Shown here: positions 1-64,000 of the stretch, piece by piece
Position numbering within the stretch: the first letter of the stretch is position 1
Layout: the number at the start of each line of letters is the position of its first letter
Source of the DNA: Klebsiella phage vB_KaeM_KaOmega
Strand: one strand, 5' to 3'
Length of the DNA: 64,000 bases
Sequence record: MN013077.1
Position numbers and translations under genes: made by a program
Notes under the pieces: generated by a model
Database searches by the model: none
What the model was told of the DNA's origin: nothing
What the model saw: the letters and a program-made list of their open reading frames with translations, nothing else

Positions 1-100
1 ACCGGGGCCGGAAGTGGAAGCAATGCCGGAGGGTGATCCGTGGCTTGAACCTGTACCGCCTGCCGATCATTTCAATGTTAACCCGGCACAAAAATAATTG

Positions 101-128
101 TTGACGTGTGGTTATAGGTCTGTATAAT
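101..128 (+). promoter_or_regulatory. early sigma70-like promoter: TTGACG, ~17-nt spacer, TATAAT; the -10 is flanked by the inverted repeat ATAGGTC/GACCTAT
   Basis: consensus hexamers seen directly; inverted repeat 114-120/132-138 brackets the -10. Confidence 0.6.
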
Positions 129-171
129 GCGGACCTATAGACAAACGAAACGCCACCAAACGAGGCACAAA

Positions 172-531
172 ATGAAATCATACGCTGAAGCTATCGCCAC
201 CCGTCCCGATCTCCTGGTAAAGGGTGATCTATTCCTTACGCTGGAGACTTTCGATTTTTCCCGTGATATCAACGGCAATACGATCAACAAATATCGCGCC
301 GCGCTTGTCTCAGGCGACGAACAAAGCGTTTTAAACTGGTACGCCGCCGCCAATGAGCTGGAGATCCTCAAATCACCTTATCGCCGTGAACAGTCCCATA
401 ATGACGGCGCAAGCGCCGCCCTTTATCGCTTGGGCTTGCTGGGGTACGAACTGGAATACATTACCACACAATACGGCCCCGGCAAGCGCCGCGCCTATCG
501 AATTTTCTACCGTGTAAAGAATGCAAAATAA
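172..531 (+). CDS. hypothetical early protein (119 aa)
   Basis: ORF track 127..531; internal ATG at 172 preceded by CGAGG RBS-like sequence and the CA-rich leader shared by neighbouring genes. Confidence 0.6.
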   Translation: MKSYAEAIATRPDLLVKGDLFLTLETFDFSRDINGNTINKYRAALVSGDEQSVLNWYAAANELEILKSPYRREQSHNDGASAALYRLGLLGYELEYITTQYGPGKRRAYRIFYRVKNAK

Positions 532-534
532 GTA

Positions 535-563
535 TTGACCAGGGGCCGGAAAGGCCCCATAAT
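535..563 (+). promoter_or_regulatory. early promoter TTGACC-N17-CATAAT with the hairpin GGGGCC-GGAAA-GGCCCC in the spacer
   Basis: seen in sequence; identical copy at 5943-5971. Confidence 0.6.
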
Positions 564-782
564 ACCAGACATACCCAAACAGGCATAAGAGGCCACAAAA
601 TGAAATCATCTTTACTTTTCGCCCTGGTTGACATCGTGATCGGCAACGGTTGCGGGCAACATACTTTCATAGCTAACCGCCCCTATCCGCTGAAGTCATT
701 GCAGGCCGACGCCCGCCTAACCGCCGGGCAGATCCGCCGCTACTTTCGTGAACCACACCCGGCAAAAAGTGCAAAATAATTG

Positions 783-812
783 TTGACGCCGGGCACCGTC
801 CCGGCTTACAAT
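783..812 (+). promoter_or_regulatory. early promoter TTGACG-N18-TACAAT with spacer hairpin CCGGG..CCCGG
   Basis: seen in sequence. Confidence 0.55.
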
Positions 813-841
813 GACCTCACACAAACAAACGAGGCTATAAC

Positions 842-1138
842 ATGCAACAGGCTAACACTCTTTTCATTCTGGCAAACGTAGCGGATCACGTCGTGGCTTC
901 ATTGTCTAACGTGGCGGGCACCGTCCAGATCATTTGCCGCCATATGGATGACAAAGCGCCGAACCGCTTACAAATCAACGTAGACCGCGCCGGGAAAGAA
1001 TTTGTGATCTCTTATGACGCTATCTACAACGGCAAGCGGATCACGCAAGCAAAAAGCCAGCCTATCCCCGGCGATTTTGTCCAGGACGTGATCGCCGATA
1101 TCGTAAACGACACGATCCCAGCGGGGGCCGCTGTATGA
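842..1138 (+). CDS. hypothetical early protein (98 aa)
   Basis: ORF track; ATG follows the CGAGG-containing leader. Confidence 0.6.
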   Translation: MQQANTLFILANVADHVVASLSNVAGTVQIICRHMDDKAPNRLQINVDRAGKEFVISYDAIYNGKRITQAKSQPIPGDFVQDVIADIVNDTIPAGAAV

Positions 1139-1290
1139 ATCCGCATAAACTTTTAATCACCAGCTACACCAGCAAGGCGGATCGCCGTGAAACTTTGGAC
1201 CGCTTAACCCGCTATTATCAGGAGGCCGGGCACAATAAGACAACCGCCCGCGCCCTGGCTAAAAAACGTTTACGTTTTGGTAAAAATTAG
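1135..1290 (+). CDS. hypothetical small protein (51 aa), ATGA-overlapped with the upstream gene
   Basis: manual ORF MNPHKLLITSYTSKADRRETLDRLTRYYQEAGHNKTTARALAKKRLRFGKN; fills the gap to the next promoter. Confidence 0.4.
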   Translation: MNPHKLLITSYTSKADRRETLDRLTRYYQEAGHNKTTARALAKKRLRFGKN

Positions 1291-1292
1291 CT

Positions 1293-1320
1293 TGACGCCC
1301 GGCCCGAAAGGGCCGATAAT
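1293..1320 (+). promoter_or_regulatory. early promoter TTGACG-N16/17-GATAAT with spacer hairpin GGCCCGAAAGGGCC
   Basis: seen in sequence. Confidence 0.6.
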
Positions 1321-1366
1321 CTCTCACATAGGGCGGGGAATGGTTCCCCGCATTATCTAAGAGGTT

Positions 1367-1525
1367 ATGAACATGTTTACTTTGATGACTTGGGAACACG
1401 AATCAAGCGCCCCGATCCGCCGGACCTTTGAAAACTTATGCGCTGCTTATCGCCTGGCGCAAGGCGGTTACTATAAAGCCCAAATCATCGACGAAAACAA
1501 TATTGTAATGTACGAATTTAAATGA
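1367..1525 (+). CDS. hypothetical small protein (52 aa)
   Basis: manual ORF MNMFTLMTWEHESS...; AAGAGG RBS-like sequence upstream; the 5'UTR holds the conserved hairpin TAGGGCGGGGAATGGTTCCCCGC. Confidence 0.45.
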   Translation: MNMFTLMTWEHESSAPIRRTFENLCAAYRLAQGGYYKAQIIDENNIVMYEFK

Positions 1526-1554
1526 TTGACATCCGGCCCGAAAGGGCCGATAAT
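1525..1554 (+). promoter_or_regulatory. early promoter TTGACA-N18-GATAAT with spacer hairpin GGCCCGAAAGGGCC
   Basis: seen in sequence. Confidence 0.6.
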
Positions 1555-1587
1555 GACCCCCACACCAAACAAAAGAGAGACCGTAAA

Positions 1588-1794
1588 ATGATTACTATGA
1601 TTCTGCAAAAGTCCCGCCTGATTGATGTTACCGTCACCCTGTCCGCTTGCGGTGAATCATCCCGCCGGGCCGATCATTACCAGGTTACCGCTGTAAGCGA
1701 CAACGGCGCGATCCTGCTGTCTGAGGCGACCCCCGCGCTACATGAGGCATTTTTGACTTATTCGAAGTGGAAAGGGCCGGAAGAAATAAAATAA
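1588..1794 (+). CDS. hypothetical early protein (68 aa)
   Basis: ORF track 1522..1794; ATG at 1588 follows the GAGAGACCGTAAAATG leader. Confidence 0.55.
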   Translation: MITMILQKSRLIDVTVTLSACGESSRRADHYQVTAVSDNGAILLSEATPALHEAFLTYSKWKGPEEIK

Positions 1795-1801
1795 AAAGTA
1801 G

Positions 1802-1830
1802 TTGACGGCGGGGCCGATAGGCCCCATAAT
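1802..1830 (+). promoter_or_regulatory. early promoter TTGACG-N17-CATAAT with spacer hairpin GGGGCCGATAGGCCCC
   Basis: seen in sequence. Confidence 0.6.
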
Positions 1831-1864
1831 ACCACCACACCAAACGAATAAAGAGAATCACAAA

Positions 1865-2119
1865 ATGTTAAAATTCATCAAATCACTTTTCACCCGTACC
1901 GCCCCGGCTTGCAAGTTGCCACCCCTGGAGGCGAAAGGTGTGATCGCTCGCAAAGTCTCAGAATTGTTTATCATTTCATTGGTTCACAATGGCGGCGACT
2001 GTTACGAAATCATCGAAATGGGCCGCTACACTAAAACAGGATCAAGCCGTGTCCGCTACGGTGAACACCGCGCCCGGAATCATTTTGATTCTGTATGCTG
2101 TATGGTCGGTGCAAAATAA
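1865..2119 (+). CDS. hypothetical early protein (84 aa)
   Basis: ORF track 1802..2119; ATG at 1865 after an A-rich leader. Confidence 0.55.
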   Translation: MLKFIKSLFTRTAPACKLPPLEAKGVIARKVSELFIISLVHNGGDCYEIIEMGRYTKTGSSRVRYGEHRARNHFDSVCCMVGAK

Positions 2120-2122
2120 ACC

Positions 2123-2151
2123 TTGACGGGGCCAACGTTAGGCCCCATAAT
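2123..2151 (+). promoter_or_regulatory. early promoter TTGACG-N17-CATAAT with spacer hairpin GGGGCC..GGCCCC
   Basis: seen in sequence. Confidence 0.6.
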
Positions 2152-2201
2152 GTATCACACAGGGCGACACAACGCCGCCCACAAACAAAAGGCAGACCGT
2201 T

Positions 2202-2564
2202 ATGATCTTCAATATCACCGAACTGAAAAAGAAAATGTCAGAGATGCTCTTCAATATTAGTGAATACGGGCACCCGTCCTACACTATCTTTGAGGCTGTT
2301 TTGTCAAAGTGCCAAAAGTTCGAATTAGTGATCGAGGTTGTACCGGGTCGCCTCCTGAAGTTGGGATCTGGCAAGTGGGGTTATAAACTTGATGCCTACG
2401 TCCAACAGTTAGCCGCCGGGGCCGATCCTATGGCAGATGATTATTGCGATGATGCCGACACTATCGCAAGCGTGGACGGTGAATATTGCCGGACAAAGGC
2501 GGCGCTTTTTGAAGCGATCAGCGAAGTTATCAACGAAGCAAAAGAAAACGTAATAACACGATAA
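2202..2564 (+). CDS. hypothetical early protein (120 aa)
   Basis: ORF track; AGGCAGACCGTTATG leader. Confidence 0.6.
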   Translation: MIFNITELKKKMSEMLFNISEYGHPSYTIFEAVLSKCQKFELVIEVVPGRLLKLGSGKWGYKLDAYVQQLAAGADPMADDYCDDADTIASVDGEYCRTKAALFEAISEVINEAKENVITR

Positions 2565-2578
2565 GCTAAAAAGAATTG

Positions 2579-2608
2579 TTGACGCCGGGAAGCGTTACGG
2601 GTTATACT
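2579..2608 (+). promoter_or_regulatory. early promoter TTGACG-N18-TATACT
   Basis: seen in sequence; spacer is GC-rich with an imperfect dyad. Confidence 0.5.
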
Positions 2609-2656
2609 CTTTTCATCGGGTCACAACAGACCACAACAAACAAAGAGAGAAACAAA

Positions 2657-2734
2657 ATGAGCGTAATCTTCCTAGTATCTGTTTTCGTAGCTATTGCATC
2701 TTCTACCGCAATTTGTATCAAACTGGGATACTAA
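2657..2734 (+). CDS. possible 25-aa hydrophobic micro-protein MSVIFLVSVFVAIASSTAICIKLGY
   Basis: manual ORF after promoter and AGAGAGA RBS-like sequence; ends 5 nt before the next ATG. Confidence 0.3.
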   Translation: MSVIFLVSVFVAIASSTAICIKLGY

Positions 2735-2738
2735 TTAA

Positions 2739-3131
2739 ATGACTACTTTCAACGTTTTACACTTAAACGCTTTTATCGCGGGTTACATTGAGGCAATGTT
2801 TTTTGCAGAGTCCGCCACCGATAGCGACGGCGAAGAGATCGAAAGTTTAGCCGGGTATGAGTTAAGCGCTGAAGCCCTGGACGCTGCCCGCATGGATTGT
2901 GCCCGCTTTATGGACGTTGCGCCTCTGTTACTCAAAGGGGCAATGCTGGCAGGGGTTGACTATGACCACACCCAGGCGGGCCGGGATCTATGGTTTAGCC
3001 GTCAAGGGCACGGCGTAGGATTCTGGGATCGCGGACTTGGGGCGATCGGTGATAAACTCCACGACGTGGCGAAGACTTTCGGATCAAAAAATCTGTTTAT
3101 CAATGATGCCGGATTTATTGAGGTAGAATAA
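2739..3131 (+). CDS. hypothetical early protein (130 aa)
   Basis: ORF track. Confidence 0.6.
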   Translation: MTTFNVLHLNAFIAGYIEAMFFAESATDSDGEEIESLAGYELSAEALDAARMDCARFMDVAPLLLKGAMLAGVDYDHTQAGRDLWFSRQGHGVGFWDRGLGAIGDKLHDVAKTFGSKNLFINDAGFIEVE

Positions 3132-3592
3132 TGAACCTTACAGATCTGAAGTATTACGACGAATTGACCCCAGCGGCGCAAGCTGAAGCCCGGCGCAACG
3201 TTGCCGCTAGTGTGCAGACTCACCACGGGCGGGAAATCGGAAAGGCGTTTTTTAAATTCCAGCGGGACCCAAACAAGGCGATCAATGACCCGCTGCACAT
3301 CCGCCGGATCATCAATGGCGGCGAAGCGTGGCGCAAGATCCGCCAGGAGGGCGACGCCTATCTAATCCGCTTTATCCGGTCCAATAAAGTGATCTTTACT
3401 GATTGCGGGGCGTATGTAGCGTATGTGGACGCCTTCACAATGTTTATTGATGGGTTGGAATACATACCCACAGCCGAACAGCAAAAGACTCTTAGAACGC
3501 CTTACATCGACGTTAACGGGCGGGGGCCTGCGTTTCATGATTGGCTATACCGTATGCACCACAAAATAAAGTTTTTCATGATCCGGGGTTGA
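3131..3592 (+). CDS. hypothetical early protein (153 aa)
   Basis: ORF track; ATGA overlap with the upstream gene. Confidence 0.6.
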   Translation: MNLTDLKYYDELTPAAQAEARRNVAASVQTHHGREIGKAFFKFQRDPNKAINDPLHIRRIINGGEAWRKIRQEGDAYLIRFIRSNKVIFTDCGAYVAYVDAFTMFIDGLEYIPTAEQQKTLRTPYIDVNGRGPAFHDWLYRMHHKIKFFMIRG

Positions 3593-3617
3593 CACCCGGC
3601 GGAATAGGGCCGATAAT
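3589..3617 (+). promoter_or_regulatory. early promoter TTGACA-N17-GATAAT, followed in the 5'UTR by the conserved hairpin TAGGGCGGGGAATGGTCCCCGG
   Basis: seen in sequence. Confidence 0.55.
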
Positions 3618-3670
3618 GTCTCTCATAGGGCGGGGAATGGTCCCCGGCCCAATGAACTGGAGTCAGTACA

Positions 3671-3922
3671 ATGGAAATCAAACACGTAATTTCTGCAAAC
3701 GTCGCCGTTTTAGGTTCTGTAAGTGAAACCCGTGTGAGTCTGGCGAAATGGTGCGCCGCTCAAACTTTCGGGAGTTACGGCGAAAAGGTAACAGAGGTTA
3801 AGCGCTTGCTTTCCTTTGGCAACGTGGGCCGCAAGTTGTTAACAGAGGATATCGCCCGCCGGGTTGAGATCCATTATTCACTTGCTCAAATCATCGTAAA
3901 AGAGATCGAAAGCGCAATTTAA
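3671..3922 (+). CDS. hypothetical early protein (83 aa)
   Basis: ORF track. Confidence 0.6.
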   Translation: MEIKHVISANVAVLGSVSETRVSLAKWCAAQTFGSYGEKVTEVKRLLSFGNVGRKLLTEDIARRVEIHYSLAQIIVKEIESAI

Positions 3923-3960
3923 CCCGGCCCGGCCCCGAAAGGGGCCAAAAGGAAAATAAA

Positions 3961-4140
3961 ATGACTTATTTCAGAAACTTAGAAAACGGGCATTATTACA
4001 CCATATCCGCCGGGCGGGTTCGTTGGTGGCTGGATCATTCTGCCGTGTGGGTCCGTAGTGAACATCTAAAGCCGTGTGACCTTGCCCACTATCCGTATAT
4101 TGGAACCACCACCGGACCAGGGGCCGAAAATGGGCGCTAA
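3961..4140 (+). CDS. hypothetical small protein (59 aa)
   Basis: manual ORF MTYFRNLENGHYYTISAGRVRWW...; follows the stand-alone hairpin GGCCCCGAAAGGGGCC and an AAAAGGAAAA RBS-like sequence. Confidence 0.4.
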   Translation: MTYFRNLENGHYYTISAGRVRWWLDHSAVWVRSEHLKPCDLAHYPYIGTTTGPGAENGR

Positions 4141-4354
4141 TACCCGCAACCGCTACGGCATAACGCGCCGTTTCGGGGTCTGCTATATGCTGGCAGATGA
4201 TCCACAATACAGGGCATTGCTGGAGGCTTACCAGGTCACCAAACTGGACGCCCAAAAGGGCCGGGCCGAACATGCCGCCCACGTAGCGAACATCAAAGCG
4301 TTACACGAATTTTTAGCCGTCGCTGAAAAGCGCCACGACATCCGCCACCGTTGA
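4130..4354 (+). CDS. hypothetical early protein (74 aa)
   Basis: ORF track 4076..4354; internal ATG at 4130. Confidence 0.5.
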   Translation: MGANTRNRYGITRRFGVCYMLADDPQYRALLEAYQVTKLDAQKGRAEHAAHVANIKALHEFLAVAEKRHDIRHR

Positions 4355-4365
4355 GAGTGCAAACC

Positions 4366-4560
4366 ATGATCACAGAATCCGAGATCCGCCAAACGTTAGC
4401 CGCCTTGCGTTACCTCCACGCCTTGCGCCGGGCAAGTGATCCGACTTATGCCGGGTCATGCCTGGCTAACGATGCCGAAAACGGGATCGCCACACTGAAA
4501 GAATTAAACGACCGCATGAGCGACAGCGACCGATCCGACTTCATAGGGGGCGAAATATGA
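4366..4560 (+). CDS. hypothetical early protein (64 aa)
   Basis: ORF track 4351..4560 (TTG); first ATG at 4366. Confidence 0.5.
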   Translation: MITESEIRQTLAALRYLHALRRASDPTYAGSCLANDAENGIATLKELNDRMSDSDRSDFIGGEI

Positions 4561-4757
4561 TCGACTTATCCGGCGTGAAGCCTGGCGATCTGGTCTGGGC
4601 CTTTGACTATCCGACCGATCCACCGTATGACGTTTGCAACGCTTGCAAACTGGAGTATTTGAACACCGGGAAAAATGAGTACCAGTTACGCCGCCCGGAT
4701 AACGGCGTGATCGTTTACTTTCGCTACATCGCACCAATTGAAGGGGCCAAACCATGA
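4557..4757 (+). CDS. hypothetical early protein (66 aa)
   Basis: ORF track; ATGA overlap. Confidence 0.55.
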   Translation: MIDLSGVKPGDLVWAFDYPTDPPYDVCNACKLEYLNTGKNEYQLRRPDNGVIVYFRYIAPIEGAKP

Positions 4758-5068
4758 TCGCCATTACGCCAACCGTTTTAGATTGGTATCGCCAACAGAT
4801 CGCGCCGCCGCTGGCTATCTTCAAACAGGCAGAAAGCAAACAGCGCCGGATCTCCATTCATGAGATCATCACCCTTAACGCCGGGGCGGTCCCGTTCAAT
4901 CCTGGGGCGGGTCGCAACATGGGCAACACGTTAGCGCTTTTGAGTTTACGCCGGAAACGGTCCGCCCTTACCTTGGATTCACTCCGCATGATGGGAGATC
5001 CGCACCGGGTAACAGGTCGCCGGATCGCCAGGGCCTGGGAACGGGCAAACGGTCGAAAGGTTGTATAA
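4754..5068 (+). CDS. hypothetical early protein (104 aa)
   Basis: ORF track; ATGA overlap. Confidence 0.55.
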   Translation: MIAITPTVLDWYRQQIAPPLAIFKQAESKQRRISIHEIITLNAGAVPFNPGAGRNMGNTLALLSLRRKRSALTLDSLRMMGDPHRVTGRRIARAWERANGRKVV

Positions 5069-5487
5069 AATAACAGTGTTTACAGGGGTTGAATTGTTCG
5101 CCCCTTTTTGTTATCCTTTTTTCATGCGATGGCACCTGATGCAGGGGGAGACAAACACCGGACCTGCCCGCTATTCAGGAAGGCGGACCGGACCTGGGTC
5201 TCTCCGGATAGATGAGAATGGTTATCATTCCCAATCAAATCAAATACATACTTTCAAACCGTTGTCAAATTTATTTCGTACTCCTGTATAAATGTACATG
5301 GTTCTAAAACGTCCTGAATCGCGTTTTAAGCCGTTTTCCCCTTACCCGGTATCCTACATCATAAAAATATAGATCTCTCGAAATCGGACTTTCGCACTTT
5401 TTGCCCTTGCAAACGTAAAAATTTTATGTTAGACCTGAAGGGCTGAAAGCCGGGTTTACGTTGACAAAACTTTACAATTCTCCCTAT

Positions 5488-5516
5488 TGCATCGATCCGC
5501 CATTGTGCTATTATTT
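5488..5516 (+). promoter_or_regulatory. putative promoter TTGCAT-N17-ATTATT ahead of the 5568 gene; its 5'UTR contains a TAGGGCGG... hairpin variant
   Basis: seen in sequence; weaker match. Confidence 0.4.
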
Positions 5517-5567
5517 ATCACGTAGGGCGGCAATGACGCGACGGCCCGCAGAGAGGAGACAGTAAAA

Positions 5568-5939
5568 ATGAACCTGACCAACTTCAACCGCTACTACATC
5601 CGCGACGAACAGGCAAACGCTTTTGGGTACGATCGTTCGTTCGAAATGCAACAGCACGTAGGCGGCGCAAAGTTACACGTTGAAACTGTTACCTTTGAAA
5701 ACTATTTTATGGCGACCTTTGACAATGGTTTACAGATCTCCATTGAGTACAAAGGCGGCGTGATGACTCTCGCCACTGAGGATAAATTCCGCAAAAAAGA
5801 TCTTTTGAATCATCCAGGTTTTGCCAGCAACAAAGAATTATTGATTAAAATTTATATCCGCTGGGTAGTGGGCCGCATCGCAACAGAAGAGCAGATCGCC
5901 GCCCTGGTGGATCTGGCTCTGAATCTGGATTTAAATTAA
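5568..5939 (+). CDS. hypothetical early protein (123 aa)
   Basis: ORF track; strong RBS-like sequence GAGAGGAGA. Confidence 0.65.
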   Translation: MNLTNFNRYYIRDEQANAFGYDRSFEMQQHVGGAKLHVETVTFENYFMATFDNGLQISIEYKGGVMTLATEDKFRKKDLLNHPGFASNKELLIKIYIRWVVGRIATEEQIAALVDLALNLDLN

Positions 5940-5942
5940 TAG

Positions 5943-5971
5943 TTGACAAGGGGCCGGAAAGGCCCCATAAT
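5943..5971 (+). promoter_or_regulatory. early promoter TTGACA-N17-CATAAT with spacer hairpin GGGGCCGGAAAGGCCCC
   Basis: seen in sequence; identical to the promoter at 535. Confidence 0.6.
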
Positions 5972-6016
5972 ACCCACTCAAGCAACAAACCACTAAGAAC
6001 ACTGGAGACCGTAAAA

Positions 6017-6331
6017 ATGACCAAATCTAAATTTTTCGAAATGCTGGATCGCTACCTGTCAAGCCATAACGAGTGGGCCAAACTTGGCAACGGTTACGAC
6101 TCATACAAGGCCGAACAGTTAAAACCTTATGTTTTCCATGAGGACCCGGCGAACCTGGAGAAATGGAAAGCTAAAGATCCGTCCTATCCTTGGACCGCTC
6201 ACGCTTCAGGTTTTACCCTGGCTGATTGTTGGCATGTTGAGGTAATGCAACATAAAACCGCTGAAGCGGCAGAAAAGCAAAACAAAATTTTCACCCGCTG
6301 GATCGCAGACTATCAAAAGGCCCGCGCTTAA
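6017..6331 (+). CDS. hypothetical early protein (104 aa)
   Basis: ORF track; CTGGAGACCGTAAAAATG leader. Confidence 0.6.
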   Translation: MTKSKFFEMLDRYLSSHNEWAKLGNGYDSYKAEQLKPYVFHEDPANLEKWKAKDPSYPWTAHASGFTLADCWHVEVMQHKTAEAAEKQNKIFTRWIADYQKARA

Positions 6332-6576
6332 TGTCCCGGCTTTTTAAAATCAATCTTCCATTGTGGGCCGCTTTAGCGGTCCTCATTGCCTTTTTTGGCG
6401 ATACGGTCAACAATTGGATTTTGTCCGCTGTACTTGGACCGGATCAACTGGTCACAACATTTTTAAACGCTTTCGGCGCTACACTGGCAACGGCCCGCCT
6501 TGCCTATCGTGGCAAATCAATAAACCGTTATGATCTGGCGCTATCACTGCCCGCCCTGGTTACCTGCCTAAACTGA
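6331..6576 (+). CDS. small membrane protein (81 aa, two predicted TM helices)
   Basis: ORF track; hydrophobic sequence; ATGT overlap. Confidence 0.55.
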   Translation: MSRLFKINLPLWAALAVLIAFFGDTVNNWILSAVLGPDQLVTTFLNAFGATLATARLAYRGKSINRYDLALSLPALVTCLN

Positions 6577-6577
6577 A

Positions 6578-6607
6578 GAGGCCCGCCACCCCGGCGGGCT
6601 TTTTGTT
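6578..6607 (+). terminator. rho-independent terminator GCCCGCCACCCCGGCGGGC followed by TTTTGTT
   Basis: GC hairpin plus T tract. Confidence 0.7.
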
Positions 6608-6634
6608 GCATCCAGATCCGTGACCTGTTATAAT
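6606..6634 (+). promoter_or_regulatory. promoter TTGCAT-N17-TATAAT
   Basis: seen in sequence. Confidence 0.55.
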
Positions 6635-6680
6635 ACTTACTCACCCGGCAACCGGGCCAAACAACTGGAGACCGTAAAAC

Positions 6681-6881
6681 ATGACAACCGCCAACCGCCT
6701 GATCGATGTTCTGAATGATGCAAAGGCAAACCGTTTAGCCGTGGCAATCAAAGAAGAGGCAAACGGGCTGATCCTGGCAAGTGTTACCGATGGCTGTTAC
6801 ACTGAATCATTCCATGCTGATACACTGGAGTATCTCGCCCACAGATTAGAAATGATCGTTGACGATTGGCGGCTATTGTGA
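6681..6881 (+). CDS. hypothetical protein (66 aa)
   Basis: ORF track; CTGGAGACCGTAAAACATG leader. Confidence 0.6.
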   Translation: MTTANRLIDVLNDAKANRLAVAIKEEANGLILASVTDGCYTESFHADTLEYLAHRLEMIVDDWRLL

Positions 6882-6898
6882 TCCGACCAAACCAAACA

Positions 6899-6925
6899 GG
6901 CCCGGCATAGTCCGGGCTTTTTAGT
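6899..6925 (+). terminator. rho-independent terminator CCCGGCATAGTCCGGG followed by CTTTTTAG
   Basis: hairpin plus T tract; ends the early + strand block. Confidence 0.7.
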
Positions 6926-7099
6926 GCCTGCAATCCGGCCCGGTATTGGTCCGACTCCCCCAGCCTATAAGCCCTTATCATTTAACATTGTGGAAATCAA
7001 CATCTAATTTTATTCATAAAAACATGCATAATTGAATACAGGAGGCGCTAACCCACTAGCCAGGGTTGAGAGTAGCGGGCCGCATAGGGCCTTACAGCG

Positions 7100-7560
7100 C
7101 GTTTTAGCCCCTATTGACTTCTATCTGCAAACGTGTATCAGGCCACAACTGACTAAATCACCTTTTCTTTACATAACTTGACACTATTTATTCATTTATC
7201 TGCATAATGCGAGAATGATTATCATTTACAATCAATAACTTAACTTTTTATTGACTTCTGACAAAACACGGTTTTACGTTCCCACGGATCAAGGGAGGGC
7301 GCGCCGGAGGCGCGACCAATAGAAAACAGGTAACGAACCCTCCCCCGTTGCTAGCTCGCAACGGTTTAGGCTTACGTTCCCACGGTCAAGGGATGACCGC
7401 TATCACCTGTTTTCTATTGGTCATTTGTGATTGAAAATCACGTAAAGTCAAGTTTTATTTTACAAATGAGAGTTATTCTTATCTGCATAAAGATTGGTTT
7501 TATCTGCATAAATACGTAAACAGGCGGACCCGGTACGGGCCGGAGGGCCTGAGAGGAGAG
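7100..7560. repeat. iteron and palindrome cluster: TTATCTGCATAA x3 (7197, 7482, 7505); ATTGACTTCT x2; direct repeat ACGTTCCCACGG(A)TCAAGGGA x2, each partnered with one arm of the inverted repeat CCAATAGAAAACAGGT/ACCTGTTTTCTATTGG; palindromes GTGATTGAAAATCAC and CGTTGCTAGCTCGCAACG
   Basis: seen directly in sequence; non-coding. Confidence 0.6.
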
Positions 7561-7669
7561 GGCCTTTATTGCTCACAAAACAGCCGAAAGCGTAGCTTTT
7601 GCCTGGCAAAATTCACTCTTCGTGTCAAGCGAAAAATAATTTTTTTTCTTTTTTCGTAAACGATAATGA

Positions 7670-7810
7670 TTCTCATCCGAGAACCATTCTCAAAGGGCGA
7701 ATGCGAGTCATTCTCATTGGCATTCCACAACGTGAGTGAGACTCATTCTCATCTAGGCCACGGCTGGCGGGCCTCTCCACGTGTTGGGAATGATTATCAT
7801 TATCCCGAGT
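7670..7810. repeat. array of about five related sites (ATGATTCTCAT, CCATTCTCA, GTCATTCTCAT, CTCATTCTCAT, AATGATTATCATT); the perfect 13-bp palindrome AATGATTATCATT recurs at 7212 and a variant at 5222
   Basis: seen directly in sequence. Confidence 0.55.
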
Positions 7811-8410
7811 GCGTATAAGGTGTATTATGTTAAATGGGGAAATGTTGGGGGAGGCACACCACAGCCCGGCTGTCAATAAGAGAAGTGTAAAGATGGGCAA
7901 GATGGTAGACATTTTGTGACTTTGATCGCGTAAAGTTAGGGGCTACCGATCGGGATTCAAGATTGGGAGGGAGAGGCTAAGTAATTGATTATTAAGGATA
8001 TTTGGGAAAAATAACAGGTGCCCCTCCCCACCCCTGTTCGCCATGCCTGGCAGCTATATCCATACGCTGAGATATTTTTCTGGTTTCTGGGCAAGAAGGG
8101 CCACCCCTGATCGCGTTCTAAAAATTTTGGCGGGAGGGTATTTTGACATAAAAAGAGGGTACACCCAACGGGAGCGCCTCTTCAGGCGTCCCTTGATATT
8201 TGGGCAATGTGGGAATACAGACGGGTACGTCTCTGTGGGAACAGGTATACCCGGCGGGAGAGGGCCTCCCGGACGGGGTATGGCGCTCGCAGAGTTATCA
8301 ACAGGACAGAACACACGTTCGCCTCTTCAGGCAGTGGGTTAGACTCAAGTGGGACTCTTTAGGCCCTGTCAGGTCTACCAGTGTGGGAAACAAAATCCCG
8401 GAGGGAAGAT

Positions 8411-8434
8411 ACAAAAAAGGCCCGCAAAGGGCCT
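8411..8434 (-). terminator. minus-strand rho-independent terminator (GGCCCTTTGCGGGCC + TTTTTT on the minus strand)
   Basis: hairpin 8419-8433 preceded by an A tract on the plus strand; immediately downstream of the 8442 gene end. Confidence 0.65.
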
Positions 8435-8441
8435 ATGTGGA

Positions 8442-8771
8442 TCACCGGATAGGGAAGTGGGCTTCCTTCAGGTTGCAATTGACGTGTCTGCGGATAGCCA
8501 TCCACCCGATGTGACCAAATCCGTTCAGTTCTTCCTCGAACTGCTTCAGCTTCGCCCGGAGGACTGGGTACTCAACCCCAACCTGACCGGAAGATGTTCT
8601 GGTCATACATATAGTGTGGCACAGATCCATTAGGGCCTCGGACCTGCGCTTATTGTTCCGGGTAACCTGACGAATGGCGTTGGCCTTCCTCAGTTCTTTG
8701 ATATCTTTGTTCCAACGGTGGGCAATGGCAGGTCTACAAGGGCAGGTTTGACTCTTCAGGTGTGGTTTCAT
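8442..8771 (-). CDS. hypothetical basic Cys/His-rich protein (109 aa), monocistronic
   Basis: ORF track; RBS-like sequence AGAGGAACACCT; own promoter 8807-8835 and terminator 8411-8434. Confidence 0.55.
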   Translation of the reverse strand: MKPHLKSQTCPCRPAIAHRWNKDIKELRKANAIRQVTRNNKRRSEALMDLCHTICMTRTSSGQVGVEYPVLRAKLKQFEEELNGFGHIGWMAIRRHVNCNLKEAHFPIR

Positions 8772-8806
8772 AGGTGTTCCTCTTTGGCATGTTTGGAATA
8801 TGTGGG

Positions 8807-8835
8807 AAGTATACTGGTGTTTTGGGAAGGAGTCA
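8807..8835 (-). promoter_or_regulatory. minus-strand promoter TTGACT-N17-TATACT directly downstream of the hairpin GGGCCGAAAGGCCC; transcript would begin in a TTCCCACA motif
   Basis: seen in sequence. Confidence 0.5.
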
Positions 8836-8852
8836 AGGGCCTTTCGGCCCTT

Positions 8853-9143
8853 TTATACGATTTCGAAGGATTTGCGAAACAGGTTCATGTGGTCATTGAG
8901 GAAGACCCATGTGGCACTGTCTCCCTGCTCATAATCGTCGTTGTACACAACCACGATATCATATGGTGGGAATTTGTCAGCATATGTGGTGGTCCGGAAC
9001 CTGTAGGCCTGCCCAACCTGGAATCCATGCCCGTTGTGCTCAAGGCACCGGGCAACCCCGAACTCCGGAACAGGGAAGTATAACTGCGTCCATGTGGGTC
9101 GTGGCGGGCGCGTAGGGACGTTCCAACGATATGCCTTAGACAT
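8853..9143 (-). CDS. hypothetical protein (96 aa)
   Basis: ORF track. Confidence 0.55.
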   Translation of the reverse strand: MSKAYRWNVPTRPPRPTWTQLYFPVPEFGVARCLEHNGHGFQVGQAYRFRTTTYADKFPPYDIVVVYNDDYEQGDSATWVFLNDHMNLFRKSFEIV

Positions 9144-9348
9144 TCACTTTCTCCAGCCAAAAGCCGCTCAGATCGGGCCGCAGGGGGTTAATCGGACCAT
9201 CATCACGGATGATGTATTCCGGATTTCCATCGTTGTCGTAGAGCATACGTGCGCCCTCGTCAACGTAGATGTACCGAAGCTCTTTCTGGGTATACCCATA
9301 CTGCGGGTACTGTTCCACAACCTTGACTTCCCGTGATGCATTAGTCAT
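9136..9348 (-). CDS. hypothetical protein (70 aa)
   Basis: ORF track; RBS-like sequence GAGGAGGTAGC. Confidence 0.6.
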   Translation of the reverse strand: MTNASREVKVVEQYPQYGYTQKELRYIYVDEGARMLYDNDGNPEYIIRDDGPINPLRPDLSGFWLEKVNV

Positions 9349-9357
9349 GCTACCTCC

Positions 9358-9558
9358 TCAGTAAATGGTCTTTGCCGCTTCCATTCCGGCGTCAGTGATC
9401 TTCCAGAATGTCCCCTGAATATCTTTACAATACCCCAGCTTTTCAAGGCCCCGCATAGTTCTTGTCGGGGGCTTATCATACACAACCGTCAAATATCCCG
9501 GTCCGTACTGATGTGCAGTCCACAACCTCAGTAACCAATCTTTCTGTGATGGTGTCAT
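9358..9558 (-). CDS. hypothetical protein (66 aa)
   Basis: ORF track 9358..9573; ATG at 9558 is ATGA-coupled. Confidence 0.55.
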   Translation of the reverse strand: MTPSQKDWLLRLWTAHQYGPGYLTVVYDKPPTRTMRGLEKLGYCKDIQGTFWKITDAGMEAAKTIY

Positions 9559-9893
9559 GACGAAGCCTTCCACCCGGCGTTCCAGCCGAAGTCATAGTCA
9601 GTGACGGGTTTTGCGTTCGGTCCTTTATATCCGCCCGGCGGGCAGTCGCCCTCGAAGTGCTTCAAAGCATCAACGTAGCCAACATACCAGTCTCGTGGCT
9701 TATCGTTTGTCGGATACCATGCCTCACGCAAGACGAATTGACGCCACAGTTCCTGGATAGTGGCTACGTGTTCACGGTGGTAATATCCCGAGTTGTAGAG
9801 GTTATGCTCTCCATTATACAGCGCGTCGAAGACGCGCTTCTCCAGCACTACCTCTTCGTCGCTGTCGGGGAGAATTGGCTCGATATTATCCAC
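9555..9893 (-). CDS. hypothetical protein (112 aa), GTG start
   Basis: ORF track; TAAGGAG RBS-like sequence 5 nt upstream of the GTG. Confidence 0.55.
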   Translation of the reverse strand: MDNIEPILPDSDEEVVLEKRVFDALYNGEHNLYNSGYYHREHVATIQELWRQFVLREAWYPTNDKPRDWYVGYVDALKHFEGDCPPGGYKGPNAKPVTDYDFGWNAGWKASS

Positions 9894-9902
9894 AGAAACT
9901 CC

Positions 9903-10178
9903 TTAGTTATCAACAGGTTCGCCACTATGGCGGGTTGTTGGAATCAGCACCGCTTGTTGACCTACGCCTACCACAATTTGGAAACGTGGATCACGCCGTG
10001 GGTCTGGTTTCGCCAACATTTCCCGCAACTCGTCCGGGTTAGCTTCCCGGTACGTGTAGTTCAAGTCGGTTATGATGCAGAACGTTTCGGCAATCTCTCT
10101 TGCTATTTCCTTGTCCGGGCAAACTGCAAGCAGCTTTCCTGACGGGTCCAGTATGCTGTGTGCTGCGAGATCCATCAC
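9903..10178 (-). CDS. hypothetical protein (91 aa)
   Basis: ORF track. Confidence 0.55.
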   Translation of the reverse strand: MMDLAAHSILDPSGKLLAVCPDKEIAREIAETFCIITDLNYTYREANPDELREMLAKPDPRRDPRFQIVVGVGQQAVLIPTTRHSGEPVDN

Positions 10179-10366
10179 AAAACCTCCGGGGGTGTGTAGT
10201 CACACTCCAGCAGGGCCAGAAGCTGATTCAGCTTCAGGTGCCCGGTGATCACGTGCTTCTCTTCCGACAGGTCTTCTTTTGAAGTCAGGAAGACGACGGT
10301 AATCGGCAGCGAACGCTCACAAGACTGATAGAAGTGAGTCAGAACTTTGTCATTTCTCATCAGCAA
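10175..10366 (-). CDS. hypothetical protein (63 aa)
   Basis: ORF track; ATGA overlap. Confidence 0.5.
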   Translation of the reverse strand: MLMRNDKVLTHFYQSCERSLPITVVFLTSKEDLSEEKHVITGHLKLNQLLALLECDYTPPEVL

Positions 10367-10560
10367 TCTCCCAGACGCCGCATGAAGCTGGCTACGTCAT
10401 CTTCGTTCGCCGGGCGGATAATGACCACGAGATGACCACGATACTTCCGGGCCACGAACTCTGCCTGACCCCAGTTGTACGTCATGGCACGGATGTTCCC
10501 GTTGATGTCCTCGATAACGTGAGGGACGTTCAGTGTTTCTTCAGTTGGTGTATAACTCAT
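10360..10560 (-). CDS. hypothetical protein (66 aa)
   Basis: ORF track. Confidence 0.55.
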   Translation of the reverse strand: MSYTPTEETLNVPHVIEDINGNIRAMTYNWGQAEFVARKYRGHLVVIIRPANEDDVASFMRRLGDC

Positions 10561-10769
10561 TGTTTATCCTCCAATTCCGCCAATCGGGCGGTGTCTCGTG
10601 CGATACGTTCTTTGAGCAGGGCAATCTCCCGATCGCGGTGCTCTTCGTCTGTTGCCAGGGGGTACTCCACAACCAGTCCGGTAGACAGGATCTTCAGTTC
10701 GGTACGGTGCCCGTTGGCATAGTGAATGATACGGGTCCCGGCCTTGTACATCTTCTCCAAATCCTTCAT
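10557..10769 (-). CDS. hypothetical protein (70 aa)
   Basis: ORF track 10557..10880; ATG at 10769 with GGAGGG RBS-like sequence. Confidence 0.5.
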   Translation of the reverse strand: MKDLEKMYKAGTRIIHYANGHRTELKILSTGLVVEYPLATDEEHRDREIALLKERIARDTARLAELEDKQ

Positions 10770-10903
10770 AGTCCCTCCACAATCGTGCAGTACCCGGCGA
10801 AGGCGAAGATCGCCGCCAGTAGGCCCCAAGACAGCCATGCGTACCACGCAGGCCATAGTAGATAGTCGCAGTTCTCCCATGCGGCGTTAGGGTTGTCATT
10901 CAT
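10766..10903 (-). CDS. possible small membrane protein (45 aa) MNDNPNAAWENCDYLLWPAWYAWLSWGLLAAIFAFAGYCTIVEGL
   Basis: manual ORF; ATGA overlaps at both ends; GAGGAAG RBS-like sequence. Confidence 0.4.
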   Translation of the reverse strand: MNDNPNAAWENCDYLLWPAWYAWLSWGLLAAIFAFAGYCTIVEGL

Positions 10904-11079
10904 ACCAGCTTCCTCTTCTTCGCCTGATCCTGGAGGGTTTCAAACAGGTACATGACCTTCTCATCACGCTCCCAAGCCTCGCCCCGGCGAGCGCTGAGAT
11001 GGTTCAAGGTCTCCATCAGGTGTGCGTCGCCCATGCGATCTACGCGACCTGAGATACCCTTCTTATAGTCTTCTGTCAT
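10900..11079 (-). CDS. possible small protein (59 aa) MTEDYKKGISGRVDRMGDAHLMETLNHL...
   Basis: manual ORF; ATGA overlaps at both ends. Confidence 0.45.
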   Translation of the reverse strand: MTEDYKKGISGRVDRMGDAHLMETLNHLSARRGEAWERDEKVMYLFETLQDQAKKRKLV

Positions 11080-11261
11080 TCCACGAGTCCCCTTTTCCCA
11101 GCTTCACGCAGAAGCTCTGCCAGTACCCCCTCCGGCTTACCGTCGGAGTCTTTCCGTTGCCAAGTAACGCTCACCTTGGCAAGCTGAACGTACAGGCTAA
11201 GTTTTTCGTCAGACAGGGCCTTGATTCTGACCTTTAGTAGTTCCAGTTCTTCCTCTGTCAC
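11076..11261 (-). CDS. hypothetical acidic protein (about 61 aa), GTG start
   Basis: ORF track 11076..11291; GAGGAG RBS-like sequence 6 nt before the GTG. Confidence 0.45.
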   Translation of the reverse strand: MTEEELELLKVRIKALSDEKLSLYVQLAKVSVTWQRKDSDGKPEGVLAELLREAGKRGLVE

Positions 11262-11289
11262 AATCTTCTCCTCTTCAGTTGATATGCCC

Positions 11290-11321
11290 AATATACACCC
11301 ATATGTTTACGCTGTAAACAT
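11290..11321 (-). promoter_or_regulatory. minus-strand promoter (TTTACA-N18-TATATT) overlapped by the perfect palindrome ATGTTTAC-GCT-GTAAACAT (11303-11321); candidate operator
   Basis: seen in sequence. Confidence 0.45.
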
Positions 11322-11359
11322 GTTTCGAAGTATTTGTCGAAAAAAGTGTATTTCTTAAA

Positions 11360-11395
11360 CATGAAAACCGCCCGGAAGGGGCGGTTGCGGTTTAT
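11360..11395. terminator. bidirectional terminator AACCGCCCGGAAGGGGCGGTT
   Basis: GC hairpin with T-rich flanks on both strands; member of the recurring AACCGCCC..GGGCGGTT family. Confidence 0.6.
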
Positions 11396-11595
11396 TTGCG
11401 GAAGATTTCCACCTGTACCGGGTCGTATGCCCCTTCAGGATTGAACGGGTGTCTCCAGCACGAGAACAGGTTTTGGTCATCCTTGCTGTCCTTGATGCGT
11501 TTCCGAACCTCTTTGAGACTGGTGAAGTACCCGATGTGGACGATGTAGTCTTCTTCCAGGATAAGATACTCAAGCTCATACAGATATGCTTTCAT
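11392..11595 (-). CDS. hypothetical protein (67 aa)
   Basis: ORF track; GGAGAATGAC RBS-like sequence. Confidence 0.55.
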   Translation of the reverse strand: MKAYLYELEYLILEEDYIVHIGYFTSLKEVRKRIKDSKDDQNLFSCWRHPFNPEGAYDPVQVEIFRK

Positions 11596-11596
11596 G

Positions 11597-12067
11597 TCAT
11601 TCTCCGTATTTTGCTTTCAGGCGGGCCAACTGGGCGCGTTCCTCGATCTCCCGACGTTCAGCCGCCTGCTGTTCTGCCTTTTCTGCACGGAGGCGCTGTG
11701 CCTCCCGATGGTCCACCAAACGAGCATCGTACTTGCGCTTGGCGATGATCTCTGCATCCTCCAGCATCAACTGCCGCTCGGCAGAATATTTCTCATAATC
11801 TTCGTCAGAGATTTCATCAACCGCATAAGAAGATCCGAAGTAGCCGTTAATTCCCAGAGTGATGTCCGCCCCGGCGGTAAACTCGTAGTCCTTGTTCAGG
11901 CTACGATCCTGGGCCACAGTGTCCAGATAGATGGCATGAGCCAGTAACTCAATTGCCTGTTCCCGAGACTGAGTTGACTGAAGGGTCATATCGCTGTCAG
12001 TGCGACCTTCGCAGTAGCCTCCACGGTAAACGGCATCATTCTCACGATAAGAAATAATTGTGTACAT
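11597..12067 (-). CDS. hypothetical protein (156 aa) with charged coiled-coil C-terminus
   Basis: ORF track 11597..12088; ATG at 12067 is TAATG-coupled. Confidence 0.55.
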   Translation of the reverse strand: MYTIISYRENDAVYRGGYCEGRTDSDMTLQSTQSREQAIELLAHAIYLDTVAQDRSLNKDYEFTAGADITLGINGYFGSSYAVDEISDEDYEKYSAERQLMLEDAEIIAKRKYDARLVDHREAQRLRAEKAEQQAAERREIEERAQLARLKAKYGE

Positions 12068-12267
12068 TAGAACCCCTGTTTTGTCCAAGGCAGTATCATA
12101 TGGAACTGCCTGATTGTAAATTCTACGCCGGGGTTAGCCTTAGCCAAGGCCCCGAGGTTATGTGCTGCCACGTGCATGGAGGTGTAGACACAAAACTGCC
12201 CATCGATCTGGACAACTGCATCATGACCTTTTCGAGTTATGGCAAAAGATTCATGGTAACCGCCCAT
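12067..12267 (-). CDS. hypothetical protein (66 aa)
   Basis: ORF track 12067..12315; ATG at 12267 with GGAGG RBS-like sequence. Confidence 0.45.
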   Translation of the reverse strand: MGGYHESFAITRKGHDAVVQIDGQFCVYTSMHVAAHNLGALAKANPGVEFTIRQFHMILPWTKQGF

Positions 12268-12499
12268 CGGCAACCTCCACATAATCGGCATCAGGGGCGG
12301 CAAGCACATCTGCAAGTTCTTGATTTCTCAGGTCAAGCTCTCTCTGACACTCATCGCCCCAGCGGCGAACATAACTTTTCCCACGGACTGCCGCAGGCTC
12401 AGGGTTACGACGCAGGTAACCTTTCACAAAGTCAACCTCTTCTTTCAGTCGCTCATCGGTGAGCGCCTTAACGTCCTTACGGATACCGAAACCTGCCAT
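12251..12499 (-). CDS. hypothetical protein (82 aa)
   Basis: ORF track 12251..12535; ATG at 12499 with GGAGGG RBS-like sequence. Confidence 0.5.
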   Translation of the reverse strand: MAGFGIRKDVKALTDERLKEEVDFVKGYLRRNPEPAAVRGKSYVRRWGDECQRELDLRNQELADVLAAPDADYVEVADGRLP

Positions 12500-12500
12500 A

Positions 12501-12776
12501 TCACCCTCCGCAGTATTTGTTGACTGGTTCACCATTGATGTCTAAATCGGTGATTACGTGTTGAGGGCCAGTATAGTCCTCCGCCAGTTTCTTTGCAACC
12601 CTTTTCGCTTCGTCCAAGGTTTCAAAATCCTTGATGTCGGGGTCGCCGTGGGAGTAATGCTGCTGGACATACTGCCAGAAGGGCCACCAGAAGCCTCTGT
12701 TATACTTCACCCGGTAATACTCGACCACCCGCCCGTTGGCGAAGGTCTTTACGTTCTTCTCAATCAGAATTTTCAT
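12501..12776 (-). CDS. hypothetical protein (91 aa)
   Basis: ORF track. Confidence 0.55.
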   Translation of the reverse strand: MKILIEKNVKTFANGRVVEYYRVKYNRGFWWPFWQYVQQHYSHGDPDIKDFETLDEAKRVAKKLAEDYTGPQHVITDLDINGEPVNKYCGG

Positions 12777-12779
12777 TTG

Positions 12780-13097
12780 TCACCACGATATTTTCACGTT
12801 ATGCCCCAGATTTCCTACTTGGACGTCATAACCCGCATCGAAAAACCTCTTCGACACGTACCTCATTTCTTCCAAACTCTCCGCAGAGTGCATGATCGAT
12901 CTTTTGGCGTCCCGATCTCCACACTTGGCGTTCTCAACGAGAGAATTTATCATAATGACCGTCCCGAAAATCTTCTCCTCCCACTTGGAGGGTACGCCCG
13001 TAGGATACTTTTTCCGGATATCCTTTGCAGGAGGTATGTTAACTTGAATGTTATCCGGGTTCAATCCCTCGTCCTTTGCTGTTTTCCACCACGCCAT
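12780..13097 (-). CDS. hypothetical protein (105 aa)
   Basis: ORF track; GGAGGAAAAAATG. Confidence 0.6.
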   Translation of the reverse strand: MAWWKTAKDEGLNPDNIQVNIPPAKDIRKKYPTGVPSKWEEKIFGTVIMINSLVENAKCGDRDAKRSIMHSAESLEEMRYVSKRFFDAGYDVQVGNLGHNVKISW

Positions 13098-13221
13098 TTT
13101 TTCCTCCGAGTGCCATTATTTTGAAGTTTTCTGTAGAAAAGTGCCAGAATTTTGACTTTTACGTGCAAAAATGGCACCTTTTTACATGATTTGTGCAGGA
13201 TACCTGAAAATAAGCCCAAAA

Positions 13222-13449
13222 TCAACGATTTTTGATAAATTGATAGCCCGGAACCTTCAAAAAGGCAATTTGCTTTTCCACCTGCTCCATGACGAACTTT
13301 GCCCACTCCGGATAGACTGTTTCGAAGAAAGCCATCTCTTCCTTGTCGTACAGGAAGCTGTCACTCAGTTGGTGGACAAAATCTATCACCTCTTCAGGGC
13401 AAAATATTGCCACAGTCCCCTCTTTTACCTCCAATTCAAGTATTTTCAT
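13222..13449 (-). CDS. hypothetical acidic protein (75 aa)
   Basis: ORF track; ATGA overlap. Confidence 0.55.
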   Translation of the reverse strand: MKILELEVKEGTVAIFCPEEVIDFVHQLSDSFLYDKEEMAFFETVYPEWAKFVMEQVEKQIAFLKVPGYQFIKNR

Positions 13450-13682
13450 ACGGCTACGAATCCATCCTCGTTCATGAGTACGTGGTTCGGTGCCCAGAAA
13501 TTGTGCCGGGACTCAAGCCACAGGTAGAATCGACGCTTGCGGGACAACGGGTGTGGCTCTGTCTCGTAGGAAACGAGGGCCGTTCGGCCCTTATTCTTCC
13601 CACGCAGGATACGCACACGCTGATCCTTTTTCCACTGGCACGGCACCCGTGGAGAGTCGTAGCATTTAGGCAGACATTCCAT
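13446..13682 (-). CDS. small protein with a KOW-like motif (78 aa; RVRILRGKNKGRTALV)
   Basis: ORF track 13446..13727; ATG at 13682; motif resembles the KOW motif of L24/NusG. Confidence 0.45.
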   Translation of the reverse strand: MECLPKCYDSPRVPCQWKKDQRVRILRGKNKGRTALVSYETEPHPLSRKRRFYLWLESRHNFWAPNHVLMNEDGFVAV

Positions 13683-14178
13683 GATATGGCCCCTTTCCGC
13701 AGAACCTTTCCCAGAGCGCAGAGTCAATACCGTGTAGCCCCGGCAGCAGTTCTGTGAGTTGTGGTGTTATGCCGGGATACAGAAACTCCAGCATCTCCAG
13801 TTCTTCGTTCTGAATGTCTCGACAATCCAAGAAGAACTCTGTCATCTTTATCGGCGGTTGCCACACCTTTCCGATCCTGCGTTTCAGGAACACATCCCCG
13901 CCGGGCATAGCCATCCAGGCTATCCTGTCCAGCTTCCCCGTTGTGGAAATACTGAAATGTGTTGGCACCGATGTGACTGTACCACCCAAGTATGGGCCGA
14001 TATCGAAACGGAACTTAATGGCGGGTTTGCCGACGTTCTGCACGACACGGTTATCCTTGCGGTAGCCTCCGTTTCCTGTGAAGATCAAGTTCCCGACGTA
14101 TTTACGCCGGGTCAGATCGCGCCATGTCCACTCCTTGAACAGCTTGTGCAGAGTGGTTTTAGTCATCCGTGGAATCAT
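13666..14178 (-). CDS. hypothetical protein (170 aa)
   Basis: ORF track 13666..14214; ATG at 14178 with GGAGGAAAG RBS-like sequence. Confidence 0.55.
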   Translation of the reverse strand: MIPRMTKTTLHKLFKEWTWRDLTRRKYVGNLIFTGNGGYRKDNRVVQNVGKPAIKFRFDIGPYLGGTVTSVPTHFSISTTGKLDRIAWMAMPGGDVFLKRRIGKVWQPPIKMTEFFLDCRDIQNEELEMLEFLYPGITPQLTELLPGLHGIDSALWERFCGKGPYHGMSA

Positions 14179-14306
14179 TACTTTCCTCCGGTAGGATCTC
14201 AAATTTGGCAACACCCAGCACCACTACGTGGCCCAAAGACAGGACTCCTGTCCAAGGTGTACCGTTACGTTTGGGTCGGGTCCCTTCAACGTCACAGAAG
14301 CCGTTT

Positions 14307-14639
14307 TTAAGCTCCGTGGATGTGAAAATCTGACCCTTTGGAAACACCTTGTTGAAATCCGTAATTACGTTCGTACATCTCAGCTTCACGATTCATCTCC
14401 TCGTACTCAATAGCCACGGCTTTCTGCCACTCTTTCACGTGCGGGCTAATAGCATCTACCACGAGGCAGGCCCGCTGCCGAAGGGTTTCAGAGAAGCGCC
14501 CGGAGTTCTGGGTTTCCTGCGTGATCGCTGACACCTCAATATCCAAATCTTTGCCGACAAACCCCTTACGGTACATGTCGTGGGCCTCCACGGCAATGGC
14601 TTCCCACAGGTGCCAGTGCATATCTTCTACTTGCATCAA
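14307..14639 (-). CDS. hypothetical protein (110 aa)
   Basis: ORF track. Confidence 0.55.
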   Translation of the reverse strand: MMQVEDMHWHLWEAIAVEAHDMYRKGFVGKDLDIEVSAITQETQNSGRFSETLRQRACLVVDAISPHVKEWQKAVAIEYEEMNREAEMYERNYGFQQGVSKGSDFHIHGA

Positions 14640-14869
14640 TAAACCCTCCTTCCGGTTTCCAAAGACATTTCAATCGCCTCGATATCATGAGACGCCGCTG
14701 TGATATTTGCCGAATGTTCAACACGTTGCCAAGGTGTGTACTCATCCGTGTAAACGTCAGTTCTGTTCAGCTTGTCCAGCCAATCCTTCAGGAGCGAAAG
14801 CTCCACCTTCAATTGTTGCCGCTCATAACTATCAAGCACCTTCCCCGCAGGGATATTACTGTTCGACAT
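14636..14869 (-). CDS. hypothetical protein (77 aa)
   Basis: ORF track 14636..14902; ATG at 14869 with GGGAGGG RBS-like sequence. Confidence 0.5.
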   Translation of the reverse strand: MSNSNIPAGKVLDSYERQQLKVELSLLKDWLDKLNRTDVYTDEYTPWQRVEHSANITAASHDIEAIEMSLETGRRVY

Positions 14870-14965
14870 AACCCTCCCGTATCCCCTCCAGAGGATAATC
14901 AATTACTTATCCCGTAAAAGGGATAACCGACATGACTAGTATACACGACTGAATCTGGATTGCAA

Positions 14966-14992
14966 GCAATAAAAAACCGCCCGAAGGCGGTT
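14966..14992 (-). terminator. terminator AACCGCCCGAAGGCGGTT (minus strand: hairpin followed by TTTTTTATTG)
   Basis: immediately after the stop of the 14992..16179 gene. Confidence 0.65.
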
Positions 14993-16179
14993 TAAAGAAG
15001 GGAGGAAGTGTCCAGCAGAGTCCAGTCTCTAACGATGCCGCTCTCAATCCCCGGCAAGAGTCCGTTTGTGGCGTTCCCTGCACCGTAGAGGTTGCCGTTT
15101 TCCAAATAATAGCTCTGGTAAACGTTAGCTCTCGACATATACCAATTTCTGGACGGGTTCATGGTCGCCGATGGCATTTCTACAAAGGTCCCCTTGTAAG
15201 CGCCGTTTGTCCAAGTTGGGTCTCCGGAACTACCTACAGCATTCGATGGCGGGTTGTTCCCTGTACACCACCACTTACCATCGGCATTTAGGAACTTAGC
15301 CATGTAAGATCCAACAGCGAAAGTGGAGTCCTCTATCGAGATATTTGGGGCTGCAACAATCGCCGGGGTCGGATAGTTTGCGTTTGCCCCTATCCCCCTC
15401 CCGATGGAACCGGACGATTGGAAACCGTTTGACCAAATTTGGTGGTAATTCGGCATCGTCGCGTGCGCTCTCAATGTGAACAACGCCTGGTTTCCGCCAA
15501 CAATTTTCTTGTTAAGGTTGTTCGTCAAAGAGGGTATAAAGGTCAGAGCCGTGTTGGCATTTGTTGATCCACCAAGCTGACCACCCGCACCGAATCCCCA
15601 TCCACCAACCCTACCGTCACTCAACAAGACCCATGTTGTGTCTGAAACATCGAATGGAAACGCAACCTGGAGTATTTCAACGCCAACTGTTGGAGATCCC
15701 ACATTTACCCATGCGTTTTTCTGACTCAATGTGTTTCCTGAGCCACAAGCCCCGTACTGATTTGTCCCTCTCAGCTTCAGTAGTGTGCCACCATTATGCA
15801 GGAGAGCAAACGTGAAGTTAGAAATTTGCCAGTCTTTAAGTCCGGCAGCAGAAATATCAATCTGGCTAGTGATATCTGTTGCTGTGATAAGTTGTGCGGC
15901 AAGAGATCCAAAGTAATTGTTTACTCCGACCATCTTCCACCGTTCAGTATTAGTCCTCCAGACAACCGTCCTGTAGGCGCATCTGAACTCTTTCACATCG
16001 GACCCAAGAAGGGTCCAAGTAGTGACCGCAGCACCAGTTCCGCTCGTATAGGCATCTGTTATTACGTATAAGTTACCGGATGATGTTAGCGCGGCAATTC
16101 CGTTGCCGATCATCCCCATTTCTACAATCTTCCCGGCGGGAGGTGGGACTTTACCTCCGGACATCATCAATTCAAGCAT
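14992..16179 (-). CDS. Gly/Ser/Thr/Asn-rich beta-type protein (395 aa), tail-fibre-/adhesin-like in composition
   Basis: ORF track; AGGAGGATTTATG RBS-like sequence; low-complexity G/S/T/N-rich sequence with many aromatic residues. Confidence 0.6.
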   Translation of the reverse strand: MLELMMSGGKVPPPAGKIVEMGMIGNGIAALTSSGNLYVITDAYTSGTGAAVTTWTLLGSDVKEFRCAYRTVVWRTNTERWKMVGVNNYFGSLAAQLITATDITSQIDISAAGLKDWQISNFTFALLHNGGTLLKLRGTNQYGACGSGNTLSQKNAWVNVGSPTVGVEILQVAFPFDVSDTTWVLLSDGRVGGWGFGAGGQLGGSTNANTALTFIPSLTNNLNKKIVGGNQALFTLRAHATMPNYHQIWSNGFQSSGSIGRGIGANANYPTPAIVAAPNISIEDSTFAVGSYMAKFLNADGKWWCTGNNPPSNAVGSSGDPTWTNGAYKGTFVEMPSATMNPSRNWYMSRANVYQSYYLENGNLYGAGNATNGLLPGIESGIVRDWTLLDTSSLL

Positions 16180-16230
16180 AAATCCTCCTGTGAAAAGGTA
16201 ATTTTATCACACATCCCTGTGAAATTCACC

Positions 16231-16401
16231 TTACAGGGGTGCGATATCCGCTCCCGGGACTTCCTGAACTACCGGGCGTCCGCCGATATTGACTTCAACG
16301 TACCAGTTCTCTGTATCAACAACCGGAGAAAGAGTCTTCCCGGTCAGACCTTCAAATGGGCCGGAGATGAATCGGATTTGTTGATATTCACTAAGTGGCA
16401 T
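16231..16401 (-). CDS. possible small protein (56 aa) MPLSEYQQIRFISGPFEGLTGKTLSPVVDTENWYVEVNIGGRPVVQEVPGADIAPL
   Basis: manual ORF; GAGGAAG RBS-like sequence; overlaps the upstream gene end by 58 nt. Confidence 0.35.
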   Translation of the reverse strand: MPLSEYQQIRFISGPFEGLTGKTLSPVVDTENWYVEVNIGGRPVVQEVPGADIAPL

Positions 16402-16853
16402 TTATCTTCCTCGTTAATAAACAAAGACATATCTGTCTTAAAGTCGTATTCTCTACGCCAAAAGACAGCCATAGTTTCGATGATTTGCGTCCCGTACATC
16501 GTACTGATGAACGAAATATCACCGTAGGTTAATTCCTTGCCGACAGGCAAGGCATCATAGAAGTGCCTCGGGACCGGAGACCAGAACTCAATACCCTTCC
16601 AGAAGAACTGGGCCTTTCGGTGCGTTCGCTCGTCGAAGGCATATTTATCCCAAGCATCCCTCCCAGCCATCCCGTCTCGTCCAGTCATGCCCATAGGACC
16701 AGTCGGGCCGGGGTTCTTCTGGGTTGCCCGATAGGCCGACATGTCAGAGATCTCTTCGATGCATCTATACACATCACCAAGGGAGCACTCAACCCCCCGA
16801 TCTTCAAGAACCTTATGGAGGGCCTCAAGGATATTTGGTCTCTCAACTGCCAA
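16344..16853 (-). CDS. hypothetical protein (169 aa) with a short collagen-like Gly-X-Y run (GPTGPMGMTGRDGMAGRD); TTG start
   Basis: ORF track; GGAGG RBS-like sequence 6 nt before the TTG, just after the upstream stop. Confidence 0.5.
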   Translation of the reverse strand: MAVERPNILEALHKVLEDRGVECSLGDVYRCIEEISDMSAYRATQKNPGPTGPMGMTGRDGMAGRDAWDKYAFDERTHRKAQFFWKGIEFWSPVPRHFYDALPVGKELTYGDISFISTMYGTQIIETMAVFWRREYDFKTDMSLFINEEDKCHLVNINKSDSSPAHLKV

Positions 16854-16865
16854 GGGATACCTCCA

Positions 16866-17204
16866 TCATTTGATGCCCTTAACACCATCGAGGCGGTCGA
16901 TCTCCTCGCGGATCGCATCGGCGTAGTCCTTGTCAACAGTGACTACGATCACCTCAGTGGTTTGGGTCTTCTTCCATCGGCGGAAGAACGTTACCAAGGA
17001 CAGGTCATGGCGGCTTGACGGGAAGTCGTCATCGGTCTTGTACACATAACCAGACTCAACCTTCACCTCTGCATCATCTGCCGGGTCATCGTAGTCTTCT
17101 TGCTCAACGCCGTCGAACGTGATCAGGACATCATCGTGATAATGACCTTTCCAGTATTCTTCGTCGTTATAAAACTGCTTCCAGAGGGCACCTTGTACTT
17201 TCAT
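16866..17204 (-). CDS. hypothetical acidic protein (112 aa)
   Basis: ORF track 16866..17252; ATG at 17204 with GGAGA RBS-like sequence. Confidence 0.5.
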   Translation of the reverse strand: MKVQGALWKQFYNDEEYWKGHYHDDVLITFDGVEQEDYDDPADDAEVKVESGYVYKTDDDFPSSRHDLSLVTFFRRWKKTQTTEVIVVTVDKDYADAIREEIDRLDGVKGIK

Positions 17205-17339
17205 TTGAGTTCTCCGATAAAGTTTGCGACGGGAATGCCCGTCAGGATTCACCAGTGCGATTCTGAGAGATTTTCTGGGAGAAGATGATAAATCACCTTG
17301 CCTCGGTGCAAAACCTCTTAGAATGCGTTACAGAGCGTT

Positions 17340-17546
17340 TTACGGAACCTGTGTGCAACTGGCATTGGGACTGCCTTGCATCAATCGGCAGATCATTGTC
17401 TTTTCAGATGTCTTCGTGACGATGTAATCCGGACAGGCAATGATCGTTGCACCACCACCGTGGTCATGTATGGTACACTTATTCAGGTCTTCTTCCGCAT
17501 TGACCCCGAAGGCCAGAACTGCCAACAAAATAATCAACTTTTTCAT
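17340..17546 (-). CDS. small secreted protein (68 aa) with N-terminal signal peptide MKKLIILLAVLAFGVNA
   Basis: ORF track; hydrophobic N-terminus followed by a Cys-containing mature part. Confidence 0.55.
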   Translation of the reverse strand: MKKLIILLAVLAFGVNAEEDLNKCTIHDHGGGATIIACPDYIVTKTSEKTMICRLMQGSPNASCTQVP

Positions 17547-17595
17547 AGCTTTTTACCCAACATGCATCCGATCCAAAAACAACACCCGATCCAAA

Positions 17596-17898
17596 CTACT
17601 GAGAAGATTGCTGCTGCGATGTACGGTCCAACCATTCATCATACTCCTTCTGCAAACCCTCAAGGGTTGAGTTCATGATGAGAGGATTGCCCTCCACCGG
17701 CTCAATAACATACAGGGCACCCGACACGTTGTCAACCTCTGACATCATCTTTTTGATGTCTTCTCGGTCAAAAACTTCCCGAGGCATCCCCGGAAAGGCT
17801 GTCAGAATCATGCTCTTGCAGTTTCTGGCAAAGCCGCAGTTGGAGGGTTGCCCACCGACAACCGCCATGTATGCAACACTTCCGAAACGTGAACGCAT
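17596..17898 (-). CDS. hypothetical protein (100 aa)
   Basis: ORF track. Confidence 0.5.
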   Translation of the reverse strand: MRSRFGSVAYMAVVGGQPSNCGFARNCKSMILTAFPGMPREVFDREDIKKMMSEVDNVSGALYVIEPVEGNPLIMNSTLEGLQKEYDEWLDRTSQQQSSQ

Positions 17899-18158
17899 CA
17901 GTTTAAACTCCCAAATGAGCCTTCTGCAACTACGGAAAGGCTTTTGTAGTCAACAACTTGGTAGTCGCCATAGGTGATCCCGGAGTTGTGGATCATTTCC
18001 TTAGCGCTATCCACAGACAGAGCCACACCCAAGAAGTCTTTCCATCCGCCAACGGCGTGGTGGTGACTGTTTGCGAATACCAGAAGCATCCGGCCCGGGG
18101 TGTATCCCGCTGCGGCAGTCAGTGCTTCAATTGTAGGTTCTTTGTTCATTTCCAGCAT
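17898..18158 (-). CDS. hypothetical protein (86 aa)
   Basis: ORF track; ATGA overlap. Confidence 0.55.
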   Translation of the reverse strand: MLEMNKEPTIEALTAAAGYTPGRMLLVFANSHHHAVGGWKDFLGVALSVDSAKEMIHNSGITYGDYQVVDYKSLSVVAEGSFGSLN

Positions 18159-18160
18159 GG

Positions 18161-18460
18161 TTAATCCTCATCCCAATTGATTTTACTGGCCCGGTGGCAA
18201 ATCATTAACCGGGTCGCCTCTGTTTGTTTACCCTGTCCGAGGAGTGTATTGTAATCCCGGCGGAACTGCAACTCTTTTATTGTGTCATCCAGCATCGGCT
18301 GGAGAACCTCCATCAGCATCTCTGCCTTTTCCGGATGCAAGGTCTCAAAAAGATCCCACCCACCGTCGGTATCCTCCTCCTCATCACCGAAGAACTCTTC
18401 ACGGAGTTCTGGAGACATCACATGAACGAGGAGATTAGAGTATCTGGTGTATTTCCCCAT
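18161..18460 (-). CDS. hypothetical acidic protein (99 aa)
   Basis: ORF track. Confidence 0.55.
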   Translation of the reverse strand: MGKYTRYSNLLVHVMSPELREEFFGDEEEDTDGGWDLFETLHPEKAEMLMEVLQPMLDDTIKELQFRRDYNTLLGQGKQTEATRLMICHRASKINWDED

Positions 18461-18633
18461 CAGCTACGCACCTTGTGCAAGACGCCAATGATAAAAGCGC
18501 CAACAAGGCCAAAGAACAGGCCGTTAACTGCTGCCTGCGGCGTAGTCATTTGGCCCAAATACGCACCAAGCCCGCCAATCAAGGACACTACACCAATGAT
18601 GAATGCTTTCTCTGCGGTGGATACCTTTTTCAT
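18460..18633 (-). CDS. small membrane protein (57 aa) MKKVSTAEKAFIIGVVSLIGGLGAYLGQMTTPQAAVNGLFFGLVGAFIIGVLHKVRS
   Basis: manual ORF; GGAGATAGAAATG RBS-like sequence; TGATG coupling to the downstream gene; two predicted TM segments. Confidence 0.5.
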   Translation of the reverse strand: MKKVSTAEKAFIIGVVSLIGGLGAYLGQMTTPQAAVNGLFFGLVGAFIIGVLHKVRS

Positions 18634-18687
18634 TTCTATCTCCTGTTTCGTTTGATAGGACCCATCATACAGGGTCCTGAGTGGATG

Positions 18688-19146
18688 TCAATCTTTTTCG
18701 AAAGCATTTAATGCCTGAAGCTCTTTCCAGGCTGTCATCCATGCCTGCTTGACCCGGGAATACTCTTTAGGGTGTGCGACCTCCAACAGACGAAGCTCAT
18801 CCCGGGTAATATTCCGCTCATCCTCAAAGAACTCCATAGCCTCGTCAGGAAGGTAAGCCGTAAAGACGATCTCTTTGAACTTGAGCGTCCTGTTTCTCGA
18901 CGTTGGTGGATCGATTATCACCCTTTCGGTAGTGACTGCCGGGCCTGTGATAGTGTTGTTATTCATCTCCCTTATCAACCTTTCCCATTCCCGGGCCTTG
19001 ATGTCAGAAGGTGTTGGAGTCCAAGGTTGATGAATATTCGGAGATGTGTACCCATCCCCAATTCTCCACGGTCCGCTAATCCCCGTTGTCTCGCTACCCA
19101 TCAATGAAGAATTGATGTGGTCCTTCAGGCTCTTATGTTCACTCAT
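18688..19146 (-). CDS. member 1 of a tandem paralog family (152 aa); C-terminal motif E(L/F)..L(E/A)...P.EY..(V/F)..AW
   Basis: ORF track; shares a C-terminal motif with the next four genes. Confidence 0.55.
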   Translation of the reverse strand: MSEHKSLKDHINSSLMGSETTGISGPWRIGDGYTSPNIHQPWTPTPSDIKAREWERLIREMNNNTITGPAVTTERVIIDPPTSRNRTLKFKEIVFTAYLPDEAMEFFEDERNITRDELRLLEVAHPKEYSRVKQAWMTAWKELQALNAFEKD

Positions 19147-19540
19147 CTGGCATCATCTCCCCCAAGTCAAAGGCCCTATAAGCTCGGCGCTTATTCCACT
19201 CGTTCGCCCAAGCCTCCCGGATCGATTTCCACTCGTACTCATCCACCACCTTGATAAAAGAAAGTTCGTCACCGTTCAATTGGGTAGCATCCTCAATCAT
19301 GGCAAAGGTTTCTGGTTTCAACCGTACCTTAAATGGAAGCCCCGCATACGATAAAACATAAAGCTCCGTGCTGATACCCATAGGCCCGGGAGTCCCGGAC
19401 ACCCCTATATCCCCTCTCGGTCCGGATAGCCCGTCTATCCCCATCACAACCCCTGTTGTCGCATCGTAGCGAAGGTGAGCCGCCTGTAATTCCCGACGAA
19501 CTCTATCCGCTGCACTGGGACTAATATTTCGCTTTTGGCC
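19139..19540 (-). CDS. paralog family member 2 (133 aa) with a collagen-like stretch GPRGDIGVSGTPGPMG
   Basis: ORF track 19139..19660; ATG at 19540 with GGAGA RBS-like sequence. Confidence 0.5.
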   Translation of the reverse strand, partial: GQKRNISPSAADRVRRELQAAHLRYDATTGVVMGIDGLSGPRGDIGVSGTPGPMGISTELYVLSYAGLPFKVRLKPETFAMIEDATQLNGDELSFIKVVDEYEWKSIREAWANEWNKRRAYRAFDLGEMMPDE

Positions 19541-20000
19541 CATTGTATTTCTCCAGTAAAAGACGATCAGCTTCATCCAAAGCCCCGGCAAACAGGGGCA
19601 CCATAGGGGCAAGATCTGCGTACAGAACCTCGAACATTGCCACCTCGCCCTCGTCAACATTGTGAGTATCTAAGAAGATCTCCTCGATCGATAGTCGCTC
19701 CGTGTCGTTCCGTCCAAAGGCATGATAAACCAAACGATCTCCTTTCTCCGGGCAGGTCCGCCATTGTAGAAGACCACTCATGCTTTTGGTCCACAGACGG
19801 AGATCTCCATTCTTCATCTCGTGGCGCATGGTAAACTCACGAGTGGTGTTGGGTCCGGTAGGGACTTCCAAGGACAATCCCCGGAATTTACCTTCCAACT
19901 TGGTTACGATCTGCCGTCTGACCGGATCGCCCATGACCGCCTTCCAACTCCAGTCTCGGGCCAGCCTCTCGATTACATCTTTGATTTCACTCATTATCAA
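19521..20000 (-). CDS. paralog family member 3 (159 aa)
   Basis: ORF track. Confidence 0.55.
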   Translation of the reverse strand: MIMSEIKDVIERLARDWSWKAVMGDPVRRQIVTKLEGKFRGLSLEVPTGPNTTREFTMRHEMKNGDLRLWTKSMSGLLQWRTCPEKGDRLVYHAFGRNDTERLSIEEIFLDTHNVDEGEVAMFEVLYADLAPMVPLFAGALDEADRLLLEKYNGPKAKY

Positions 20001-20512
20001 TCCTTCAGTGGGAAAAATACAGACAGGGTATTAGAACCCGCCGCCTTGTCGAGTTTCCGGATAACACCGAAAAACTCTCGGTTCATATCTATCAACATCT
20101 GCTCGTCACCATAAAGCATCTGGAACATATCCAACTCTTCAAATGTTGGACGCCAAGGATCGTCAAACATCTCCGTCAGGTGGGTTTTCAATCCTGCACC
20201 GTTATCGTAGATGCAGGAGTTTCCCGTCACTGTCAAACGAGATCGGGATAGCATCAGTCCGGGAATCTCCAAGCTCACCAAGTCACCCGATTCTGGGTCG
20301 ATGTTCGCCTTTACCATCTTCTCGATATCCCAAGAGGAGTCGGTTTTGGTCTTCAGGTAGAACGATGCTCGGCTATCTACATCTATTCCTCGCTCCACCC
20401 GGTACTCCAAGAACTTGAAGAAGACCTGGTGCTTCAACCAGTGGTTCCAACCGATCCAACGGGCACCCTGCCCGAACACCTCACGGGTTATCTCCTCTGA
20501 AGTCTTTCTCAT
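19997..20512 (-). CDS. paralog family member 4 (171 aa)
   Basis: ORF track 19997..20584; ATG at 20512 with GGAGAGA RBS-like sequence. Confidence 0.5.
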   Translation of the reverse strand: MRKTSEEITREVFGQGARWIGWNHWLKHQVFFKFLEYRVERGIDVDSRASFYLKTKTDSSWDIEKMVKANIDPESGDLVSLEIPGLMLSRSRLTVTGNSCIYDNGAGLKTHLTEMFDDPWRPTFEELDMFQMLYGDEQMLIDMNREFFGVIRKLDKAAGSNTLSVFFPLKD

Positions 20513-20906
20513 ATTTGTCTCTCCACTCGTTAAGTTCATCTTTTGCCAGTTGTTTTGCACGAAGATCCGACCACAGTGCCTCAAAGGCTTTATACTCCTC
20601 GGGGTAAGTGGTTTCGAAGATCGCTAAGTCATCCATGTCCAAATTGTCAGGATCAAGGAACAACTCTGTTATATCATACTCTGACCACAGTGTAACCTTC
20701 ACACCCTCGTAAGTCAACTCTTGTTCTGCCTTTCTGATGAAAGGTCCCTGCGGGCCTGTCATAGAACCCAATCCATTCCACTGCCGACCGTCCCATGCGT
20801 ACAAATCAGATCCCACTATGTAGGTATCTCCAGCGGTAACTTTTTGGGGCGGGCACGGCAGTTCATGAACCCCGTTCAGATAACCCTTTATGGATAAACT
20901 GTTCAT
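20481..20906 (-). CDS. paralog family member 5 (141 aa) containing GPQGP
   Basis: ORF track 20481..20960; ATG at 20906 with GGAGG RBS-like sequence. Confidence 0.5.
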   Translation of the reverse strand: MNSLSIKGYLNGVHELPCPPQKVTAGDTYIVGSDLYAWDGRQWNGLGSMTGPQGPFIRKAEQELTYEGVKVTLWSEYDITELFLDPDNLDMDDLAIFETTYPEEYKAFEALWSDLRAKQLAKDELNEWRDKYEKDFRGDNP

Positions 20907-20952
20907 AAACCTCCAAAAGAAAAGGTCGATCGTCTTTCGACGATCGACCCGA

Positions 20953-21396
20953 TTATCCAAAGAACAGTACGATTACTGTTACGATGGCGTATACCGCCGC
21001 CCCGGCAATGAGAATCATCCCGAAGGGCTTGCGTGTGAAGCGCTTGAGGCGAGCAAACAAGGAGTTCCTTTTCTTATGCTCCGCAACAAAATTATTGCAG
21101 AGTGTCAGGAAAGCGTTGATCTCCCCAGCATGTCCCGTCATAGCGAATGGAGTGTGCTTCAACTCTCCGGGGTTCGGGACTGCAATCGGCCCGGAAGGTG
21201 TTTCTACCACCATTCCGTGCTGATTTACCCGGTAAGTAACCCCTCGGACCTTATCTTCAAGAACATAAGCCCTGAATCCCCGAGCGTCCGCCTTGGCCCT
21301 GCGGATAGATCCGCAAGAGTATTCCAGACGATCCCCTCGGATCAGGTCGAGGTTACCCTCTACCATCGGAAGTTGACGAACGTATGCGTAAAACAT
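20953..21396 (-). CDS. hypothetical protein (147 aa) with a C-terminal TM helix
   Basis: ORF track. Confidence 0.55.
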   Translation of the reverse strand: MFYAYVRQLPMVEGNLDLIRGDRLEYSCGSIRRAKADARGFRAYVLEDKVRGVTYRVNQHGMVVETPSGPIAVPNPGELKHTPFAMTGHAGEINAFLTLCNNFVAEHKKRNSLFARLKRFTRKPFGMILIAGAAVYAIVTVIVLFFG

Positions 21397-21601
21397 AGCC
21401 TTCCTCCCGTTGTAAGATTCCGCACACCCATTTTACCATGTTATGCAAAAATACAACAGGAGACTCTTGACAAAGTTGACATGTTGTCATTTTACACAAC
21501 AAATTATCCGCTTCACATTTAAATCGCTAAAATACATTTTAATACATCGAAAATGCCTATCGTCGGGATCTGGTCAATAGGCATAACCTTGCAGTGAATT
21601 T

Positions 21602-22195
21602 TTAGTCAAAAGTTCTTTCACATCTCTGTTGGAATCTCTCCAGTGCGATCGACGTCCTTGGTTCTGCCAATCCGGTGCCGTAAACATAGGAATTTCCCCT
21701 CATCGTTTTACGAACACCATACGATCCCAACTCCAAGTCTTCGTACATAACGTCGAACCCGTCTTCGGTCTCAATCACCTCTGTTGGAAGAGCATAAAAC
21801 TCCATCAGGAACTTCTTCATCTTTCCGGCGATCCATAGCGCGTCAGTCCGGGTGTAGAAGTTTCTTTCATCACTGAGCTTTATCAGTTCCAGCTTGAGGA
21901 ACACAGGAAGATGTGTCTCATCAAGGATCGGCTCATCCCGGTAGCAAGGGGTCAAAGCCATCCAACGTCCCGGCTTGAGTTTACCTTCTTTCTCCAACTG
22001 GAGGAAAGACTGCTCCGCAGATGCCACGACGGTATCATCACCTGCGCCATACAATCGGCTGTCGTGTACGCCCGCCGGGCAGGTGTGAGACATTACGTCC
22101 GGGTCCACAAGTGCCGGGACCTTCTTGGTCTCGAACCAAAGTCCCCACCAATTGGTGGCGTCCTTGATTAATTGCAGGTTCATAGGATATTTCAT
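21602..22195 (-). CDS. hypothetical protein (197 aa)
   Basis: ORF track. Confidence 0.55.
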   Translation of the reverse strand: MKYPMNLQLIKDATNWWGLWFETKKVPALVDPDVMSHTCPAGVHDSRLYGAGDDTVVASAEQSFLQLEKEGKLKPGRWMALTPCYRDEPILDETHLPVFLKLELIKLSDERNFYTRTDALWIAGKMKKFLMEFYALPTEVIETEDGFDVMYEDLELGSYGVRKTMRGNSYVYGTGLAEPRTSIALERFQQRCERTFD

Positions 22196-22196
22196 A

Positions 22197-22457
22197 TCAC
22201 CCCCGGTGACCGTTTTTGAATGCCCGTTGAGTAATACCGGAGAACTTTTTCAGATCCTCCATCTTGAACCCCGGGTAGTTTTCTTCCAAGAAGCCCTGCA
22301 TGGCCCCATATAGATCAGACATCTCGACAAGAATCATGACGTGGCTACCCTGACGGTGTGCATCCAGCAGTTCCTCGACCTCTTCTTGAATCTTGCCGAG
22401 AGATCCGAAACGGCGTTTTTCTATTTTGTCCAAGTGATAACCTGGTTTACTTTCCAC
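22197..22457 (-). CDS. small MazG/HisE-like NTP pyrophosphohydrolase (86 aa), GTG start
   Basis: EEVEELLDA...E..D motif typical of the all-alpha NTP-PPase fold; GAGGAGG RBS-like sequence. Confidence 0.5.
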   Translation of the reverse strand: MESKPGYHLDKIEKRRFGSLGKIQEEVEELLDAHRQGSHVMILVEMSDLYGAMQGFLEENYPGFKMEDLKKFSGITQRAFKNGHRG

Positions 22458-22469
22458 AATGTGCCCTCC

Positions 22470-22961
22470 TCACGGACAACAGCGGTCTGACCCGCCGCAG
22501 TAATATGACCAGTTCTTACCGTTATAGTAATTTACTGATCCGACTCTTTCACATCTCTCGCAGCGTTCCTCTCTTACGTAGTAGTCTATGCTGCACGAGT
22601 GTGGCCTGTTGAAAGCCTCGATTATGTCAAAGCATAAGGTTCTTAACCACTGCATCTGATTATGGTCACAAACCTCCAGCAAGTCAATCTCTTCTTTTCT
22701 GGGTCGGGCAGGATCTTCGAAATATGGTGTCACAACCCACCCAAGTGCGAGACTGGTTACCTCACCGTCCACCACGTTGTACACAATATCCTCTATGTGG
22801 CGGACAGTAACTTCTTCGATTACTTCCTTGCAGGCTTTTCCACCAATGCTTACTTTCCCGTTACGGATGTTGTCCTCAATCCAACGAATCACCGGGAATT
22901 TCTCCCGGTGTGTTTTCATTGACAACAGGTAAGCCATTCGCCCGTTGTTCATTGTTACCAT
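22470..22961 (-). CDS. hypothetical protein (163 aa) with a C-terminal Cys cluster (CERCERV...CGGSDRCC)
   Basis: ORF track. Confidence 0.55.
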   Translation of the reverse strand: MVTMNNGRMAYLLSMKTHREKFPVIRWIEDNIRNGKVSIGGKACKEVIEEVTVRHIEDIVYNVVDGEVTSLALGWVVTPYFEDPARPRKEEIDLLEVCDHNQMQWLRTLCFDIIEAFNRPHSCSIDYYVREERCERCERVGSVNYYNGKNWSYYCGGSDRCCP

Positions 22962-24073
22962 ACAGAATCCTGTACATTGAGGATCAGTTCTTCAGCCAAT
23001 CGCTTGTTGCTGTTCTTCGGCAACTTACTCTCGTGGTAAAGAACTTCACGGATCAGTTTGTCCTTGTCTTCTGCCCACTCAACGATATCCTCATAGCTGT
23101 GGGTTCCGTTACGGATGCCGAGCAATTCCTCTGCGTCCGGTCGGCGAACGATAACCTGACCAGTTTCCAGGATTTCCTGTCCCATACGGAGCAGGCGCAC
23201 CAAGTGCATGGCATGTTTGGTGTCGTAACCGAACTTCTCTTCCAGTTCGTGCCGGGCGGCGTTACGGTTCTTCACCCACTGCCAGTAGTTGTGGTGCTTA
23301 TCTTTCGCCGTCATGTGATCCTGACGGAGATACTTCACGATGAACAGCGGCGGTTGCTTCTTCACAGATTCCGGGATCTCGTCGTACTGCAACTTACGGA
23401 TCGAGCCGTCTGGGTTGAACATTGGCCCAACGTCCGCTCGGTGATCCGGCACAACGCCGTAGATGTCAGCACCGAATGGCACCAAGGTGCATAGACCTTC
23501 CATGTTGTTCAGTTTACGCATGAAGTCTTCGTGCTTCAACACCTTCACGTCAAGGTAGCTCTGCACCAAGCGGAAGAACTCCAGTTGGGTCGGCTTGGCT
23601 TCGGGCATCGGGTTGTTGATATGCTTGTTGTGACCCTTGATGCGTTTCAACTGCGCCATCGCATACCCGCCGAAGCGGTAAGCAACGTTTTTGTTCAGCA
23701 GTTCTGGCAAGAACGACTTCAAGTAGTCCCACGCCGGATGCTTGTACAGGGTCGCTTGGTCATCGGTGAATCCAAGCTCGATGATGTTGGGGTTCATGTC
23801 GCAGAACAATTCCATGAAGTTGTTCAGTTCGTAAACCTTACCATCCTCTTCGTCCTCAATCCCCATTTCACGGAGAGTGCGGAACGGTGCCCGGATGACT
23901 CCCGGGCGGGCAACGATGATGCCACGGATATCGGTATCGCTAGTCGGAGTCGCCGTACCATACGCATGAGATCCGGCGAGACATAACATCAGCACCTTCG
24001 ACACGTCTTTGTGACTTTCCAGTTTCTCGACGATGCTTTTTACCCTTCCATTTGTCACAATGGTATTTTCCAT
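22955..24073 (-). CDS. Pol-beta-superfamily nucleotidyltransferase (372 aa; motif GSHAYGTATPTSDTDIRGI)
   Basis: ORF track 22955..24106; ATG at 24073 with GGAGGA RBS-like sequence; canonical GS..D.D minimal NTase motif. Confidence 0.65.
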   Translation of the reverse strand: MENTIVTNGRVKSIVEKLESHKDVSKVLMLCLAGSHAYGTATPTSDTDIRGIIVARPGVIRAPFRTLREMGIEDEEDGKVYELNNFMELFCDMNPNIIELGFTDDQATLYKHPAWDYLKSFLPELLNKNVAYRFGGYAMAQLKRIKGHNKHINNPMPEAKPTQLEFFRLVQSYLDVKVLKHEDFMRKLNNMEGLCTLVPFGADIYGVVPDHRADVGPMFNPDGSIRKLQYDEIPESVKKQPPLFIVKYLRQDHMTAKDKHHNYWQWVKNRNAARHELEEKFGYDTKHAMHLVRLLRMGQEILETGQVIVRRPDAEELLGIRNGTHSYEDIVEWAEDKDKLIREVLYHESKLPKNSNKRLAEELILNVQDSVW

Positions 24074-24160
24074 TAATCCTCCAGTCGTGCAAATCACAGA
24101 GACCAACCCACCCGGGCTTCTTCACCCGGATGAAATTGTTGCAGTTCGTACAGTCTTTGG

Positions 24161-24562
24161 TTAGAGACATTTTACCCCGTAAACAATTAGCGCGATCACC
24201 ATACCACTTGTGTAGATTGCACCGAAGACATGTTGACCGTAAGTGAACGTTTTGGTCTTGCCTGCATTGGCGATGCCCAAAATGTATCCAACAATGATCG
24301 ATGCCCAGTGAACAATCAGGATGCCGAGGCTCAGTGCGCCAGGAGACCAAATGTACAGCGAGTAAGAAAGGTACGCTGCAAAGATACCCATCAAGGTCTT
24401 GAAGAGAAGAGACCCGGCACCCAGCGTCCGCTGTTCGAACTTCAATGCTTCCGGCTTAATGCTTTCTAAGAAGAGCATCAGGCCCAAGCTGATTACATTC
24501 AGGCTCGCGCCCAAGCAGAAGATTACCATAAGAACGATGTACTGCCAAGTTGGTGCCAACAT
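24161..24562 (-). CDS. integral membrane protein (133 aa, about 4 TM)
   Basis: ORF track; hydrophobic. Confidence 0.55.
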   Translation of the reverse strand: MLAPTWQYIVLMVIFCLGASLNVISLGLMLFLESIKPEALKFEQRTLGAGSLLFKTLMGIFAAYLSYSLYIWSPGALSLGILIVHWASIIVGYILGIANAGKTKTFTYGQHVFGAIYTSGMVIALIVYGVKCL

Positions 24563-24963
24563 TATAATTTCTCCTCATAAATATCAGTGATGAGGTCAGA
24601 GACCTCGAAAGGTTCTAACTCTTCGACGTTGATCAGGCGCTTCAAACGCTCAATAACGAAGTCCTTCTTCACAAACACATCCGACAGGTGTGCAATGTCC
24701 TGCTTCCCACGCACCCCACTGACCAACTGCTTGTACCGGATATGCTCATAATACTCTTCCCGGGTGATGTCTGTCAACATCTTTCCATCTGCGAGTTTCA
24801 AAAAGACAGTGCCGTGGTCCCAGTCGAATCCGCTGTGGGCAGAGTCTACACTGACACGGGGTGTTCCGCCAATGGTCACGAAACCTTTGTCGATCTGTAC
24901 CGCCACTTTGTCTTCCGGGTTGCATTTCTGCAACTGCTCAATCAACTCTTTAACTTTTATCAT
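24562..24963 (-). CDS. hypothetical protein (133 aa)
   Basis: ORF track; ATGA overlap. Confidence 0.55.
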   Translation of the reverse strand: MIKVKELIEQLQKCNPEDKVAVQIDKGFVTIGGTPRVSVDSAHSGFDWDHGTVFLKLADGKMLTDITREEYYEHIRYKQLVSGVRGKQDIAHLSDVFVKKDFVIERLKRLINVEELEPFEVSDLITDIYEEKL

Positions 24964-25259
24964 TTGCCGACCTTACAGAAATGTGCCAGAGCCAACCCGA
25001 TCAGGGACAGAACTGCCGCCGCCAAGATGAAAGGTAAAAAGAACGGCAGTATTGTCAGCAGTACCGGGGTGATGAAGCCAAGAACAGCGCCAACCAATGA
25101 TCCCAGCATCGCCCCATTTTCACGATTGTAACTCGGTTCCCCGGCAAGGGCCAAGAGTACCACCCCTAACCACACCAAGACGCCGATTATCGCCCATACC
25201 CACCCTATCATCACGACACTTCCGATAGCGTTCGAAGCCGCAACCATTAAATCAAACAT
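24960..25259 (-). CDS. membrane protein (99 aa, 3 TM)
   Basis: ORF track; hydrophobic. Confidence 0.55.
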   Translation of the reverse strand: MFDLMVAASNAIGSVVMIGWVWAIIGVLVWLGVVLLALAGEPSYNRENGAMLGSLVGAVLGFITPVLLTILPFFLPFILAAAVLSLIGLALAHFCKVGK

Positions 25260-25261
25260 GA

Positions 25262-25717
25262 TTAACCCCTTTTCAGATGGAACTTTTTGAGTTCAACTAT
25301 GAAATTGCGTTCTGTTTCCGTAAAGTCTACCCACTGGCAGAAATCACCTTCCTCGAAGTACCCCGCCGGGGCCTCGCCGTCCTCGTCCAGCTTCACGTCG
25401 TAAAAGTAATCTGGCAGAACGAAGGCAATAGCCGTCAGTGCTCCGTTCAGTGCATCTTCTTCCTCGTGGAAGTAGGCATACGGGATGGAATTTGGAATCT
25501 TGTCCGCAAATTCATACATACGCTGCTGGTATCCTCCATCGAGTACGATGAAGGTCTTGTCCTTCTTCAGCCACTGGTCGATCAGTTTTACCTTCGGATT
25601 GTCCCGAGGCTCATCGGAGTAATCCGCAATCAGTTCGCAGGCGGCGTGTCCGGCTTGGATTCCTGCCTGGATACCCATGATATACTGATTCACCAAGAAA
25701 TACATGCGAGTCTTCAC
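25262..25717 (-). CDS. Pth2-like peptidyl-tRNA hydrolase family protein (151 aa; motif MGIQAGIQAGHAA)
   Basis: resembles the GKGKIAAQ.GHAA motif of PTH2; assignment tentative. Confidence 0.5.
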   Translation of the reverse strand: MKTRMYFLVNQYIMGIQAGIQAGHAACELIADYSDEPRDNPKVKLIDQWLKKDKTFIVLDGGYQQRMYEFADKIPNSIPYAYFHEEEDALNGALTAIAFVLPDYFYDVKLDEDGEAPAGYFEEGDFCQWVDFTETERNFIVELKKFHLKRG

Positions 25718-26037
25718 TCTTTACCTCCGAAAATTTTACGGGCCAATTCCTCATTGCCGATCGTGTGGTTCCAAATCCAGCAGACGATTTCGATAATCCA
25801 AGCCACAACATAAAACAGGACCAGCAGGCTCCAACCAAGAGGCCACAACACCGCCATCAGGAACCACCCAAGCATCAGTAGGCTCCAGTCCACATTTTTG
25901 TGGTTCAACGGATCAAGCAGATTACCGTCAAATTTACGAGGCATCTGGATATACCACCCGCACTGGCGTAGCTTAATGCCTAAAAACCAAAGCACGGCAC
26001 TAATACAGACGCCAAGTAGGTAAATTTGAATCGTCAT
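25714..26037 (-). CDS. membrane protein (107 aa, 3 TM, Trp-rich)
   Basis: ORF track. Confidence 0.5.
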   Translation of the reverse strand: MTIQIYLLGVCISAVLWFLGIKLRQCGWYIQMPRKFDGNLLDPLNHKNVDWSLLMLGWFLMAVLWPLGWSLLVLFYVVAWIIEIVCWIWNHTIGNEELARKIFGGKE

Positions 26038-27322
26038 ATCCTTCCTCCTCTCTTAATTTTTTGATTTCTGCCTTAACCCGGGTCAGGGCACGGGCAACGT
26101 ATTTTACTTTCATCGCTCGGATCTCAGAAGAGATTAATTCACGGCGACCTGCGAGCCTTGTGGAGATCTCTTTGCTTTTCTCGGAGATTTCCAGTCGGTT
26201 CTTATGCAACTCAACAGCACAGGCCCATAATACATGAGGCTGGTCGTAGATGTCAAACATTTTCTCCGGGCCACGGCCCCGGGCATCACACAGACAAGCC
26301 TCGATGAATTTCAGTGCGAACTGATTTTCCTGCGGCTTATGAGCCTTTATGCGTTCAATCAGGTCAAACACCTTTCGAGGCTTCAGGTCCATGATCCTGT
26401 GCAGCCGAGTATGGTCAGCACAAACACGGTGAGCCAGGTCAGCCCATTTGTTCGGTACGCCGAATCGATCACCCAGTTGTGCAACCAACCCGAGACCGAA
26501 CTCTTCGTGCCCGTGCAGGTTCCCGTACTCAAAATACTGGACCTTTCCTAAGTCGTGGCACAGGACTGCCCATTTCACCTCCGGTGACGAAATGATGCGC
26601 TGGGCATAGTCCAAACACAGCAGCGTGTGAACGTATGCGTCACCCTCGGGGTGGTGAGCTTTCGGCTGCAATGCACCCCGCAGGTTAGCCACCTCTGGCA
26701 TTTCTCCAAGGTTGCAGAGCATGTCGATCATTAATGATGGTCGGTTATCATTACTCTGGTCCTCGAAGCATTTGCGGATCTCTGCCATCTTACGCTCTTT
26801 CGGCAGCGCTGCCAAGGTCGCCTTTGCACTCTCACAAATGAACATCGTTGAGTGGTCCACGACGAACTTGCCGCCGAAGCGGGCTAAGAAGCGGGCCAGT
26901 CGGTAGATGCGGAGAGGGTCTTCACGCATCGCTGCCGCTGACACGTTCCGAAGTACACCCTTCTGGATATCACGGATACCGCCGTATGGGTCGATGTATT
27001 CCCCGGTATCGAGATCCTTTGCGATCGCATTAATGGTCAGGTCCCGGCGGGCCAAGTCCTCTTGGATCGTCACGTCTGGACTGAACATTACCTCAAAGTC
27101 ATGGTATCCGTCACCCGTGGAACTCTCAGTACGGGCCAGGGCATACTCTTCCTTCGTTTCCGGGTGCAGGTAGACTGGGAAAGCCGCCCCGACTTGTTCA
27201 AAACCGGAGGCGATCATGTCTTCGTGGGTGGAGCCGACCACGACGTAATCACGGTCCTTACTCTCAACACCCATCAGTTCATCGCGGACCGCCCCGCCAA
27301 CTAAATAAACTTTCATAGCCAT
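26000..27322 (-). CDS. cca: tRNA nucleotidyltransferase (CCA-adding enzyme) with C-terminal HD domain
   Basis: N-terminal GGAVRD...D.D NTase head, class II CCA-enzyme body and an HD phosphohydrolase region; 440 aa. Confidence 0.85.
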   Translation of the reverse strand: MAMKVYLVGGAVRDELMGVESKDRDYVVVGSTHEDMIASGFEQVGAAFPVYLHPETKEEYALARTESSTGDGYHDFEVMFSPDVTIQEDLARRDLTINAIAKDLDTGEYIDPYGGIRDIQKGVLRNVSAAAMREDPLRIYRLARFLARFGGKFVVDHSTMFICESAKATLAALPKERKMAEIRKCFEDQSNDNRPSLMIDMLCNLGEMPEVANLRGALQPKAHHPEGDAYVHTLLCLDYAQRIISSPEVKWAVLCHDLGKVQYFEYGNLHGHEEFGLGLVAQLGDRFGVPNKWADLAHRVCADHTRLHRIMDLKPRKVFDLIERIKAHKPQENQFALKFIEACLCDARGRGPEKMFDIYDQPHVLWACAVELHKNRLEISEKSKEISTRLAGRRELISSEIRAMKVKYVARALTRVKAEIKKLREEEGYDDSNLPTWRLY

Positions 27323-27459
27323 TCCCTCTGTTGATAGCCTTTCTTAAACCCGGTCTCCCAGTCTTCAAACTGCACAGTCCCGGGGCGATATGGATTTTTG
27401 TTCTCAAACATTCCGTTCTTGAATCCCCAGTCGTGGCCCTCCATGTACTCTTTTGTCAT
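27313..27459 (-). CDS. possible small protein (48 aa) MTKEYMEGHDWGFKNGMFENKNPYRPGTVQFEDWETGFKKGYQQREWL
   Basis: manual ORF; ATGA overlaps at both ends; GAGGAGA RBS-like sequence. Confidence 0.45.
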   Translation of the reverse strand: MTKEYMEGHDWGFKNGMFENKNPYRPGTVQFEDWETGFKKGYQQREWL

Positions 27460-27788
27460 ACTCGCTCTCCTCGTAAGTTTACTGACCAGCGCTCAATATC
27501 CTTTTCCCAATCCATCGTGCGCTTTGGCATCTCTTTCTCACCACGCAGGTATCTTAGAATATTCAGCGGGTGCTTGTCAACAAAAGAAATGTCACTGAAC
27601 GGGTCGTACTCTCCACGAAGCATGTTCTCGAATCGAGTGAACTCGTTATCGGCCTTCGGTTCAATAGTCATCACGTCGAAATCATCGTGTGGGCGAGAAG
27701 GATCATGAGGGTACACGATCATTTCATACCCGGACAGGGTTCTGGCTTTCTTTGTAAACACCGGGCGGTAAAAAATGTCGTATTTCAT
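27456..27788 (-). CDS. hypothetical protein (110 aa)
   Basis: ORF track 27456..27854; ATG at 27788 with GAGGAGACAATC RBS-like sequence (the track start lies inside a terminator). Confidence 0.55.
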   Translation of the reverse strand: MKYDIFYRPVFTKKARTLSGYEMIVYPHDPSRPHDDFDVMTIEPKADNEFTRFENMLRGEYDPFSDISFVDKHPLNILRYLRGEKEMPKRTMDWEKDIERWSVNLRGERV

Positions 27789-27841
27789 GATTGTCTCCTC
27801 TTCAATGACTGCCATTATACACATCGCTGAACGCAATGCAA

Positions 27842-27874
27842 CAAAAAAGGCCACCTTCGGGTGGCCTTTTTATT
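27842..27874. terminator. bidirectional terminator AAAAAGGCCACCTTCGGGTGGCCTTTTT
   Basis: perfect GC hairpin with A and T tracts. Confidence 0.75.
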
Positions 27875-28385
27875 ATTTTGGGGATATCCAGTAGAAGGGT
27901 TTCGGAAGATCCAGTTTTTTCTTCGGGTCCCAAATGAAATACCCGTATCCGGCACCATCTGTTTTACCGTCTTCCGTGAAGGAAGGGCGTTTGGAAAGAG
28001 TCACCAAATGATCAAGAGGGTACTGTTTCCAGAAATCCTCTCGACGCATACTCTCCAAGAACCCCAAGCGAAGAAGCATGATTACAACATCTGCATCCTT
28101 GTGGGCCTTCTCCACGAACTCCTGTGCCAGCGAGTAAGGCGGGTTGGTTATAATGCAATCCACACGATCGTAAGAAGTATTAAGATAATCAACACCGTCC
28201 CTGATCTCTCCCCACGCCGAACCGATCGGCAGTTCGTTGTAAAAGCGCCCGGAGGCGCGACACGGTTCCATGTAGGTCCAGCCCTTTCGGATTGGAATCA
28301 GGTCGAACAGACATTTAACAGCCCACTCCGGGGTTTCGTACACGTCGAAAGCCTTACGTTCGCCCTTTGGCTTCAATGCCGCCAT
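27873..28385 (-). CDS. DNA N6-adenine methyltransferase (170 aa; phage Dam-like, motif IV NPPY)
   Basis: CIITNPPY motif and small phage N6A-MTase architecture. Confidence 0.8.
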   Translation of the reverse strand: MAALKPKGERKAFDVYETPEWAVKCLFDLIPIRKGWTYMEPCRASGRFYNELPIGSAWGEIRDGVDYLNTSYDRVDCIITNPPYSLAQEFVEKAHKDADVVIMLLRLGFLESMRREDFWKQYPLDHLVTLSKRPSFTEDGKTDGAGYGYFIWDPKKKLDLPKPFYWISPK

Positions 28386-29398
28386 TAATCTTCCTCTCCA
28401 ACATAGAACTGACTGCCTGCCAGGATTTCTTCAATCAAGCACTCCAGTGCCTGCTGACGAGTATTCTGCGAAGGATCGAGGTCAAGACCAAAGGCAACAC
28501 CAATCTCCTCGATCTCGTCCATATTGTACTCATCGAAATCTTTCGGGCACAAGGTGCTCAGGCGGAACACTTTTTTGTAACCGTCGTCCAGAGTGATGTC
28601 GAACTCGTCTCCCTGCGGGAAGTCTTCCGCTGACTTCACTTTTGTTTCTGGGAACGGCATGGATACAACCTCCGTGGTTGGCTTACCTTGCCCTTTGACC
28701 ACCAAATCCCACCACTCTTTTGGTGATAAATCACCACGTGCCTCTTCACAAGTGGTTGCGCCATATCCCACCAACCCTCCGTCGGGGGTCTTCATCAAAA
28801 CCCCAGGCTTTCCATTATCATTGACAATGGCGATTTCAGGTTGATTAGGTGCAGCCTTCTCCAGCCTTTCACGCATCTCTTCTGCGGTCAGGTAGATTTC
28901 CCCTGCACGTTCGAACAACTCAGCCAGTTCAATAGGTGTCAGGACCTCAGCCATCATCCCGTAGAACTTCTCTTTGAAGAGACGTTCATAAAACTTGCTA
29001 CGGGCGATCACGTGGGCACTATCACCACCAGACCCCAACTGAACGTTGTGGAACATGAAATAACAACCGTCTTCGCAAATACGCTCGTCCCCTGCCAGGA
29101 AGATCGTGGTTGCTGCACTGGCGCATTCACCGATAGCACGAGTAATGATCTTCGCCTTGCTGTCACGGAAAGCAGCGAGGTACATGTCGGCAATGTCTAC
29201 GCGCCCGCCCGGGGACGTAATCAGGATTTCAATAACATCCTCTTCCTCTGCGGTCCGAATCATGTCCAAACCCTCGAAGTGGTTTCGCGGATCGTTGTCC
29301 AGTTCGGTCACATAGAGACGCCAGTCACGGCGCTCTTGAGGGGTACACCACAGATTACCACGGTAAGTCTGGTCAACGGTATCAAATTGCTCTTCCAT
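28385..29398 (-). CDS. ClpP-family serine protease-like protein (337 aa)
   Basis: ITSPGGRVD...GECASAATTIFLAG resembles the ClpP/S14 active-site region; long acidic C-terminal extension. Confidence 0.7.
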   Translation of the reverse strand: MEEQFDTVDQTYRGNLWCTPQERRDWRLYVTELDNDPRNHFEGLDMIRTAEEEDVIEILITSPGGRVDIADMYLAAFRDSKAKIITRAIGECASAATTIFLAGDERICEDGCYFMFHNVQLGSGGDSAHVIARSKFYERLFKEKFYGMMAEVLTPIELAELFERAGEIYLTAEEMRERLEKAAPNQPEIAIVNDNGKPGVLMKTPDGGLVGYGATTCEEARGDLSPKEWWDLVVKGQGKPTTEVVSMPFPETKVKSAEDFPQGDEFDITLDDGYKKVFRLSTLCPKDFDEYNMDEIEEIGVAFGLDLDPSQNTRQQALECLIEEILAGSQFYVGEED

Positions 29399-29874
29399 CA
29401 GGCCCCCTTGTTCAGTTCAGTACGGACACGAATGTGGTTCTGGAGAATCCACTCGATAACCTGCGAGCGGTCAGAGTCCACGATCACTTCATGGTGACGC
29501 TTAAACATATCGAGAATCTTCTGTGCCTCTACGGCGTATCGCGCCGCCCGGTCGATAAACAGCAAACGATCCTTTGCTTCGCTGGTCACCGGACAGAGTT
29601 CACTCGGAACCTCGATGTCCGACAGGTGGTCAACAATTTCCTGGCGTTCAGAGAACATCAGGTTCACCTCTTGGTCGATCGGCATAGAGAGGTTGAACAG
29701 TTTGTACCAAAAGCCTGTTTTAACATTCTGCTTACGGATGGCGATGATCTCTTCCTTCATGTTGAGAAAGAGGAGTTCTGCCAGATCCTCAAGGCGTTCG
29801 GCATCCACCGCGCCACAGTTTTTAAGCTCCATCAGCTTACGATGTTCAACCGTAGCGAAAATACCCTTATCCAT
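29398..29874 (-). CDS. hypothetical protein (158 aa)
   Basis: ORF track 29398..29955; ATG at 29874 with AAGGGAGAG RBS-like sequence. Confidence 0.5.
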   Translation of the reverse strand: MDKGIFATVEHRKLMELKNCGAVDAERLEDLAELLFLNMKEEIIAIRKQNVKTGFWYKLFNLSMPIDQEVNLMFSERQEIVDHLSDIEVPSELCPVTSEAKDRLLFIDRAARYAVEAQKILDMFKRHHEVIVDSDRSQVIEWILQNHIRVRTELNKGA

Positions 29875-29884
29875 AAACTCTCCC

Positions 29885-30232
29885 TTAGATACCGACGAGG
29901 TAGTGAAATTTTCCGTCATCTGACGTAATTTTGTCAATAACGTAGTACCACTCATTGATACCTCGCTTAACAGGAATGCTTACCCGGTCCCCCGGTGACA
30001 ACTGCACGTCCGACACGTGCTCAATCGCCTCTCGGAAATAACGCCAGTGTGTCATCTCCTTGAAAGCACAGATCCGCTTGTTGGACCCATCCACGGTCCA
30101 AAGCGCTTGGTTGGCCCACTGGCCTACCGACCACTTCCCGGTCTTCTTATCCTTACCCAGTGCATAGGCGCTGTTAAGGTTATTCCGATTTAATGCCACG
30201 CTTGTTCTCCATACTGACCAAAAACTTCTCAA
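29885..30232 (-). CDS. hypothetical protein (115 aa)
   Basis: ORF track. Confidence 0.45.
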   Translation of the reverse strand: MRSFWSVWRTSVALNRNNLNSAYALGKDKKTGKWSVGQWANQALWTVDGSNKRICAFKEMTHWRYFREAIEHVSDVQLSPGDRVSIPVKRGINEWYYVIDKITSDDGKFHYLVGI

Positions 30233-30776
30233 GGACTTCGTGGTTTTTATCGTGCAGAAGGTTCAAGGTACGGATACCCTGCTTCTTCGCCAGATTTACC
30301 GCCGTCGCCGTTCCACCTTTCGGGTCTCCCTTCTTGGTTTCGAGGGCGTAATATAGCACAAATTTACTCTGGTTCAAGTACGCATTGCCAAGATCGGCAC
30401 CGAACAACTGGTGTACGTTCCGTTCATGGAGCTTGCGAGCACCTTGGGATAACCTCTCCCACCCACCATGCACTTCCTTCACCCAATCCCAACGCATCTC
30501 TGCGTGTTCCGGGAACTGTCTGTCCACAGCGTCCAAAGTGATGTCCCACGTATTGACAAGGCCATCACCACCTGTGAAACCTCTCCAAGGAATGAAGATC
30601 TCACATTTTGCACCTTCAAATCTCTGCGCTCCACGTTGGAACGCCGCATCTGCCCCGGCAGCTTTACCGGAACGCAAAACAAACCCCATGCGGGCCAGTC
30701 GGTAAGCGGCGTCCTCCATGACGCCTACGACTTCAGCCGGGGTTTCACGGGAACCAATCCCGGTGTATGCCGTCAT
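30180..30776 (-). CDS. DprA/Smf-like (SLOG-type) Rossmann-fold protein (198 aa)
   Basis: GIGSRETP...SGKAAGADAAFQRGA matches the DprA/LOG-like nucleotide-binding signature. Confidence 0.55.
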   Translation of the reverse strand: MTAYTGIGSRETPAEVVGVMEDAAYRLARMGFVLRSGKAAGADAAFQRGAQRFEGAKCEIFIPWRGFTGGDGLVNTWDITLDAVDRQFPEHAEMRWDWVKEVHGGWERLSQGARKLHERNVHQLFGADLGNAYLNQSKFVLYYALETKKGDPKGGTATAVNLAKKQGIRTLNLLHDKNHEVLEKFLVSMENKRGIKSE

Positions 30777-30778
30777 TA

Positions 30779-31525
30779 TTACTCCTGATTTAAGTCACGC
30801 TCCCGCGCCTTAACCACTGCCTTACAGAACGGGCTACGGACGATATCGTCACTGGAACCTTCAACAAACTCTGCCAGATGGAAGAGATTGTGACGATCGA
30901 TAAACTCAATCGCCCAGTCCAGCCCGGATTCACGGCCCTTCATGTCGTTCTGAGTGACATCCCCCAGGCAGAACATTTTGGAACCCTCACCCAGTCGTGT
31001 CATGATCGTGTATGCAGTCTCTTCGTCCGTGTTCTGGAACTCGTCGATGATAACCACAGAATCCTCAAAGGATCGACCACGCACGTACTCCAGAGGAACG
31101 AACTCAATGTTCTTGTTGTTCAACTGGGTCTCGTAGTAGTTCGCTCCGTAGCGATCCTTGACCACCTGAACCAGCGCCGCGAGGTACGGTTCAAATTTCT
31201 CTCGGATATCGCCCGGCAGCAGGCCCAAACTGTTACCCATGCCCACGGTTGGGCGGGACAGGACGATCTTTTTAATCTTCCCAGATTTGAGCCAGTCAAT
31301 GACGGTACTCATCACAACGAAAGTCTTACCAGTGCCAGCGGGGCCGTTGACAAACACGGCATCCTTCTGGTTTACCGCGCTCAAAAGGCTTTTCTGGAAG
31401 TGGGTACGGGTTTGGATAGCCTTAGCCAGTTCCACCTCTTCCTTGGCACGTGGTGTTACCACACGCTCACGGCTTGCCTTCTTCTCACGGCGAGATTGAC
31501 GCTCTTGACGATTGTTATGACGCAT
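30779..31525 (-). CDS. phoH: PhoH-like ATPase
   Basis: Walker A GPAGTGKT within a PhoH-type domain. Confidence 0.85.
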   Translation of the reverse strand: MRHNNRQERQSRREKKASRERVVTPRAKEEVELAKAIQTRTHFQKSLLSAVNQKDAVFVNGPAGTGKTFVVMSTVIDWLKSGKIKKIVLSRPTVGMGNSLGLLPGDIREKFEPYLAALVQVVKDRYGANYYETQLNNKNIEFVPLEYVRGRSFEDSVVIIDEFQNTDEETAYTIMTRLGEGSKMFCLGDVTQNDMKGRESGLDWAIEFIDRHNLFHLAEFVEGSSDDIVRSPFCKAVVKARERDLNQE

Positions 31526-31540
31526 AGTACCTCCTAACGA

Positions 31541-31924
31541 TTAGGGATATTGCTTAAATGGAAGCTGGAAGTGTGGACCATCCTTAAAGGTGGTCCAGTC
31601 ACCGCCCCATTCAAGCGGTACGCCGAGTTCCTTCGCTGCTGCCTTCATAGCATCCGCCAGAGGATAGTAATACTTCCAATCCCAACTGACTTTGCCATCA
31701 ACCAGAGGCCAAAGATCCACTGCGTGGCCTGTCAAGTGACGACTATTCATCGTCTTGCTCTTGCCCTCGGCAACGTACTTACGCTGGGTTTCGATGGTCC
31801 GAAGACCCTCCCCAACGGTGAAGTCCCGGTCTACCTTAGTCAGTGCAAGTTTGACAACCTTAACGAGGTCCGGATGGACCCCTTTCAGGCGCTCAAGGCT
31901 ACGTTTGCCCAGTACAAATGCCAT
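31541..31924 (-). CDS. peptidase M15 family L-alanyl-D-glutamate endopeptidase (endolysin)
   Basis: SRHLTGHAVDL...DG..DW zinc-ligand pattern of T5-type endolysins. Confidence 0.75.
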   Translation of the reverse strand: MAFVLGKRSLERLKGVHPDLVKVVKLALTKVDRDFTVGEGLRTIETQRKYVAEGKSKTMNSRHLTGHAVDLWPLVDGKVSWDWKYYYPLADAMKAAAKELGVPLEWGGDWTTFKDGPHFQLPFKQYP

Positions 31925-31932
31925 ATTACTCC

Positions 31933-32346
31933 TTATTGCAGGGTTGGCTTACTTACGACGCCATAAAGAAGCTCCTGCTGCACTTCCTCAAGCGCCGGGA
32001 TGATCTGGAGATTCATCTCCGAGATCGCATCCTGATACAGAAGATCAGAATGATATTGCTTCAGATAAACCGGATTCAGCGCCGCCAAATGCTCGGTGAA
32101 GATGTTCCGCAGTTTATTGTGATAATCTTCCCCGGCAAGAAGATTGACCAGCTTTTCTTGGTCACGAATGCGGCGAACATCATCTGCCGTCTTGTCTTCG
32201 ATATCCTGAAGAAACTCCAGAGTCTCCTCAGCCACCTCAAGCTGCGGGTCGATATTCATTGCCGCCAGTCGGTCCGCCACGATGTGTACCAGATCCAGAT
32301 GCGCTGCGTCCGGAGAAACTACGGTATTCTCAGCCAGTTCACTCAT
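31933..32346 (-). CDS. hypothetical acidic protein (137 aa)
   Basis: ORF track 31933..32412; ATG at 32346 with AAGGAGAAGGG RBS-like sequence. Confidence 0.55.
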   Translation of the reverse strand: MSELAENTVVSPDAAHLDLVHIVADRLAAMNIDPQLEVAEETLEFLQDIEDKTADDVRRIRDQEKLVNLLAGEDYHNKLRNIFTEHLAALNPVYLKQYHSDLLYQDAISEMNLQIIPALEEVQQELLYGVVSKPTLQ

Positions 32347-32356
32347 TCCCTTCTCC

Positions 32357-32647
32357 TTACAGTTCGCCAATGTCGAAATCGCCAGCTTTGACGACTTCTT
32401 TTTCAGACTCAAAGTGAGCCACTAACTCAGTGTACCCGCCGATGTAACGATCGTCAAGGAAAATCTGCGGCACTGTGGCAGCAGGTCGCCCCGTCGCATC
32501 TTTCACCCAAGCGTTCATTTGCATGAAGAACACTTCGTCCTCCAGAACATCCTTGTACGTGAACTCCAACAGTTTGGACTGAAGCAGTTCCTTGGCCCGC
32601 ACACAGTACGGGCAGTTTTCCTTACCGAACACTGTAAAGTACATCAA
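32357..32647 (-). CDS. glutaredoxin/NrdH-like redoxin (CPYC active site)
   Basis: KENCPYCVRAKELL motif; lies next to nrdAB. Confidence 0.75.
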   Translation of the reverse strand: MMYFTVFGKENCPYCVRAKELLQSKLLEFTYKDVLEDEVFFMQMNAWVKDATGRPAATVPQIFLDDRYIGGYTELVAHFESEKEVVKAGDFDIGEL

Positions 32648-32868
32648 ACCTCCACGAACATAGCCAATACGGGCGACTTGGCATCGAAGTAATCTACGTG
32701 CGCCTCCAGCGGACCGTGGTTCTCAAAAGTCCCCAACGTGTGAGGGATGCCGTCAGCGTCATAGACCAAGTTCAGGTCTTTGCTGTATTTGTACACAGAA
32801 CCCGGCTTAAACGGGTTATCCATACTCTTTGCTGCCACTTTGCAATAGACATCCTGCAAATCTTCCAT
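32644..32868 (-). CDS. hypothetical protein (74 aa)
   Basis: ORF track; ATGA overlap. Confidence 0.55.
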   Translation of the reverse strand: MEDLQDVYCKVAAKSMDNPFKPGSVYKYSKDLNLVYDADGIPHTLGTFENHGPLEAHVDYFDAKSPVLAMFVEV

Positions 32869-33089
32869 TATTCCTCCACGATTTCAAAAGTTGCCACAAT
32901 CGCGCTGTCTTCATCGCAACAAGCGGCACGAACCGTAACCCCATCAGGTTCTAATTCCCAGTTGTGATCAGTTTCGTCGATGGAATCGTTGTCAGCAACG
33001 CCATACTCCAAGTCTGCCCCGTACACCTTTCCGATGGTGAAGAATTTTCCATACCCATTACCAACGGTCTTACATTTCAGCTTTGCCAT
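32868..33089 (-). CDS. hypothetical protein (73 aa)
   Basis: ORF track 32868..33128; ATG at 33089 with AAGGAGG RBS-like sequence. Confidence 0.55.
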   Translation of the reverse strand: MAKLKCKTVGNGYGKFFTIGKVYGADLEYGVADNDSIDETDHNWELEPDGVTVRAACCDEDSAIVATFEIVEE

Positions 33090-33099
33090 AAAAACCTCC

Positions 33100-34197
33100 T
33101 TACAGGTCCATATTGAAGTCGGACGCACTCATTGAAGAATCAACCTGACCGGACAGATACTGACCGTTCTCGGTTTCCTGTGGTGTTACTTGGACGTTCC
33201 CGGTGTTCAGGTGGCTGTTGATCCACGGGATGGGGTTCTTGGTCGGCTTGCCGATCAGTTCACCCAGGCCAACTGCTCGCATACGCTGGTCGGTGATGTA
33301 GTCGATATAACCGTCCAGCATACCTTTGTTCAGACCGATCATAGAACCGTCTTTGAACAGGAAGCTGCCCCAGTCTTTCTCCTGCACCGATGCGTCGATA
33401 AAGCCCTGTCGTGCCTCTTCGTAGCAATCTTCTGCCACACGTGCAAACAGGTCACCTTCGTTACCGTTCTGCATTTCTTTCAGCATATACTGAGTTCCAG
33501 ACAAATGCAAGGCTTCATCACGTGCAATCAGTTCGATAATGTTGGTATTGCCCAGCATCACTCCGCGCTCACCAAAAGCAAACGAGCAGGCAAAGCTCAC
33601 GTAGAAGCGGATCGCTTCCAGTGCGTTGATATTGTGCAGGCACAGGTACAGCGCACGGGCATGGGTGTACGGATCAACCGGAAGGTTCAGGGCCTTGCGG
33701 CAGTTCAGTTCGTACAGATCATCATACATCTTCGTCACCGCTTCAGCGCGGGCGATAATCTCCGGAGACTTCATGATATCGTCAAAGACGATCGATGGGT
33801 CAGCCAAGATGTTGCGGATGATGTGGGTGTATGAGCGAGAGTGGATTGTCTCACTAAACGCCCAAGTCTCAACCCAAGTTTCCAGGGTGGTGTCGGATAC
33901 GATCGGCAGAAGGACTGCGTTCGGCCCACGGCCCTGTACAGAATCCAGAAGGATCTGGTACTTCAGGTTACTGATGAAGATGTGCTTCTCGTGATCCGGC
34001 AGGTTCATGTAGTCGATTCGGTCACGAGTGACGTTCACCTCTTCAGGACGCCAGAAGAACGCCAGTTGCTTCTCAATCAGCTTCTCGAACTTGGCATGTT
34101 TCTGCTGGTCATAACGAGAAACGTTCGGTGTCTCGCCGAGGAACATCGGCTGAGTCAGGAAGTCGAATTTGTTCTGGTTGAAAGTGCTGTAAGACAT
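33100..34197 (-). CDS. nrdB: ribonucleoside-diphosphate reductase beta subunit
   Basis: ferritin-like di-iron R2 sequence; ATG at 34197 with a strong RBS-like sequence. Confidence 0.9.
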
Positions 34198-34267
34198 TGT
34201 TTTCTCCTTTTCTCTAAACTTGTGGTCCATTATACAGATGCCGGACCAAGTGTCAACACCCTAAGAC

Positions 34268-34298
34268 AGAAAAACCGCCCCGAAGGGCGGTTTACTAT
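34268..34298. terminator. terminator AACCGCCCCGAAGGGCGGTT with A/T flanks
   Basis: seen in sequence. Confidence 0.65.
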
Positions 34299-34465
34299 TT
34301 CAGGATTCTCTGCATATCCCGGTATATCGCCCGGTGATCCCTACAGGAGCACAAGTTTACACGATACCCGTTGTTGAGGACATCCTTTTTCATCCCTGCG
34401 TCGTAATCCTTGGTCCAACTAATCATCCGCCAGCGGCGGTAGATGAACCACCATAACACAGTCAT
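34295..34465 (-). CDS. possible small Trp/Arg-rich protein (56 aa) between nrdA and the terminator
   Basis: ORF track 34295..34501; ATG at 34465 with AAGGGG RBS-like sequence. Confidence 0.4.
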   Translation of the reverse strand: MTVLWWFIYRRWRMISWTKDYDAGMKKDVLNNGYRVNLCSCRDHRAIYRDMQRILK

Positions 34466-34473
34466 ACGGCCCC

Positions 34474-36732
34474 TTACAGTTTGCAAGCACCACCGCCGCA
34501 ACCATCATCATCCTGATCGTTGCCGTCTTTGGTCTCTTGGTAGTACAGAGTCTTCAGCCCATGCTTATACGCCCACATGATGTCACGCAGCACGACCTTA
34601 ATCGGCAGCTTACCGCCCGGGAAATCCCAAGGCTTGTAGAAGGTGTTCGCCGACGCAGCTTGGTCGATGAACTTCTGCATGATTGCCACGAGGCCCAAAT
34701 AAGGGAGCGGAGAATCCATGTCCCACTTGTACTCGTAGACCACGCTTGGGTCTTCTACCCCCGGCACCAACACTGGCAGCATCCCTGCGGAGGATTTCTT
34801 GAAGGAAATCGCATCACGAGGAGGCTCGAACCCGTTGGTGGAGTTGGTGATTTGGCTGGAGGTCTCACAAGGCATCATCGTGGACAGCGTAGAGTTACGC
34901 AGGCCATGAAGCGCGATGTCGAGGCGCAGCTTTTCCCAATCCATCTTCAGTTCCGCAGTGTGGAGGGCATCCACTTCTTTCTTGTAACGGTCGATCGGCA
35001 GAATGCCTTGGGAGTACGTGGTCTCATGGAAGAGATCACATTTACCCAGTTCTTTCGCCAGGTCAACCGACGCTTCCAGCAGGTAATACTGGAATGCTTC
35101 AGCCAGTTCGTGAACAGCGTTTGCTGCACGAGGATCGCTGTACTTCAGCCCGCGCTTCGCCAGGTAGTACGCCAAGTTGGTCCAGCCGATACCCAGTGTA
35201 CGGCGCAGTTTAGTCTTCTCCGCAGCCAGTACCGGATAGTTCTGGTAGTCCAGCAGACGATCCAGAGCACGAACCAGTGTACGGACAGGCTCACGCATGT
35301 CTTCCAGGTTCTCAATCTTACCAAGGTTAATGGCAGACAGAGTACACAGGGCCACTTCACCCGGGTCTTTCGGGTCGTTAATGTCATTGATCGGGTGCGT
35401 CGGCAGCGCGATCTCCATGCACAGGTTGGACTGTTTCACCGGGGCCTGTTTAGGGTCAAACGGGCTGTTGGTGTTGCAGTGGTCAACGTGCTGAACATAA
35501 ATACGACCAGTTTGTGAACGCTCCTGCCCAAAGACAGAGAATGCGTCCGCCGCAGAGATAGACTTCTTCGCCACGGAAGGATCTGCTTCCAGTTCCTCGT
35601 AAAGCTGTTGGAATTTCTCCTGGTCAGAGAAGAAATACTCATACAGCTTACCACCTGCCACGTTAGGATGGAACAACGTGATGTTTTTGCCATGCTGAAG
35701 ACGAGTGTACAGCAGCTTGTTGATCTGGAGGCCATAATCCACATGGCGAGCACGGGTGCTCTCGGTGCCACGGTTGTTCTTCAGAACGATCAGGCTCTCA
35801 AAATCCCAGTGCCACATCGGGTAGAAATAGTTAGCCGATGCCTTACGGACGCCGCCCTGAGAGGTCCACCCAAGAGACTCTTGGTACATACGGACAATCG
35901 GCACGGTGCCTGCGTGTTTAACCTCACCACCACGGATGGCTGCATCCTGACCACGAATCATACCGAAGTTCAGGCCGATCCCTGCACGTTGCGCCGCATA
36001 CTTACCTTGTGCGGTGTTGGCATTAAAGATCTGGTTGATGTCGTCACCAGACTCGATCAGTACGCAAGAGCTAAACTGACGGGTCGGGGTACGAACACCT
36101 GCCATGATCGGGGTCGGTAAGGACACCTTCATCAGGGACACGTTCTCGTACAGATCAACAATTCGATCCAGACGGGTCTTTTTATCTTCCTTAGACAAGA
36201 GACCCATAGCGATCAACATCAGCGCCATCTGAGGAGATTCGTAAATCTCCCCGGTAACACGGTTCTTGACCAGATACTTGTCTTCGTACTGGCGCATGGC
36301 GGCATAGGTGTAATCGAAGTCGCGGTCGTGAACGATCTTATCATTCAGGAAAGCAATCTCATCACGGGCGTAATCGTCCAGCAGGTGACGATCGTACTTG
36401 CCGTTGCCCACGTTCAGATAAATCTGATGGAACAGGTCGAACGGCTGGAAATCACCATATGCCTCTTTACGGATCTTGAACAGCAGCAGTCGTGCAGCAG
36501 CGTACTGATAATCCGGGTTCTGAACACTAATCAGGTCGGATGCCGCCTTAATCAGGGTTTCGTGAATGGCCTTTGTTGTTACGCCATCGAACATTTGGAT
36601 CTGGGCTTTCATAAGGATCTCTGATGCACAAACATCGAGACCCTCACATGCCCACTCTACCACACGGTTAGCCTTCTCGGCATCGAACTTCTCTGTCGAA
36701 CCGGAATTTTTTACAACATTAATGCTGGTCAA
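34474..36732 (-). CDS. nrdA: ribonucleoside-diphosphate reductase alpha subunit (class Ia)
   Basis: 752 aa with ATP-cone and catalytic motifs (C..NLC, GxGxxG) typical of NrdA. Confidence 0.9.
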   Translation of the reverse strand: MTSINVVKNSGSTEKFDAEKANRVVEWACEGLDVCASEILMKAQIQMFDGVTTKAIHETLIKAASDLISVQNPDYQYAAARLLLFKIRKEAYGDFQPFDLFHQIYLNVGNGKYDRHLLDDYARDEIAFLNDKIVHDRDFDYTYAAMRQYEDKYLVKNRVTGEIYESPQMALMLIAMGLLSKEDKKTRLDRIVDLYENVSLMKVSLPTPIMAGVRTPTRQFSSCVLIESGDDINQIFNANTAQGKYAAQRAGIGLNFGMIRGQDAAIRGGEVKHAGTVPIVRMYQESLGWTSQGGVRKASANYFYPMWHWDFESLIVLKNNRGTESTRARHVDYGLQINKLLYTRLQHGKNITLFHPNVAGGKLYEYFFSDQEKFQQLYEELEADPSVAKKSISAADAFSVFGQERSQTGRIYVQHVDHCNTNSPFDPKQAPVKQSNLCMEIALPTHPINDINDPKDPGEVALCTLSAINLGKIENLEDMREPVRTLVRALDRLLDYQNYPVLAAEKTKLRRTLGIGWTNLAYYLAKRGLKYSDPRAANAVHELAEAFQYYLLEASVDLAKELGKCDLFHETTYSQGILPIDRYKKEVDALHTAELKMDWEKLRLDIALHGLRNSTLSTMMPCETSSQITNSTNGFEPPRDAISFKKSSAGMLPVLVPGVEDPSVVYEYKWDMDSPLPYLGLVAIMQKFIDQAASANTFYKPWDFPGGKLPIKVVLRDIMWAYKHGLKTLYYQETKDGNDQDDDGCGGGACKL

Positions 36733-36750
36733 GCGGATCTCCTTATTGAA

Positions 36751-36981
36751 TTACTTAGCTTCAGGCTTTTTGACTTCGTACTGCTCAACATCTTCCTCGG
36801 AAGCCGCACCGAGGCGGATTGTTTTACCGGAGTACGGGTCGTGGTACGTGTCGTCGTAACCCATCGACTCATCACACAGGTCGTTGAACTGCAACCAGCC
36901 AATATACTCGGCTTTGCTTTGGAAGCCACGTTTGAACCACTTAGTCTGCTCATCCGGAACAGCATTGTTTTTCTTCGCCAT
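36751..36981 (-). CDS. hypothetical protein (76 aa)
   Basis: ORF track. Confidence 0.55.
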   Translation of the reverse strand: MAKKNNAVPDEQTKWFKRGFQSKAEYIGWLQFNDLCDESMGYDDTYHDPYSGKTIRLGAASEEDVEQYEVKKPEAK

Positions 36982-36983
36982 GA

Positions 36984-37478
36984 TTATGCTCCTTTCACCA
37001 GGTTGAAAATGTCATCCATGTCATCGAACTCTGGCAAGTCCATGACGATCACGTCGCTACGATCCTCGCGTTTGGTGTACTTGCGAGTGTTGACCTTTTC
37101 CACAGACGGAATGTCGAACGACAAGGAGTTCACCAGTGCAGCACCAACGGCACTGTTCACGTCGAGGACATCTACTTTATCATAAATTCCCACGAACGGG
37201 AAGTCACGTTCATCACGCAGACGACCTGAGAAAATGGTTGTCGTGCGGAACATGTAAGGCTTATCAGCACATCGGACATTTACGCCGTCCATGCGGTCAA
37301 TCTTGCATGGGACGTACAGACCAGTCTCTTCATTCAGGACAGAGACCTCAAATCCGATCAGGTGCAACACTTGGCGAAGAGTTTCCTTTTTCTTCATGTC
37401 CTTTCCAAGAAACTTTGCACACTCGACGATGAAATCCAGAGTCACAGAGCCATATTTAATATTTTTACCGAAAGCCAT
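36984..37478 (-). CDS. hypothetical protein (164 aa)
   Basis: ORF track 36984..37499; ATG at 37478 with GGAGATG RBS-like sequence. Confidence 0.55.
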   Translation of the reverse strand: MAFGKNIKYGSVTLDFIVECAKFLGKDMKKKETLRQVLHLIGFEVSVLNEETGLYVPCKIDRMDGVNVRCADKPYMFRTTTIFSGRLRDERDFPFVGIYDKVDVLDVNSAVGAALVNSLSFDIPSVEKVNTRKYTKREDRSDVIVMDLPEFDDMDDIFNLVKGA

Positions 37479-37511
37479 TCTACATCTCCTCGTACACAAA
37501 TTCCGGGGCCA

Positions 37512-37541
37512 ATGCCCCGGTCATAACAGAATAGGGTAAGG
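37512..37541 (-). promoter_or_regulatory. minus-strand promoter TTGACA-N17-TATTCT next to the hairpin CCGGGGCATTGGCCCCGG
   Basis: seen in sequence. Confidence 0.4.
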
Positions 37542-37559
37542 TTACTTCTTTGTCAAACT

Positions 37560-38582
37560 TTATTTTGCAACATGGCCCGGAATTAACTGACGGTGCTGGA
37601 TGAACCCCTTGAAGTTACCCGACCAGAAGTTACCGTCACGATCAACATGAGTGATCCCCTCTTCCCATGTCTCAACACACCAGAATACGTTTACTTGCTG
37701 CTGTCCATACTCGACGTCATCCCAAGTCTCTTCGATCTCTCGCGCCTGATGTTCGAAAGGAGAAGCATGGACCTTCTTCCCAGCAACCAGTCGGGTGTAG
37801 ATGTCCAGAGCCTTGTCCTTGGTGCTATCCAGGCGGCGGTAGCTCACCTGACCACAACAAGAGGCAGAAATACGTAGCGCTTCTTCTTCGGTCAGCATTA
37901 CCGGGCGATCATTCTCGTCCAGAACGCAGTAACCTTCGAAGATATAGGCGTCACCCTCTGGACCGAAGCCGTACACGTGGTCAACATACGGTGTGTGCCA
38001 TACACCCGCAGGAAGCAACTCCGGCTCAGAGTTCTCCAGTGCCTCCTTCATGAGGTTAGCCAGAACCTCGATCGTTGGGTCGGCGTCAGCATCGACACGA
38101 AGCCACAGGAAGTTTTCCATTTCCGTTGTGGTCATGACCGTCTTCATCATCTGGAACGGTTCGATCAGGCGATTAGCGATCTGTTTGTGATACCCCGCCT
38201 TATCCATCGCCAGTGCCACACGACCCATGACGGTTGCGGCATATTGCCAAGCCTCTCTTCCAAGTACCGGACCTGGAGCCTTAAACTCCTCTGGCATGAT
38301 AACACGACCATCATGCTCAAAACCTTTGTCCTGCATACCTGACTGATTGGCACCGAAACGAACTGGCATCGCCAAGTTGTTCTGCATCAATTCAACCATC
38401 TTTTTGATCGGCACGGCGCGGGATGACATCGCGTTGCGGCTGAACAGTCGGTGAGTCATAAACTCACTGTGGATGATACGGGGGTACGTCAGTTCAAACG
38501 TCGTGATACGCCCGCCACGCTGACCCACCGAATCCGCAATGATCTGAACTTCGATGTTTCCCTTGCTAAATACCTGACCCAT
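37560..38582 (-). CDS. thyX: flavin-dependent thymidylate synthase
   Basis: ThyX signature region ...THRLFSRNAMSSRA (RHR-x7-S-like); 340 aa. Confidence 0.8.
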   Translation of the reverse strand: MGQVFSKGNIEVQIIADSVGQRGGRITTFELTYPRIIHSEFMTHRLFSRNAMSSRAVPIKKMVELMQNNLAMPVRFGANQSGMQDKGFEHDGRVIMPEEFKAPGPVLGREAWQYAATVMGRVALAMDKAGYHKQIANRLIEPFQMMKTVMTTTEMENFLWLRVDADADPTIEVLANLMKEALENSEPELLPAGVWHTPYVDHVYGFGPEGDAYIFEGYCVLDENDRPVMLTEEEALRISASCCGQVSYRRLDSTKDKALDIYTRLVAGKKVHASPFEHQAREIEETWDDVEYGQQQVNVFWCVETWEEGITHVDRDGNFWSGNFKGFIQHRQLIPGHVAK

Positions 38583-38597
38583 TAAAATCTCCTCTAA

Positions 38598-38780
38598 TTA
38601 CTTCAACTTACGCAATCGGTAAGGACCAACAATATTGTGCCGGACAGCAAGGTAGATGTCAAACATCTCCTTACACATGTCCTGAGTTACCCGGAAAGAG
38701 GTGAGGAGGTCTCCCTCCTCAGACCTCACCTCAACATGCTCGTCATAGCGAACGATGTATCGACCTTTTCCGCACCGCAT
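38598..38780 (-). CDS. hypothetical small protein (60 aa)
   Basis: ORF track 38598..38819; ATG at 38780 is TAATG-coupled. Confidence 0.45.
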   Translation of the reverse strand: MRCGKGRYIVRYDEHVEVRSEEGDLLTSFRVTQDMCKEMFDIYLAVRHNIVGPYRLRKLK

Positions 38781-39391
38781 TACAGGGTTTCCAGCAGCCA
38801 CTCGGCAATCACGTTCCAATCACTGGATACTAAATCGTATTGGGTACGAGGGGCCTCTTCCTGAGTGAACGGGGTGTCAAATTTTACCTTGATCACCTCG
38901 TCCGGGAACTGGTTCAGGAACTGGTGACGATCGTCGATGATTACGCCACCAGCCACGCCTGCTTTTACTTTTGTCGCATAAAACCCGCTGCCGTCAGAAC
39001 CACCGTCCAGATCCAAAAATGGGCACTGGCGCTTCAGGAAGCGTACTTTGCTGCTGAAGTGGCCCTTCTTGCAGTAAGATACGAACCTAATCGGGTGACC
39101 TGCCTCATGGAGGCGACGGACGGCATCAACTGCCCCCGGCAAAGGCTTCAATTTGTCGTAAAGATGCGGATCTTCCCAGAACTCATAAGGTTCAATGGCT
39201 TCCTTGCAGCGATTAGGGAAATACTTGGACAGGTTGTAATTATACAATCCATTCTCGTAACGATCGCGCTGCATAGCGTCGCTATCTGGGTCACACTGAT
39301 ACACATCCGTCATCCAGTCAAGCCAAGGCCAGCCGGAATCGACAAAGGTCAGGTCCACATCGATCAGGATCGGGGTCTTAGTGAATGACAT
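38780..39391 (-). CDS. HAD-superfamily 5'(3')-deoxyribonucleotidase-like protein
   Basis: DVDLT motif I and NT5C-like sequence; ATG at 39391. Confidence 0.65.
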   Translation of the reverse strand: MSFTKTPILIDVDLTFVDSGWPWLDWMTDVYQCDPDSDAMQRDRYENGLYNYNLSKYFPNRCKEAIEPYEFWEDPHLYDKLKPLPGAVDAVRRLHEAGHPIRFVSYCKKGHFSSKVRFLKRQCPFLDLDGGSDGSGFYATKVKAGVAGGVIIDDRHQFLNQFPDEVIKVKFDTPFTQEEAPRTQYDLVSSDWNVIAEWLLETL

Positions 39392-40037
39392 ACAGGTCGC
39401 TCCCTTTACAGTCTTGCACAAACTCACAAATCTTACGGACCGTTCCGTTAAGATCGCCTTCTTCGTTCAGAATATCAGTCTCGTACATCCGGAGATGTTC
39501 AGGAAACTCTTTCGCATAGATATATCGGCGAGAATCCCCATCGAAGTTGTACTCCGTACCATCTTTCTTGAGTCGGTGGATTCGGACAAGGAAATAATTG
39601 TCCGGGCCGACCACATTCACAACCGGAATGGATTCCTCCAGAAACCCTCCGTCGCTAACCACAACTACCAGTTGCACACCTGCCGGGGTTTCATCCTTCA
39701 GCTTTTGCAACTTGGCAGCGAAAGCCTTGCCAAACACATCGTTTCCGAAGGTTGGCTTCATGATATTCTCGGAGCAGTGGATCATCCAGTCACGAGGACT
39801 GACGTTCACGCCGTTGACCTGGAGATATGGGCACGGCTTCTCTTTGTACTCACGCTCGTAAAGAGCGAACCACAGCTTCCGGCTCAGGCCCGATGCCCGG
39901 ATGGCGATATCGAACAGAAGCTCCTTGAACTCCATGTGGACGACCTCAAACCCCGGCGTATTGATGTAACTGTGGAGACCTTCGCACAATGCATCTTTGC
40001 CAGCGCCCGCCGGGGCGTTCAAATTAATCAGGATCAT
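39378..40037 (-). CDS. deoxynucleoside monophosphate kinase-like P-loop protein
   Basis: LNAPAGAGKD P-loop resembling T4 gp1-type dNMP kinases. Confidence 0.6.
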   Translation of the reverse strand: MILINLNAPAGAGKDALCEGLHSYINTPGFEVVHMEFKELLFDIAIRASGLSRKLWFALYEREYKEKPCPYLQVNGVNVSPRDWMIHCSENIMKPTFGNDVFGKAFAAKLQKLKDETPAGVQLVVVVSDGGFLEESIPVVNVVGPDNYFLVRIHRLKKDGTEYNFDGDSRRYIYAKEFPEHLRMYETDILNEEGDLNGTVRKICEFVQDCKGSDLYVIH

Positions 40038-40342
40038 TAGTTCTCAAACTCCTCTCTGTACCAAGATGGCTTTTTAGCCAAATAACCATTAATCCGCTCA
40101 AGTTCATCAAGGACCGCACGGGCCTTACCTTCACTGGTGAATTTTCGGATTGTTTTCCAACCCTTCCTGTGAAGAGGACTACCAACATAAGGTTCACTTT
40201 CCACATACCGGAACTCCTGAACCTTATACTTAAAGAAGTAGGAAGTTGGGTCATAGAAGACACGATACTTGAACTGGTCCCCATTTTCCCTGTGCGCCTG
40301 CTTCTTGTCAAGCGCAGCTTTCATCTCTGCCGTAATAAACAT
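40037..40342 (-). CDS. hypothetical protein (101 aa)
   Basis: ORF track. Confidence 0.55.
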   Translation of the reverse strand: MFITAEMKAALDKKQAHRENGDQFKYRVFYDPTSYFFKYKVQEFRYVESEPYVGSPLHRKGWKTIRKFTSEGKARAVLDELERINGYLAKKPSWYREEFEN

Positions 40343-40359
40343 GATCGTTTCTCCCTTTC

Positions 40360-40390
40360 CAAAAATAAAACCGCCCCGAAGGGCGGCTTT
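40360..40390 (-). terminator. minus-strand terminator CCGCCCCGAAGGGCGG with a T tract on the minus strand
   Basis: seen in sequence. Confidence 0.6.
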
Positions 40391-40392
40391 GA

Positions 40393-41475
40393 TTACAGAA
40401 TGTTCGCCAGCGTTTTCTTCATCGCTGCCTTCTCACGAACGTTCTGTCGGTCACGGGCACAAGACCCGCATTCCTGACAACGGTACACCTTAAATTTGGA
40501 CAGGAAGGTGTGGGCAGATTTGCCTTTTTCTTCCACCAAATCGTCGGAACCGCAGCGTACACATCGCATCACAGACTGATCCGGGTGGAACAGGGCAATG
40601 TTGGGGTGCTTACGCATAAACGGACGAACGGTCAGGTACAGTTCTTCCAGTGTCGGGATATCCCCGATGTTGTACTCTTCCATTTCGTCGAATGCCGTAG
40701 GATCACCTTCCACACAGCGACGCCACAGACCGAATCCTTCGTGAGACAACTTACGGCTGTCCAGTTCGAAGTAGTTACACGCCGCTTCCAGTGCATTGGA
40801 AGGCAGAGAAAACGACTCCTTCAGTGCCGCCAGTGTGTCGATCGTGATGTATGGGCTTGGTGGTTGCATACCGTAATATGCGAAACGCTGGTTGGCCCAA
40901 CCACGGTCGAAACGGGCGTTGTGTGCAATGAAGATATCACACTCGTCAAGGACTTGCCAGAGATCCTGAATCAGTTTTTTATCTGATTGATGATCTCGTG
41001 CAAACTCTTCCGGGTAGTCGGTCAGTTTACGACTGAAGATGGACGGGTTGTGCAGCCACTTCCCGGCGAACGTCAGCATGTACGGCTCTTGAATAACCTG
41101 CTTCGGCGCGATGAATTGCTTGAAGCGACCAAACGAATAGGCGATGCTCGGAGAGGTCTCGACATCACCAAGAAACACTTTGGCACCCGGGTTATTTTCC
41201 TTCACCTTTTCAATGAAGGTCTTTTGGATCTCAGCGACAGTCTTGCCGCTATTGACCTGTTGCTGCATGAAATCCGCATACTCGTCCGGAGTTGGGATGC
41301 TGTCGATCAGTTCCTGAACAGTGTCCAGATTACGTGCTTCCAGTTCACGCTTCAGCATGTTGCGTACAGTTGACTCTTGAGATTCCTTGCCCAGTTGACG
41401 GGCCACCTCACGTTGGGACAACCCACCCTTCATCAGAGCCATAACCTGTTCAACAGTAAAAGTCACATTAGCCAA
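40393..41475 (-). CDS. DEDDh 3'-5' exonuclease (DnaQ/RNase T-like) with N-terminal HTH domain
   Basis: IAHNARFDRGW exo III motif; N-terminal HTH-like segment LSQREVARQLG. Confidence 0.7.
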   Translation of the reverse strand: MANVTFTVEQVMALMKGGLSQREVARQLGKESQESTVRNMLKRELEARNLDTVQELIDSIPTPDEYADFMQQQVNSGKTVAEIQKTFIEKVKENNPGAKVFLGDVETSPSIAYSFGRFKQFIAPKQVIQEPYMLTFAGKWLHNPSIFSRKLTDYPEEFARDHQSDKKLIQDLWQVLDECDIFIAHNARFDRGWANQRFAYYGMQPPSPYITIDTLAALKESFSLPSNALEAACNYFELDSRKLSHEGFGLWRRCVEGDPTAFDEMEEYNIGDIPTLEELYLTVRPFMRKHPNIALFHPDQSVMRCVRCGSDDLVEEKGKSAHTFLSKFKVYRCQECGSCARDRQNVREKAAMKKTLANIL

Positions 41476-41489
41476 AATTAATCTCCCGA

Positions 41490-41723
41490 TTACTTACAAA
41501 ATTCGATAATGTCTACCACGGCGAAGTCACGAACATCGTCTTTATCGACATCGTGCGCCTTGATGAACCACTGAGCGCCTTTATGGTACTCACTTTCCCC
41601 GTACCAGAACATTGGGGCACCCTTGATGGTTCGATAACCGCATTCACCTCTCCAGTTACGGTAGAAGAACCGAATGTTCGGGGCATCCAACCCCGCATAC
41701 AGACTTCGATCGATCTTACTCAT
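41490..41723 (-). CDS. hypothetical protein (77 aa)
   Basis: ORF track 41490..41753; ATG at 41723. Confidence 0.5.
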   Translation of the reverse strand: MSKIDRSLYAGLDAPNIRFFYRNWRGECGYRTIKGAPMFWYGESEYHKGAQWFIKAHDVDKDDVRDFAVVDIIEFCK

Positions 41724-42285
41724 AAAGATAGTCTTCCTCCAATTTCCGGACAAACTCAGTGACGTAGATGGTGATCATTACGCCCTTGTCCAGGTTCTCG
41801 TCAATAACGATACCGAAGTTCAGGTAGGCGTTACGGGCGATAGTTTCCTTTGTCCACCTCTTGAGTGACTTCTTCAAGTCGGCGACAATCTCTCCGTGGA
41901 ACTTATGGTGGAGATAGTCCCTTTCAAGATAGTCTGCCAGTCTACGCAGAGTTTCACTCATTGTCAACCCTGTTTTTCCTTCCATGTGCTTAGACCACAA
42001 CTTCTGGACTCCGCCCTCGAAAAGATTAAGAGTTGACCCAATGACCCCACGGCATTTTCCGTCGTAATGGTCATGGTCCAAACATGGGTCTGTCATCGGC
42101 TCCCGCAGGATAGCACAAAGGCCACCCTGCTCCAAAAGGAGTTGATCCCTATAGGCCGCAATACTCTTCGACCCAGACACCCACTTATCCTTGCTCAAAG
42201 GTACACGAATCGGCGTTGTAGCCTTCACTTTAGCAGTGAAGCTGGGCTTCCTCGATCGCCTTCTTCTCCCTGTCCGTATTGCCAC
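41716..42285 (-). CDS. recombination endonuclease VII-family protein
   Basis: C..C...DPCLDHDHYDGKCRG matches the T4 gp49-type zinc/HNH-like motif. Confidence 0.75.
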   Translation of the reverse strand: MAIRTGRRRRSRKPSFTAKVKATTPIRVPLSKDKWVSGSKSIAAYRDQLLLEQGGLCAILREPMTDPCLDHDHYDGKCRGVIGSTLNLFEGGVQKLWSKHMEGKTGLTMSETLRRLADYLERDYLHHKFHGEIVADLKKSLKRWTKETIARNAYLNFGIVIDENLDKGVMITIYVTEFVRKLEEDYLYE

Positions 42286-42889
42286 TAATACCCTCCATCG
42301 TCAGAGCGAAAAGGAACTCCTCCCGGGTCGGGTTTTTGAAGTCCTCAAAATATCCCAGCATGGTCCGGCGGAACAGAGTAACAGGAAAGTCAAACTTATC
42401 CGACAGTGATCCGACATTTGTACCGACGCCTGTACTGGTCAGGGCAATATCTGAACCCAGCCCGTTCCTTATCCTCTCGTCGTTTTGCGTTAAGAGGAAC
42501 ATAGCCATGCCCGGTATGTAATCTGACCTTTTGCAACGAGACATCACCTCTGCCAAGTTTTCAGGATACTCCATCCTCTCAAAACCTCGCCCGGTGACGA
42601 GGACCTCATCATAAACGAGGCCCCTTGTCTTTTCTGCCCAAGACCACTGATTAGTGCAGTAAAAGTTGATCAGAAAATCAACATTCAGAACCTTGTCACG
42701 AACAATGATCTCGTCGAAGTGTTTCCTGTCTACAGACTCGTATGTTTTATCGCGGGAAAGGGTCCCCTGCAAAGAAAACCTCCAGTCCTGCTTGTCACTC
42801 CGGTCGTAACACAGGATGACCTTACGTGTTGCGTTCTTTAAGATCGAATCCCAGTCTCTCTCCGTTTCTTTCAAGGAAACACCCTCCAA
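42230..42889 (-). CDS. hypothetical protein (219 aa)
   Basis: ORF track. Confidence 0.5.
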   Translation of the reverse strand: MEGVSLKETERDWDSILKNATRKVILCYDRSDKQDWRFSLQGTLSRDKTYESVDRKHFDEIIVRDKVLNVDFLINFYCTNQWSWAEKTRGLVYDEVLVTGRGFERMEYPENLAEVMSRCKRSDYIPGMAMFLLTQNDERIRNGLGSDIALTSTGVGTNVGSLSDKFDFPVTLFRRTMLGYFEDFKNPTREEFLFALTMEGISGNTDREKKAIEEAQLHC

Positions 42890-43460
42890 TCAGGATGGCG
42901 TCGGCGAGGTCGGTAGCCCCGCCATTCTTTCCAGACTTGTTATAGCCCTTCAGGAATCCCGGATGCAGGATCTCGCAAACACGCATCATTTCGTTTTTGC
43001 CCATCTTCACCTTGACCATCTTCGTCCCGGCATCGTTCATGGTTTCCTGTTCTTCACCCGGTAACCACTTACGCGCCCAAGACTTAACCGATGTTGGTGC
43101 GATGACATGAATTTGGTCCATAGTATACCCATCCCGCAGGAGAGTCAACTGGATAGCATAAAACAATCCAGCCAAGTCTCGTGTGGCATCACCAACGGAA
43201 CCCAAACTCAACGACTCAAGAACGATATGATCCACATCGAAAGAATCGCAAACCCCCGCAATCTGCCCGGTGATGTATGCGATCTGCTCCGCCGTATGCT
43301 CGAAGTACATGCACCAACCTTTGGAGTCTTTGGCCTTCTTCTCCGAACCAGTGGTGTGGAGGACCTCCTTAAAGATCGGCACCCCGTCCTCCAGAACCAC
43401 GTAGGCACAGGAGGACAAACTCTGGTCAATCGTCAATAAGCGCATCATCATCCCCAGCAA
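42822..43460 (-). CDS. RuvC-like Holliday junction resolvase
   Basis: LLTIDQSLSSCAYVVL...TDLADAILIG resembles RuvC/A22 resolvase catalytic motifs. Confidence 0.65.
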   Translation of the reverse strand: MLGMMMRLLTIDQSLSSCAYVVLEDGVPIFKEVLHTTGSEKKAKDSKGWCMYFEHTAEQIAYITGQIAGVCDSFDVDHIVLESLSLGSVGDATRDLAGLFYAIQLTLLRDGYTMDQIHVIAPTSVKSWARKWLPGEEQETMNDAGTKMVKVKMGKNEMMRVCEILHPGFLKGYNKSGKNGGATDLADAILIGGCFLERNGERLGFDLKERNT

Positions 43461-43761
43461 TAAAATGGTACTGATCCATCAGAAATACGTAGTTCAGGAC
43501 TACCTTTTTCACTTCGTCGTAAACGGTGAACATGGCATAGCGATCTCCCGGGTACGGAACTCCGACCGGGTAAACCTCACACAGGCTATTCACCCGCTTA
43601 TCGAACCATTGAATACGCCAAGGCTCTTCCAACATCGTCCACGGTTCTTCGATGAGATAAAAAGTTTTTGAAGCTCCGGGCACTGCTGCCGCCCGGATCT
43701 CGTCTGCCTTTATCATCTCTTCGACGCGAACATCCAAACCGCCAGCGCCGTTTTGAATCAT
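43426..43761 (-). CDS. hypothetical protein (111 aa)
   Basis: ORF track; ATGA overlap. Confidence 0.55.
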   Translation of the reverse strand: MIQNGAGGLDVRVEEMIKADEIRAAAVPGASKTFYLIEEPWTMLEEPWRIQWFDKRVNSLCEVYPVGVPYPGDRYAMFTVYDEVKKVVLNYVFLMDQYHFIAGDDDALIDD

Positions 43762-44879
43762 TACACAACCCCCACTTTACGGAGAACATGACCCAGTGTG
43801 GTTTTATCATCCGGGGTGCGCTTCATATACACCGCCTGGAAGATAACCGATGCCCACTGCCCGGCGCTGAACTTTCGATCCACGCCCATGTGGTCAGTGA
43901 ACTCCACCCCATCAGGGAACCACTCCTTATACTGATTGACGATCGCCCCCCACATGGCCTTCTCATCCTGGCAGGGAGAGATGACCTGGAAAGCAGATGT
44001 TTCACCAAACTTGATCTTGTCGAAGTTCTGGTACGGCTTAACGTTATCCGACTGGTCACCGAACAACATCTGGTAACCAAAGAATTTCTGGCCCCAGCCT
44101 TTTACCTTACCTTTCTCCATCCAGATCTCACCCATAGACTCATCAATAAGCCACGGAAGCGGATGCTTCCAGTCTCGCTCTGTAGAGTCCCGCATGGTGT
44201 TAAAGATAAGCCCCGGGCACTGAACCTGATCTTTGTCGAATGATGCCACGATGTAGTTGAATTTGCCAGTCTTTTTGTAATGCAACCAGCCTTCATACTG
44301 CTTCATGGTTAAATAATCATCAGCCTCGATCCCGTCGATAACGATCGCCCCGTACTTACGCTGGACGTATTCTCGGGTGTCTGCCAAGAGCACCGGGCGG
44401 ACAGTATCCTCACGATTACCCTTGTAGATCTCCGGCGTAGGCAGTGCCAATCGGAAGTTCCCACTGCCGCCGAGAACCCCAAGACCATTGGTCGTGCCCA
44501 TGTGCTCAAGGATCGCATTGATCTTGATCTTCAGTAAGTGGAGGCAGTTTTCAACGGGTTCCGGGTACTGCTTATCCGTAATCGTGAAATCATCACGGGT
44601 CCAAGGAGTGAACTCCCGGCCCGCTGCCGCCATCTTTGCTTCCATGTTGGTGTTCTGATCCTTCAGCCACCCGCCGACCACTGTTTTCTGTCGGCCCCAG
44701 AACTCTGTTTTGTTCTTGAACTCCATCTGGCGACCAGATTTGTTGTGGGTTGCGATAATGGTCCGCTTCTCTGCGCCCGCCGCCGCAACATAACACGTCT
44801 GATCCAAATCAAGAACAATAGTAACATCATCCGTAACAATATCCTTCAGGTTTTCTACAACAGGATAACCCATTACCAA
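43761..44879 (-). CDS. FEN-family 5'-3' exonuclease / flap endonuclease (T4 RNase H / T5 D15-like)
   Basis: N-terminal IVLDLDQT and DGIEADDY acidic clusters plus H3TH-like GDQSDNVKPYQNFDKIKFGETSA. Confidence 0.65.
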   Translation of the reverse strand: MVMGYPVVENLKDIVTDDVTIVLDLDQTCYVAAAGAEKRTIIATHNKSGRQMEFKNKTEFWGRQKTVVGGWLKDQNTNMEAKMAAAGREFTPWTRDDFTITDKQYPEPVENCLHLLKIKINAILEHMGTTNGLGVLGGSGNFRLALPTPEIYKGNREDTVRPVLLADTREYVQRKYGAIVIDGIEADDYLTMKQYEGWLHYKKTGKFNYIVASFDKDQVQCPGLIFNTMRDSTERDWKHPLPWLIDESMGEIWMEKGKVKGWGQKFFGYQMLFGDQSDNVKPYQNFDKIKFGETSAFQVISPCQDEKAMWGAIVNQYKEWFPDGVEFTDHMGVDRKFSAGQWASVIFQAVYMKRTPDDKTTLGHVLRKVGVV

Positions 44880-44885
44880 CTCCTC

Positions 44886-45386
44886 TTAAAACGCATCACC
44901 AAAGTCCTCTTCTTCCTTGACGGGGCGCTTGAACTTAAAGTCCGGCCCCATGTACTCACTCAGGTAGTCGATATTAAGCGACCAATCCTGCTGGCTGCGC
45001 TGCCGCCATGTGGCGAACTCACTTTTCAGGTAGGCAATGGCCTGATCACGAGTGATCCCATTCACCTTCATGAATTGCTTGATCGCCCTTTCCAGTTTCC
45101 CGTTCTTCTCGGCGAGGCCAGGGTGGTGGAACTCATGGCACGGCGGACACAGGCTCATGAGGCCGACCAGTTTAACCTCTCCGTTTTCGAATGTCCAGCT
45201 TTCATGGCACTCAACTGGATGTTTTCTCCCATTGCCGCCCTGACCACCACAGATCTGGCACTTATAGTTGTGCTCGGCATAGCACTTACGCCGAATCTTA
45301 TCCCACTGGGCCTGCGTCAGGTAGGATCGCAGGTTGTTATCCCAAGCGGTCTGTGGGATAAGACAAATTTTATGCTTAATATTCAA
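44886..45386 (-). CDS. Cys/His-rich zinc-binding protein, possibly HNH-like (166 aa), TTG start
   Basis: ORF track; GAGGAGGA RBS-like sequence before the TTG; CQICGG...HPVECHE...CPPCHEFHH. Confidence 0.5.
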   Translation of the reverse strand: MNIKHKICLIPQTAWDNNLRSYLTQAQWDKIRRKCYAEHNYKCQICGGQGGNGRKHPVECHESWTFENGEVKLVGLMSLCPPCHEFHHPGLAEKNGKLERAIKQFMKVNGITRDQAIAYLKSEFATWRQRSQQDWSLNIDYLSEYMGPDFKFKRPVKEEEDFGDAF

Positions 45387-45389
45387 CTG

Positions 45390-45534
45390 CCTAATCCTCC
45401 TCTACAACCTCATAAACTTTGGTGATTGATCCATACCAATCTTCAAGTTTATCCTCCAGTAAGTGTTCTAGCCGCTCGGCAGTGACTCCCATCTCTTCCA
45501 ATTCACCAGGCTCACAGATTATCTTTAAAATCAT
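45390..45534 (-). CDS. possible small acidic protein (47 aa)
   Basis: manual ORF MILKIICEPGELEEMGVTAERLEHLLEDKLEDWYGSITKVYEVVEED; overlaps the NADAR gene end by 22 nt. Confidence 0.3.
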
Positions 45535-46069
45535 GCCTTACCCTCTGGTATCCGCCACACTTATCGATCAGCGCATCAGTCGCCCGGTCCCAAGCCTTAC
45601 CTAGCAGGTTAAGTCCCAGCCAATTCTGCTCTTCATGAATCATCGGGTGAAACTCATCCATGCCGATACCCCAGATCTTGTCTCGTGGTGAAGCCTCTAC
45701 GAAACTTCGGCCCCTCAGTCTGTGAATGATAGCAGCGCCACGCAGATCCAGATCGAACACGAGTCGGCAGTAGCAGACATTCTCGACGATCTGCTCTCGG
45801 GACTTCTCCCACAGTTCGTTGTTGAACCCCTTTACTTTACGACCAAGCATCTTGGCCTCTTGGGGATGGTAAGCCTCAACAATCTGCCGGGCGATGTTGA
45901 GGTCGGCGAACAGCATGGCCTTTTCGTACATCATCATGTGTTCCCCGGTGTAGAATTTTACACCCTCCTGCTCATGGCGCGGCAGAAAGAACGCCTTGTC
46001 ACTTCGATAATGATTACTGAACATGTCCTTCCAAGAATAGAAGAACACGTGCTTGTCTGTCACTTTCAT
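45512..46069 (-). CDS. NADAR (YbiA-like N-glycosidase) domain protein (185 aa)
   Basis: KIWGIGMD and ..LGLNLLGKAW motifs of the DUF1768/NADAR family; ATG at 46069 is ATGA-coupled. Confidence 0.75.
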   Translation of the reverse strand: MKVTDKHVFFYSWKDMFSNHYRSDKAFFLPRHEQEGVKFYTGEHMMMYEKAMLFADLNIARQIVEAYHPQEAKMLGRKVKGFNNELWEKSREQIVENVCYCRLVFDLDLRGAAIIHRLRGRSFVEASPRDKIWGIGMDEFHPMIHEEQNWLGLNLLGKAWDRATDALIDKCGGYQRVRHDFKDNL

Positions 46070-46266
46070 GATAGCACACTCCATACCAGCGCCCCAAACG
46101 CCATTAAAAGGAGAACGGCTATCAAAGTTAATGCCAAAGTAAAACCGACGACATCTCGGGCATACAGACCGAAGTCTTGGAATACCGGAATCATCACTGC
46201 CGGGATGATGCAGGCCACAACAATGATGAACAGTACGTAAATCCCGCCAAAAATCAAAGTCTTCAT
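46066..46266 (-). CDS. small membrane protein (66 aa, 2 TM)
   Basis: ORF track 46066..46311; ATG at 46266. Confidence 0.5.
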   Translation of the reverse strand: MKTLIFGGIYVLFIIVVACIIPAVMIPVFQDFGLYARDVVGFTLALTLIAVLLLMAFGALVWSVLS

Positions 46267-46601
46267 AGTCCATCTCCAAAAATAAGTGACGCCGGGCAAC
46301 TGATCCGGCAATCATCTGTTAAAGGGAACTCCTGGAGGTACTGTGCCAACAGGATGCTTGAGTTGTTGCTATACTGCCCGGCGTTGATGTGAATGTAAGA
46401 GATCTCCCACGGAAACAGGGGACTGTTCACGATATGAGTCTCTACGATATCCATCAATTGACCGAACGTGATCAGCGGCTCACCTTTTGACGGGAGGTAA
46501 AGACCAAACCGCAGGCCAGCCGGGCCAGTCGGTTCCATCTTACGGAACCCTACCGCTTTTGACATATCTACAGCAAAAACTTCAATTGTTACAGTTTCCA
46601 T
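46263..46601 (-). CDS. hypothetical protein (112 aa)
   Basis: ORF track. Confidence 0.55.
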   Translation of the reverse strand: METVTIEVFAVDMSKAVGFRKMEPTGPAGLRFGLYLPSKGEPLITFGQLMDIVETHIVNSPLFPWEISYIHINAGQYSNNSSILLAQYLQEFPLTDDCRISCPASLIFGDGL

Positions 46602-47113
46602 CAGTAGAGATCCTCGCTAAAAAGTTCGTCATCTGGGCCAGTCTTCTTACGAACAGTATTCAACTGCCCGGCATATTTTGCGATGATGACTGCCTCTTCT
46701 CGGGTGTGGTACTCACCCCACTGGTCGATGAACCCTTGGTCCTCCCCCGTAACGTGGTCGCTGACCACTTTATCACGAAGTTGGTCCAAGACCAAGGCCA
46801 TGTCCTTCGAATAGTGACGGGACCCTGGGATTACCAACACGCCACCATCTTTCAACTGAAAACGGTTTGCAGCGCACACGATGCGGCGCTGTAGTTTGCG
46901 ACCGTCCCACCAATCCGCAATTTTGTAGCACACATCAGGAAGGTCCTGCGGGATGTTTTTCTCAAGATAACCAAACACGTTTGCCTTCATCTTTCGAACG
47001 AAGTCCTCTTGCAACAAGCGGATCTGCGGATCAGCGTAGTTGCCATGAAGGTCGAGACTCAAGTCGGCATTACCGTTTGATACCACCATTGCGTATTCTT
47101 CAAATAACGTCAT
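46601..47113 (-). CDS. hypothetical protein (170 aa)
   Basis: ORF track. Confidence 0.55.
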   Translation of the reverse strand: MTLFEEYAMVVSNGNADLSLDLHGNYADPQIRLLQEDFVRKMKANVFGYLEKNIPQDLPDVCYKIADWWDGRKLQRRIVCAANRFQLKDGGVLVIPGSRHYSKDMALVLDQLRDKVVSDHVTGEDQGFIDQWGEYHTREEAVIIAKYAGQLNTVRKKTGPDDELFSEDLY

Positions 47114-47328
47114 CAGTTCCTCCAGTATACGTTTTTGTCTTTTGCTATCATGCGGCTTACTTCTTGTGCGGACAGTCGGTCATAACTTGCACCGTCTTCC
47201 CGGTAGGCACCGCACGGAACCCAATCCGGGGTGGAGAAGCTGTAGTGCTGATAGAAGATCGTTCCTTTGCAAATCTCCATTTCCAGCCACGGGAGGTGGG
47301 CAGACCTGATTTTGAAATATGTCATCAT
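47113..47328 (-). CDS. hypothetical protein (71 aa)
   Basis: ORF track 47113..47472; ATG at 47328 with GAGGTG RBS-like sequence. Confidence 0.5.
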   Translation of the reverse strand: MMTYFKIRSAHLPWLEMEICKGTIFYQHYSFSTPDWVPCGAYREDGASYDRLSAQEVSRMIAKDKNVYWRN

Positions 47329-47332
47329 CACC

Positions 47333-47542
47333 TCAGTGTTTAACGTATTTGGAGGGGCAGGAACCGCCGCCCTCGTGAGTGATTGCCACCGTGGTGCGCC
47401 CGTTGCTGTAGATGCACACCTTATCGCTGCCGTCGGTGTAGTAATCTTCCAAGTCAAGCGTCTGCGCTGCATGGGCCGCTGAGAAGTTTACCAAGCCTGT
47501 GATCAGGCATCCGAGTGCAAAACCTAAGATCAGTTCTTTCAT
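47333..47542 (-). CDS. small secreted protein (69 aa) with signal peptide MKELILGFALGCLITGLVNFSAAHA
   Basis: ORF track; hydrophobic N-terminus; shares a C..I...GGG...C pattern with the protein at 17340-17546. Confidence 0.55.
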   Translation of the reverse strand: MKELILGFALGCLITGLVNFSAAHAAQTLDLEDYYTDGSDKVCIYSNGRTTVAITHEGGGSCPSKYVKH

Positions 47543-48057
47543 TACATTTCCTCCATCGTTTGAGATACATCGTCTAAAAACTGTTTTTGGATCTGGTCGG
47601 CGTACTCGCCTTCTGTCGGCAAGCGCAGGATGTCAGCGCCCCAGCGGTTTGCGTTCATCATGATGTGCAGAGGTCCTCTGCGCCATTCACTGTACCATTC
47701 GTTCAGTTTGTCGTGCTCTTTGTGCATACTGTCCAACTGGTCAATAAGATAATACGCATGATTCAGGAACTTTGCAACCAATTTCACAATGTTTTCGTAC
47801 TTCGGTGGGAAAGGGTTGTATTCGAACATCTTGTCCAGGATAACCATCTCGCGGACCATTTCACGAACAGTGCCGATCGGATTGGCTACCGGGGAGTCTT
47901 CCCAGTTGAAGCGGTACAGGGACTCGCAAATCTCCTTGCATCGCTTCTCTTTCTTCTCTTGGCTCTTCGGGGCTTGGAAGAAGATCTCTGCCGGAGGGTA
48001 AACAGACACGTTGTTGATCCACTTTTCGATGAAGGTCAGGTTGATACTGTTGCTCAT
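47542..48057 (-). CDS. hypothetical protein (171 aa)
   Basis: ORF track. Confidence 0.55.
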   Translation of the reverse strand: MSNSINLTFIEKWINNVSVYPPAEIFFQAPKSQEKKEKRCKEICESLYRFNWEDSPVANPIGTVREMVREMVILDKMFEYNPFPPKYENIVKLVAKFLNHAYYLIDQLDSMHKEHDKLNEWYSEWRRGPLHIMMNANRWGADILRLPTEGEYADQIQKQFLDDVSQTMEEM

Positions 48058-48126
48058 GATATTTCCTCTTTCGTTGTTTGATGGTGGTAGTATACAGGAG
48101 TGGAGGCAGGAGTCAAGAGGCAGATA

Positions 48127-48158
48127 AAGAAAAACCGCCCCGGAGGGCGGTTGTTTTA
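48127..48158. terminator. bidirectional terminator AACCGCCCCGGAGGGCGGTT
   Basis: GC hairpin with A/T flanks. Confidence 0.7.
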
Positions 48159-48434
48159 GTATTGGTCTTCGGCGTAACGACGCTCGTTCTGCTTGTCACT
48201 TGGCAGGACATAGAACGCTTGCTCATCGTTACGGACCGGGGCCGGGCGAGGGGTCGGGTCCAGATGGGCCAGTTTGACACCCGACGGAATTTCGTTGATG
48301 GTGAAGGTGGTGTTGACCAGTTGGCCCGCCAGTTCATCCATACGCATGGAAACAAAAGCGGCGACGGAACGGCCCTCACGGTCAGCCAGGAAACGCAGTT
48401 TTTCGAAGGTTGCATCGTTGAAGTTAATGTTCAT
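48156..48434 (-). CDS. hypothetical protein (92 aa)
   Basis: ORF track. Confidence 0.55.
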   Translation of the reverse strand: MNINFNDATFEKLRFLADREGRSVAAFVSMRMDELAGQLVNTTFTINEIPSGVKLAHLDPTPRPAPVRNDEQAFYVLPSDKQNERRYAEDQY

Positions 48435-48507
48435 ATTGTAAATCTCCTTTCTGAATTATGTTTGGGTTAACCGCCCCCGAAGGGGCGGGGTACTGCATAG
48501 CGGGGTA

Positions 48508-48825
48508 TTACTCGCCGTCTTCTTCAGAAGCTCGGCCCATCAGGATGTCCAGTTCGTTCAGTTGTTCGATCTGGTCTTCCAGCGCCGCACGTTTTTTCTC
48601 TGCGGCGTCCTGCTTGTCGTACTCGCCGTTGATCAGGGTACGCAGGAATTTCGGGTCGATGTTCAGATCTTCTTTGGTGATCGCCAGAATACTCTTCAGG
48701 TCTTCGGCAGCATCTTTCTGCTTACGGATGGCGTCAACGCCTTCCTGAACAATGTTTGCCAGACGCTTACGAACAGCCGGGTCAGAAGGCAGGGTCTTGA
48801 TCAGTTCAACTTTTACTTTAGCCAT
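48508..48825 (-). CDS. hypothetical protein (105 aa)
   Basis: ORF track; AGGAGTAACACAAATG. Confidence 0.6.
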   Translation of the reverse strand: MAKVKVELIKTLPSDPAVRKRLANIVQEGVDAIRKQKDAAEDLKSILAITKEDLNIDPKFLRTLINGEYDKQDAAEKKRAALEDQIEQLNELDILMGRASEEDGE

Positions 48826-48869
48826 TTGTGTTACTCCTCTTCAGTGAATGTATGAGCATTATGCTCGTT

Positions 48870-48898
48870 TTAACTCAGTGTGTCAACAACTTTTTGAA
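48870..48898 (-). promoter_or_regulatory. minus-strand promoter TTGACA-N17-CATAAT
   Basis: seen in sequence upstream of the 48825 start. Confidence 0.5.
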
Positions 48899-48899
48899 A

Positions 48900-49076
48900 C
48901 TACCGGACGAACATTCGTCCTTGCTCGTAGTACCCGTTTTTAATACCACGGGGAGCAGACAGAGACTTTACCGCAGTACCTCCGCAATTGCAAGGGGCAG
49001 TTTCGCGCTCTGCAATCTTTCGATTCTTGTCAAATACTGCCCCGCACTCGGGGCATTTGTAAGAATACATCGGCAT
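48900..49076 (-). CDS. zinc-ribbon protein (58 aa; CPEC...CNC, FmdB-like)
   Basis: manual ORF MPMYSYKCPECGAVFDKNRKIAERETAPCNCGG...; TAATG-coupled to the MazG gene. Confidence 0.55.
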   Translation of the reverse strand: MPMYSYKCPECGAVFDKNRKIAERETAPCNCGGTAVKSLSAPRGIKNGYYEQGRMFVR

Positions 49077-49438
49077 TACTTGTCGGTCTCCAGGATCTTA
49101 CGCTCGGTCGACAGATCGCGGTTCTCTGCCAGTTCGTTATCGAACTTGCTCGGGTAGCGAGCCTTCAGCTTACGGATCACACGGTCCTGCTCGGCATCGA
49201 AGTCGGTGTTCAGGGCATCCATCGCCAGTGCCAGATACCACAGCAGGTCGCCCATTTCCTCTTTCAGGTTTGTGGTGTCCAGCGGTTTACCGTAGAACAG
49301 TGACTTCTTCAGAGCATCCTGAAACTCTGCCGCTTCCGTTACCAGTCCCATAGAGGCGTGAATCAGGCGCGGGCCAACCGCATCCAGATAAAAGTTATGG
49401 GACTCGGTACGAATGGCATCTTTAATAAACTGCGACAT
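49076..49438 (-). CDS. MazG-family nucleotide pyrophosphohydrolase (120 aa)
   Basis: GLVTEAAEF...EEMGDLLWYLA MazG motifs; ATG at 49438 with AAGGAGA RBS-like sequence. Confidence 0.75.
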   Translation of the reverse strand: MSQFIKDAIRTESHNFYLDAVGPRLIHASMGLVTEAAEFQDALKKSLFYGKPLDTTNLKEEMGDLLWYLALAMDALNTDFDAEQDRVIRKLKARYPSKFDNELAENRDLSTERKILETDK

Positions 49439-49492
49439 CAACTTCTCCTTTTCTGTTTCAGTGGGGCCATTATACATGACCCCGGCACACTG

Positions 49493-49933
49493 TCAACGAC
49501 TTTCGTAAAACTTTTTTGCTTGCTCACGACGTTTTTTGTCACGAGCCTCCTTCTCGATCCGGTTGGCCTCGTTCCATTTGCGCCAACGTTCACGTTGAAC
49601 GGAGTGGGCAACTTTGTAGACACGATTTTTCTCGTGCTGGTTCATCCAATCCAAATCGCCTTCTACAATGGCACATTCATGGAAACTATCCCAGTACAAG
49701 AAAGTCTTAGCCAAACGCTCGGTATCCAAGATAACATACTCTGCTAACTGGCAGCGCTTACGGTCGTCAGACGACAAATTGTCGTAGACGTCCAAGATCT
49801 TCTTCTCTCTGATCAAATCCATAATCAGTGTCACCGGGGGCCGGGTGGCCCGCCGTGGAGTGATATACTTATCCCATGCCCATACCAAGACCAGAAGAAT
49901 AAACAAACCTGTGCAGACCCATAACCCCGTCAT
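49493..49933 (-). CDS. membrane-anchored protein (146 aa) with N-terminal TM and basic C-terminus
   Basis: ORF track; ATGA overlap with the ligase gene. Confidence 0.55.
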   Translation of the reverse strand: MTGLWVCTGLFILLVLVWAWDKYITPRRATRPPVTLIMDLIREKKILDVYDNLSSDDRKRCQLAEYVILDTERLAKTFLYWDSFHECAIVEGDLDWMNQHEKNRVYKVAHSVQRERWRKWNEANRIEKEARDKKRREQAKKFYESR

Positions 49934-51297
49934 TCCAGATCCTCCGCAATTGCCCGCAGCAGATCCAGCAGGGAGTCAGACGCTTCGATCACTTCCTCCA
50001 GACTGTTCGCCTTAGTCTTGTCCATGCGAATCTCAACGAATTTGTAGTTGAGTCGCGGCAGGAACAGAGACTGAAGCTCTTTGGTCTCTGACTTGGTGAT
50101 GTCGTTAGCCTTGATCGTAATGATCTGGCCTATGAAGTATTCCGATGGCTTCTTGCGAAGAGCATCGGTAAGGCCGGAGCCAACGCCAACTTCCAGCAGT
50201 CCGTCACGAGTACGACAGATCAGTGCGCCGACGAGGCTCGGATCTTTCTTGTGCGGCGTTGTAGCCACGACTTCCAGATCAACATCGAACTCGTTCTTCA
50301 ACTTGACGCCTTTCTTCGTCTTGTTGTCTCCCCACGGCATCTTCGCCTCTTTGAGGACGGTGCCCTCTTTCTTCTGGAGACGCATCTCGATGAAGTGGTC
50401 GATCGCTTCCTTCAGGCTATTGATCTTACGCCCCGTAACCATACGGAAATTATAAGGCAGATCAACATCGCGGACGAGTAGGTCGGCATCAATTCGACGA
50501 TCTGCGTAGTCGGTCTTGGACTTACGATCGATATACTCTTCCATCGTCACGATGTCCCAGATCACCAAGCGTACACGATCACGATCGATGTCTTCAGGGT
50601 CTTGGTTAAGGTAACCGTTGCCTTCTGCACGTTCCATAACCCCATGCAGGCCATTTTCGTCAATAACCAAGCCTTCACCGTGCGCCACAAAAGCACCACG
50701 GCTTTCTGCCGCCTGCATGAGGCGTTGCTCAACATCCTCCGGAGCACGGAAGTTCAGTTCCTTCCCGGAGCGGGAACGGTAGATCACTTGCTCAGGCCAC
50801 ACCATGATGTCCGCATACAGACCGTCCATCTTCTCGTCGGAGAAAGCGCCCTTGTAGTTGAACTTACGCAGCAGATCCTCTTTGAACAGGGTGTAACTCT
50901 GATACGGCGGCTCCGTGATCAGATCTTTCCACACCTTGTTGGTCAGAGTCGTCTGAATGCCGCACTCCAGATCTCGGTTGATGATCTTCAGCAGGGTGCT
51001 AGGCTCTTCGCAGGTTTGCACCAGTTGTTCCATGTACGACTTGGCATCGTCGCCCGTATAAACTCGCCCAGCGATGTTCTTCACCAGCAGATCCACGCTT
51101 TCCGCCAGCGGAGTCAGTCCATTAGTGAAGAACGGAACCCTCAATCCACGGACGAAGAAATTCAGTTCTTTGGAGTAAGCGATCCGGAAGGATTGTTTAA
51201 GGCCCTCATTATCGGCATTGGCTCGCAGGATCGCTTCCTTCTCCTTCAGGGATCGGGTTGCAGACAACTCTGCGAGAATACTCGTTACGTTTGACAT
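49930..51297 (-). CDS. ATP-dependent DNA ligase
   Basis: KxDG adenylation motif (SDEKMDGLYAD) plus ligase OB-fold region; 455 aa. Confidence 0.85.
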   Translation of the reverse strand: MSNVTSILAELSATRSLKEKEAILRANADNEGLKQSFRIAYSKELNFFVRGLRVPFFTNGLTPLAESVDLLVKNIAGRVYTGDDAKSYMEQLVQTCEEPSTLLKIINRDLECGIQTTLTNKVWKDLITEPPYQSYTLFKEDLLRKFNYKGAFSDEKMDGLYADIMVWPEQVIYRSRSGKELNFRAPEDVEQRLMQAAESRGAFVAHGEGLVIDENGLHGVMERAEGNGYLNQDPEDIDRDRVRLVIWDIVTMEEYIDRKSKTDYADRRIDADLLVRDVDLPYNFRMVTGRKINSLKEAIDHFIEMRLQKKEGTVLKEAKMPWGDNKTKKGVKLKNEFDVDLEVVATTPHKKDPSLVGALICRTRDGLLEVGVGSGLTDALRKKPSEYFIGQIITIKANDITKSETKELQSLFLPRLNYKFVEIRMDKTKANSLEEVIEASDSLLDLLRAIAEDLE

Positions 51298-51391
51298 TTG
51301 GTCTCCTCATTAACGCCACAATTGTAAGCCCGGCGAGAATAGCGCCGCCGAGAATTAAGAATACCGCAATAAACCGGATCGCGTCAAGCAT
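51209..51391 (-). CDS. possible small membrane protein (60 aa) overlapping the ligase start
   Basis: ORF track; ATG coupled to the upstream stop; overlaps the ligase N-terminus by about 89 nt. Confidence 0.3.
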   Translation of the reverse strand: MLDAIRFIAVFLILGGAILAGLTIVALMRRPNVKRNEYSRRVVCNPIPEGEGSDPASQCR

Positions 51392-51809
51392 TATCTAGTG
51401 ACCAGAGCAATACCGACTCTTCTACCTCAAAGTCGTAATCATCAACTTGACCGGACTCACGATCGATATGCGTGTGATAACTGCACGTCCAGCGATAAAC
51501 ACCAGGGTCCATGTCATCCACATCTGGAGGGAGTCCGAGATATTCCGCCTCCGGACCATTGTCCAGAAGAGCAGGGTGAATGTTCGGTGTTTCCAGAACA
51601 GTTACACGTCCTGCATAATCGACAGCCACAATCCACACACTCCCGTTAGGAGAGTCGTAATCAGGCTCATCTTCGTCATCAAACGGCTGGATCTCTTCCT
51701 CCCGAGGGAAGTCTTTCAACTTTTCACGGGGAGATTCCTCAATTTTTGGCTGCTCAAGGCATCGTCCGATTCCTGCATCCAGCCACATCTCCGATAAACT
51801 CTTAGCCAC
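51384..51809 (-). CDS. hypothetical acidic protein (141 aa), GTG start
   Basis: ORF track; GGAGG RBS-like sequence 5 nt before the GTG. Confidence 0.55.
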   Translation of the reverse strand: MAKSLSEMWLDAGIGRCLEQPKIEESPREKLKDFPREEEIQPFDDEDEPDYDSPNGSVWIVAVDYAGRVTVLETPNIHPALLDNGPEAEYLGLPPDVDDMDPGVYRWTCSYHTHIDRESGQVDDYDFEVEESVLLWSLDNA

Positions 51810-52026
51810 GCTTACCTCCGAGGTAAAGTATGTTGATCTCGTGCTTCAGGAGCGCGATCTCATTCTCCAGGATGCTATCGAGAGCCTCCAAATGCTTCAC
51901 CGTACCTTTCGGTGGGTGAAGACCATCTTTACGGAACATTGCCAAGGTTCTCAGTGTACCTTGGATTGCATCACGACGTAGCTGCCGCTTCAGGATTGCT
52001 TTGTCCAGTTTGTTCTTTCTGCTCAC
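51802..52026 (-). CDS. hypothetical protein (74 aa), GTG start
   Basis: ORF track; AAGGGG RBS-like sequence; overlaps the upstream gene by about 56 nt. Confidence 0.4.
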   Translation of the reverse strand: MSRKNKLDKAILKRQLRRDAIQGTLRTLAMFRKDGLHPPKGTVKHLEALDSILENEIALLKHEINILYLGGKRG

Positions 52027-52237
52027 GAACCCACCCCTTTGATTTCATATACGCCTCTGCCGAGGGCCAGTTGTTATCGACGACAGCCTTTAACCAATCA
52101 TGGTCAAGACCGTCATGGACGTGTTCTGAGTACAGGTCGTTAATTGTCTCCAAGTGATCCTCTTGACCTTGGTCAACGAGATAATCACGGAGCGCCGTCA
52201 CCCGGCGACCCAGCTTGCACGATTCGCAATCACACAT
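51971..52237 (-). CDS. hypothetical protein (88 aa) with N-terminal CDCESC
   Basis: ORF track 51971..52285; ATG at 52237 with GGAGGA RBS-like sequence. Confidence 0.55.
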   Translation of the reverse strand: MCDCESCKLGRRVTALRDYLVDQGQEDHLETINDLYSEHVHDGLDHDWLKAVVDNNWPSAEAYMKSKGWVREQKEQTGQSNPEAAATS

Positions 52238-52571
52238 CAACTTCCTCCACGACGCGAAGTCTTTGAGCCAGAACCCAAGTTCCACCTTGTGACTCTGGTC
52301 TCTGGAATGTTCTGATCCCCTGAACCCTCACCTTGAACCACTTCCGAGTTTCCCCAGACTTCAGGTCGGTTTTCAGATGTGGGGCAACAGGGGCCAGTGT
52401 ACAGTGCCAGCCGGGCCGCAGGGCGAATCCCTTTGTCGGGTGGGACTCTGCCTCCATCCACTGCCCCGGCACCACTACGAGCTTCCTGTTGATAAACAGA
52501 GGCCCTATCGTACCATCTTTCCGCACACGGAACAACTTGTATGCGGTTATTTCAAGACATATCTCAGCCAT
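52230..52571 (-). CDS. hypothetical protein (113 aa)
   Basis: ORF track 52230..52649; ATG at 52571. Confidence 0.5.
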   Translation of the reverse strand: MAEICLEITAYKLFRVRKDGTIGPLFINRKLVVVPGQWMEAESHPTKGFALRPGWHCTLAPVAPHLKTDLKSGETRKWFKVRVQGIRTFQRPESQGGTWVLAQRLRVVEEVDV

Positions 52572-52866
52572 CAATATGCTCCAGAACCAGCAGGTGTTTG
52601 CACCGCTTGTTGTTTGCCCAGACCAGAAGCGCCATGTCCATCCATGCAACCTGATCCGGGTCTCCGGTCACGGTTAAGTGCATGTTGTCACAGTTCTGCC
52701 TTACTTTCGTCACAGTGAAGTCAATATTGGCCCGGTTCATCCTTTCCTCAAGATACTCCAACTGGTCGTTCAGATCAATACTCCATTTGTAAAATCGCGG
52801 TTTTTCTTGTGCCCGGTAGATCTCTTCCATGCGATCAACCACGCCATCCGCAAAACTCAGTGTCAT
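52564..52866 (-). CDS. hypothetical protein (100 aa)
   Basis: ORF track 52564..52926; ATG at 52866 is ATGA-coupled. Confidence 0.5.
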   Translation of the reverse strand: MTLSFADGVVDRMEEIYRAQEKPRFYKWSIDLNDQLEYLEERMNRANIDFTVTKVRQNCDNMHLTVTGDPDQVAWMDMALLVWANNKRCKHLLVLEHIDG

Positions 52867-53069
52867 TCTACCCCCTTCATTCCAGCCCGGCACTCTGGGC
52901 AATACCAAACCCCTAAGCCAGGACATTCCGAATCTTCCACATAATTGTCGGGTTTGTCCGATACAGTCACTGATTGACCGATCACCGCCCCCGGTATTTT
53001 GTAGAAACAGATATGCGGCCCAACACCATAGTGAGGGTATGACCCATCAGCACAGTTACCACACATCGC
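52863..53069 (-). CDS. Cys-rich zinc-finger-like protein (68 aa; CGNC...CPECRAG)
   Basis: ORF track 52863..53204; ATG at 53069 with GGAAGA RBS-like sequence. Confidence 0.45.
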   Translation of the reverse strand, partial: AMCGNCADGSYPHYGVGPHICFYKIPGAVIGQSVTVSDKPDNYVEDSECPGLGVWYCPECRAGMKGVE

Positions 53070-53283
53070 GTTTCTTCCCACGAGGATGCAGATCCATATC
53101 CACAGCCAAGAACGGATTCTTACGCGCCCAGCGCTCTTCTTTGGTCTCCAGCCCATAGTTAAGATAGGACAACAACCAACGGCCCAGCACAACAGCCAAC
53201 ACAATGATCACCACGAAGGCTACCAAGTCCAACTCTCGTTGATTCAGGCCGAATGCCACGATATCGTTCACACATTGTTTCAT
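53056..53283 (-). CDS. small membrane protein (75 aa)
   Basis: ORF track 53056..53298; ATG at 53283. Confidence 0.5.
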   Translation of the reverse strand: MKQCVNDIVAFGLNQRELDLVAFVVIIVLAVVLGRWLLSYLNYGLETKEERWARKNPFLAVDMDLHPRGKKRDVW

Positions 53284-53381
53284 GATTTTCTCCCGCACAA
53301 TGATTTAATGAAGACTGTCAAGAGACAGACCGCTGTCAGGTAGACACCAACACATAGCATGATTTTCATAAATTCCATCAT
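53280..53381 (-). CDS. possible 33-aa hydrophobic peptide MMEFMKIMLCVGVYLTAVCLLTVFIKSLCGRKS
   Basis: manual ORF; TGATG and ATGA coupling at both ends. Confidence 0.35.
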   Translation of the reverse strand: MMEFMKIMLCVGVYLTAVCLLTVFIKSLCGRKS

Positions 53382-53662
53382 CAGATCATCTCCATCGTAA
53401 TCAGTACATTGTCGAGGTCATCAGCAGTAAGCTGGAGTTCAGACTTCATACTATCTTCCACACGATGATAAATCAACCCCTTTTCCACATATTTAATCAT
53501 CACATCATAATATTTTCCCAACAGGGTGTCCCATCCACATTCGTAAACAGACACCATGCAGACTTTCAGGCCAGCTTTTGCTGAGTGCCATGCCTCACGC
53601 ACAGCTTCCAGGTGGGCTAATTCCAGTTCGTCAATTTTATTACGTTGCTTATTACTTAACAT
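53381..53662 (-). CDS. hypothetical protein (93 aa); first gene of the minus-strand block
   Basis: ORF track. Confidence 0.55.
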   Translation of the reverse strand: MLSNKQRNKIDELELAHLEAVREAWHSAKAGLKVCMVSVYECGWDTLLGKYYDVMIKYVEKGLIYHRVEDSMKSELQLTADDLDNVLITMEMI

Positions 53663-54026
53663 TCTATAACCCTCATACGGTTGTCTCGTTTCGATGTGTG
53701 CATTCTATGATCCAATGATCCTCTTGTCAATACTTTAAATTTAAAATTTTTCATGTAAGATCTATATAAAGATCCTAAAGATCAATAGAAATCTTCTATT
53801 GTTTTCTTGTTTTTAATAATTATTATGAATGAATATGAATAATAATTATAAGATCAATAATTTATGAGTGTAACGAATAAATTATAAGATTAATAAAACC
53901 GTAGCCCGGAGGGCGAGCGTAGCGAGGTTTATAGATTCTATTATTACTTCGTGTGTCTTTCGCGGCTACATGGTTGACAACCGATTTGGTTCGTGAAACA
54001 CTGAGCAGGGTTTCAAAGGAGGGTGT
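53663..54026. promoter_or_regulatory. AT-rich divergent control region with clustered GATC sites and repeated (A)TAAGATCAATA(A/G) motifs
   Basis: seen in sequence; candidate divergent promoters and/or replication origin. Confidence 0.5.
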
Positions 54027-54398
54027 GTGAAGGATTTTGTTGTTCCAGAGGGTTCTTTTGTAAGCCTCCCTACTCTGTGGGGCTTCGACTTGCCTGCCGA
54101 AGACTTCAAGAGGATGTTCTTGTTACATTTCCGATTCAAGTATTTCGCAGAGCAAGCGTTTCAGAGTGGTGAAGATGTAAGGCGCTGTTACTACGAGTCG
54201 CAGGAAACTCTGTGCGGCTTGTTTGGTATGTCTGAAACTTCAAGGTCAAAAGTCAGCAAGTTCCTCAAGCGGATGGAGGAGGCGGGGTATGTCTCAATCA
54301 TTCGTGAGAAAGTAATGCTTTATGGTTCATTCAAACCAAGGCATTACATTGTGGTTAACGACCCTGCACTTTTGAAAAGATATAACCTGGCCCCTTGA
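54027..54398 (+). CDS. winged-helix (HTH) DNA-binding protein (123 aa), GTG start
   Basis: ORF track; AAGGAGG RBS-like sequence; HTH-like LCGLFGMSETSRSKVSKFLKRMEEAGYV. Confidence 0.6.
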   Translation: MKDFVVPEGSFVSLPTLWGFDLPAEDFKRMFLLHFRFKYFAEQAFQSGEDVRRCYYESQETLCGLFGMSETSRSKVSKFLKRMEEAGYVSIIREKVMLYGSFKPRHYIVVNDPALLKRYNLAP

Positions 54399-54416
54399 CG
54401 GGGCCTTTTTCTTTTT
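54388..54416 (+). terminator. rho-independent terminator GGCCCCTTGACGGGGCC + TTTTTCTTTTT
   Basis: seen in sequence. Confidence 0.75.
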
Positions 54417-54452
54417 GTAATATCGCTGTACTTTAACTGAGAGGAGAGAAAT

Positions 54453-55343
54453 ATGATTCGTGCGTATCTTGGCGGAAGCCAACTGGATGTCGAATTTGGA
54501 ACATTCGCCGGGGGTGAGCGTAGCGTCCGCATCAACGGTTATATGCTGACAAGCCCATTCAACCCTGACCTGAAAGAGAACATCCCTGAAGGTAAAGACC
54601 TGGTGGTTTATGCTCACGTTGATAGTTCAGATGCCATCATGGATCTGCTTCTGTTTACAGATGCATTCAACCGCTTGGGCCGTGGTACGGGCCACTTGGT
54701 TAAAAAGGTGTGCTGCCTTCCGTACATTCCGTATGCCCGACAAGACCGGGTAATGGTCCCTGGCGAACCGCTGTCTGCCGAGGTGTTTGGCAGAATCATC
54801 GGCCTATGCGCCTTTGACCGTATCATTGTGGATGACCCACACTCGGATGTGTCTCCTTCACACATCAAAAACGTCTCCATCTTCGAACAATATGAACTGG
54901 CGTTGGATATTCTCGGCCCAGGGTTCTTTGATGATGCCGTTATCGTAGCGCCGGATGCCGGGGCGATTAAGAAGGTTACCAAACTGGCGAAGAAGGTTAA
55001 TCACCGACACATCGGTGTGGGAACTAAGCATCGTGATCTTGTGACCAACAATATCACTGATACAACTTACGCAGGGCCGGATGTTAATGGTAAGCGTGTC
55101 ATCATGGTGGATGACATCTGCGATGGTGGTCGAACCTTTATCGAACTCGGGAAGGTGCTCCGTGCCAATGGTGCCAAAGAGGTGATTCTTTACACCACCC
55201 ACGGCATTTACTCCTACGGCGCGGATGTGTTCCGTGATGTTATCGACGAAGTTTATTCCGCTTACCCGTGGATGAAGAACCTCGAAGGACGAAACGAAAA
55301 TAATATTTTCAAATCGGTTGACAAGATGGTCGAGTTCAAGTAA
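54453..55343 (+). CDS. ribose-phosphate pyrophosphokinase (Prs) homolog; candidate ADP-ribose pyrophosphokinase (Adps-like)
   Basis: IPYARQDR, PRPP-binding loop RVIMVDDICDGGRT and THGIYS motifs; RBS-like sequence GAGAGGAGAGAAATATG. Confidence 0.8.
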   Translation: MIRAYLGGSQLDVEFGTFAGGERSVRINGYMLTSPFNPDLKENIPEGKDLVVYAHVDSSDAIMDLLLFTDAFNRLGRGTGHLVKKVCCLPYIPYARQDRVMVPGEPLSAEVFGRIIGLCAFDRIIVDDPHSDVSPSHIKNVSIFEQYELALDILGPGFFDDAVIVAPDAGAIKKVTKLAKKVNHRHIGVGTKHRDLVTNNITDTTYAGPDVNGKRVIMVDDICDGGRTFIELGKVLRANGAKEVILYTTHGIYSYGADVFRDVIDEVYSAYPWMKNLEGRNENNIFKSVDKMVEFK

Positions 55344-55394
55344 TATTCACAACGTTCCGGGGCAATGTGCCCCGATTTCACTGAGGAGATTTAT

Positions 55395-57185
55395 ATGTTA
55401 CATAATGACCTGCCTATTCTGTTTGCTGACTGGTACAAGCCGAGCCACATTTCCATGTACAGCAAAAAGTCTGAGATCGTACAGGACAACCTGACACCAC
55501 GCTCAAGCAAACACTTCCAGCACTTCTCTGACAGTGACCAGCGTGTTATGTCTGCGGGCCTGCAAGGCTTTATTAAGTGGTTCCTGATCGAACACTTCAA
55601 CCGCGAGTTCTTCGGTCGTCCGAAAGAAGAAGTTATCGGCGAGTTCAAAGAAATCTGTGACTTGGCTATCGGCCCGGACATGGTTGAAACGTGGGGCTTT
55701 GAAAAGCTGCACGATCTTGGATATCTGCCTGTTGAAATCCGCGCCCTGCCGGAAGGTACACTTTCTCCGGTACAAGTGCCGCTGTTCACCATTCAGAACA
55801 CGCACCCGGACTTCTACTGGCTTCCTAACTATCTGGAGTCAGTGATCTCCTCCGAAAACTGGAAAACCGTAACCACGGCAACCATTTTCTGGCAGTATCG
55901 TAAGCTGGCTGAACTGTGGGCGCAGAAAACCTGTGACAGCAACCTGCACGTTCCATACCAGATTCACTGTTTCGCTTATCGTGGTCAGGCTGGTACTCAC
56001 GATGCGGCACAGTCTGAACTGGGCCAACTGATGAACTCTCAGGGCACCGATACCATTCCGGCGATCCTGTATGCAAACCGTTATTACGGTATGAAGGGTA
56101 AGTTCGTTTCCGGCTCCATCCCGGCATCCGAGCACAGTGTTGCAACAACGAACATCGGCTTCATCATCGGACGCCTTCGTTCTGAGCATCCTGAAATGTC
56201 GCTGGATGACCTGCGTTTCCACGCAGAGGTCGAGTTCCTGCGCCGTTACATCACTGAAATCTTCCCGAAAGGTTTCGTGTCATACGTCGGCGACAGCTAC
56301 GACTGGTTCCGTCTGATTACAGAGGGTGTTCGCATCCTGAAAGACGAAATCATGGCCCGTGACGGTCGTGTAGTATTCCGTCCGGACTCCGGCGTACCGG
56401 AAGACATCATCTGCGGAACACTCGACTGGCGCAAGATCGAAGATTTGGATGAAGCAGGGACTCTGGAACGTGCTGCTGAGTGGGCACTGGAAAGCGCCGA
56501 AGAGGAAGTTCGCCAGGACACCCCGCACGGTGAATGTGGCGATGAGACCGTTGAACGTTACTTCCTGTTCGATGGTGACCTGTACCTTATGAAGGGTGAG
56601 CTTGACTGGAACCGTTATGACAAGCAGTATTACTACATCGACGGCAGTCGTGTTCTGTCTTACGAAAAAGCGGAACTGACCAACGAGCAGAAAGGCTCTG
56701 TTGAACTGCTGTACGATGTGTTCGGTGGCGACCTGAACTCCAAAGGCTATCGCACCCTGGATACTCACGTCGGCCTGATTTACGGTGACTCCATCACCGT
56801 GGCCCGTGCGAAAGAGATCTTCGAGCGCCTTGAAGCAAAAGGCTTTGCATCGAACAACGTTGTGTTCGGTGTTGGTTCCTTCACTACCCAGTTCAACACC
56901 CGCGATTCTCTGGGTCAGGCCGTGAAGGCAACTGGTGCGGTTATTGACGGTCAGCAAATCATGGTCGTCAAAGAGCCTAAGACCGACCTCGGCAAGAAGT
57001 CTGCACAGGGCTTCCTGAAGGTTGTTCGTGGCGAGGATGGCGAACTGAAGCTGGTTGATAACCTGCAACTTGAACAGGTTAACGACGCCGACAACGAACT
57101 GCGTGTGGTGTTCCGCGACGGTAAACTGCTGGTAGACGAAACACTGACTGAGATCCGTGAACGTGTTACCGCAAATCTGAAATAA
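55395..57185 (+). CDS. nadV: nicotinamide phosphoribosyltransferase (NAMPT/NadV) homolog; candidate Namat-like enzyme (596 aa)
   Basis: ORF track 55365..57185; ATG at 55395 with GAGGAG RBS-like sequence; NAMPT-family sequence throughout and about 100 aa longer than typical NadV. Confidence 0.8.
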   Translation: MLHNDLPILFADWYKPSHISMYSKKSEIVQDNLTPRSSKHFQHFSDSDQRVMSAGLQGFIKWFLIEHFNREFFGRPKEEVIGEFKEICDLAIGPDMVETWGFEKLHDLGYLPVEIRALPEGTLSPVQVPLFTIQNTHPDFYWLPNYLESVISSENWKTVTTATIFWQYRKLAELWAQKTCDSNLHVPYQIHCFAYRGQAGTHDAAQSELGQLMNSQGTDTIPAILYANRYYGMKGKFVSGSIPASEHSVATTNIGFIIGRLRSEHPEMSLDDLRFHAEVEFLRRYITEIFPKGFVSYVGDSYDWFRLITEGVRILKDEIMARDGRVVFRPDSGVPEDIICGTLDWRKIEDLDEAGTLERAAEWALESAEEEVRQDTPHGECGDETVERYFLFDGDLYLMKGELDWNRYDKQYYYIDGSRVLSYEKAELTNEQKGSVELLYDVFGGDLNSKGYRTLDTHVGLIYGDSITVARAKEIFERLEAKGFASNNVVFGVGSFTTQFNTRDSLGQAVKATGAVIDGQQIMVVKEPKTDLGKKSAQGFLKVVRGEDGELKLVDNLQLEQVNDADNELRVVFRDGKLLVDETLTEIRERVTANLK

Positions 57186-57189
57186 TATT

Positions 57190-57216
57190 AGCCGCCCTTC
57201 GGGGCGGTTTTCTTCT
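57190..57216 (+). terminator. terminator CCGCCCTTCGGGGCGG + TTTTCTTCTCTC
   Basis: seen in sequence. Confidence 0.7.
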
Positions 57217-57230
57217 CTCAGGAGGATAGA

Positions 57231-57422
57231 ATGAGAAATCCTGTGGCTCGTAATGACTACAATCGCGCAGCAACGCACCCAGATCGCTCTAAGCGGCCTC
57301 AAAAGACGGTAGACGAGGGTTTGCTCGACTACTTTGCAGAAAACGCTGAGAACGTCGCATACAGCGAATATGAACGTGCCTCCACAAACGCCCCCGGCGC
57401 TCCCCTTCCACCCGGGCGTTGA
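57231..57422 (+). CDS. hypothetical protein (63 aa)
   Basis: ORF track; CAGGAGGATAGAATG. Confidence 0.55.
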   Translation: MRNPVARNDYNRAATHPDRSKRPQKTVDEGLLDYFAENAENVAYSEYERASTNAPGAPLPPGR

Positions 57423-57447
57423 CTATCATTAAGTCCTCCAGTAAAAT
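57419..57447 (+). promoter_or_regulatory. promoter TTGACT-N17-TAAAAT
   Basis: seen in sequence. Confidence 0.5.
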
Positions 57448-57481
57448 GACCATATCACTTGATTAACTTACTGTTGGACTT

Positions 57482-57733
57482 ATGAATCCCTATAAACTCA
57501 CTCTCAGCTTTATCACCCCTGATTACACTTCTGAAGAACATTGTGAGCATTACCCCACCCTTCAAGACGCTCTCGATGACGCCGACGATTTAGCTTTCAG
57601 TACCGTCGGATTCCCTCTTGAGGATTGGCAAAATGTTGACTTTGGTGAAGGTAATCACCTATACTCGTTTTACCCGAATGAGGTTGATAAAACCTCTCGC
57701 TATAAGCTGGCAATCCTGAAGGAGGAAGTTTGA
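57482..57733 (+). CDS. hypothetical acidic protein (83 aa)
   Basis: ORF track. Confidence 0.5.
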   Translation: MNPYKLTLSFITPDYTSEEHCEHYPTLQDALDDADDLAFSTVGFPLEDWQNVDFGEGNHLYSFYPNEVDKTSRYKLAILKEEV

Positions 57734-57966
57734 GAAAGTTTCAGTACCTTGTAACAATCGACCTTGATGATAAACATCTTGAGGATCTGATCAGGAAGGA
57801 CCCAAGCCTTCTGGAAGGTGAAGTGTTCAAAGATGTGACTCCGGAAACATTCGTGTCTTTCATCGCAACAGGTATTCCGGCAGCTATGGATATCTCCTTG
57901 AAGGAAGGTCTTGGCGACACTGGCAACAGTAAAGTCAGAACAATTTTTGCAGGAGAGTGCCGATGA
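57730..57966 (+). CDS. hypothetical protein (78 aa), TTG start, uncertain
   Basis: ORF track; no ATG available; GGAGGAAG lies immediately upstream. Confidence 0.35.
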   Translation: MRKFQYLVTIDLDDKHLEDLIRKDPSLLEGEVFKDVTPETFVSFIATGIPAAMDISLKEGLGDTGNSKVRTIFAGECR

Positions 57967-58190
57967 AACAGGTCATTGAAGTGAAAATCACGGCGACGTT
58001 TGATTACGACAATCCAGAGCTTCTGGAACTGCTGAAGGCCAAGATGGTTGACACGGGCATGACTGCCGATCAGATCCGCGCCCAAGCCAAGTCAGAAATC
58101 TTCGCTGGGTTCAAAGAACTCATTGATGATGACATGCGGGGAGAGAAACTTCCCGGATTTACTTACACAGTGGAGGATATTTCAGTATGA
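57963..58190 (+). CDS. hypothetical protein (75 aa)
   Basis: ORF track 57957..58190; ATG at 57963 with GGAGAG RBS-like sequence. Confidence 0.55.
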   Translation: MKQVIEVKITATFDYDNPELLELLKAKMVDTGMTADQIRAQAKSEIFAGFKELIDDDMRGEKLPGFTYTVEDISV

Positions 58191-58279
58191 ACAGCACAGA
58201 ATTGGTGATTGGTTATGGCGAAGGAATCCGCAGTGCGGAAGACGTAGATGTTTTCTCAGAGGAGAACTGGAATGTTTGA
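58187..58279 (+). CDS. possible 30-aa acidic micro-protein MNSTELVIGYGEGIRSAEDVDVFSEENWNV
   Basis: manual ORF; ATGA-coupled; paralogous to the next micro-ORF. Confidence 0.3.
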   Translation: MNSTELVIGYGEGIRSAEDVDVFSEENWNV

Positions 58280-58363
58280 TGAGTTTGATGGCTTTGTAGG
58301 CTGGGGTGAAGGCATATCTTCTGAAGAGGACTGGGGAGTTTTCGATGAGCGCCCGGACCTTTA
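58271..58363 (+). CDS. possible 30-aa acidic micro-protein MFDEFDGFVGWGEGISSEEDWGVFDERPDL
   Basis: manual ORF; tandem duplicate of the previous one. Confidence 0.3.
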
Positions 58364-58515
58364 ATCACCTGCCGGGGGCGGATGACCCCCGGAACCACGA
58401 ATACAAGGGTTACATTTGCCTTTGTTTTGTGTGCGGAAACAAATATCTTGGTCCAAAACGCTCGGTTATGTGCAATCTTTGTGCAAACGGTAAAAAGCCT
58501 GTTGACAAAGAGTAG
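58345..58515 (+). CDS. Cys-rich small protein (56 aa; CLCFVCGNK...CNLCANG)
   Basis: ORF track 58306..58515; ATG at 58345 with GGGGAG RBS-like sequence. Confidence 0.45.
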   Translation: MSARTFNHLPGADDPRNHEYKGYICLCFVCGNKYLGPKRSVMCNLCANGKKPVDKE

Positions 58516-58772
58516 GGCTACAGGTAATCTGAATATGTCCCGAACGAGATGACAATCAAGTAGGTGGATGGATAAGTCAACCCGGTCTGTTAAACGACCA
58601 AAGTGCCATTGCGGTTCGGGTTGAGTTCAGCCGGATAAACAGCGGCTCCATCGACGACCTCTGGAATAGCGACGGTTGCTTCAGGCCCTCGGGCCACCCG
58701 TAACGTGAAACATGTTTTTGCTGGACGAGAAGGGGAAGTCAACCCCACGGGCATACGTCCTCTGCCCATCTT

Positions 58773-58848
58773 GCTGGATTAGCTCAGAAGGTAGAGCGCC
58801 TCACTTGTAATGAGGATGTCGCGGGTTCGAATCCTGCATCCAGCACCA
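58773..58848 (+). tRNA. tRNA-Thr (anticodon TGT)
   Basis: hand-folded cloverleaf; TAGCTCAGAAGGTAGAGC D-arm; GGTTCGAATCC T-loop; encoded CCA. Confidence 0.8.
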
Positions 58849-58854
58849 GATCAT

Positions 58855-58931
58855 GCAACGTTGCCGGAGTCTGGTAACGGCTCTCGCTGCAAACGAGATG
58901 AGCACTGGTTCGAATCCAGTACGTTGCTCCA
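58855..58931 (+). tRNA. tRNA-Cys (anticodon GCA)
   Basis: acceptor GCAACGT/ACGTTGC; anticodon loop CTGCAAA; T-loop GGTTCGAATCC; CCA. Confidence 0.7.
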
Positions 58932-58932
58932 A

Positions 58933-59009
58933 GCGTCTTTGGTCCAATTGGTAGAGGCACTACACTCAAAATGTAGGGGTTCCCAGTTCGAATCTGGGAA
59001 GGCGCACCA
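58933..59009 (+). tRNA. tRNA with anticodon loop CTCAAAA (reads as CAA) but type-I, Trp-like body; isotype uncertain
   Basis: acceptor GCGTCTT/AAGGCGC; D-arm CCAATTGGTAGAGG; perfect T-arm; CCA. Confidence 0.55.
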
Positions 59010-59015
59010 CACATT

Positions 59016-59138
59016 GGCGACTGAGGTTGAGGAGAAATGGGAATCGCTCAGGCATGAGTAGACCATCTATCCAATAGGGCACTTCGCTCCCGGGTTGATC
59101 GCCGGGCTGTTCGGGTTCGAATCCTGGGGTCGCTGCCA
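59016..59138 (+). tRNA. atypically long tRNA-like element (123 nt): tRNA 3' half (GGTTCGAATCC, acceptor GGTCGCT-G-CCA) pairing with 5' GGCGACT across an extra insertion of about 45 nt
   Basis: hand-folded; the length does not fit a canonical tRNA. Confidence 0.35.
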
Positions 59139-59154
59139 ATTTTCATGTAACCTA

Positions 59155-59183
59155 TTGACATAGTGTAATTATGCTGCTAAGAT
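59155..59183 (+). promoter_or_regulatory. promoter TTGACA-N17-TAAGAT inside the tRNA region
   Basis: seen in sequence. Confidence 0.5.
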
Positions 59184-59209
59184 GAATACACTAACTCAAT
59201 GGGGGCATT

Positions 59210-59584
59210 ATGAGCAAGGCTGCGATTGTAACTCGTAAGCGTGGTCGCCCAAGCAAAGAAGAGAGCACAGCAATTGCCCTTGAAAAGGCAATGCTTGATC
59301 TCCGAGGCGAATTGGCCCGTCTGACGCCGAAGGCCATTACTACTCTCGAAAACCTGCTCACAACGGGTACAGAGAAGGTGAAGGAAACCACGGCGAAGTA
59401 TATCCTTGAGCAGGCTAAAGAGGTTAACAACCTCTACACTGAAGAGGATAACGAAGACGACGCAGCAGGCGGCACAACATCTGCCTCTTCTGAAACTCAC
59501 GCTGGTTCTTCTGACGAGATGAAAAATGCCATCCCGTTGACTACCCAGATTCGTGAGTATAAAGTAGTAGGTGAAGATGATTAA
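59210..59584 (+). CDS. hypothetical DNA-binding-like protein (124 aa; N-terminal RKRGRPSK AT-hook-like, acidic C-terminus)
   Basis: ORF track; GGGGG RBS-like sequence. Confidence 0.6.
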   Translation: MSKAAIVTRKRGRPSKEESTAIALEKAMLDLRGELARLTPKAITTLENLLTTGTEKVKETTAKYILEQAKEVNNLYTEEDNEDDAAGGTTSASSETHAGSSDEMKNAIPLTTQIREYKVVGEDD

Positions 59585-59587
59585 TTG

Positions 59588-59614
59588 GAAGGCTCCCGAA
59601 GGAGCCTTTATTAG
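59588..59614 (+). terminator. hairpin AGGCTCCCGAAGGAGCCT + TTATT (weak terminator)
   Basis: seen in sequence. Confidence 0.5.
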
Positions 59615-59749
59615 AAGTTCTCTTTTGACGGGCACTTGTTAACGACCCGCAGCATGGCGTCGGTGTACAACGGCGTTTGATGGCGAGGAAGGTCTATAGG
59701 GATCAGCGCAGATCCTTGGATATCAGGTGAGCCGTACAAAAGAGAATTT

Positions 59750-59837
59750 GGGGAGTTATTTCCGTAGAGGTAGCGGTGCAGACTGTAAATCTGTTGTCAT
59801 TGCGACTCGGGTGGTTCGACTCCATCACTCCCCACCA
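59750..59837 (+). tRNA. tRNA-Tyr (anticodon GTA), type II
   Basis: anticodon loop CTGTAAA; long variable arm; T-loop GGTTCGACTCC; CCA. Confidence 0.8.
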
Positions 59838-59843
59838 AATTTT

Positions 59844-59938
59844 AGTAGGATGGCTGAGTGGCTTAAAGCAGCATCTTGGAAAGGTGTCGGTCGCAGTGAC
59901 CCTGCGGCCCGGGAGTTCAAATCTCCCTCCTACTGCCA
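59844..59938 (+). tRNA. tRNA-Ser (anticodon GGA), type II
   Basis: anticodon loop TTGGAAA; long variable arm; T-loop GAGTTCAAATCTCCC; CCA. Confidence 0.65.
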
Positions 59939-59942
59939 GATC

Positions 59943-60020
59943 GGATCGTTAGCTCAATTGGTTAGCAGCAAGGCACTTTTAATGCCGAGGTTCGGGGTTC
60001 GAGTCCCTGACGGTCCACCA
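59943..60020 (+). tRNA. tRNA-Lys (anticodon TTT)
   Basis: TAGCTCAATTGGTTAG D-arm; loop CTTTTAA; T-loop GGTTCGAGTCC; CCA. Confidence 0.7.
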
Positions 60021-60180
60021 GAAAGAAGAGGGTCCAAGCTGGTACTGAGTGCGAAAGCATACTCTAAGCCCAGATGGAGGCCACCCTGAAGTCGTCCAAC
60101 TGAAGGTCCCTGGTTGAGTAATACTTCCCCGCCTGTCGGGTACAGTTCTCAGTCACACCTGACGGGGCGCACCCAATTAT

Positions 60181-60256
60181 TGGTCTTTCGTATAATCGGT
60201 TATTACGGCGGACTGTTAATCCGTTTATCCGGGTTCGAGTCCCGGAGGACCAGCCA
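60181..60256 (+). tRNA. tRNA-Asn (anticodon GTT)
   Basis: anticodon arm GGCGGACTGTTAATCCG identical to E. coli tRNA-Asn; U1 start; CCA. Confidence 0.85.
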
Positions 60257-60306
60257 AACACTAAGTGTACTTAATCAATAGTCATTTCGATGGCTATTCG
60301 TTAAAA

Positions 60307-60384
60307 GCACCTATCGTCTAATTGGAATAGGACACCGACCTTTCACGTCGGCAAATACGGGTTCGAGTCCCGTTGGGTGTACCA
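60307..60384 (+). tRNA. tRNA-Glu (anticodon TTC)
   Basis: anticodon arm CCGACCTTTCACGTCGG; T-loop GGTTCGAGTCC; CCA. Confidence 0.7.
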
Positions 60385-60390
60385 GTTTTT

Positions 60391-60471
60391 AGGTTGGTAG
60401 ATTAATGGAGTTGTGGAACTCCACCGGGTTCCAACCCCGGCTCCGGGGGTTCGACTCCTCACCTTCCTGCC
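60391..60471 (+). tRNA. atypical tRNA-like element: His-like anticodon arm with an 8-nt loop TTGTGGAA, an extra hairpin CCGGGTTCCAACCCCGG, poor acceptor pairing
   Basis: hand-folded; D-loop GGTTGGTAG and T-loop GGTTCGACTCC present; ends in CCA. Confidence 0.35.
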
Positions 60472-60587
60472 ATCTTTGAGGTGTTACAGTTAAATCCTGT
60501 GTCGGAAGTGCGAATCGCGCGATAGCTGCCAATTGACAACGGGTAAGGCTGTACAGGACTCGGACTCCCATCTCAAAACCAAATTCA

Positions 60588-60663
60588 GGTCCTATGGTAT
60601 CAGCGGTAAACATACTCGCCTGTCACGCGAGAGTCACGGGTTCGAATCCCGTTAGGACCGCCA
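60588..60663 (+). tRNA. tRNA-Asp (anticodon GTC)
   Basis: loop CTGTCAC with stem CTCGC/GCGAG; T-loop GGTTCGAATCC; CCA. Confidence 0.85.
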
Positions 60664-60667
60664 CTTT

Positions 60668-60743
60668 TGGGGATTAGCTCAGTTGGTAGAGCGCTCGACC
60701 GATAATCGAGAGGTCACTGGTTCAAGTCCAGTATCCCCAACCA
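60668..60743 (+). tRNA. tRNA-Ile (anticodon GAT; C at position 33)
   Basis: TAGCTCAGTTGGTAGAGC D-arm; loop CCGATAA; T-loop GGTTCAAGTCC; CCA. Confidence 0.75.
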
Positions 60744-60747
60744 CATA

Positions 60748-60824
60748 CGGTGTGTAGCTCAGTCTGGTAGAGCGATTGCTTTGGGAGCATTAGGTCCGAG
60801 GTTCGAGTCCTCGTACACCGACCA
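60748..60824 (+). tRNA. tRNA-Pro (anticodon TGG)
   Basis: loop TTTGGGA; T-loop GGTTCGAGTCC; 3' end CACCGACCA. Confidence 0.8.
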
Positions 60825-60830
60825 AATTAT

Positions 60831-60905
60831 TGCGAGGTAGTTCAGCGGTAGAACAGGGGTTTCATACGCCTCATGTCGGCAGTTCGATTCTGCCCTTCGC
60901 AACCA
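60831..60905 (+). tRNA. tRNA-Met (anticodon CAT; elongator- or Ile2-type)
   Basis: loop TTCATAC; 1-72 base-paired; T-loop GTTCGATTC; CCA. Confidence 0.7.
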
Positions 60906-60911
60906 AATTAT

Positions 60912-60989
60912 GCTCCAGTAGCCCAATTGGTAGAGGCACTTGATTTAGGATCATGTCAGTGATGAGTTCGAATCTCTCCTGGAGTACCA
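60912..60989 (+). tRNA. tRNA-like gene with weak stems; anticodon loop TTTAGGA (reads TAG) on a type-I body; isotype uncertain, possibly a pseudo-tRNA
   Basis: D-arm CCAATTGGTAGAGG as in the tRNA at 58933; T-stem only 3 bp. Confidence 0.4.
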
Positions 60990-60995
60990 TATAAA

Positions 60996-61072
60996 GCATC
61001 CATAGTGTCAGCGGCCTAACACTCCGTCCTTCCAAGTCGGAACCCTCGGTTCGAATCCGAGTGGATGCTCCA
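60996..61072 (+). tRNA. tRNA-Gly (anticodon TCC)
   Basis: loop CTTCCAA; T-loop GGTTCGAATCC; 3' GCTCCA. Confidence 0.8.
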
Positions 61073-61112
61073 ATTTAATTGCCCGTGGTGATCGGGTTAT
61101 CTCACCCAGTGT

Positions 61113-61188
61113 AGGGGATTAGTTTAATTGGCAAAACAGCGGGTTTTGATCCCGCTAGCGCGAGGTTCGAATCCTCCATCCCCCGCCA
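61113..61188 (+). tRNA. tRNA-Gln (anticodon TTG); A1-C72 unpaired
   Basis: anticodon stem GCGGG/CCCGC with loop TTTTGAT; D-stem GTTT/AAAC; CCA. Confidence 0.75.
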
Positions 61189-61258
61189 AACTAAAGGGTT
61201 TTCGAAATGGTAGCGCTGCCGCTCTGCAAACCCACACGCAAAGCTGCGAGAACCCTTT
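61189..61258 (+). ncRNA. structured RNA element: 10-bp inverted repeat CTAAAGGGTT...AACCCTTTAG enclosing a CTGCAAA loop-like segment; not a canonical tRNA
   Basis: seen in sequence between two tRNAs; no T-loop. Confidence 0.3.
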
Positions 61259-61261
61259 AGT

Positions 61262-61337
61262 GTGGCCTTAATTCAGTAGGTAGAATCCCCGGTTGTGAAC
61301 CGGGCAGTCGTGGGTTCAAGTCCCACAGGTCACCCCA
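61262..61337 (+). tRNA. tRNA-His (anticodon GTG; discriminator C)
   Basis: anticodon stem CCCGG/CCGGG with loop TTGTGAA; T-loop GGTTCAAGTCC; C73 then CCA. Confidence 0.8.
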
Positions 61338-61350
61338 ATTTGAGGTGTTT

Positions 61351-62016
61351 ATGAACGAAATGATGATCGTCTCTTCCCCGCAAGGAGGCAAGTATCTTCC
61401 CCCTCCGGCCCCGACGGGGTATCAATTTTTGGCAGTAGCCGACAACTCCATGACTCCCGACCTGGCAGGAAACAAAATCTCCACTAACAGAAGCGGGGTG
61501 AGTAAAGATGTTGTGGACGGTCACGATGTTATACTGAACACTCAGGGCGGCTTCATCCAATACAATTACGGATTGAACCTGTCCGCTATCAGACGTGGAG
61601 CCAGGATAGACACTATGGTGTATCTTGATCCTGCTGTAGATTTTTACCCCTCCGGCTTATACCCCACGATGGTAGGTTTCGCAGGCATCGACACCCTAGA
61701 TTATTGGTCCTTCGGTGTCAAATTTTTAAATGGGGCCACTGTTCTTTGCTTCTATGTATGGGACGGCTCCAATCCGGTACAACTCAACAGTACAGTTCCT
61801 ATCAACAAGGGCTGGCACCTATTGAGCTACGAAATGAAAGCAGACGGCGTTCATTTGTATGTCGATGAGAAAGAAGTGTTGTTCCGGGCAGTAAGTAACA
61901 CCGAATTTCAAACTTGGTCAAATGCCCAAGGTGGAGTTTCAGCCTCTCCTCTGACCCTTTTCAGAGCAGCAGGTCAACTTCTCCGCACAAGAACAGCTTG
62001 GACAAGTATCAAATAA
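61351..62016 (+). CDS. hypothetical protein (221 aa) embedded in the tRNA cluster
   Basis: ORF track 61345..62016 (GTG); ATG at 61351 with GAGGTG RBS-like sequence. Confidence 0.6.
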   Translation: MNEMMIVSSPQGGKYLPPPAPTGYQFLAVADNSMTPDLAGNKISTNRSGVSKDVVDGHDVILNTQGGFIQYNYGLNLSAIRRGARIDTMVYLDPAVDFYPSGLYPTMVGFAGIDTLDYWSFGVKFLNGATVLCFYVWDGSNPVQLNSTVPINKGWHLLSYEMKADGVHLYVDEKEVLFRAVSNTEFQTWSNAQGGVSASPLTLFRAAGQLLRTRTAWTSIK

Positions 62017-62027
62017 TGGAAGATAGG

Positions 62028-62110
62028 GCGTAGTGGTACGCACCCGGATTTGAACCCCGGCCCGCTGTGGCGACCCCACGGTGATAGTTCGACTCTATTA
62101 TCTTCCGCCA
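62028..62110 (+). tRNA. tRNA-Ser (anticodon TGA), type II
   Basis: acceptor GGAAGAT/ATCTTCC-G-CCA resembling E. coli tRNA-Ser(UGA); loop TTTGAAC; long variable arm. Confidence 0.65.
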
Positions 62111-62114
62111 ATTT

Positions 62115-62201
62115 AGAAGAGTGGCGAAATAGGTAGCCGCACCGGACTGCTAATCCGGGGTCCCTCGGGGCCTGAGAGTTCAAGTCTCTCCTCTTCTGCC
62201 A
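62115..62201 (+). tRNA. tRNA-Ser (anticodon GCT), type II
   Basis: anticodon stem CCGGA/TCCGG with loop CTGCTAA; long variable arm; T-loop GAGTTCAAGTCTCTC; CCA. Confidence 0.8.
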
Positions 62202-62206
62202 AACAT

Positions 62207-62282
62207 GGAACTGTAGCTCAGTTGGTAGAGCGGTTGCCTGAAGAGCAGCGCGTCAGCGGTTCAAATCCGTTCAGTTCCACCA
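62207..62282 (+). tRNA. tRNA-Phe (anticodon GAA)
   Basis: TAGCTCAGTTGGTAGAGC; loop CTGAAGA; T-loop GGTTCAAATCC; CCA. Confidence 0.85.
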
Positions 62283-62322
62283 AATTCCAATAAGAATAAA
62301 ATATCTCCTCTCCTTCGCCTCA

Positions 62323-62352
62323 GTGCCCTCCCTTCGTGGAGGGCTTTTTTAT
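62323..62352 (+). terminator. terminator GCCCTCCCTTCGTGGAGGGC + TTTTTT at the end of the tRNA cluster
   Basis: seen in sequence. Confidence 0.75.
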
Positions 62353-62392
62353 TTGTACTTTCGGTGATAAAATACTCGAAAGGAGGATTCAA

Positions 62393-63217
62393 ATGCTTGA
62401 ACTTTTAGCGATGACTGGCAAAAAGTACGACCCTGACCCGACAGACGTGCAAGGTCAGGTTTTCTTCACCGCCACTTCAGGAACTGATTGGACGGTTCCA
62501 GAGGGTGTCTATGCTATATCTGTTGTCTGTATTGGAGGAGGACAACCATCCGGATCAGGAAACACTTATGGTAAGAACGGCGGGGATCTCCGATGGAAGA
62601 ATAAGATTCCCGTCACCCCTGGTGAAATTCTGAGAATCCGGGCATCTGTTGCAACACCATATACATCAACATCAGGCCAAGCATCCAACATAGTCAGGAA
62701 AGACACTGGTGAAATTCTTCTTCAGGCAGGAGGGGGAGGAAATACCGTGGAGGTATCAACTCCGCTTGGTGGTGATGTTGGCGGCGGTAACGGAGGAAAA
62801 GGTAACGGGAGAGGCGGCGGCGGCGCTGGAGGTTATACTGGAGATGGCGGGATGGGAGAGATGAATGGTACTTCCGGTCAGCCCGGTTCAGGAGGCGGCG
62901 GAGGAGGAGGGTCTTACTACCGTTACAACACAAACTATTATGGCGCTGGAGGAGGTGGTACAGGTGTCCACGGACAAGGTAACAACGGTAGCGGAGGTAC
63001 TTCAGGAACAAATCCTTCCGCAGCAGGGGGAAGGTATGGCAGTTGGTTCTCAACAACACCTACGGCACAGAGACCAACGATAGGCAACGGACCTAACGCA
63101 GGGGATTTCGGAGGCGGAGCGGGAGGATCATCTGGTTATAATGGTTCCAGAGGTGCTGTCAGAATCATCTGGGGGAAAGGTCGTGAATTTCCTTCGACGG
63201 AGACTCAAGATGTCTAA
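62393..63217 (+). CDS. very glycine-rich protein (274 aa; runs such as GGGGGGGS, GGGNGGKGNGRGGGGAGG)
   Basis: ORF track 62336..63217; ATG at 62393 with AAAGGAGGATTC RBS-like sequence. Confidence 0.65.
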   Translation: MLELLAMTGKKYDPDPTDVQGQVFFTATSGTDWTVPEGVYAISVVCIGGGQPSGSGNTYGKNGGDLRWKNKIPVTPGEILRIRASVATPYTSTSGQASNIVRKDTGEILLQAGGGGNTVEVSTPLGGDVGGGNGGKGNGRGGGGAGGYTGDGGMGEMNGTSGQPGSGGGGGGGSYYRYNTNYYGAGGGGTGVHGQGNNGSGGTSGTNPSAAGGRYGSWFSTTPTAQRPTIGNGPNAGDFGGGAGGSSGYNGSRGAVRIIWGKGREFPSTETQDV

Positions 63218-63581
63218 TTTCTTCATCAGGTATAAGAAGTATCTTATCGGCATCGGGGTTGCGATCCTGTTGCTGTTCTCCTTTAACTGGTACGTTGGCA
63301 CCAAGGAGTCTGCGGCATACGACCGTGGTTTCCAGTCTGCAAACGTTCAGTGGGAGAAAAAAGGCAAAGAGTACGTGGACCTTATCGACAAAGGTAAGGC
63401 CGAGAACACGGCTCTTAACGAAGAACTGGCCCGGGTGTCTGAGGAAAAGCGTAAACTCGAAGAGGCCCGCCGTCATAATGTAAACGACAAACAGATAGAA
63501 TACAACAAGACTGAAGCCGCCCGGAAGAAAGGGTTGGATGATGACTTTGTGGATCTGTATAATGAATCTTTGGGGGGCTGA
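63210..63581 (+). CDS. inner-membrane spanin (Rz-like): N-terminal TM plus coiled-coil periplasmic domain
   Basis: ORF track 63141..63581; ATG at 63210; TM helix LIGIGVAILLLFSF followed by a charged helical region. Confidence 0.6.
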   Translation: MSNFFIRYKKYLIGIGVAILLLFSFNWYVGTKESAAYDRGFQSANVQWEKKGKEYVDLIDKGKAENTALNEELARVSEEKRKLEEARRHNVNDKQIEYNKTEAARKKGLDDDFVDLYNESLGG

Positions 63582-63895
63582 TGAGGAAGTTCATTCTCGG
63601 AATGTTCATGGTTCTGGCACTGTCAGCGTGTAGCAACAAAGACAGAATCCCAGAGGTGGCCTTTAAGGGCACCACGGTAGAAGACCTTGTAGACAAGCCG
63701 GACCGAGAGTTGATGCGTAAGGCTCCACCAAAGCAGTACCTCAAAAAAGGTACAGACAACGGTGAAGGCGCGGTTGTTATAAGTAACAACAACTTGCGGG
63801 CAGGGACAGTTGAGCGCAGGCTCGAAGACCTCCAGCAATACGTCTGCAACCTCTTCAAAGACCCGGTTGGGGAAGTCTGCGAAAAGGGTAAGTGA
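63581..63895 (+). CDS. outer-membrane lipoprotein spanin (Rz1-like); lipobox LALSAC
   Basis: signal peptide with lipobox and Cys; ATGA-coupled to the Rz-like gene. Confidence 0.6.
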   Translation: MRKFILGMFMVLALSACSNKDRIPEVAFKGTTVEDLVDKPDRELMRKAPPKQYLKKGTDNGEGAVVISNNNLRAGTVERRLEDLQQYVCNLFKDPVGEVCEKGK

Positions 63896-63904
63896 TTGTG
63901 CCAA

Positions 63905-63938
63905 AAGGCTCTCCATTCGTGGAGGGCCTTTTCTTTTG
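63905..63938 (+). terminator. terminator AGGCTCTCCATTCGTGGAGGGCCT + TTTCTTTT
   Basis: seen in sequence. Confidence 0.7.
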
Positions 63939-64000
63939 GGGCACTTTGTGATAATATACCTACTATCGACACATGTCAATTTCTTAATTCAGGAGAGTTA

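Follow-up and report, generated by a model that had tools for sequence, protein, structure and literature searches.

The Fur operators of enterobacteria (ryhB, fhuA, entC/fepB and aerobactin iucA) share a 19-bp consensus core and are built of 6-1-6 / 7-1-7 dyads, with units that overlap at 6 bp and multi-site clusters that span up to ~140 bp. Host Fur operators also occur on the DNA of temperate phages, one of them at stx1 of the Shiga-toxin phages. Another is the Fur box of sitABCD on lambdoid coliphages, which makes expression of these phage-borne genes iron dependent (PMC6969025). The only documented cases of host Fur controlling phage DNA concern these cargo genes of temperate phages (the sit operon and stx1), and we found no literature report of such control in Vequintavirinae or T5-like phages. 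The dyads described here have all of the above features of enterobacterial Fur operators and, as in the sitABCD and stx1 phages, would represent host Fur operators on phage DNA. There, however, a single operator serves a cargo gene expressed from the prophage, whereas here about nine sites per window (17 in the CR3 genome) lie in early and non-coding DNA of a lytic phage and no cargo gene accompanies them.

The stretch of DNA analysed (the window) comprises 64,000 nucleotides of Klebsiella phage vB_KaeM_KaOmega (MN013077.1), a Certrevirus, that is, an rV5-like lytic myovirus. The original prediction, made from the sequence of the window, described a perfect palindrome, a copy of it with one mismatch and an array of related sites. 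The sequences proved correct, with coordinates that were 2-10 bases off overall. The palindrome AATGATTATCATT, placed at 7212 and 7791, is exact and occupies 7214-7226 and 7789-7801; the one-mismatch copy AATGGTTATCATT, placed at 5222, occupies 5217-5229 and does lie in a non-coding gap of the expected size (499 bp between ORFs 4754-5068 and 5568-5939). The array of related CATTCTCAT sites is present at about 7662-7751 rather than at 7676-7770, with elements ATGATTCTCAT (7666-7676), CCATTCTCA (7683-7691), GTCATTCTCAT (7706-7716) and CTCATTCTCAT (7741-7751). A single unit, GAGAAT-N-ATTMTC, palindromic in the 6-1-6 / 7-1-7 arrangement, underlies every copy; the dispersed dyads and the array are one motif, found on either strand.

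The motif is strongly over-represented. With up to two mismatches, the 13-mer has 10 matches in the 64-kb window versus 1.5 expected, a number reached in none of 100 shuffles. The extended unit GAGAATNNTTMTC has 11 matches with up to one mismatch (1.9 expected in the window), all except one within 5214-7798. A 15-bp weight matrix gave 11 positions of at least 12.9 bits in 64 kb, every one inside 5213-7805, and the best score below them was 11.7. Motif frequency is above expectation in the complete genome of the relative CR3 as well. These results confirm that the repeated dyad is real and that its pattern exceeds chance; the early region of the window holds about nine sites.

Three of the sites consist of two overlapping 15-bp units (no strand is assigned to these or to the array). 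Dyad 1 (5213..5233) lies in the 499-bp gap upstream of a gene for a Gp30.7-like protein and combines units 5213-5227 (20.2 bits) and 5219-5233 (15.6 bits) with a 6-bp offset, giving a 19-bp frame at 5214-5232. All Certrevirus relatives retain it at the homologous position; it is also present in a Salmonella phage, where it is duplicated. Dyad 2 (7210..7230; units 7210-7224, 21.1 bits, and 7216-7230, 12.9 bits; frame 7211-7229) is kept in all relatives, and the SSBI34 dyad occupies the equivalent relative place. A weaker copy, dyad 3, scores 13.1 bits with the weight matrix at 7467-7481; it is stronger in relatives, such as ACGAATTATTCTC in F1M1E, CR8 and phiTE. The array proper (7661..7751) has four single units at 7661-7675 (21.1 bits), 7678-7692 (18.2 bits), 7702-7716 (16.7 bits) and 7737-7751 (20.1 bits), all four of which are kept in 7 relatives, and is preceded by a conserved A/T run (7626-7655). 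Its last member, dyad 4 (7785..7805), combines units 7785-7799 (21.2 bits) and 7791-7805 (15.9 bits) in a 19-bp frame at 7786-7804, and its core is invariant across all relatives.

We compared these sites with Fur operators. The middle 13 bp of the enterobacterial Fur-box consensus GATAATGATAATCATTATC are the AATGATTATCATT 13-mer. In 64 kb, solely the positions 5214, 7211 and 7786 match this consensus at 15 or more of 19 bases (0.22 expected), with 15/19, 16/19 and 17/19, respectively, the last being the best of the window; the E. coli operators extracted for comparison reach 12-16/19, and phiTE carries a copy with 18/19. A matrix made from nine E. coli operators only (our matrices were built from E. 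coli DNA and not from a published set) placed 7211, 7786, 5214 and 7656 at ranks 1-4 in the window. Their scores run from 21.2 to 14.8 bits (21.2, 20.0 and 16.0 for dyads 2, 4 and 1), and the E. coli operators score 10.5 to 21.4 bits under their own matrix; the strong phage sites thus score like the strongest E. coli operators. The reverse test, in which a matrix from the phage sites only was run on 3 x 50 kb of E. coli K-12, ranked fepB-entC first and second, the ryhB promoter first, fhuA second and feoA third within their 50-kb regions, and also recovered fepD-entS and fepA-fes.

The arrangement of the units agrees as well. The strong units are paired exactly 6 bp apart (5213/5219, 7210/7216 and 7785/7791), and overlapping Fur units in clusters are offset by 3 or 6 bp (PMC2189734). 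The flanks, GCAwAT / ATTTGCA, resemble the fepA operator. We had considered whether ATCTGCATAA / TGCATA might be a promoter signature that goes with the dyads, and rejected this: it has three local copies only, no -35 element accompanies it consistently from phage to phage, and it is better understood as the outermost hexamer in a Fur box of three hexamers. By sequence, then, the dyads are not distinguishable from host Fur binding sites: they match the consensus, have the 6-1-6 / 7-1-7 structure with the 6-bp offset, and are recognized by the matrices in both directions. One feature points the other way. The phage consensus is biased to GAGAAT / ATTCTC over GATAAT / ATTATC, which could reflect a distinct specificity related to that of Fur, although ATTCTC is also common in the recovered E. 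coli operators.

We conclude that the dyads are probably host Fur boxes on a virulent rV5-like phage that uses the host RNA polymerase. The original prediction of an operator for a dimeric protein acting at several loci is borne out in so far as the units are palindromic, conserved and clustered; the binder would be different from those suggested, most likely the host protein Fur. The sites also differ from enterobacterial Fur operators in being located on a virulent phage, with no iron-uptake or iron-storage gene downstream, and in lying mostly off recognizable promoters.

All sites except dyad 1 fall in a gene-free block between convergent gene sets. The hairpin GCCCGGCATAGTCCGGGC followed by TTTTT (6900..6922, + strand), read from the sequence and also listed by the terminator scan, probably terminates the rightward early genes and marks the left limit of the block; P7_Pc and phiTE have an annotated terminator at the corresponding place. 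On the right, the block is bounded by the terminator of the leftward gene set (8408..8434, - strand; stem 8418-8434 and a T run in the scan). Upstream of dyad 2 is a predicted promoter-like element on the + strand (7178..7208), TTGACA (7178-7183)-N19-CATAAT (7203-7208), whose predicted start falls inside the dyad. It has the top promoter score of the block (11.9 in our own sigma-70 model), with an unusual 19-nt spacer, and 8 Certrevirus genomes show no variation in this stretch, most of which SSBI34 retains. A second predicted + strand element read from the sequence (7458..7490), TTTACA (7458-7463)-N-CATAAA (7485-7490), holds dyad 3 in its spacer. Promoter overlap is thus limited to 2 of about nine sites (dyads 2 and 3), both promoters being weak predictions, and the scans gave no convincing promoter under dyad 1 or the array. 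Promoter assignments are tentative, as the scan is noisy (7 sites versus 4.8 in shuffles).

Between dyads 2 and 3 lies a conserved candidate structured element (7277..7422, no strand assigned), with hairpins at 7277-7299 and 7301-7313, an 18-bp outer stem (7314-7331/7405-7422) and a covarying inner hairpin (7347-7364). The consensus fold comprises 50 pairs, with compensatory double changes at 8, and the opposite strand folds equally well. We found it in Certrevirus and SSBI34 only, in the latter also downstream of a dyad. An Rfam scan of 4900-9000 gave nothing relevant, the sole item being a sub-threshold Trp-leader match at 6861-6925. The element could be a non-coding RNA or a DNA structure and might be what the sites control; there is no iron-related gene downstream of them.

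If Fur binds these sites, metal-loaded dimers would occupy them in the iron-replete cell, two dimers on opposite faces of each of the 19-bp type sites (5214, 7211 and 7786), and loading of the array (7661-7805) would be cooperative. Such occupancy may shut the promoter-like elements of the terminator-bounded block, and the adjacent structured element would then be expressed only once Fur has lost its metal. This geometry would be that of the Fur box of the E. coli sRNA gene ryhB, which lies 8-22 bp upstream of ryhB; dyad 2 likewise lies just past the -10-like hexamer. The element behind dyad 2 may represent a novel phage non-coding RNA that is controlled like ryhB. As an inevitable side effect, ~9 to 17 strong sites per replicating genome copy should titrate Fur, as in the Fur titration assay, which would derepress the host iron-starvation regulon late in infection. 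The sites may serve cis repression, act as a Fur sink, or do both, and a strictly lytic phage would either sense the iron status of its host or alter it through Fur titration. Were infection iron dependent, this would carry practical weight, since phages of this kind are in use or under proposal as biocontrol and therapeutic agents in places where iron is scarce, among them plant tissue, infant formula, the gut and serum.

The sites are kept at homologous positions in 7 relatives, the dyads within invariant stretches, and where the DNA of SSBI34, KP12, rV5 and a Salmonella phage cannot be aligned, new copies are found. This supports conservation, clustering and selection of the sites throughout the subfamily (Vequintavirinae). 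The complete CR3 genome has 17 sites of at least 15 bits versus 0.7 expected, and 14 of the 17 fall in a 13-kb stretch that comprises the early region of short ORFs together with the gene-free block. CR3 also has a second array (80152-80262) with a regular 29-bp period, which overlaps no convincing promoter. A whole-genome scan of rV5 gave 5 strong sites, an excess over shuffles. In these phages, which have no RNA polymerase of their own, sigma-70-type early promoters concentrate in the early region (PMC7344957). No Fur homologue is detectable in any Vequintavirinae record. The relatives encode class I ribonucleotide reductases, and rV5 has the anaerobic type in addition.

Dyad arrays are also present in T5 and in metagenomic contigs, whose fetched flanks have no similarity to Certrevirus outside the dyads; protein similarity to this phage in the fetched flanks of the unrelated array-bearing phages amounts to two weak matches. 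These arrays lie in non-promoter contexts, such as the T5 injection-stop region and positions beside terminase genes. The T5 region, part of the left terminal repeat (Davison, bioRxiv 10.1101/866236), is, like the block described here, large, highly conserved and gene-free, in a phage that is also virulent and enterobacterial, and its repeats are built on the same dyad (9554, 9658 with 23.7 bits, and 9693/9699). The two regions have no sequence homology. They differ further in that paired DnaA boxes adjoin the T5 dyads and none occur in our block, and in that the DNA of T5 has fixed ends and is injected in two steps, that of Certrevirus being circularly permuted. The T5 repeats are never tied to Fur in the Davison text (bioRxiv 10.1101/866236). 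Because the same arrays recur in unrelated phages, a shared host factor would be an economical ligand. Fur-box arrays might even be a recurrent and as yet unnoticed device by which virulent enterobacterial phages (Vequintavirinae, T5-like and many uncultivated ones) capture the host iron repressor, although we consider this generalization doubtful. If it were true, the arrays could be sponges that impose an iron-starvation state and provide iron for phage ribonucleotide reductases, or Fur could act as a structural or roadblock protein; in the latter case, the dyad repeats would be a testable candidate for what acts in the T5 injection-stop signal, a 50-year-old question.

Titration might also be the primary selected function, the sites sequestering host Fur on replicating phage DNA such that host iron uptake and RyhB are derepressed and feed the iron-dependent reductases of the phage, with control of phage promoters secondary or absent. 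A single Fur box on a multicopy plasmid suffices to titrate Fur (FURTA), and a cell contains roughly 5,000 to 10,000 Fur molecules. The sites are many and strong, with 17 in the CR3 genome; no convincing promoter underlies dyad 1, the array or the second CR3 array, and the arrays of unrelated phages likewise recur in non-promoter contexts; and the ribonucleotide reductases mentioned above would benefit. We nevertheless regard this as unlikely. The sites are restricted to a single 13-kb early region instead of being spread genome-wide, some are exactly over promoter-like elements or start codons, which suggests action in cis, and rV5 has just 5 strong ones. Titration would also require a high copy number and hence could act only late. 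A rather unlikely explanation, in our view, is that the ligand is a dimeric phage protein (a regulator, initiator or partition protein) with Fur-like specificity, the block being an origin, a centromere or an operator region. The systematic GAGAAT in place of GATAAT would fit such a protein, as would the A/T-rich run next to the array, in a large conserved block that contains no genes and is flanked by convergent ones, the regular period of the CR3 80.1-kb array and the DnaA boxes beside the T5-like dyads, and most early ORFs are functionally unassigned and could hide the binder. Against it, the motif behaves as Fur operators do in the matrix tests in both directions, and the specificity of Fur would have to have arisen convergently in several unrelated phage proteins. 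Nor did the proteins at hand fit: the scan of the flanking ORFs, including the basic protein at 8442-8771 that had been suggested as binder, yielded no recognizable DNA-binding domain, and the other protein suggested, the initiator-like winged-helix protein at 54027, has a different repeat family of its own (TAAGATCAATA), whose 4 copies immediately precede the gene, while the dyad block contains none.

An origin or centromere had been proposed too. Replication-origin iterons and the sopC / parS centromeres are clustered repeats in non-coding DNA, and the array resembles them in this and in its position beside an A/T-rich stretch, a feature that is not diagnostic by itself. It differs from them in that its units are palindromic and irregularly spaced (17, 24, 35 and 48 bp start to start), unlike regular iterons, and in that no initiator or ParB gene was recognized among the flanking ORFs scanned; ParA/ParB family matches were absent among the ORFs scanned on both sides of the block, and there is no DnaA box in 6882-8441. 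The missing genes, the irregular spacing and the absent DnaA box therefore leave the origin or centromere reading with little support. A better origin-like layout is located elsewhere in the window, at 53.7-54.4 kb. That the dyads have no function, being products of A/T-rich, -10-like composition or of chance, left over from duplicated gene starts (ATGAGAATGATT...), or part of a coding sequence, is highly improbable. GAGAAT and GATAAT do look like -10 hexamers, three copies in relatives start with ATG, two of which overlap genuine start codons, and the array is spanned by a 50-aa ORF (7666-7818). Yet there is a large excess over shuffles in the window, CR3 and rV5, and the dyads are within stretches invariant among relatives. 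The ORF lacks a bias at third positions (13:10:8), and in two relatives it is interrupted by in-frame stops, which led us to reject the array as coding sequence. The dyads as starts of paralogous small genes ('MRMI...') were rejected too, as the likeness ends after 5 codons and most such ORFs have 7 to 13 codons.

Several further features of the region were considered and set aside. The boundary of the PBES02 record falls inside the block, but it is not a physical genome end, because phiTE is circularly permuted and record ends are arbitrary. The TTCCCACA motif to the right of the block is not enriched window-wide (6 found versus 3.3 expected), and the pseudo-ToxI locus of phiTE is located elsewhere, at 106.7 kb in that genome. 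The Gp30.7-like protein encoded downstream of dyad 1, used as a search query, matched mostly T4-like phages, and rV5 was therefore scanned whole.

The 13-bp dyad of the original prediction is indeed repeated in the window, its earlier coordinates having been 2-10 bases off. The palindrome AATGATTATCATT occurs exactly at 7214-7226 and 7789-7801 (not 7212 and 7791), inside dyads 2 (7210-7230) and 4 (7785-7805); its variant AATGGTTATCATT is found at 5217-5229 (not 5222), inside dyad 1 (5213-5233), and the array of CATTCTCAT elements at 7666-7751 (not 7676-7770). On the opposite strand these elements read GAGAAT-N-ATTMTC, that is, the dyad unit, which has 11 matches (1.9 expected), 10 of them within 5214-7798. 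The 13-mer with up to two mismatches occurs 10 times in the window versus 1.5 expected, and an unbiased repeat search returned the longer unit (G)AGAATGrTTATCATT. A weaker copy, dyad 3, lies at 7467-7481. A 50-aa ORF spanning the array was judged non-coding, and copies beginning ATGAGAATG were rejected as paralogous gene starts.

The 13-mer corresponds to positions 4-16 of GATAATGATAATCATTATC, the classical enterobacterial Fur-box consensus, which was also recovered as the majority sequence when E. coli operators were extracted. Three dispersed dyads match this consensus at 15/19, 16/19 and 17/19 positions, and no other position in the 64 kb reaches 15/19 (0.22 expected). When a 19-bp matrix built only from nine operators in six E. 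coli regions was run over the window, 7211, 7786, 5214 and the first array site ranked 1 to 4. In the reverse test, a 15-bp matrix built only from 16 phage sites was run over three 50-kb E. coli K-12 segments; the fepB-entC intergenic region ranked 1 and 2, the ryhB promoter 1, the fhuA promoter 2 and the region upstream of feoA 3. The same matrix also matches fepD-entS and fepA-fes; top operators scored 16.7-19.3 bits and weaker ones 9-12. Between map and tff-rpsB in K-12 there is another near-perfect dyad, TGAGAATCATTCTGA (189583-189597), which at 18.4 bits scores above the fhuA operator and is not known to be a Fur target. The dyad flanks, GCAwAT and ATTTGCA, resemble the outer hexamer of natural Fur operators, and strong sites are paired exactly 6 bp apart, the offset described for Fur clusters (PMC2189734).

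By sequence search the window matches the genus Certrevirus (phages of Cronobacter, Enterobacter and Pectobacterium; CR9 is nearest), which belongs to the Vequintavirinae, rV5-like lytic myoviruses of ~150 kb. Dyads 2-4 and the array lie in a gene-free block of ~1.5 kb between rightward short ORFs, the last ending at 6881, and leftward genes ending at 8442. A hairpin with a T-run, read from the sequence (6900-6922), marks its left boundary and a minus-strand terminator from a terminator scan (8408-8434) its right one. All relatives keep a comparable block (2.6 kb in rV5), and long invariant runs cross it in the Certrevirus alignment. Every site, including each array member, is conserved at the corresponding position in CR9, CR8, CR3, P7_Pc, F1M1E, POP15 and phiTE; relatives carry additional copies, one in phiTE matching the Fur consensus at 18/19. 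Many dyads persist in non-alignable DNA of farther Vequintavirinae (SSBI34, Klebsiella phage KP12 and a Salmonella phage). The rV5 genome has 5 strong sites (0.8 expected), one of which is among the three sites of 14-17 bits in its gene-free block.

The complete genome of CR3 likewise has an excess over expectation, with 17 sites scoring 15 bits or more versus 0.7 expected. Fourteen of these 17 fall in 80.15-93.2 kb, which covers the early region of short ORFs together with the block. Excess, conservation and early-region clustering together indicate that the motif is under selection. Certreviruses lack their own RNA polymerase, and sigma-70-like early promoters are concentrated in the short-ORF region (PMC7344957); the distribution of sites thus ties the motif to DNA that unmodified host polymerase transcribes. 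The fourteen CR3 sites include a second tandem array (80152-80262), outside the window: four dyads with a 29-bp period, situated in a 960-bp gap that separates CR3_127 from CR3_128. Three ~63-bp repeats of the form GGTCTCGATCG...CGTATTCTC come before it (whole region 79930-80262). The 142-kb Salmonella phage record PQ002170.1 is labelled Demerecviridae, but this label looks wrong, since the phage has the dyad-1 region and the genes around it in common with Vequintavirinae. phiTE DNA is circularly permuted (PMC3475682).

The dyad is not confined to this group. An exact-pattern scan matched at least 120 viral contigs, and 20 of the 120 listed carry arrays of 3-8 strong sites; a composition-matched permuted palindrome matched 55, 2 with three or more sites, showing far less clustering. 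Apart from the dyads and two weak protein matches, the fetched flanks of the array contigs did not resemble Certrevirus. T5-like phages account for one array (chee24, 3500-3690). In T5 itself (AY692264), dyads at 9554, 9658 (23.7 bits) and 9693/9699 build ~35-bp repeats (9554-9713) within the annotated injection-stop signal, right after DnaA boxes. The point at which first-step-transfer DNA is calculated to shear (~9618) falls within this run of repeats; Davison's analysis of the region lists the repeats and never mentions Fur. Near-perfect Fur boxes form tight arrays, with periods of 23, 29, 30-35 and 39 bp, in uncultivated viral contigs unrelated to the window phage: L019 (5710-5943), L034 (2141-2219 and 4242-4364), L039 (10144-10259), L121 (1126-1186) and L104 (8076-8313), the last in an intergenic region, with a terminase large-subunit gene ~1 kb away.

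Since the dyad is common to such different phages, its ligand is most simply a host protein. Clustered, conserved palindromic units bear out the predicted sites for a dimeric DNA-binding protein, which is most likely host Fur; the matrix matches in both directions favour it over the phage repressor, ParB or initiator originally envisaged. No Fur homolog was found in Vequintavirinae records by tblastn with E. coli Fur, nor any DNA-binding domain in the flanking small ORFs scanned. Of the two phage binders proposed, the basic protein (8442-8771) matched nothing. The other, a small winged-helix protein at 54027 (123 aa), has weak similarity to a 'replication initiation protein'. Its own upstream repeat family, TAAGATCAATA, differs from the dyad and has no copy in the block. 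This family has 7 matches (0.7 expected), 4 clustered at 53756-53895; directly upstream of the gene are four direct repeats TAAGATC(A/T)ATA (53756, 53777, 53849, 53885), with an 11-bp inverted repeat (53816/53839) in the same intergenic region. With this divergent region at 40% GC followed by the winged-helix gene, 53663-54395 looks more like a conventional origin with its initiator than the dyad block does. The block has no DnaA box, and its array is irregularly spaced.

Every functional statement on the dyads is a prediction. The best promoter-like element in the block, TTGACA(7178)-N19-CATAAT(7203) on the plus strand, has dyad 2 over its predicted start, resembling E. coli ryhB, whose Fur box sits 8-22 bp upstream of the gene; the second, TTTACA(7458)...CATAAA(7485), also plus-strand, has dyad 3 in its spacer. 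Fur at these dyads would be placed to act on promoter-like elements within a terminator-bounded block. ATCTGCATAA, with three exact plus-strand copies (7198-7207, 7481-7490, 7502-7511), is found only in the block, each adjoining a dyad; it may provide hexamers resembling a -10, or form the outer hexamer in an extended Fur site. The array, which spans 7661-7805 with dyad 4 included, and dyad 1 overlap no convincing promoter, and might serve cooperative Fur loading, roadblocks or plain Fur holding. As each genome copy carries 9-17 strong sites, replication would be expected to titrate Fur, the effect on which the Fur titration assay is based. Relatives encode ribonucleotide reductases, enzymes that require iron for activity. 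Fur boxes are an already known kind of site; conserved clusters of them in the early and non-coding region of virulent phages were not reported in the literature searched.

Downstream of dyad 2 lies a conserved structured element (7277-7422; 8 compensatory pairs). Its outer stem is 18 bp long, its inner hairpin shows compensatory changes, and ACGTTCCCACGG(A)TCAAGGGA is present in two invariant copies, each forming a hairpin; a small covarying hairpin (7431-7447) lies beside it. The element has no Rfam match, is confined to Certrevirus and SSBI34, and may represent a novel non-coding RNA of phage origin or a DNA structure. The order of promoter-like block, dyad, element and array is the same in SSBI34. 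The phiTE pseudo-ToxI locus was excluded, being located elsewhere (106.7 kb in phiTE). Right of the block, TTCCCACA has four minus-strand copies (8208, 8234, 8382, 8801) and is not enriched across the window (6 versus 3.3 expected); one copy comes immediately after the -10 in the TTGACT-17-TATACT promoter of gene 8771-8442. Directly after dyad 1, the ORF at 5568-5939 encodes a protein clearly homologous to T4 Gp30.7 (Pfam PF06919, E = 2e-43), which is otherwise typical of T4-like phages.

Follow-up and report, generated by a model that had tools for sequence, protein, structure and literature searches.

A conserved gene-free hub between converging early operons of Certrevirus phages, a possible Fur- and IHF-gated centre of non-coding transcription

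Results

The stretch of DNA analysed here (the window, 64 kb) belongs to a Certrevirus, a myophage of the phiTE/CR3/CB7 type. It contains a gene-free hub of ~1.5 kb, bordered on each side by the terminator of an early operon that runs towards it (Table 1). An earlier note on this DNA had placed the hub between convergent operons, and the intrinsic terminators bear this out, with a plus-strand hairpin and T-run on the left and a minus-strand terminator on the right. The left terminator also aligns to the terminator portion of one Rfam leader model. The proteins flanking the hub fall into PHROG families without known function. The equivalent region in phiTE is 48,911-50,377. Of the GenBank records inspected, most leave the hub without annotation and one gives it only tiny automatic ORFs, and the Certrevirus genus literature that we searched held no description of it.

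Comparative genomics, a check that the earlier note had proposed, showed that the hub is conserved across relatives while the neighbouring genes are swapped. It is retained in 25/25 matching phage records, with identities to the window of 74-90% in relatives and 66% in the metagenomic contig L042. In F1M1E, CR3, CR8 and CR9, homology runs from ~6935 to between ~8280 and ~8417, and the genes outside differ; flanking genes have been exchanged and the hub kept. SSBI34, a more distant Vequintavirinae phage, is collinear with the hub from module A to module H. Few parts of the early region of these phages are as well conserved as the hub. As the note had also perceived, it holds no credible ORF: all 12 ORFs of at least 44 aa are interrupted by stops or frameshifts in one or more of 9 relatives, which rules out protein-coding genes.

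Table 1. Features of the hub and its borders (window coordinates).
Feature	Position	Strand	Description
Left-border intrinsic terminator	6900-6925	+	GCCCGG-CATAGT-CCGGGC then TTTTT; closes plus-strand early operon
Module A	6985-7110	+	Block TTGTGGAAATCAAC...GCATAATTGAATA, then conserved folded segment with GCGCGTTTT at its end
(T)ATTGACTTCT	7112-7122, 7249-7259		Two copies, read from sequence
Promoter-like P1	7178-7208	+	TTGACA, 19-nt spacer, CATAAT; also found by promoter search
TTATCTGCATAA	7196-7207, 7479-7490, 7500-7511		Three copies, read from sequence
Predicted iron (Fur) box 1	7211-7229		GAGAATGATTATCATTTAC; 16/19 consensus bases, 24.2 bits
IHF-consensus site	7230-7242	+	AATCAATAACTTA, matching WATCAANNNNTTR
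Promoter-like element	7251-7279	+	TTGACT, 17 nt, TTACGT; small spacer hairpin; -10 defective
Module C, three-way junction	7276-7425	+ or -	RNAalifold, 15 sequences, 47 pairs
Module C hairpins	7279-7296, 7299-7315, 7346-7363, 7383-7399		
Module C closing stem	7314-7331 with 7405-7422		18 bp
Module C junction helix	7332-7337 with 7372-7378		
ACGTTCCCACGG(A)TCAAGGGA	7276-7296, 7374-7393		Two copies, both within the folded element
Short palindromes	7427-7441, 7346-7363, 7299-7315		
Early-promoter-like element	7427-7475	-	Faces left into module C; hairpin H4, AAAGTCAAG, upstream AAAATAAAAC
Module D	7464-7532	+	Fur-like box 7465-7483 fused to TTATCTGCATAA copy 2, copy 3, then TACGTAAACAGGCGGACCCG
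Palindrome	7597-7611		TTTTGCCTGGCAAAA; conserved in alignment
Conserved block	7622-7631		GTGTCAAGCG; conserved in alignment
A/T tract	7632-7654		22/23 bases A/T; conserved in alignment
Four CATTCTCAT-type palindromic boxes	7656/7662-7677, 7679-7692, 7699-7726, 7734-7753		Repeat family
Predicted iron (Fur) box 2	7786-7804		GGGAATGATTATCATTATC; 17/19 consensus bases, 22.8 bits
Invariant block	7807-7838		AGTGCGTATAAGGTGTATTATGTTAAATGG; -10-like hexamers on both strands
Right arm	7840-8417		Conserved blocks alternating with variable short hairpins
Near-invariant block	7884-7918		Right arm
Second IHF-consensus site	starts 7978		Right arm
GATATTTGGG			Right arm, twice
TGTGGGAA	8208, 8234, 8382		Right arm
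CTCTT(C/T)AGG hairpins	8169-8190, 8314-8331, 8346-8363		Right arm
Right-border intrinsic terminator	8434-8418	-	AGGCCCTTTGCGGGCCT then TTTTTT; closes minus-strand operon

Every repeat, palindrome and A/T tract listed in the note was found in its place, and the listed motifs are 10-40 times enriched in the hub over the remaining window. All three window copies of ATCTGCATAA lie in the hub (0.07 expected if evenly spread), as do both copies of TTGACTTCT (0.05 expected), 3/5 of CATTCTCA (0.12 expected) and 5/17 of TTCCCAC (0.40 expected). The inverted repeat described as 16 bp is present, but its true length is that of a perfect 18-mer, GACCAATAGAAAACAGGT against ACCTGTTTTCTATTGGTC. The "iterons" did not hold up as phased direct repeats: their spacings are irregular (17, 24 and 35 bp), with the next Fur box ~50 bp further. 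From their sequence, they are better described as promoter -10-like motifs joined to Fur-box-like palindromes. The GTTCCC...GGGA repeats also recall a CRISPR-repeat mimic (Racr), a resemblance to type I-E repeats that we take to be superficial.

The nested inverted repeats form a 150-nt three-way-junction structure, module C, with compensatory changes. Further homologues for the covariation analysis came from IMG/VR, which gave 2 contigs, and from a metagenome scan that gave 26 loci, of which BLAST to the hub confirmed three (L027, L035, L042). Across the alignment 99% of pair cells are paired, and 7 pairs (24 cells) have changed on both sides, against 3.9 +/- 1.1 in shuffles; 3/500 shuffles reached this level, and slid-partner controls gave 0-1. 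The changes are nearly all Watson-Crick to Watson-Crick, with a single G-U intermediate. Module C is the strongest consensus-fold window in the hub, and ~50 nt of it are invariant even in SSBI34. Predicted folding energies are -68.3 kcal/mol on the plus strand (z -6.4), -74.5 kcal/mol on the minus strand (z -6.3) and -41 kcal/mol as single-stranded DNA (z -6.9). The minus-strand fold is 3-7 kcal/mol more stable in 15/15 sequences, and a few helix extensions require G-U pairs on the plus strand. Module C unites a conserved fold with compensatory changes, one general mark of a structured non-coding RNA, and it may act as RNA or as single-stranded DNA.

Searches for known RNAs gave little: Rfam 15 returned no gathering-score match in the hub, ToxI and tRNA included; at E up to 5 it returned only terminator look-alikes, all outside the hub; and ARAGORN, run down to 80% of its thresholds, found no tRNA in the hub, only noise. 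A search for small-RNA targets, as complementarity of at least 12 nt to the hub elsewhere in the window, stayed at chance level (16 matches, 11.5 expected). A host origin of module C was rejected: when its 20-mers were looked up in the genomes of 185,579 species, the one match was in an unrelated MAG, which we took as chance. In the literature that we searched, neither transcriptomes nor mapped origins turned up for Vequintavirinae.

Module C is flanked left and right by promoter-like elements. To its left, module A contains long invariant runs across 10 aligned phages, and a -10-like CATAAT at 7027-7032; it ranks second in the hub for consensus-fold signal (z -4.7 on either strand) and has weak matches in Henunavirus and SSBI34. 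P1 is almost invariant across the 10 phages, its 19-nt spacer exceeds the optimum, and its -10 falls within copy 1 of TTATCTGCATAA. The following plus-strand element (7251-7279) resembles a minus-strand promoter at 8836-8808, TTGACT-17-TATACT-TCCCACA; its -35 part is not retained in SSBI34. To the right of module C, the minus-strand element matches the layout of the window's early promoters, with an AAAATAA-type run that precedes TTGAC by a few bases, and a spacer hairpin. Its AAAGTCAAG (7444-7452) is conserved and reads TTGACT on the minus strand, and its -10 is weak (ACAAAT/TCAAAT). Hairpin H4 (7427-7441) is present in nearly all phages compared despite entirely different sequences, its stem being GTGAT/ATCAC, AGGC/GCCT, GAAGGT/ACCTTC, GTGCG/CGCAC or TGAGAT/ATCTCA. 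A generic promoter scan gave 4 sites against 3.3 in shuffles, no excess, and the T4-type late promoter TATAAATA occurs nowhere in the window. On these motifs we infer that candidate hub promoters may fire, on one strand or the other.

To score iron boxes we built a matrix from 11 published boxes, whose own scores span 14.9-28.5 bits. Boxes 1 and 2 are the best and second-best matches in the 64 kb; the third-best falls in a different promoter region that is also free of genes. Only 2 nt separate the P1 -10 from the start of box 1, whose position is occupied in 11/11 hubs, SSBI34 included. Box 2 lies 10 nt upstream of TATAAG/TATTAT, and its position scores 16.5-23 bits in all Certrevirus hubs and retains 14/19 consensus bases in SSBI34. 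Sites scoring 14 bits or more number 2-5 per hub, and those that match 13/19 bases or more number 3-7, against 0.15-0.5 in shuffles; the PcCB7V hub carries GATAATGAGAATCATTATT, listed as a known Gram-negative iron box. In module D, Fur-like boxes abut -10-like CATAA(A/T) motifs, TACGTAAACAGGCGGACCCG at 7513-7532 is near-invariant, and the box-plus-ATCTGCA units number 1 to 4 depending on the relative. The extra units of phiTE, CB7 and PcCB7V, GATAATGAGAATCATTATC/T, match 17-18/19 consensus bases at 24-26 bits. IHF-consensus sites are likewise concentrated, with 2/6 of the window's matches in the hub (0.14 expected), and the core ATCAATAACTTAA of the site at 7230-7242 is invariant in the 10-phage alignment. 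Fur and IHF are predicted, from these motif matches, to bind the hub at these sites. Any Fur-type binder would be the host's, since our search found no Fur homologue encoded by any Certrevirus or T5-like phage.

The central part of the hub has relatives outside the genus. The invariant block 7807-7838 is identical in all Certrevirus sequences except for the variable base 7837, and recurs in Henunavirus Erwinia phages, whose DNA is otherwise not detectably similar in this region; a similar ATTATGAGTTAAATGGGGG occurs in T5-like loci. The stretch 7597-7654 aligns to the spacer/IRC' portion of T5-like loci. In a BLAST search of 2.3 Gb, 7698-7756 matched T5-like phages of Vibrio and Klebsiella (E 3e-7), and an nhmmer profile gave collinear matches in locus L011 (2412-2556, E 1.3e-10), locus L012 (2462-2559, E 2e-14) and T5 itself (L014, 5031-5156, E 4e-7). 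BLAST, nhmmer and direct comparison agree that T5-type direct-repeat C/E palindromic boxes (AAATGAGAATCATT...) are present in the hub. For the other hub blocks, nhmmer found nothing in the T5-like loci. Of the CATTCTCAT-type boxes only that at 7656 falls within the iron-box range (15.3 bits); the others score 10-12 bits and may bind a protein other than Fur. The similarity suggests that the central cassette (GTGTCAAG, the A/T tract and four or five boxes) shares ancestry with the core of T5 Repeat Region 3.

This similarity allows the hub to be read as a DNA-level platform for host proteins, equivalent to T5 Repeat Region 3 or the iss core, that needs no RNA product; it would recruit Fur, IHF or others. 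Phage DNA that is entering the cell or replicating could thereby be anchored, compacted or paused, or Fur could be sequestered. The significant collinear similarity over ~150 bp speaks for such a platform, as does the same setting in T5-like phages, where small early genes and a terminator are followed by a gene-free 1.2-1.6 kb and an opposite operon (10.1101/866236). Because the T5-like regions hold iron-box-like sites, a 19/20 LexA box and published DnaA boxes, they look like clusters of host-regulator sites. However, Certrevirus genomes are circularly permuted and headful-packaged, and a two-step transfer signal would make no sense in them because no fixed segment enters first. Moreover, the hub lacks T5's paired DnaA boxes, LexA box and GTGCAAATCCGAC (DRD) array, only ~150 bp of its 1.5 kb are common to the T5-like loci, and the T5 cassette is itself without known function. 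We regard the platform as rather improbable.

The main rival to a transcriptional role is a replication origin, with the boxes at 7656-7805 as initiator iterons beside an A/T unwinding element at 7632-7654. IHF would bend the DNA, hub promoters would supply an activating or priming transcript, as in T4 oriF/oriG or ColE1 RNA II/RNA I, and the folded element could serve either for antisense control or as a signal for single-strand initiation. The hub does share with iteron and R-loop origins (lambda ori; T4 oriF/oriG; ColE1) repeated palindromic boxes adjoining a 23-bp A/T tract, IHF-consensus sites and nearby candidate promoters; its convergent promoter-like elements around a very stable structure, equally foldable as single-stranded DNA, recall ColE1-like antisense control. 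It is strongly conserved and non-coding, and the copy number of its box modules differs among relatives. Unlike those origins, however, it has no initiator-like gene nearby, its neighbours all being of unknown function, and it contains 0 strict DnaA boxes, with 2 matches to the relaxed TTWTNNACA; its boxes are palindromic and irregularly spaced rather than phased direct repeats, and it lies where transcription converges rather than diverges. By A/T content the tract ranks within the top six 30-mers of the window, without being first. A more classical candidate lies at 53.7-53.9 kb, the window's most A/T-rich stretch, which is divergently transcribed, contains GATC-containing repeats and adjoins an ORF of winged-helix type that weakly matches a "replication initiation protein". 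The homologous T5 cassette also lies in the terminal repeat, whereas T5 origins are near the genome centre (10.1101/866236). GC skew is uninformative here because it tracks gene orientation in the window. On balance we consider an origin in the hub unlikely.

The right arm has a weak consensus-fold signal. A further reading of the hub is as largely decayed sequence: dead promoters, 5'UTRs, gene starts and tRNA fragments left by recombination of early-gene cassettes, with only incidental terminators and promoters still working. The right-arm motifs TGTGGGAA, CTCTTCAGG and GGCAGGTCTAC reappear in the promoter and first codons of the minus-strand gene at 8743-8836, several promoter-like elements lack their -10, and phiTE and CB7 tolerate an HNH endonuclease gene in place of 8087-8310. 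The 16 nt at 8158-8173 are also identical to part of the phage's tRNA-Glu at its 3' end, which would suit decay; a tRNA relic was rejected, and we treat the identity as a local recombination scar or chance because relatives do not conserve it. Yet the exchange of functional genes on its flanks has left the hub in place, stretches of 30-50 nt in it are near-invariant, one common to another genus and another invariant even in SSBI34, its helices are maintained by compensatory substitutions, and its iron-box positions are conserved. Decay would fit parts of 7840-8417 at most, and for the hub as a whole we find it quite improbable.

A packaging recognition site, be it pac, cos or a terminal-repeat boundary, was among the functions that the earlier note had offered. 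Dense dyads and repeats would suit it, the PBES 02 GenBank record begins at window 7406, within the right arm of the inverted repeat, and the SSBI34 record ends ~0.8 kb past its hub match. But record starts of permuted genomes are arbitrary, that of CB7 having been set to match CR3, and no terminase gene is nearby. Published work also argues against such a role: CB7 and phiTE DNA is reported as circularly permuted and without defined ends, since neither fragments sensitive to BAL-31 nor a peak in coverage were seen, and phiTE carries out generalised transduction (PMC7344957). We hold a packaging site to be extremely improbable.

Discussion

Among the earlier suggestions, the evidence favours a "transcriptional switch region" that "may encode small RNAs", given the covariation-supported dyads and the promoter- and operator-like arrangement of the repeats. 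Our preferred reading, held tentatively and with a probability somewhat short of even, is that the hub is a cis-regulatory, Fur/IHF-gated centre of non-coding transcription at the ends of two early operons. Sigma-70-type promoter elements would direct transcription inwards from both sides of the hub. Host Fur with Fe2+ would occupy box 1, downstream of the P1 -10, and box 2, upstream of the invariant block, and would probably bind the related CATTCTCAT palindromes too, while IHF would bend the DNA at 7230-7242. Such occupancy, we propose, would gate transcription of hub non-coding RNA by the iron status of the host. One product of the hub, or part of one, would be the 150-nt three-way-junction element, whose perfect 18-bp stem could double as an RNase III processing site.

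Several observations count against Fur-gated non-coding transcription. The -10 hexamers are poor (TTACGT, ACAAAT), the P1 spacer is 19 nt, the promoter scan gave no excess and no clear terminator brackets module C. Module C folds equally well as single-stranded DNA, four boxes fall below the range of real iron boxes, and the homologous T5 cassette is believed to work as DNA.

A broader and more speculative reading, which we consider unlikely, is that the CATTCTCAT/iron-box cassette is a mobile non-coding module that recruits Fur in both T5-like siphophages and Vequintavirinae. The T5 "injection-stop" core would then be a platform for host regulators (Fur, joined in T5 by LexA and DnaA) rather than a transfer-specific signal, and Certrevirus would have coupled it to a new class of 150-nt three-way-junction RNA with a closing stem of RNase III size. 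Virulent phages would then use the cassette to sense how much iron the host has, or to sequester Fur. Should Fur gating prove real, a strictly lytic phage would have wired host iron sensing into its early programme. Certrevirus includes biocontrol-relevant phages of Pectobacterium, Cronobacter and Enterobacter, and the hub offers testable handles in its pair of positionally conserved canonical iron boxes, its IHF site and helices open to compensatory mutants.

Fur-repressed promoters of Enterobacterales, such as aerobactin iucA and ryhB, provide one comparison. A Fur repressor usually sits over or against the -10 hexamer, and the hub boxes likewise overlap or abut -10-like hexamers; its 19-bp matches score within the published iron-box range and, as at the small-RNA gene ryhB, no ORF lies downstream. 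The hub differs in having several boxes, half of them the symmetric variant GAGAnTCATTCTC that scores below real boxes, and it has neither sequence similarity to RyhB nor an Rfam match. Within the genus, the one characterised non-coding RNA locus is pseudo-ToxI of phiTE, which like the hub is non-coding and repetitive and changes in the copy number of its repeat unit. It lies elsewhere, at phiTE 106,714-106,772 between phiTE_202 and 203, and the hub shows no ToxI similarity or Rfam ToxI match.

T5 Repeat Region 3, the untranslated candidate "injection-stop signal" region of Demerecviridae, first described 50 years ago and made up of spacer/IRC', direct repeats C/E and palindromes E-I, is the remaining comparison. 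It differs from the hub in several respects: T5 has pairs of DnaA boxes (TTWTNCACA) 3 bp apart in IRD'/IRC', where the hub has its A/T tract; no LexA box and no array of T5 direct repeat D (DRD) was seen in the hub; and the remaining ~1.3 kb of the hub, module C included, have no counterpart in T5-like loci. Our literature searches found no paper linking T5 and Fur boxes. The similarities are nonetheless specific. The segment 7607-7756 is collinear with Repeat Region 3 through AAAATTCGCT..GTGTCAAG, TAAAyGATArTG.TTCTCA, AATGCGA.TCATTCTCATT.GCATTCC and TGAGA.TCATTCTCAT. Both regions are gene-free, 1.2-1.6 kb long, dense in repeats and palindromes, placed between converging early units and better conserved than the genes alongside; both carry iron-box-like sites, at 15-22 bits in the T5-like regions, and HNH genes are inserted in some members of the T5-like phages and of Certrevirus (10.1101/866236). 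Repeat Region 3 lies in the long terminal repeat, where first-step transfer stops, whereas the Certrevirus hub belongs to a phage without fixed ends or two-step transfer. That a similar core is present in Certrevirus, which lacks terminal repeats as well as two-step transfer, calls into question whether the T5 repeats are specific to injection arrest.

A conserved, gene-free hub between converging operons

A megablast search with 6600-8800 matched 25 phage records, comprising Certrevirus-like myophages of Pectobacterium, Cronobacter, Enterobacter and Pantoea (phiTE, CB7, CR3, CR8, CR9 and PBES 02 among them) and Salmonella SSBI34, a more distant Vequintavirinae phage. The hub, the gene-free stretch at ~6930-8440, lies between converging operons as the earlier note had described: a hairpin and T-run at 6900-6925 ends the + strand operon, and a terminator at 8434-8418 ends the - strand operon. 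The claim that it contains no credible ORF also stood, as 0 of 12 ORFs of at least 44 aa inside the stretch are intact in all of 9 relatives, each being disrupted by stops, frameshifts or lost starts. Most annotators left the hub blank, and one pipeline placed tiny ORFs there.

Over ~1.5 kb, the phage genomes are 74-90% identical to the window (a metagenomic contig, L042, 66%), with runs of up to 30-50 nt invariant or nearly so. In F1M1E, CR3, CR8 and CR9, homology extends from ~6935 to between ~8280 and ~8417, and the flanking genes on both sides differ from the window's. SSBI34 is collinear with the hub over nearly its full length, and the block GTGCGTATAAGGTGTATTATGTTAAATG recurs in Henunavirus phages of Erwinia, within a 1.36-kb region of theirs that is likewise gene-free. 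In phiTE and CB7, an HNH endonuclease gene stands in place of 8087-8310. The characterised non-coding locus of phiTE, pseudo-ToxI, sits elsewhere in that genome, and we rejected it as an identity for the hub.

The repeats, palindromes and A/T tract reported previously were all found where they had been placed, and the inverted repeat described as 16 bp is a perfect 18-mer. Motifs are 10-40-fold denser in the hub than elsewhere in the 64 kb: the hub holds 3 of the 3 window copies of ATCTGCATAA, both copies of TTGACTTCT, 5 of 17 of TTCCCAC and 3 of 5 of CATTCTCA. Both structure and conservation in the hub go beyond what the earlier note, made from the sequence alone, could see.

That note had taken the repeats to suggest, among other readings, an origin or a packaging region. 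A packaging site is very improbable, given the circular permutation of the CB7 and phiTE genomes, which show neither BAL-31-sensitive ends nor a coverage peak (PMC7344957). A replication origin is possible but weakly supported, and we consider it unlikely: the boxes are irregular and palindromic, strict DnaA boxes are absent from the hub, its vicinity contains no initiator gene, and the hub is a point of transcriptional convergence. By classical criteria, 53663-54398 is the better origin candidate. This divergent intergenic region includes the A/T-richest part of the window (53.7-53.9 kb), which carries repeated GATC-containing units TATAAGATC(A/T)ATAA and abuts a 123-aa winged-helix ORF (54027-54398) whose matches are sub-threshold for Pfam HTH families and weak for a PHROG "replication initiation protein" (E 4.6e-4).

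Several features of the wider window were also recorded. GATC occurs ~420 times against ~250 expected in 64 kb, and is under-represented in the hub (5 sites versus ~10 expected). The window carries 18 tRNA genes at 58.7-62.3 kb. The GenBank record of the Cronobacter phage PBES 02 begins at window position 7406, within the right-hand arm of the 18-bp inverted repeat, probably because its start was chosen arbitrarily or the assembly broke at the repeat.

Features of the hub and of related loci (window positions, or positions within the locus where an L number is given)
Feature	Position	Strand or genome	Remarks
18-bp inverted repeat	7314-7331 / 7405-7422		perfect
Folded element	7276-7425		predicted three-way junction
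Closing stem			18 bp; predicted by RNAalifold
Junction helix	7332-7337 / 7372-7378		predicted by RNAalifold
Hairpins	7346-7363; 7383-7399		predicted by RNAalifold
Two 5' hairpins of folded element			predicted by RNAalifold
P1, predicted promoter	TTGACA 7178-7183, 19 nt, CATAAT 7203-7208	+	nearly invariant
Early-promoter look-alike, right of folded element	TTGACT 7451-7446	facing left	AAAATAAAAC, TTGACT, hairpin spacer, ACAAAT or TCAAAT; weak -10
TTGACT-17-TTACGT, left of folded element	7251-7279		mirrors real promoter 8836-8808; -10 lost
Box 1 (Fur-box-like)	7211-7229		16/19; 24.2 bits
IHF-consensus site	7230-7242		core invariant
Box 2 (Fur-box-like)	7786-7804		17/19; 22.8 bits
Third-best iron-box match	5214-5232		19 bits
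Central cassette	~7607-7756
Right arm	7840-8417
HNH endonuclease gene	4787-5287	phiTE (L001)
HNH endonuclease gene	4810-5295	CB7 (L003)
Match to 7600-7845 profile	2412-2556	Klebsiella phage (L011)	E 1.3e-10
Match to 7600-7845 profile	2462-2559	Vibrio phage (L012)	E 2e-14
Match to 7600-7845 profile	5031-5156	T5 (L014)	E 4e-7

A folded element with paired changes

Nested inverted repeats in the hub give a predicted three-way junction (RNAalifold, 15 non-identical sequences). Standard pairs fill 99% of the pair cells, and double-sided changes affect 7 pairs (24 cells), compared with 3.9 +/- 1.1 pairs in shuffles; 3 of 500 shuffles reached the observed 7, and slid partners gave 0-1. Nearly all changes replace one Watson-Crick pair with another, and the element may act as RNA or as DNA, on either strand. 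The closing stem varies, for example, as CAGG/CCTG, GGG/CCC with a matching one-base deletion per arm, or GGGG/CCCC, and a hairpin varies as CGTTGC/GCAACG, TTTTGC/GCAAAA, CTTTGC/GCAAAG or CGGCGC/GCGCCG.

For the window copy, predicted folding energies are -68.3 kcal/mol (z -6.4) for the + strand, -74.5 kcal/mol (z -6.3) for the - strand and -41 (z -6.9) for single-stranded DNA. The - strand fold is 3-7 kcal/mol more stable than the + strand fold in all 15 sequences. A sliding scan of the hub placed its strongest consensus-fold signal at this element and its second at 7005-7114. The element has no Rfam match, and one of its 20-mers, searched against the genomes of 185,579 bacterial and archaeal species, matched a single unrelated MAG, probably by chance.

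In the right arm, conserved blocks alternate with small hairpins, and here too the stems co-vary (GCGCC/GGCGT versus GAGCC/GGCTC is one case); the consensus-fold signal of the arm is weak. Part of the arm may be decayed cassette material. Partial decay of the hub sequence as a whole would be a reading of low probability. Right-arm motifs recur around the start of the adjoining gene on the right (8442-8771, - strand), in its promoter and initial codons; this gene is absent from most relatives, and its 109-aa product has a CPC motif and no match in Pfam or PHROG. Separately, the 16 nt at 8158-8173 (- strand) are identical to 60368-60383, which form the T-stem/acceptor 3' end of tRNA-Glu in this phage; chance would yield ~0.05 matches of this kind. 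The identity is not conserved in relatives, and ARAGORN found no tRNA or pseudo-tRNA at 8158-8173.

Promoter-like elements and putative Fur and IHF sites

About a dozen early sigma-70 promoters on the + strand at 100-6000 share an unusual layout, in which TTGAC(G/A) is preceded, a few bases away, by an A-rich run of AAAATAA type and followed by a 17-nt spacer filled by a GC-rich hairpin with a GNRA-like loop, and then (C/G)ATAAT. This layout matches the genus consensus published for CB7 (PMC7344957). Within the hub, the -10 of P1 sits inside the first TTATCTGCATAA "iteron", and the other two copies contain CATAAA. Promoter look-alikes flank the folded element on both sides; the spacer hairpin of the right-hand one (7427-7441) differs in sequence per lineage and is kept as a hairpin in nearly all. 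A generic promoter scan gave no excess of sites over shuffles, so promoter activity here is something we infer.

Only boxes 1 and 2 match GATAATGATAATCATTATC at 16 or more of 19 positions in the 64 kb. They also rank first and second on a matrix derived from 11 published iron boxes of Gram-negative bacteria (PMC10665472), where the known boxes themselves score 14.9-28.5 bits. In each of the hubs examined, 2-5 sites reach 14 bits or more and 3-7 sites match 13 or more of the 19 bases, where shuffles give 0.15-0.5; the positions of both boxes are conserved among these hubs, SSBI34 included. Extra modules in phiTE, CB7 and PcCB7V carry GATAATGAGAATCATTATC/T, the T-ending form of which is a listed iron box (PMC10665472). 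Box 1 begins 2 nt past the P1 -10, with the IHF-consensus site next. By sequence, then, the palindromes look like iron (Fur) boxes and are putative sites. The four other boxes, at 7656-7756, form a symmetric variant (GAGAnTCATTCTC), of which three score only 10-12 bits and may therefore bind a different factor. A Fur homologue is encoded by neither Certrevirus nor T5-like phages.

The third-best match lies in another gene-free stretch, ~500 bp long, within the early + block (5069-5567), which also holds a near-LexA box, CTGTATAAATGTACAT, at ~5284 and the promoter for the gene at 5568.

We infer the function of the hub, and tentatively favor non-coding transcription under host control, with Fur and IHF as the probable gating factors, together with a new structured element and a T5-related cassette; we hold this reading at somewhat below an even chance. 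The hub might instead be a purely DNA-level protein platform, which appears slightly less probable than an origin.

Relation to Repeat Region 3 of T5-like phages

A sensitive BLAST against 2.3 Gb matched the hub to T5-like siphophages of Vibrio and Klebsiella (E 3e-7), in gene-free regions beside paired DnaA boxes. A profile of 7600-7845 extended this to a collinear alignment of ~150 bp, from AAAATTCGCT..GTGTCAAG through the boxes, in three phages including T5. The aligned T5 stretch is annotated direct repeat C plus palindromes E-I of Repeat Region 3, an untranslated candidate injection-stop (iss) region, and adjoins the calculated first-step-transfer shear point. The sequence likeness indicates that the central cassette is related to the Repeat Region 3 core.

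Three sites resembling iron boxes, at 15-22 bits, occur in each T5-like region, and those of T5 correspond to its "direct repeat C" copies (L014 4960-5150). The iss regions also contain a near-perfect LexA (SOS) box, matching 19 of 20 positions in T5 (L014 4831-4850, annotated "palindrome D") and the Klebsiella phage (L011 2358), and 17 of 20 in the Vibrio phage (L012 2683). Davison's comparative preprint regards the conserved T5 repeats as likely injection-stop-signal candidates of unguessable function, and mentions neither Fur, LexA nor iron (10.1101/866236).

The two systems differ in that the T5-like loci have paired DnaA boxes and a LexA box, whereas the hub has neither a strict DnaA box nor a LexA box, and its sequence outside the central cassette is without counterpart in those loci. 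In turn, the HNH homing-endonuclease gene in the phiTE and CB7 hubs parallels the HNH insertion of T5 between Repeat Regions 1 and 2.
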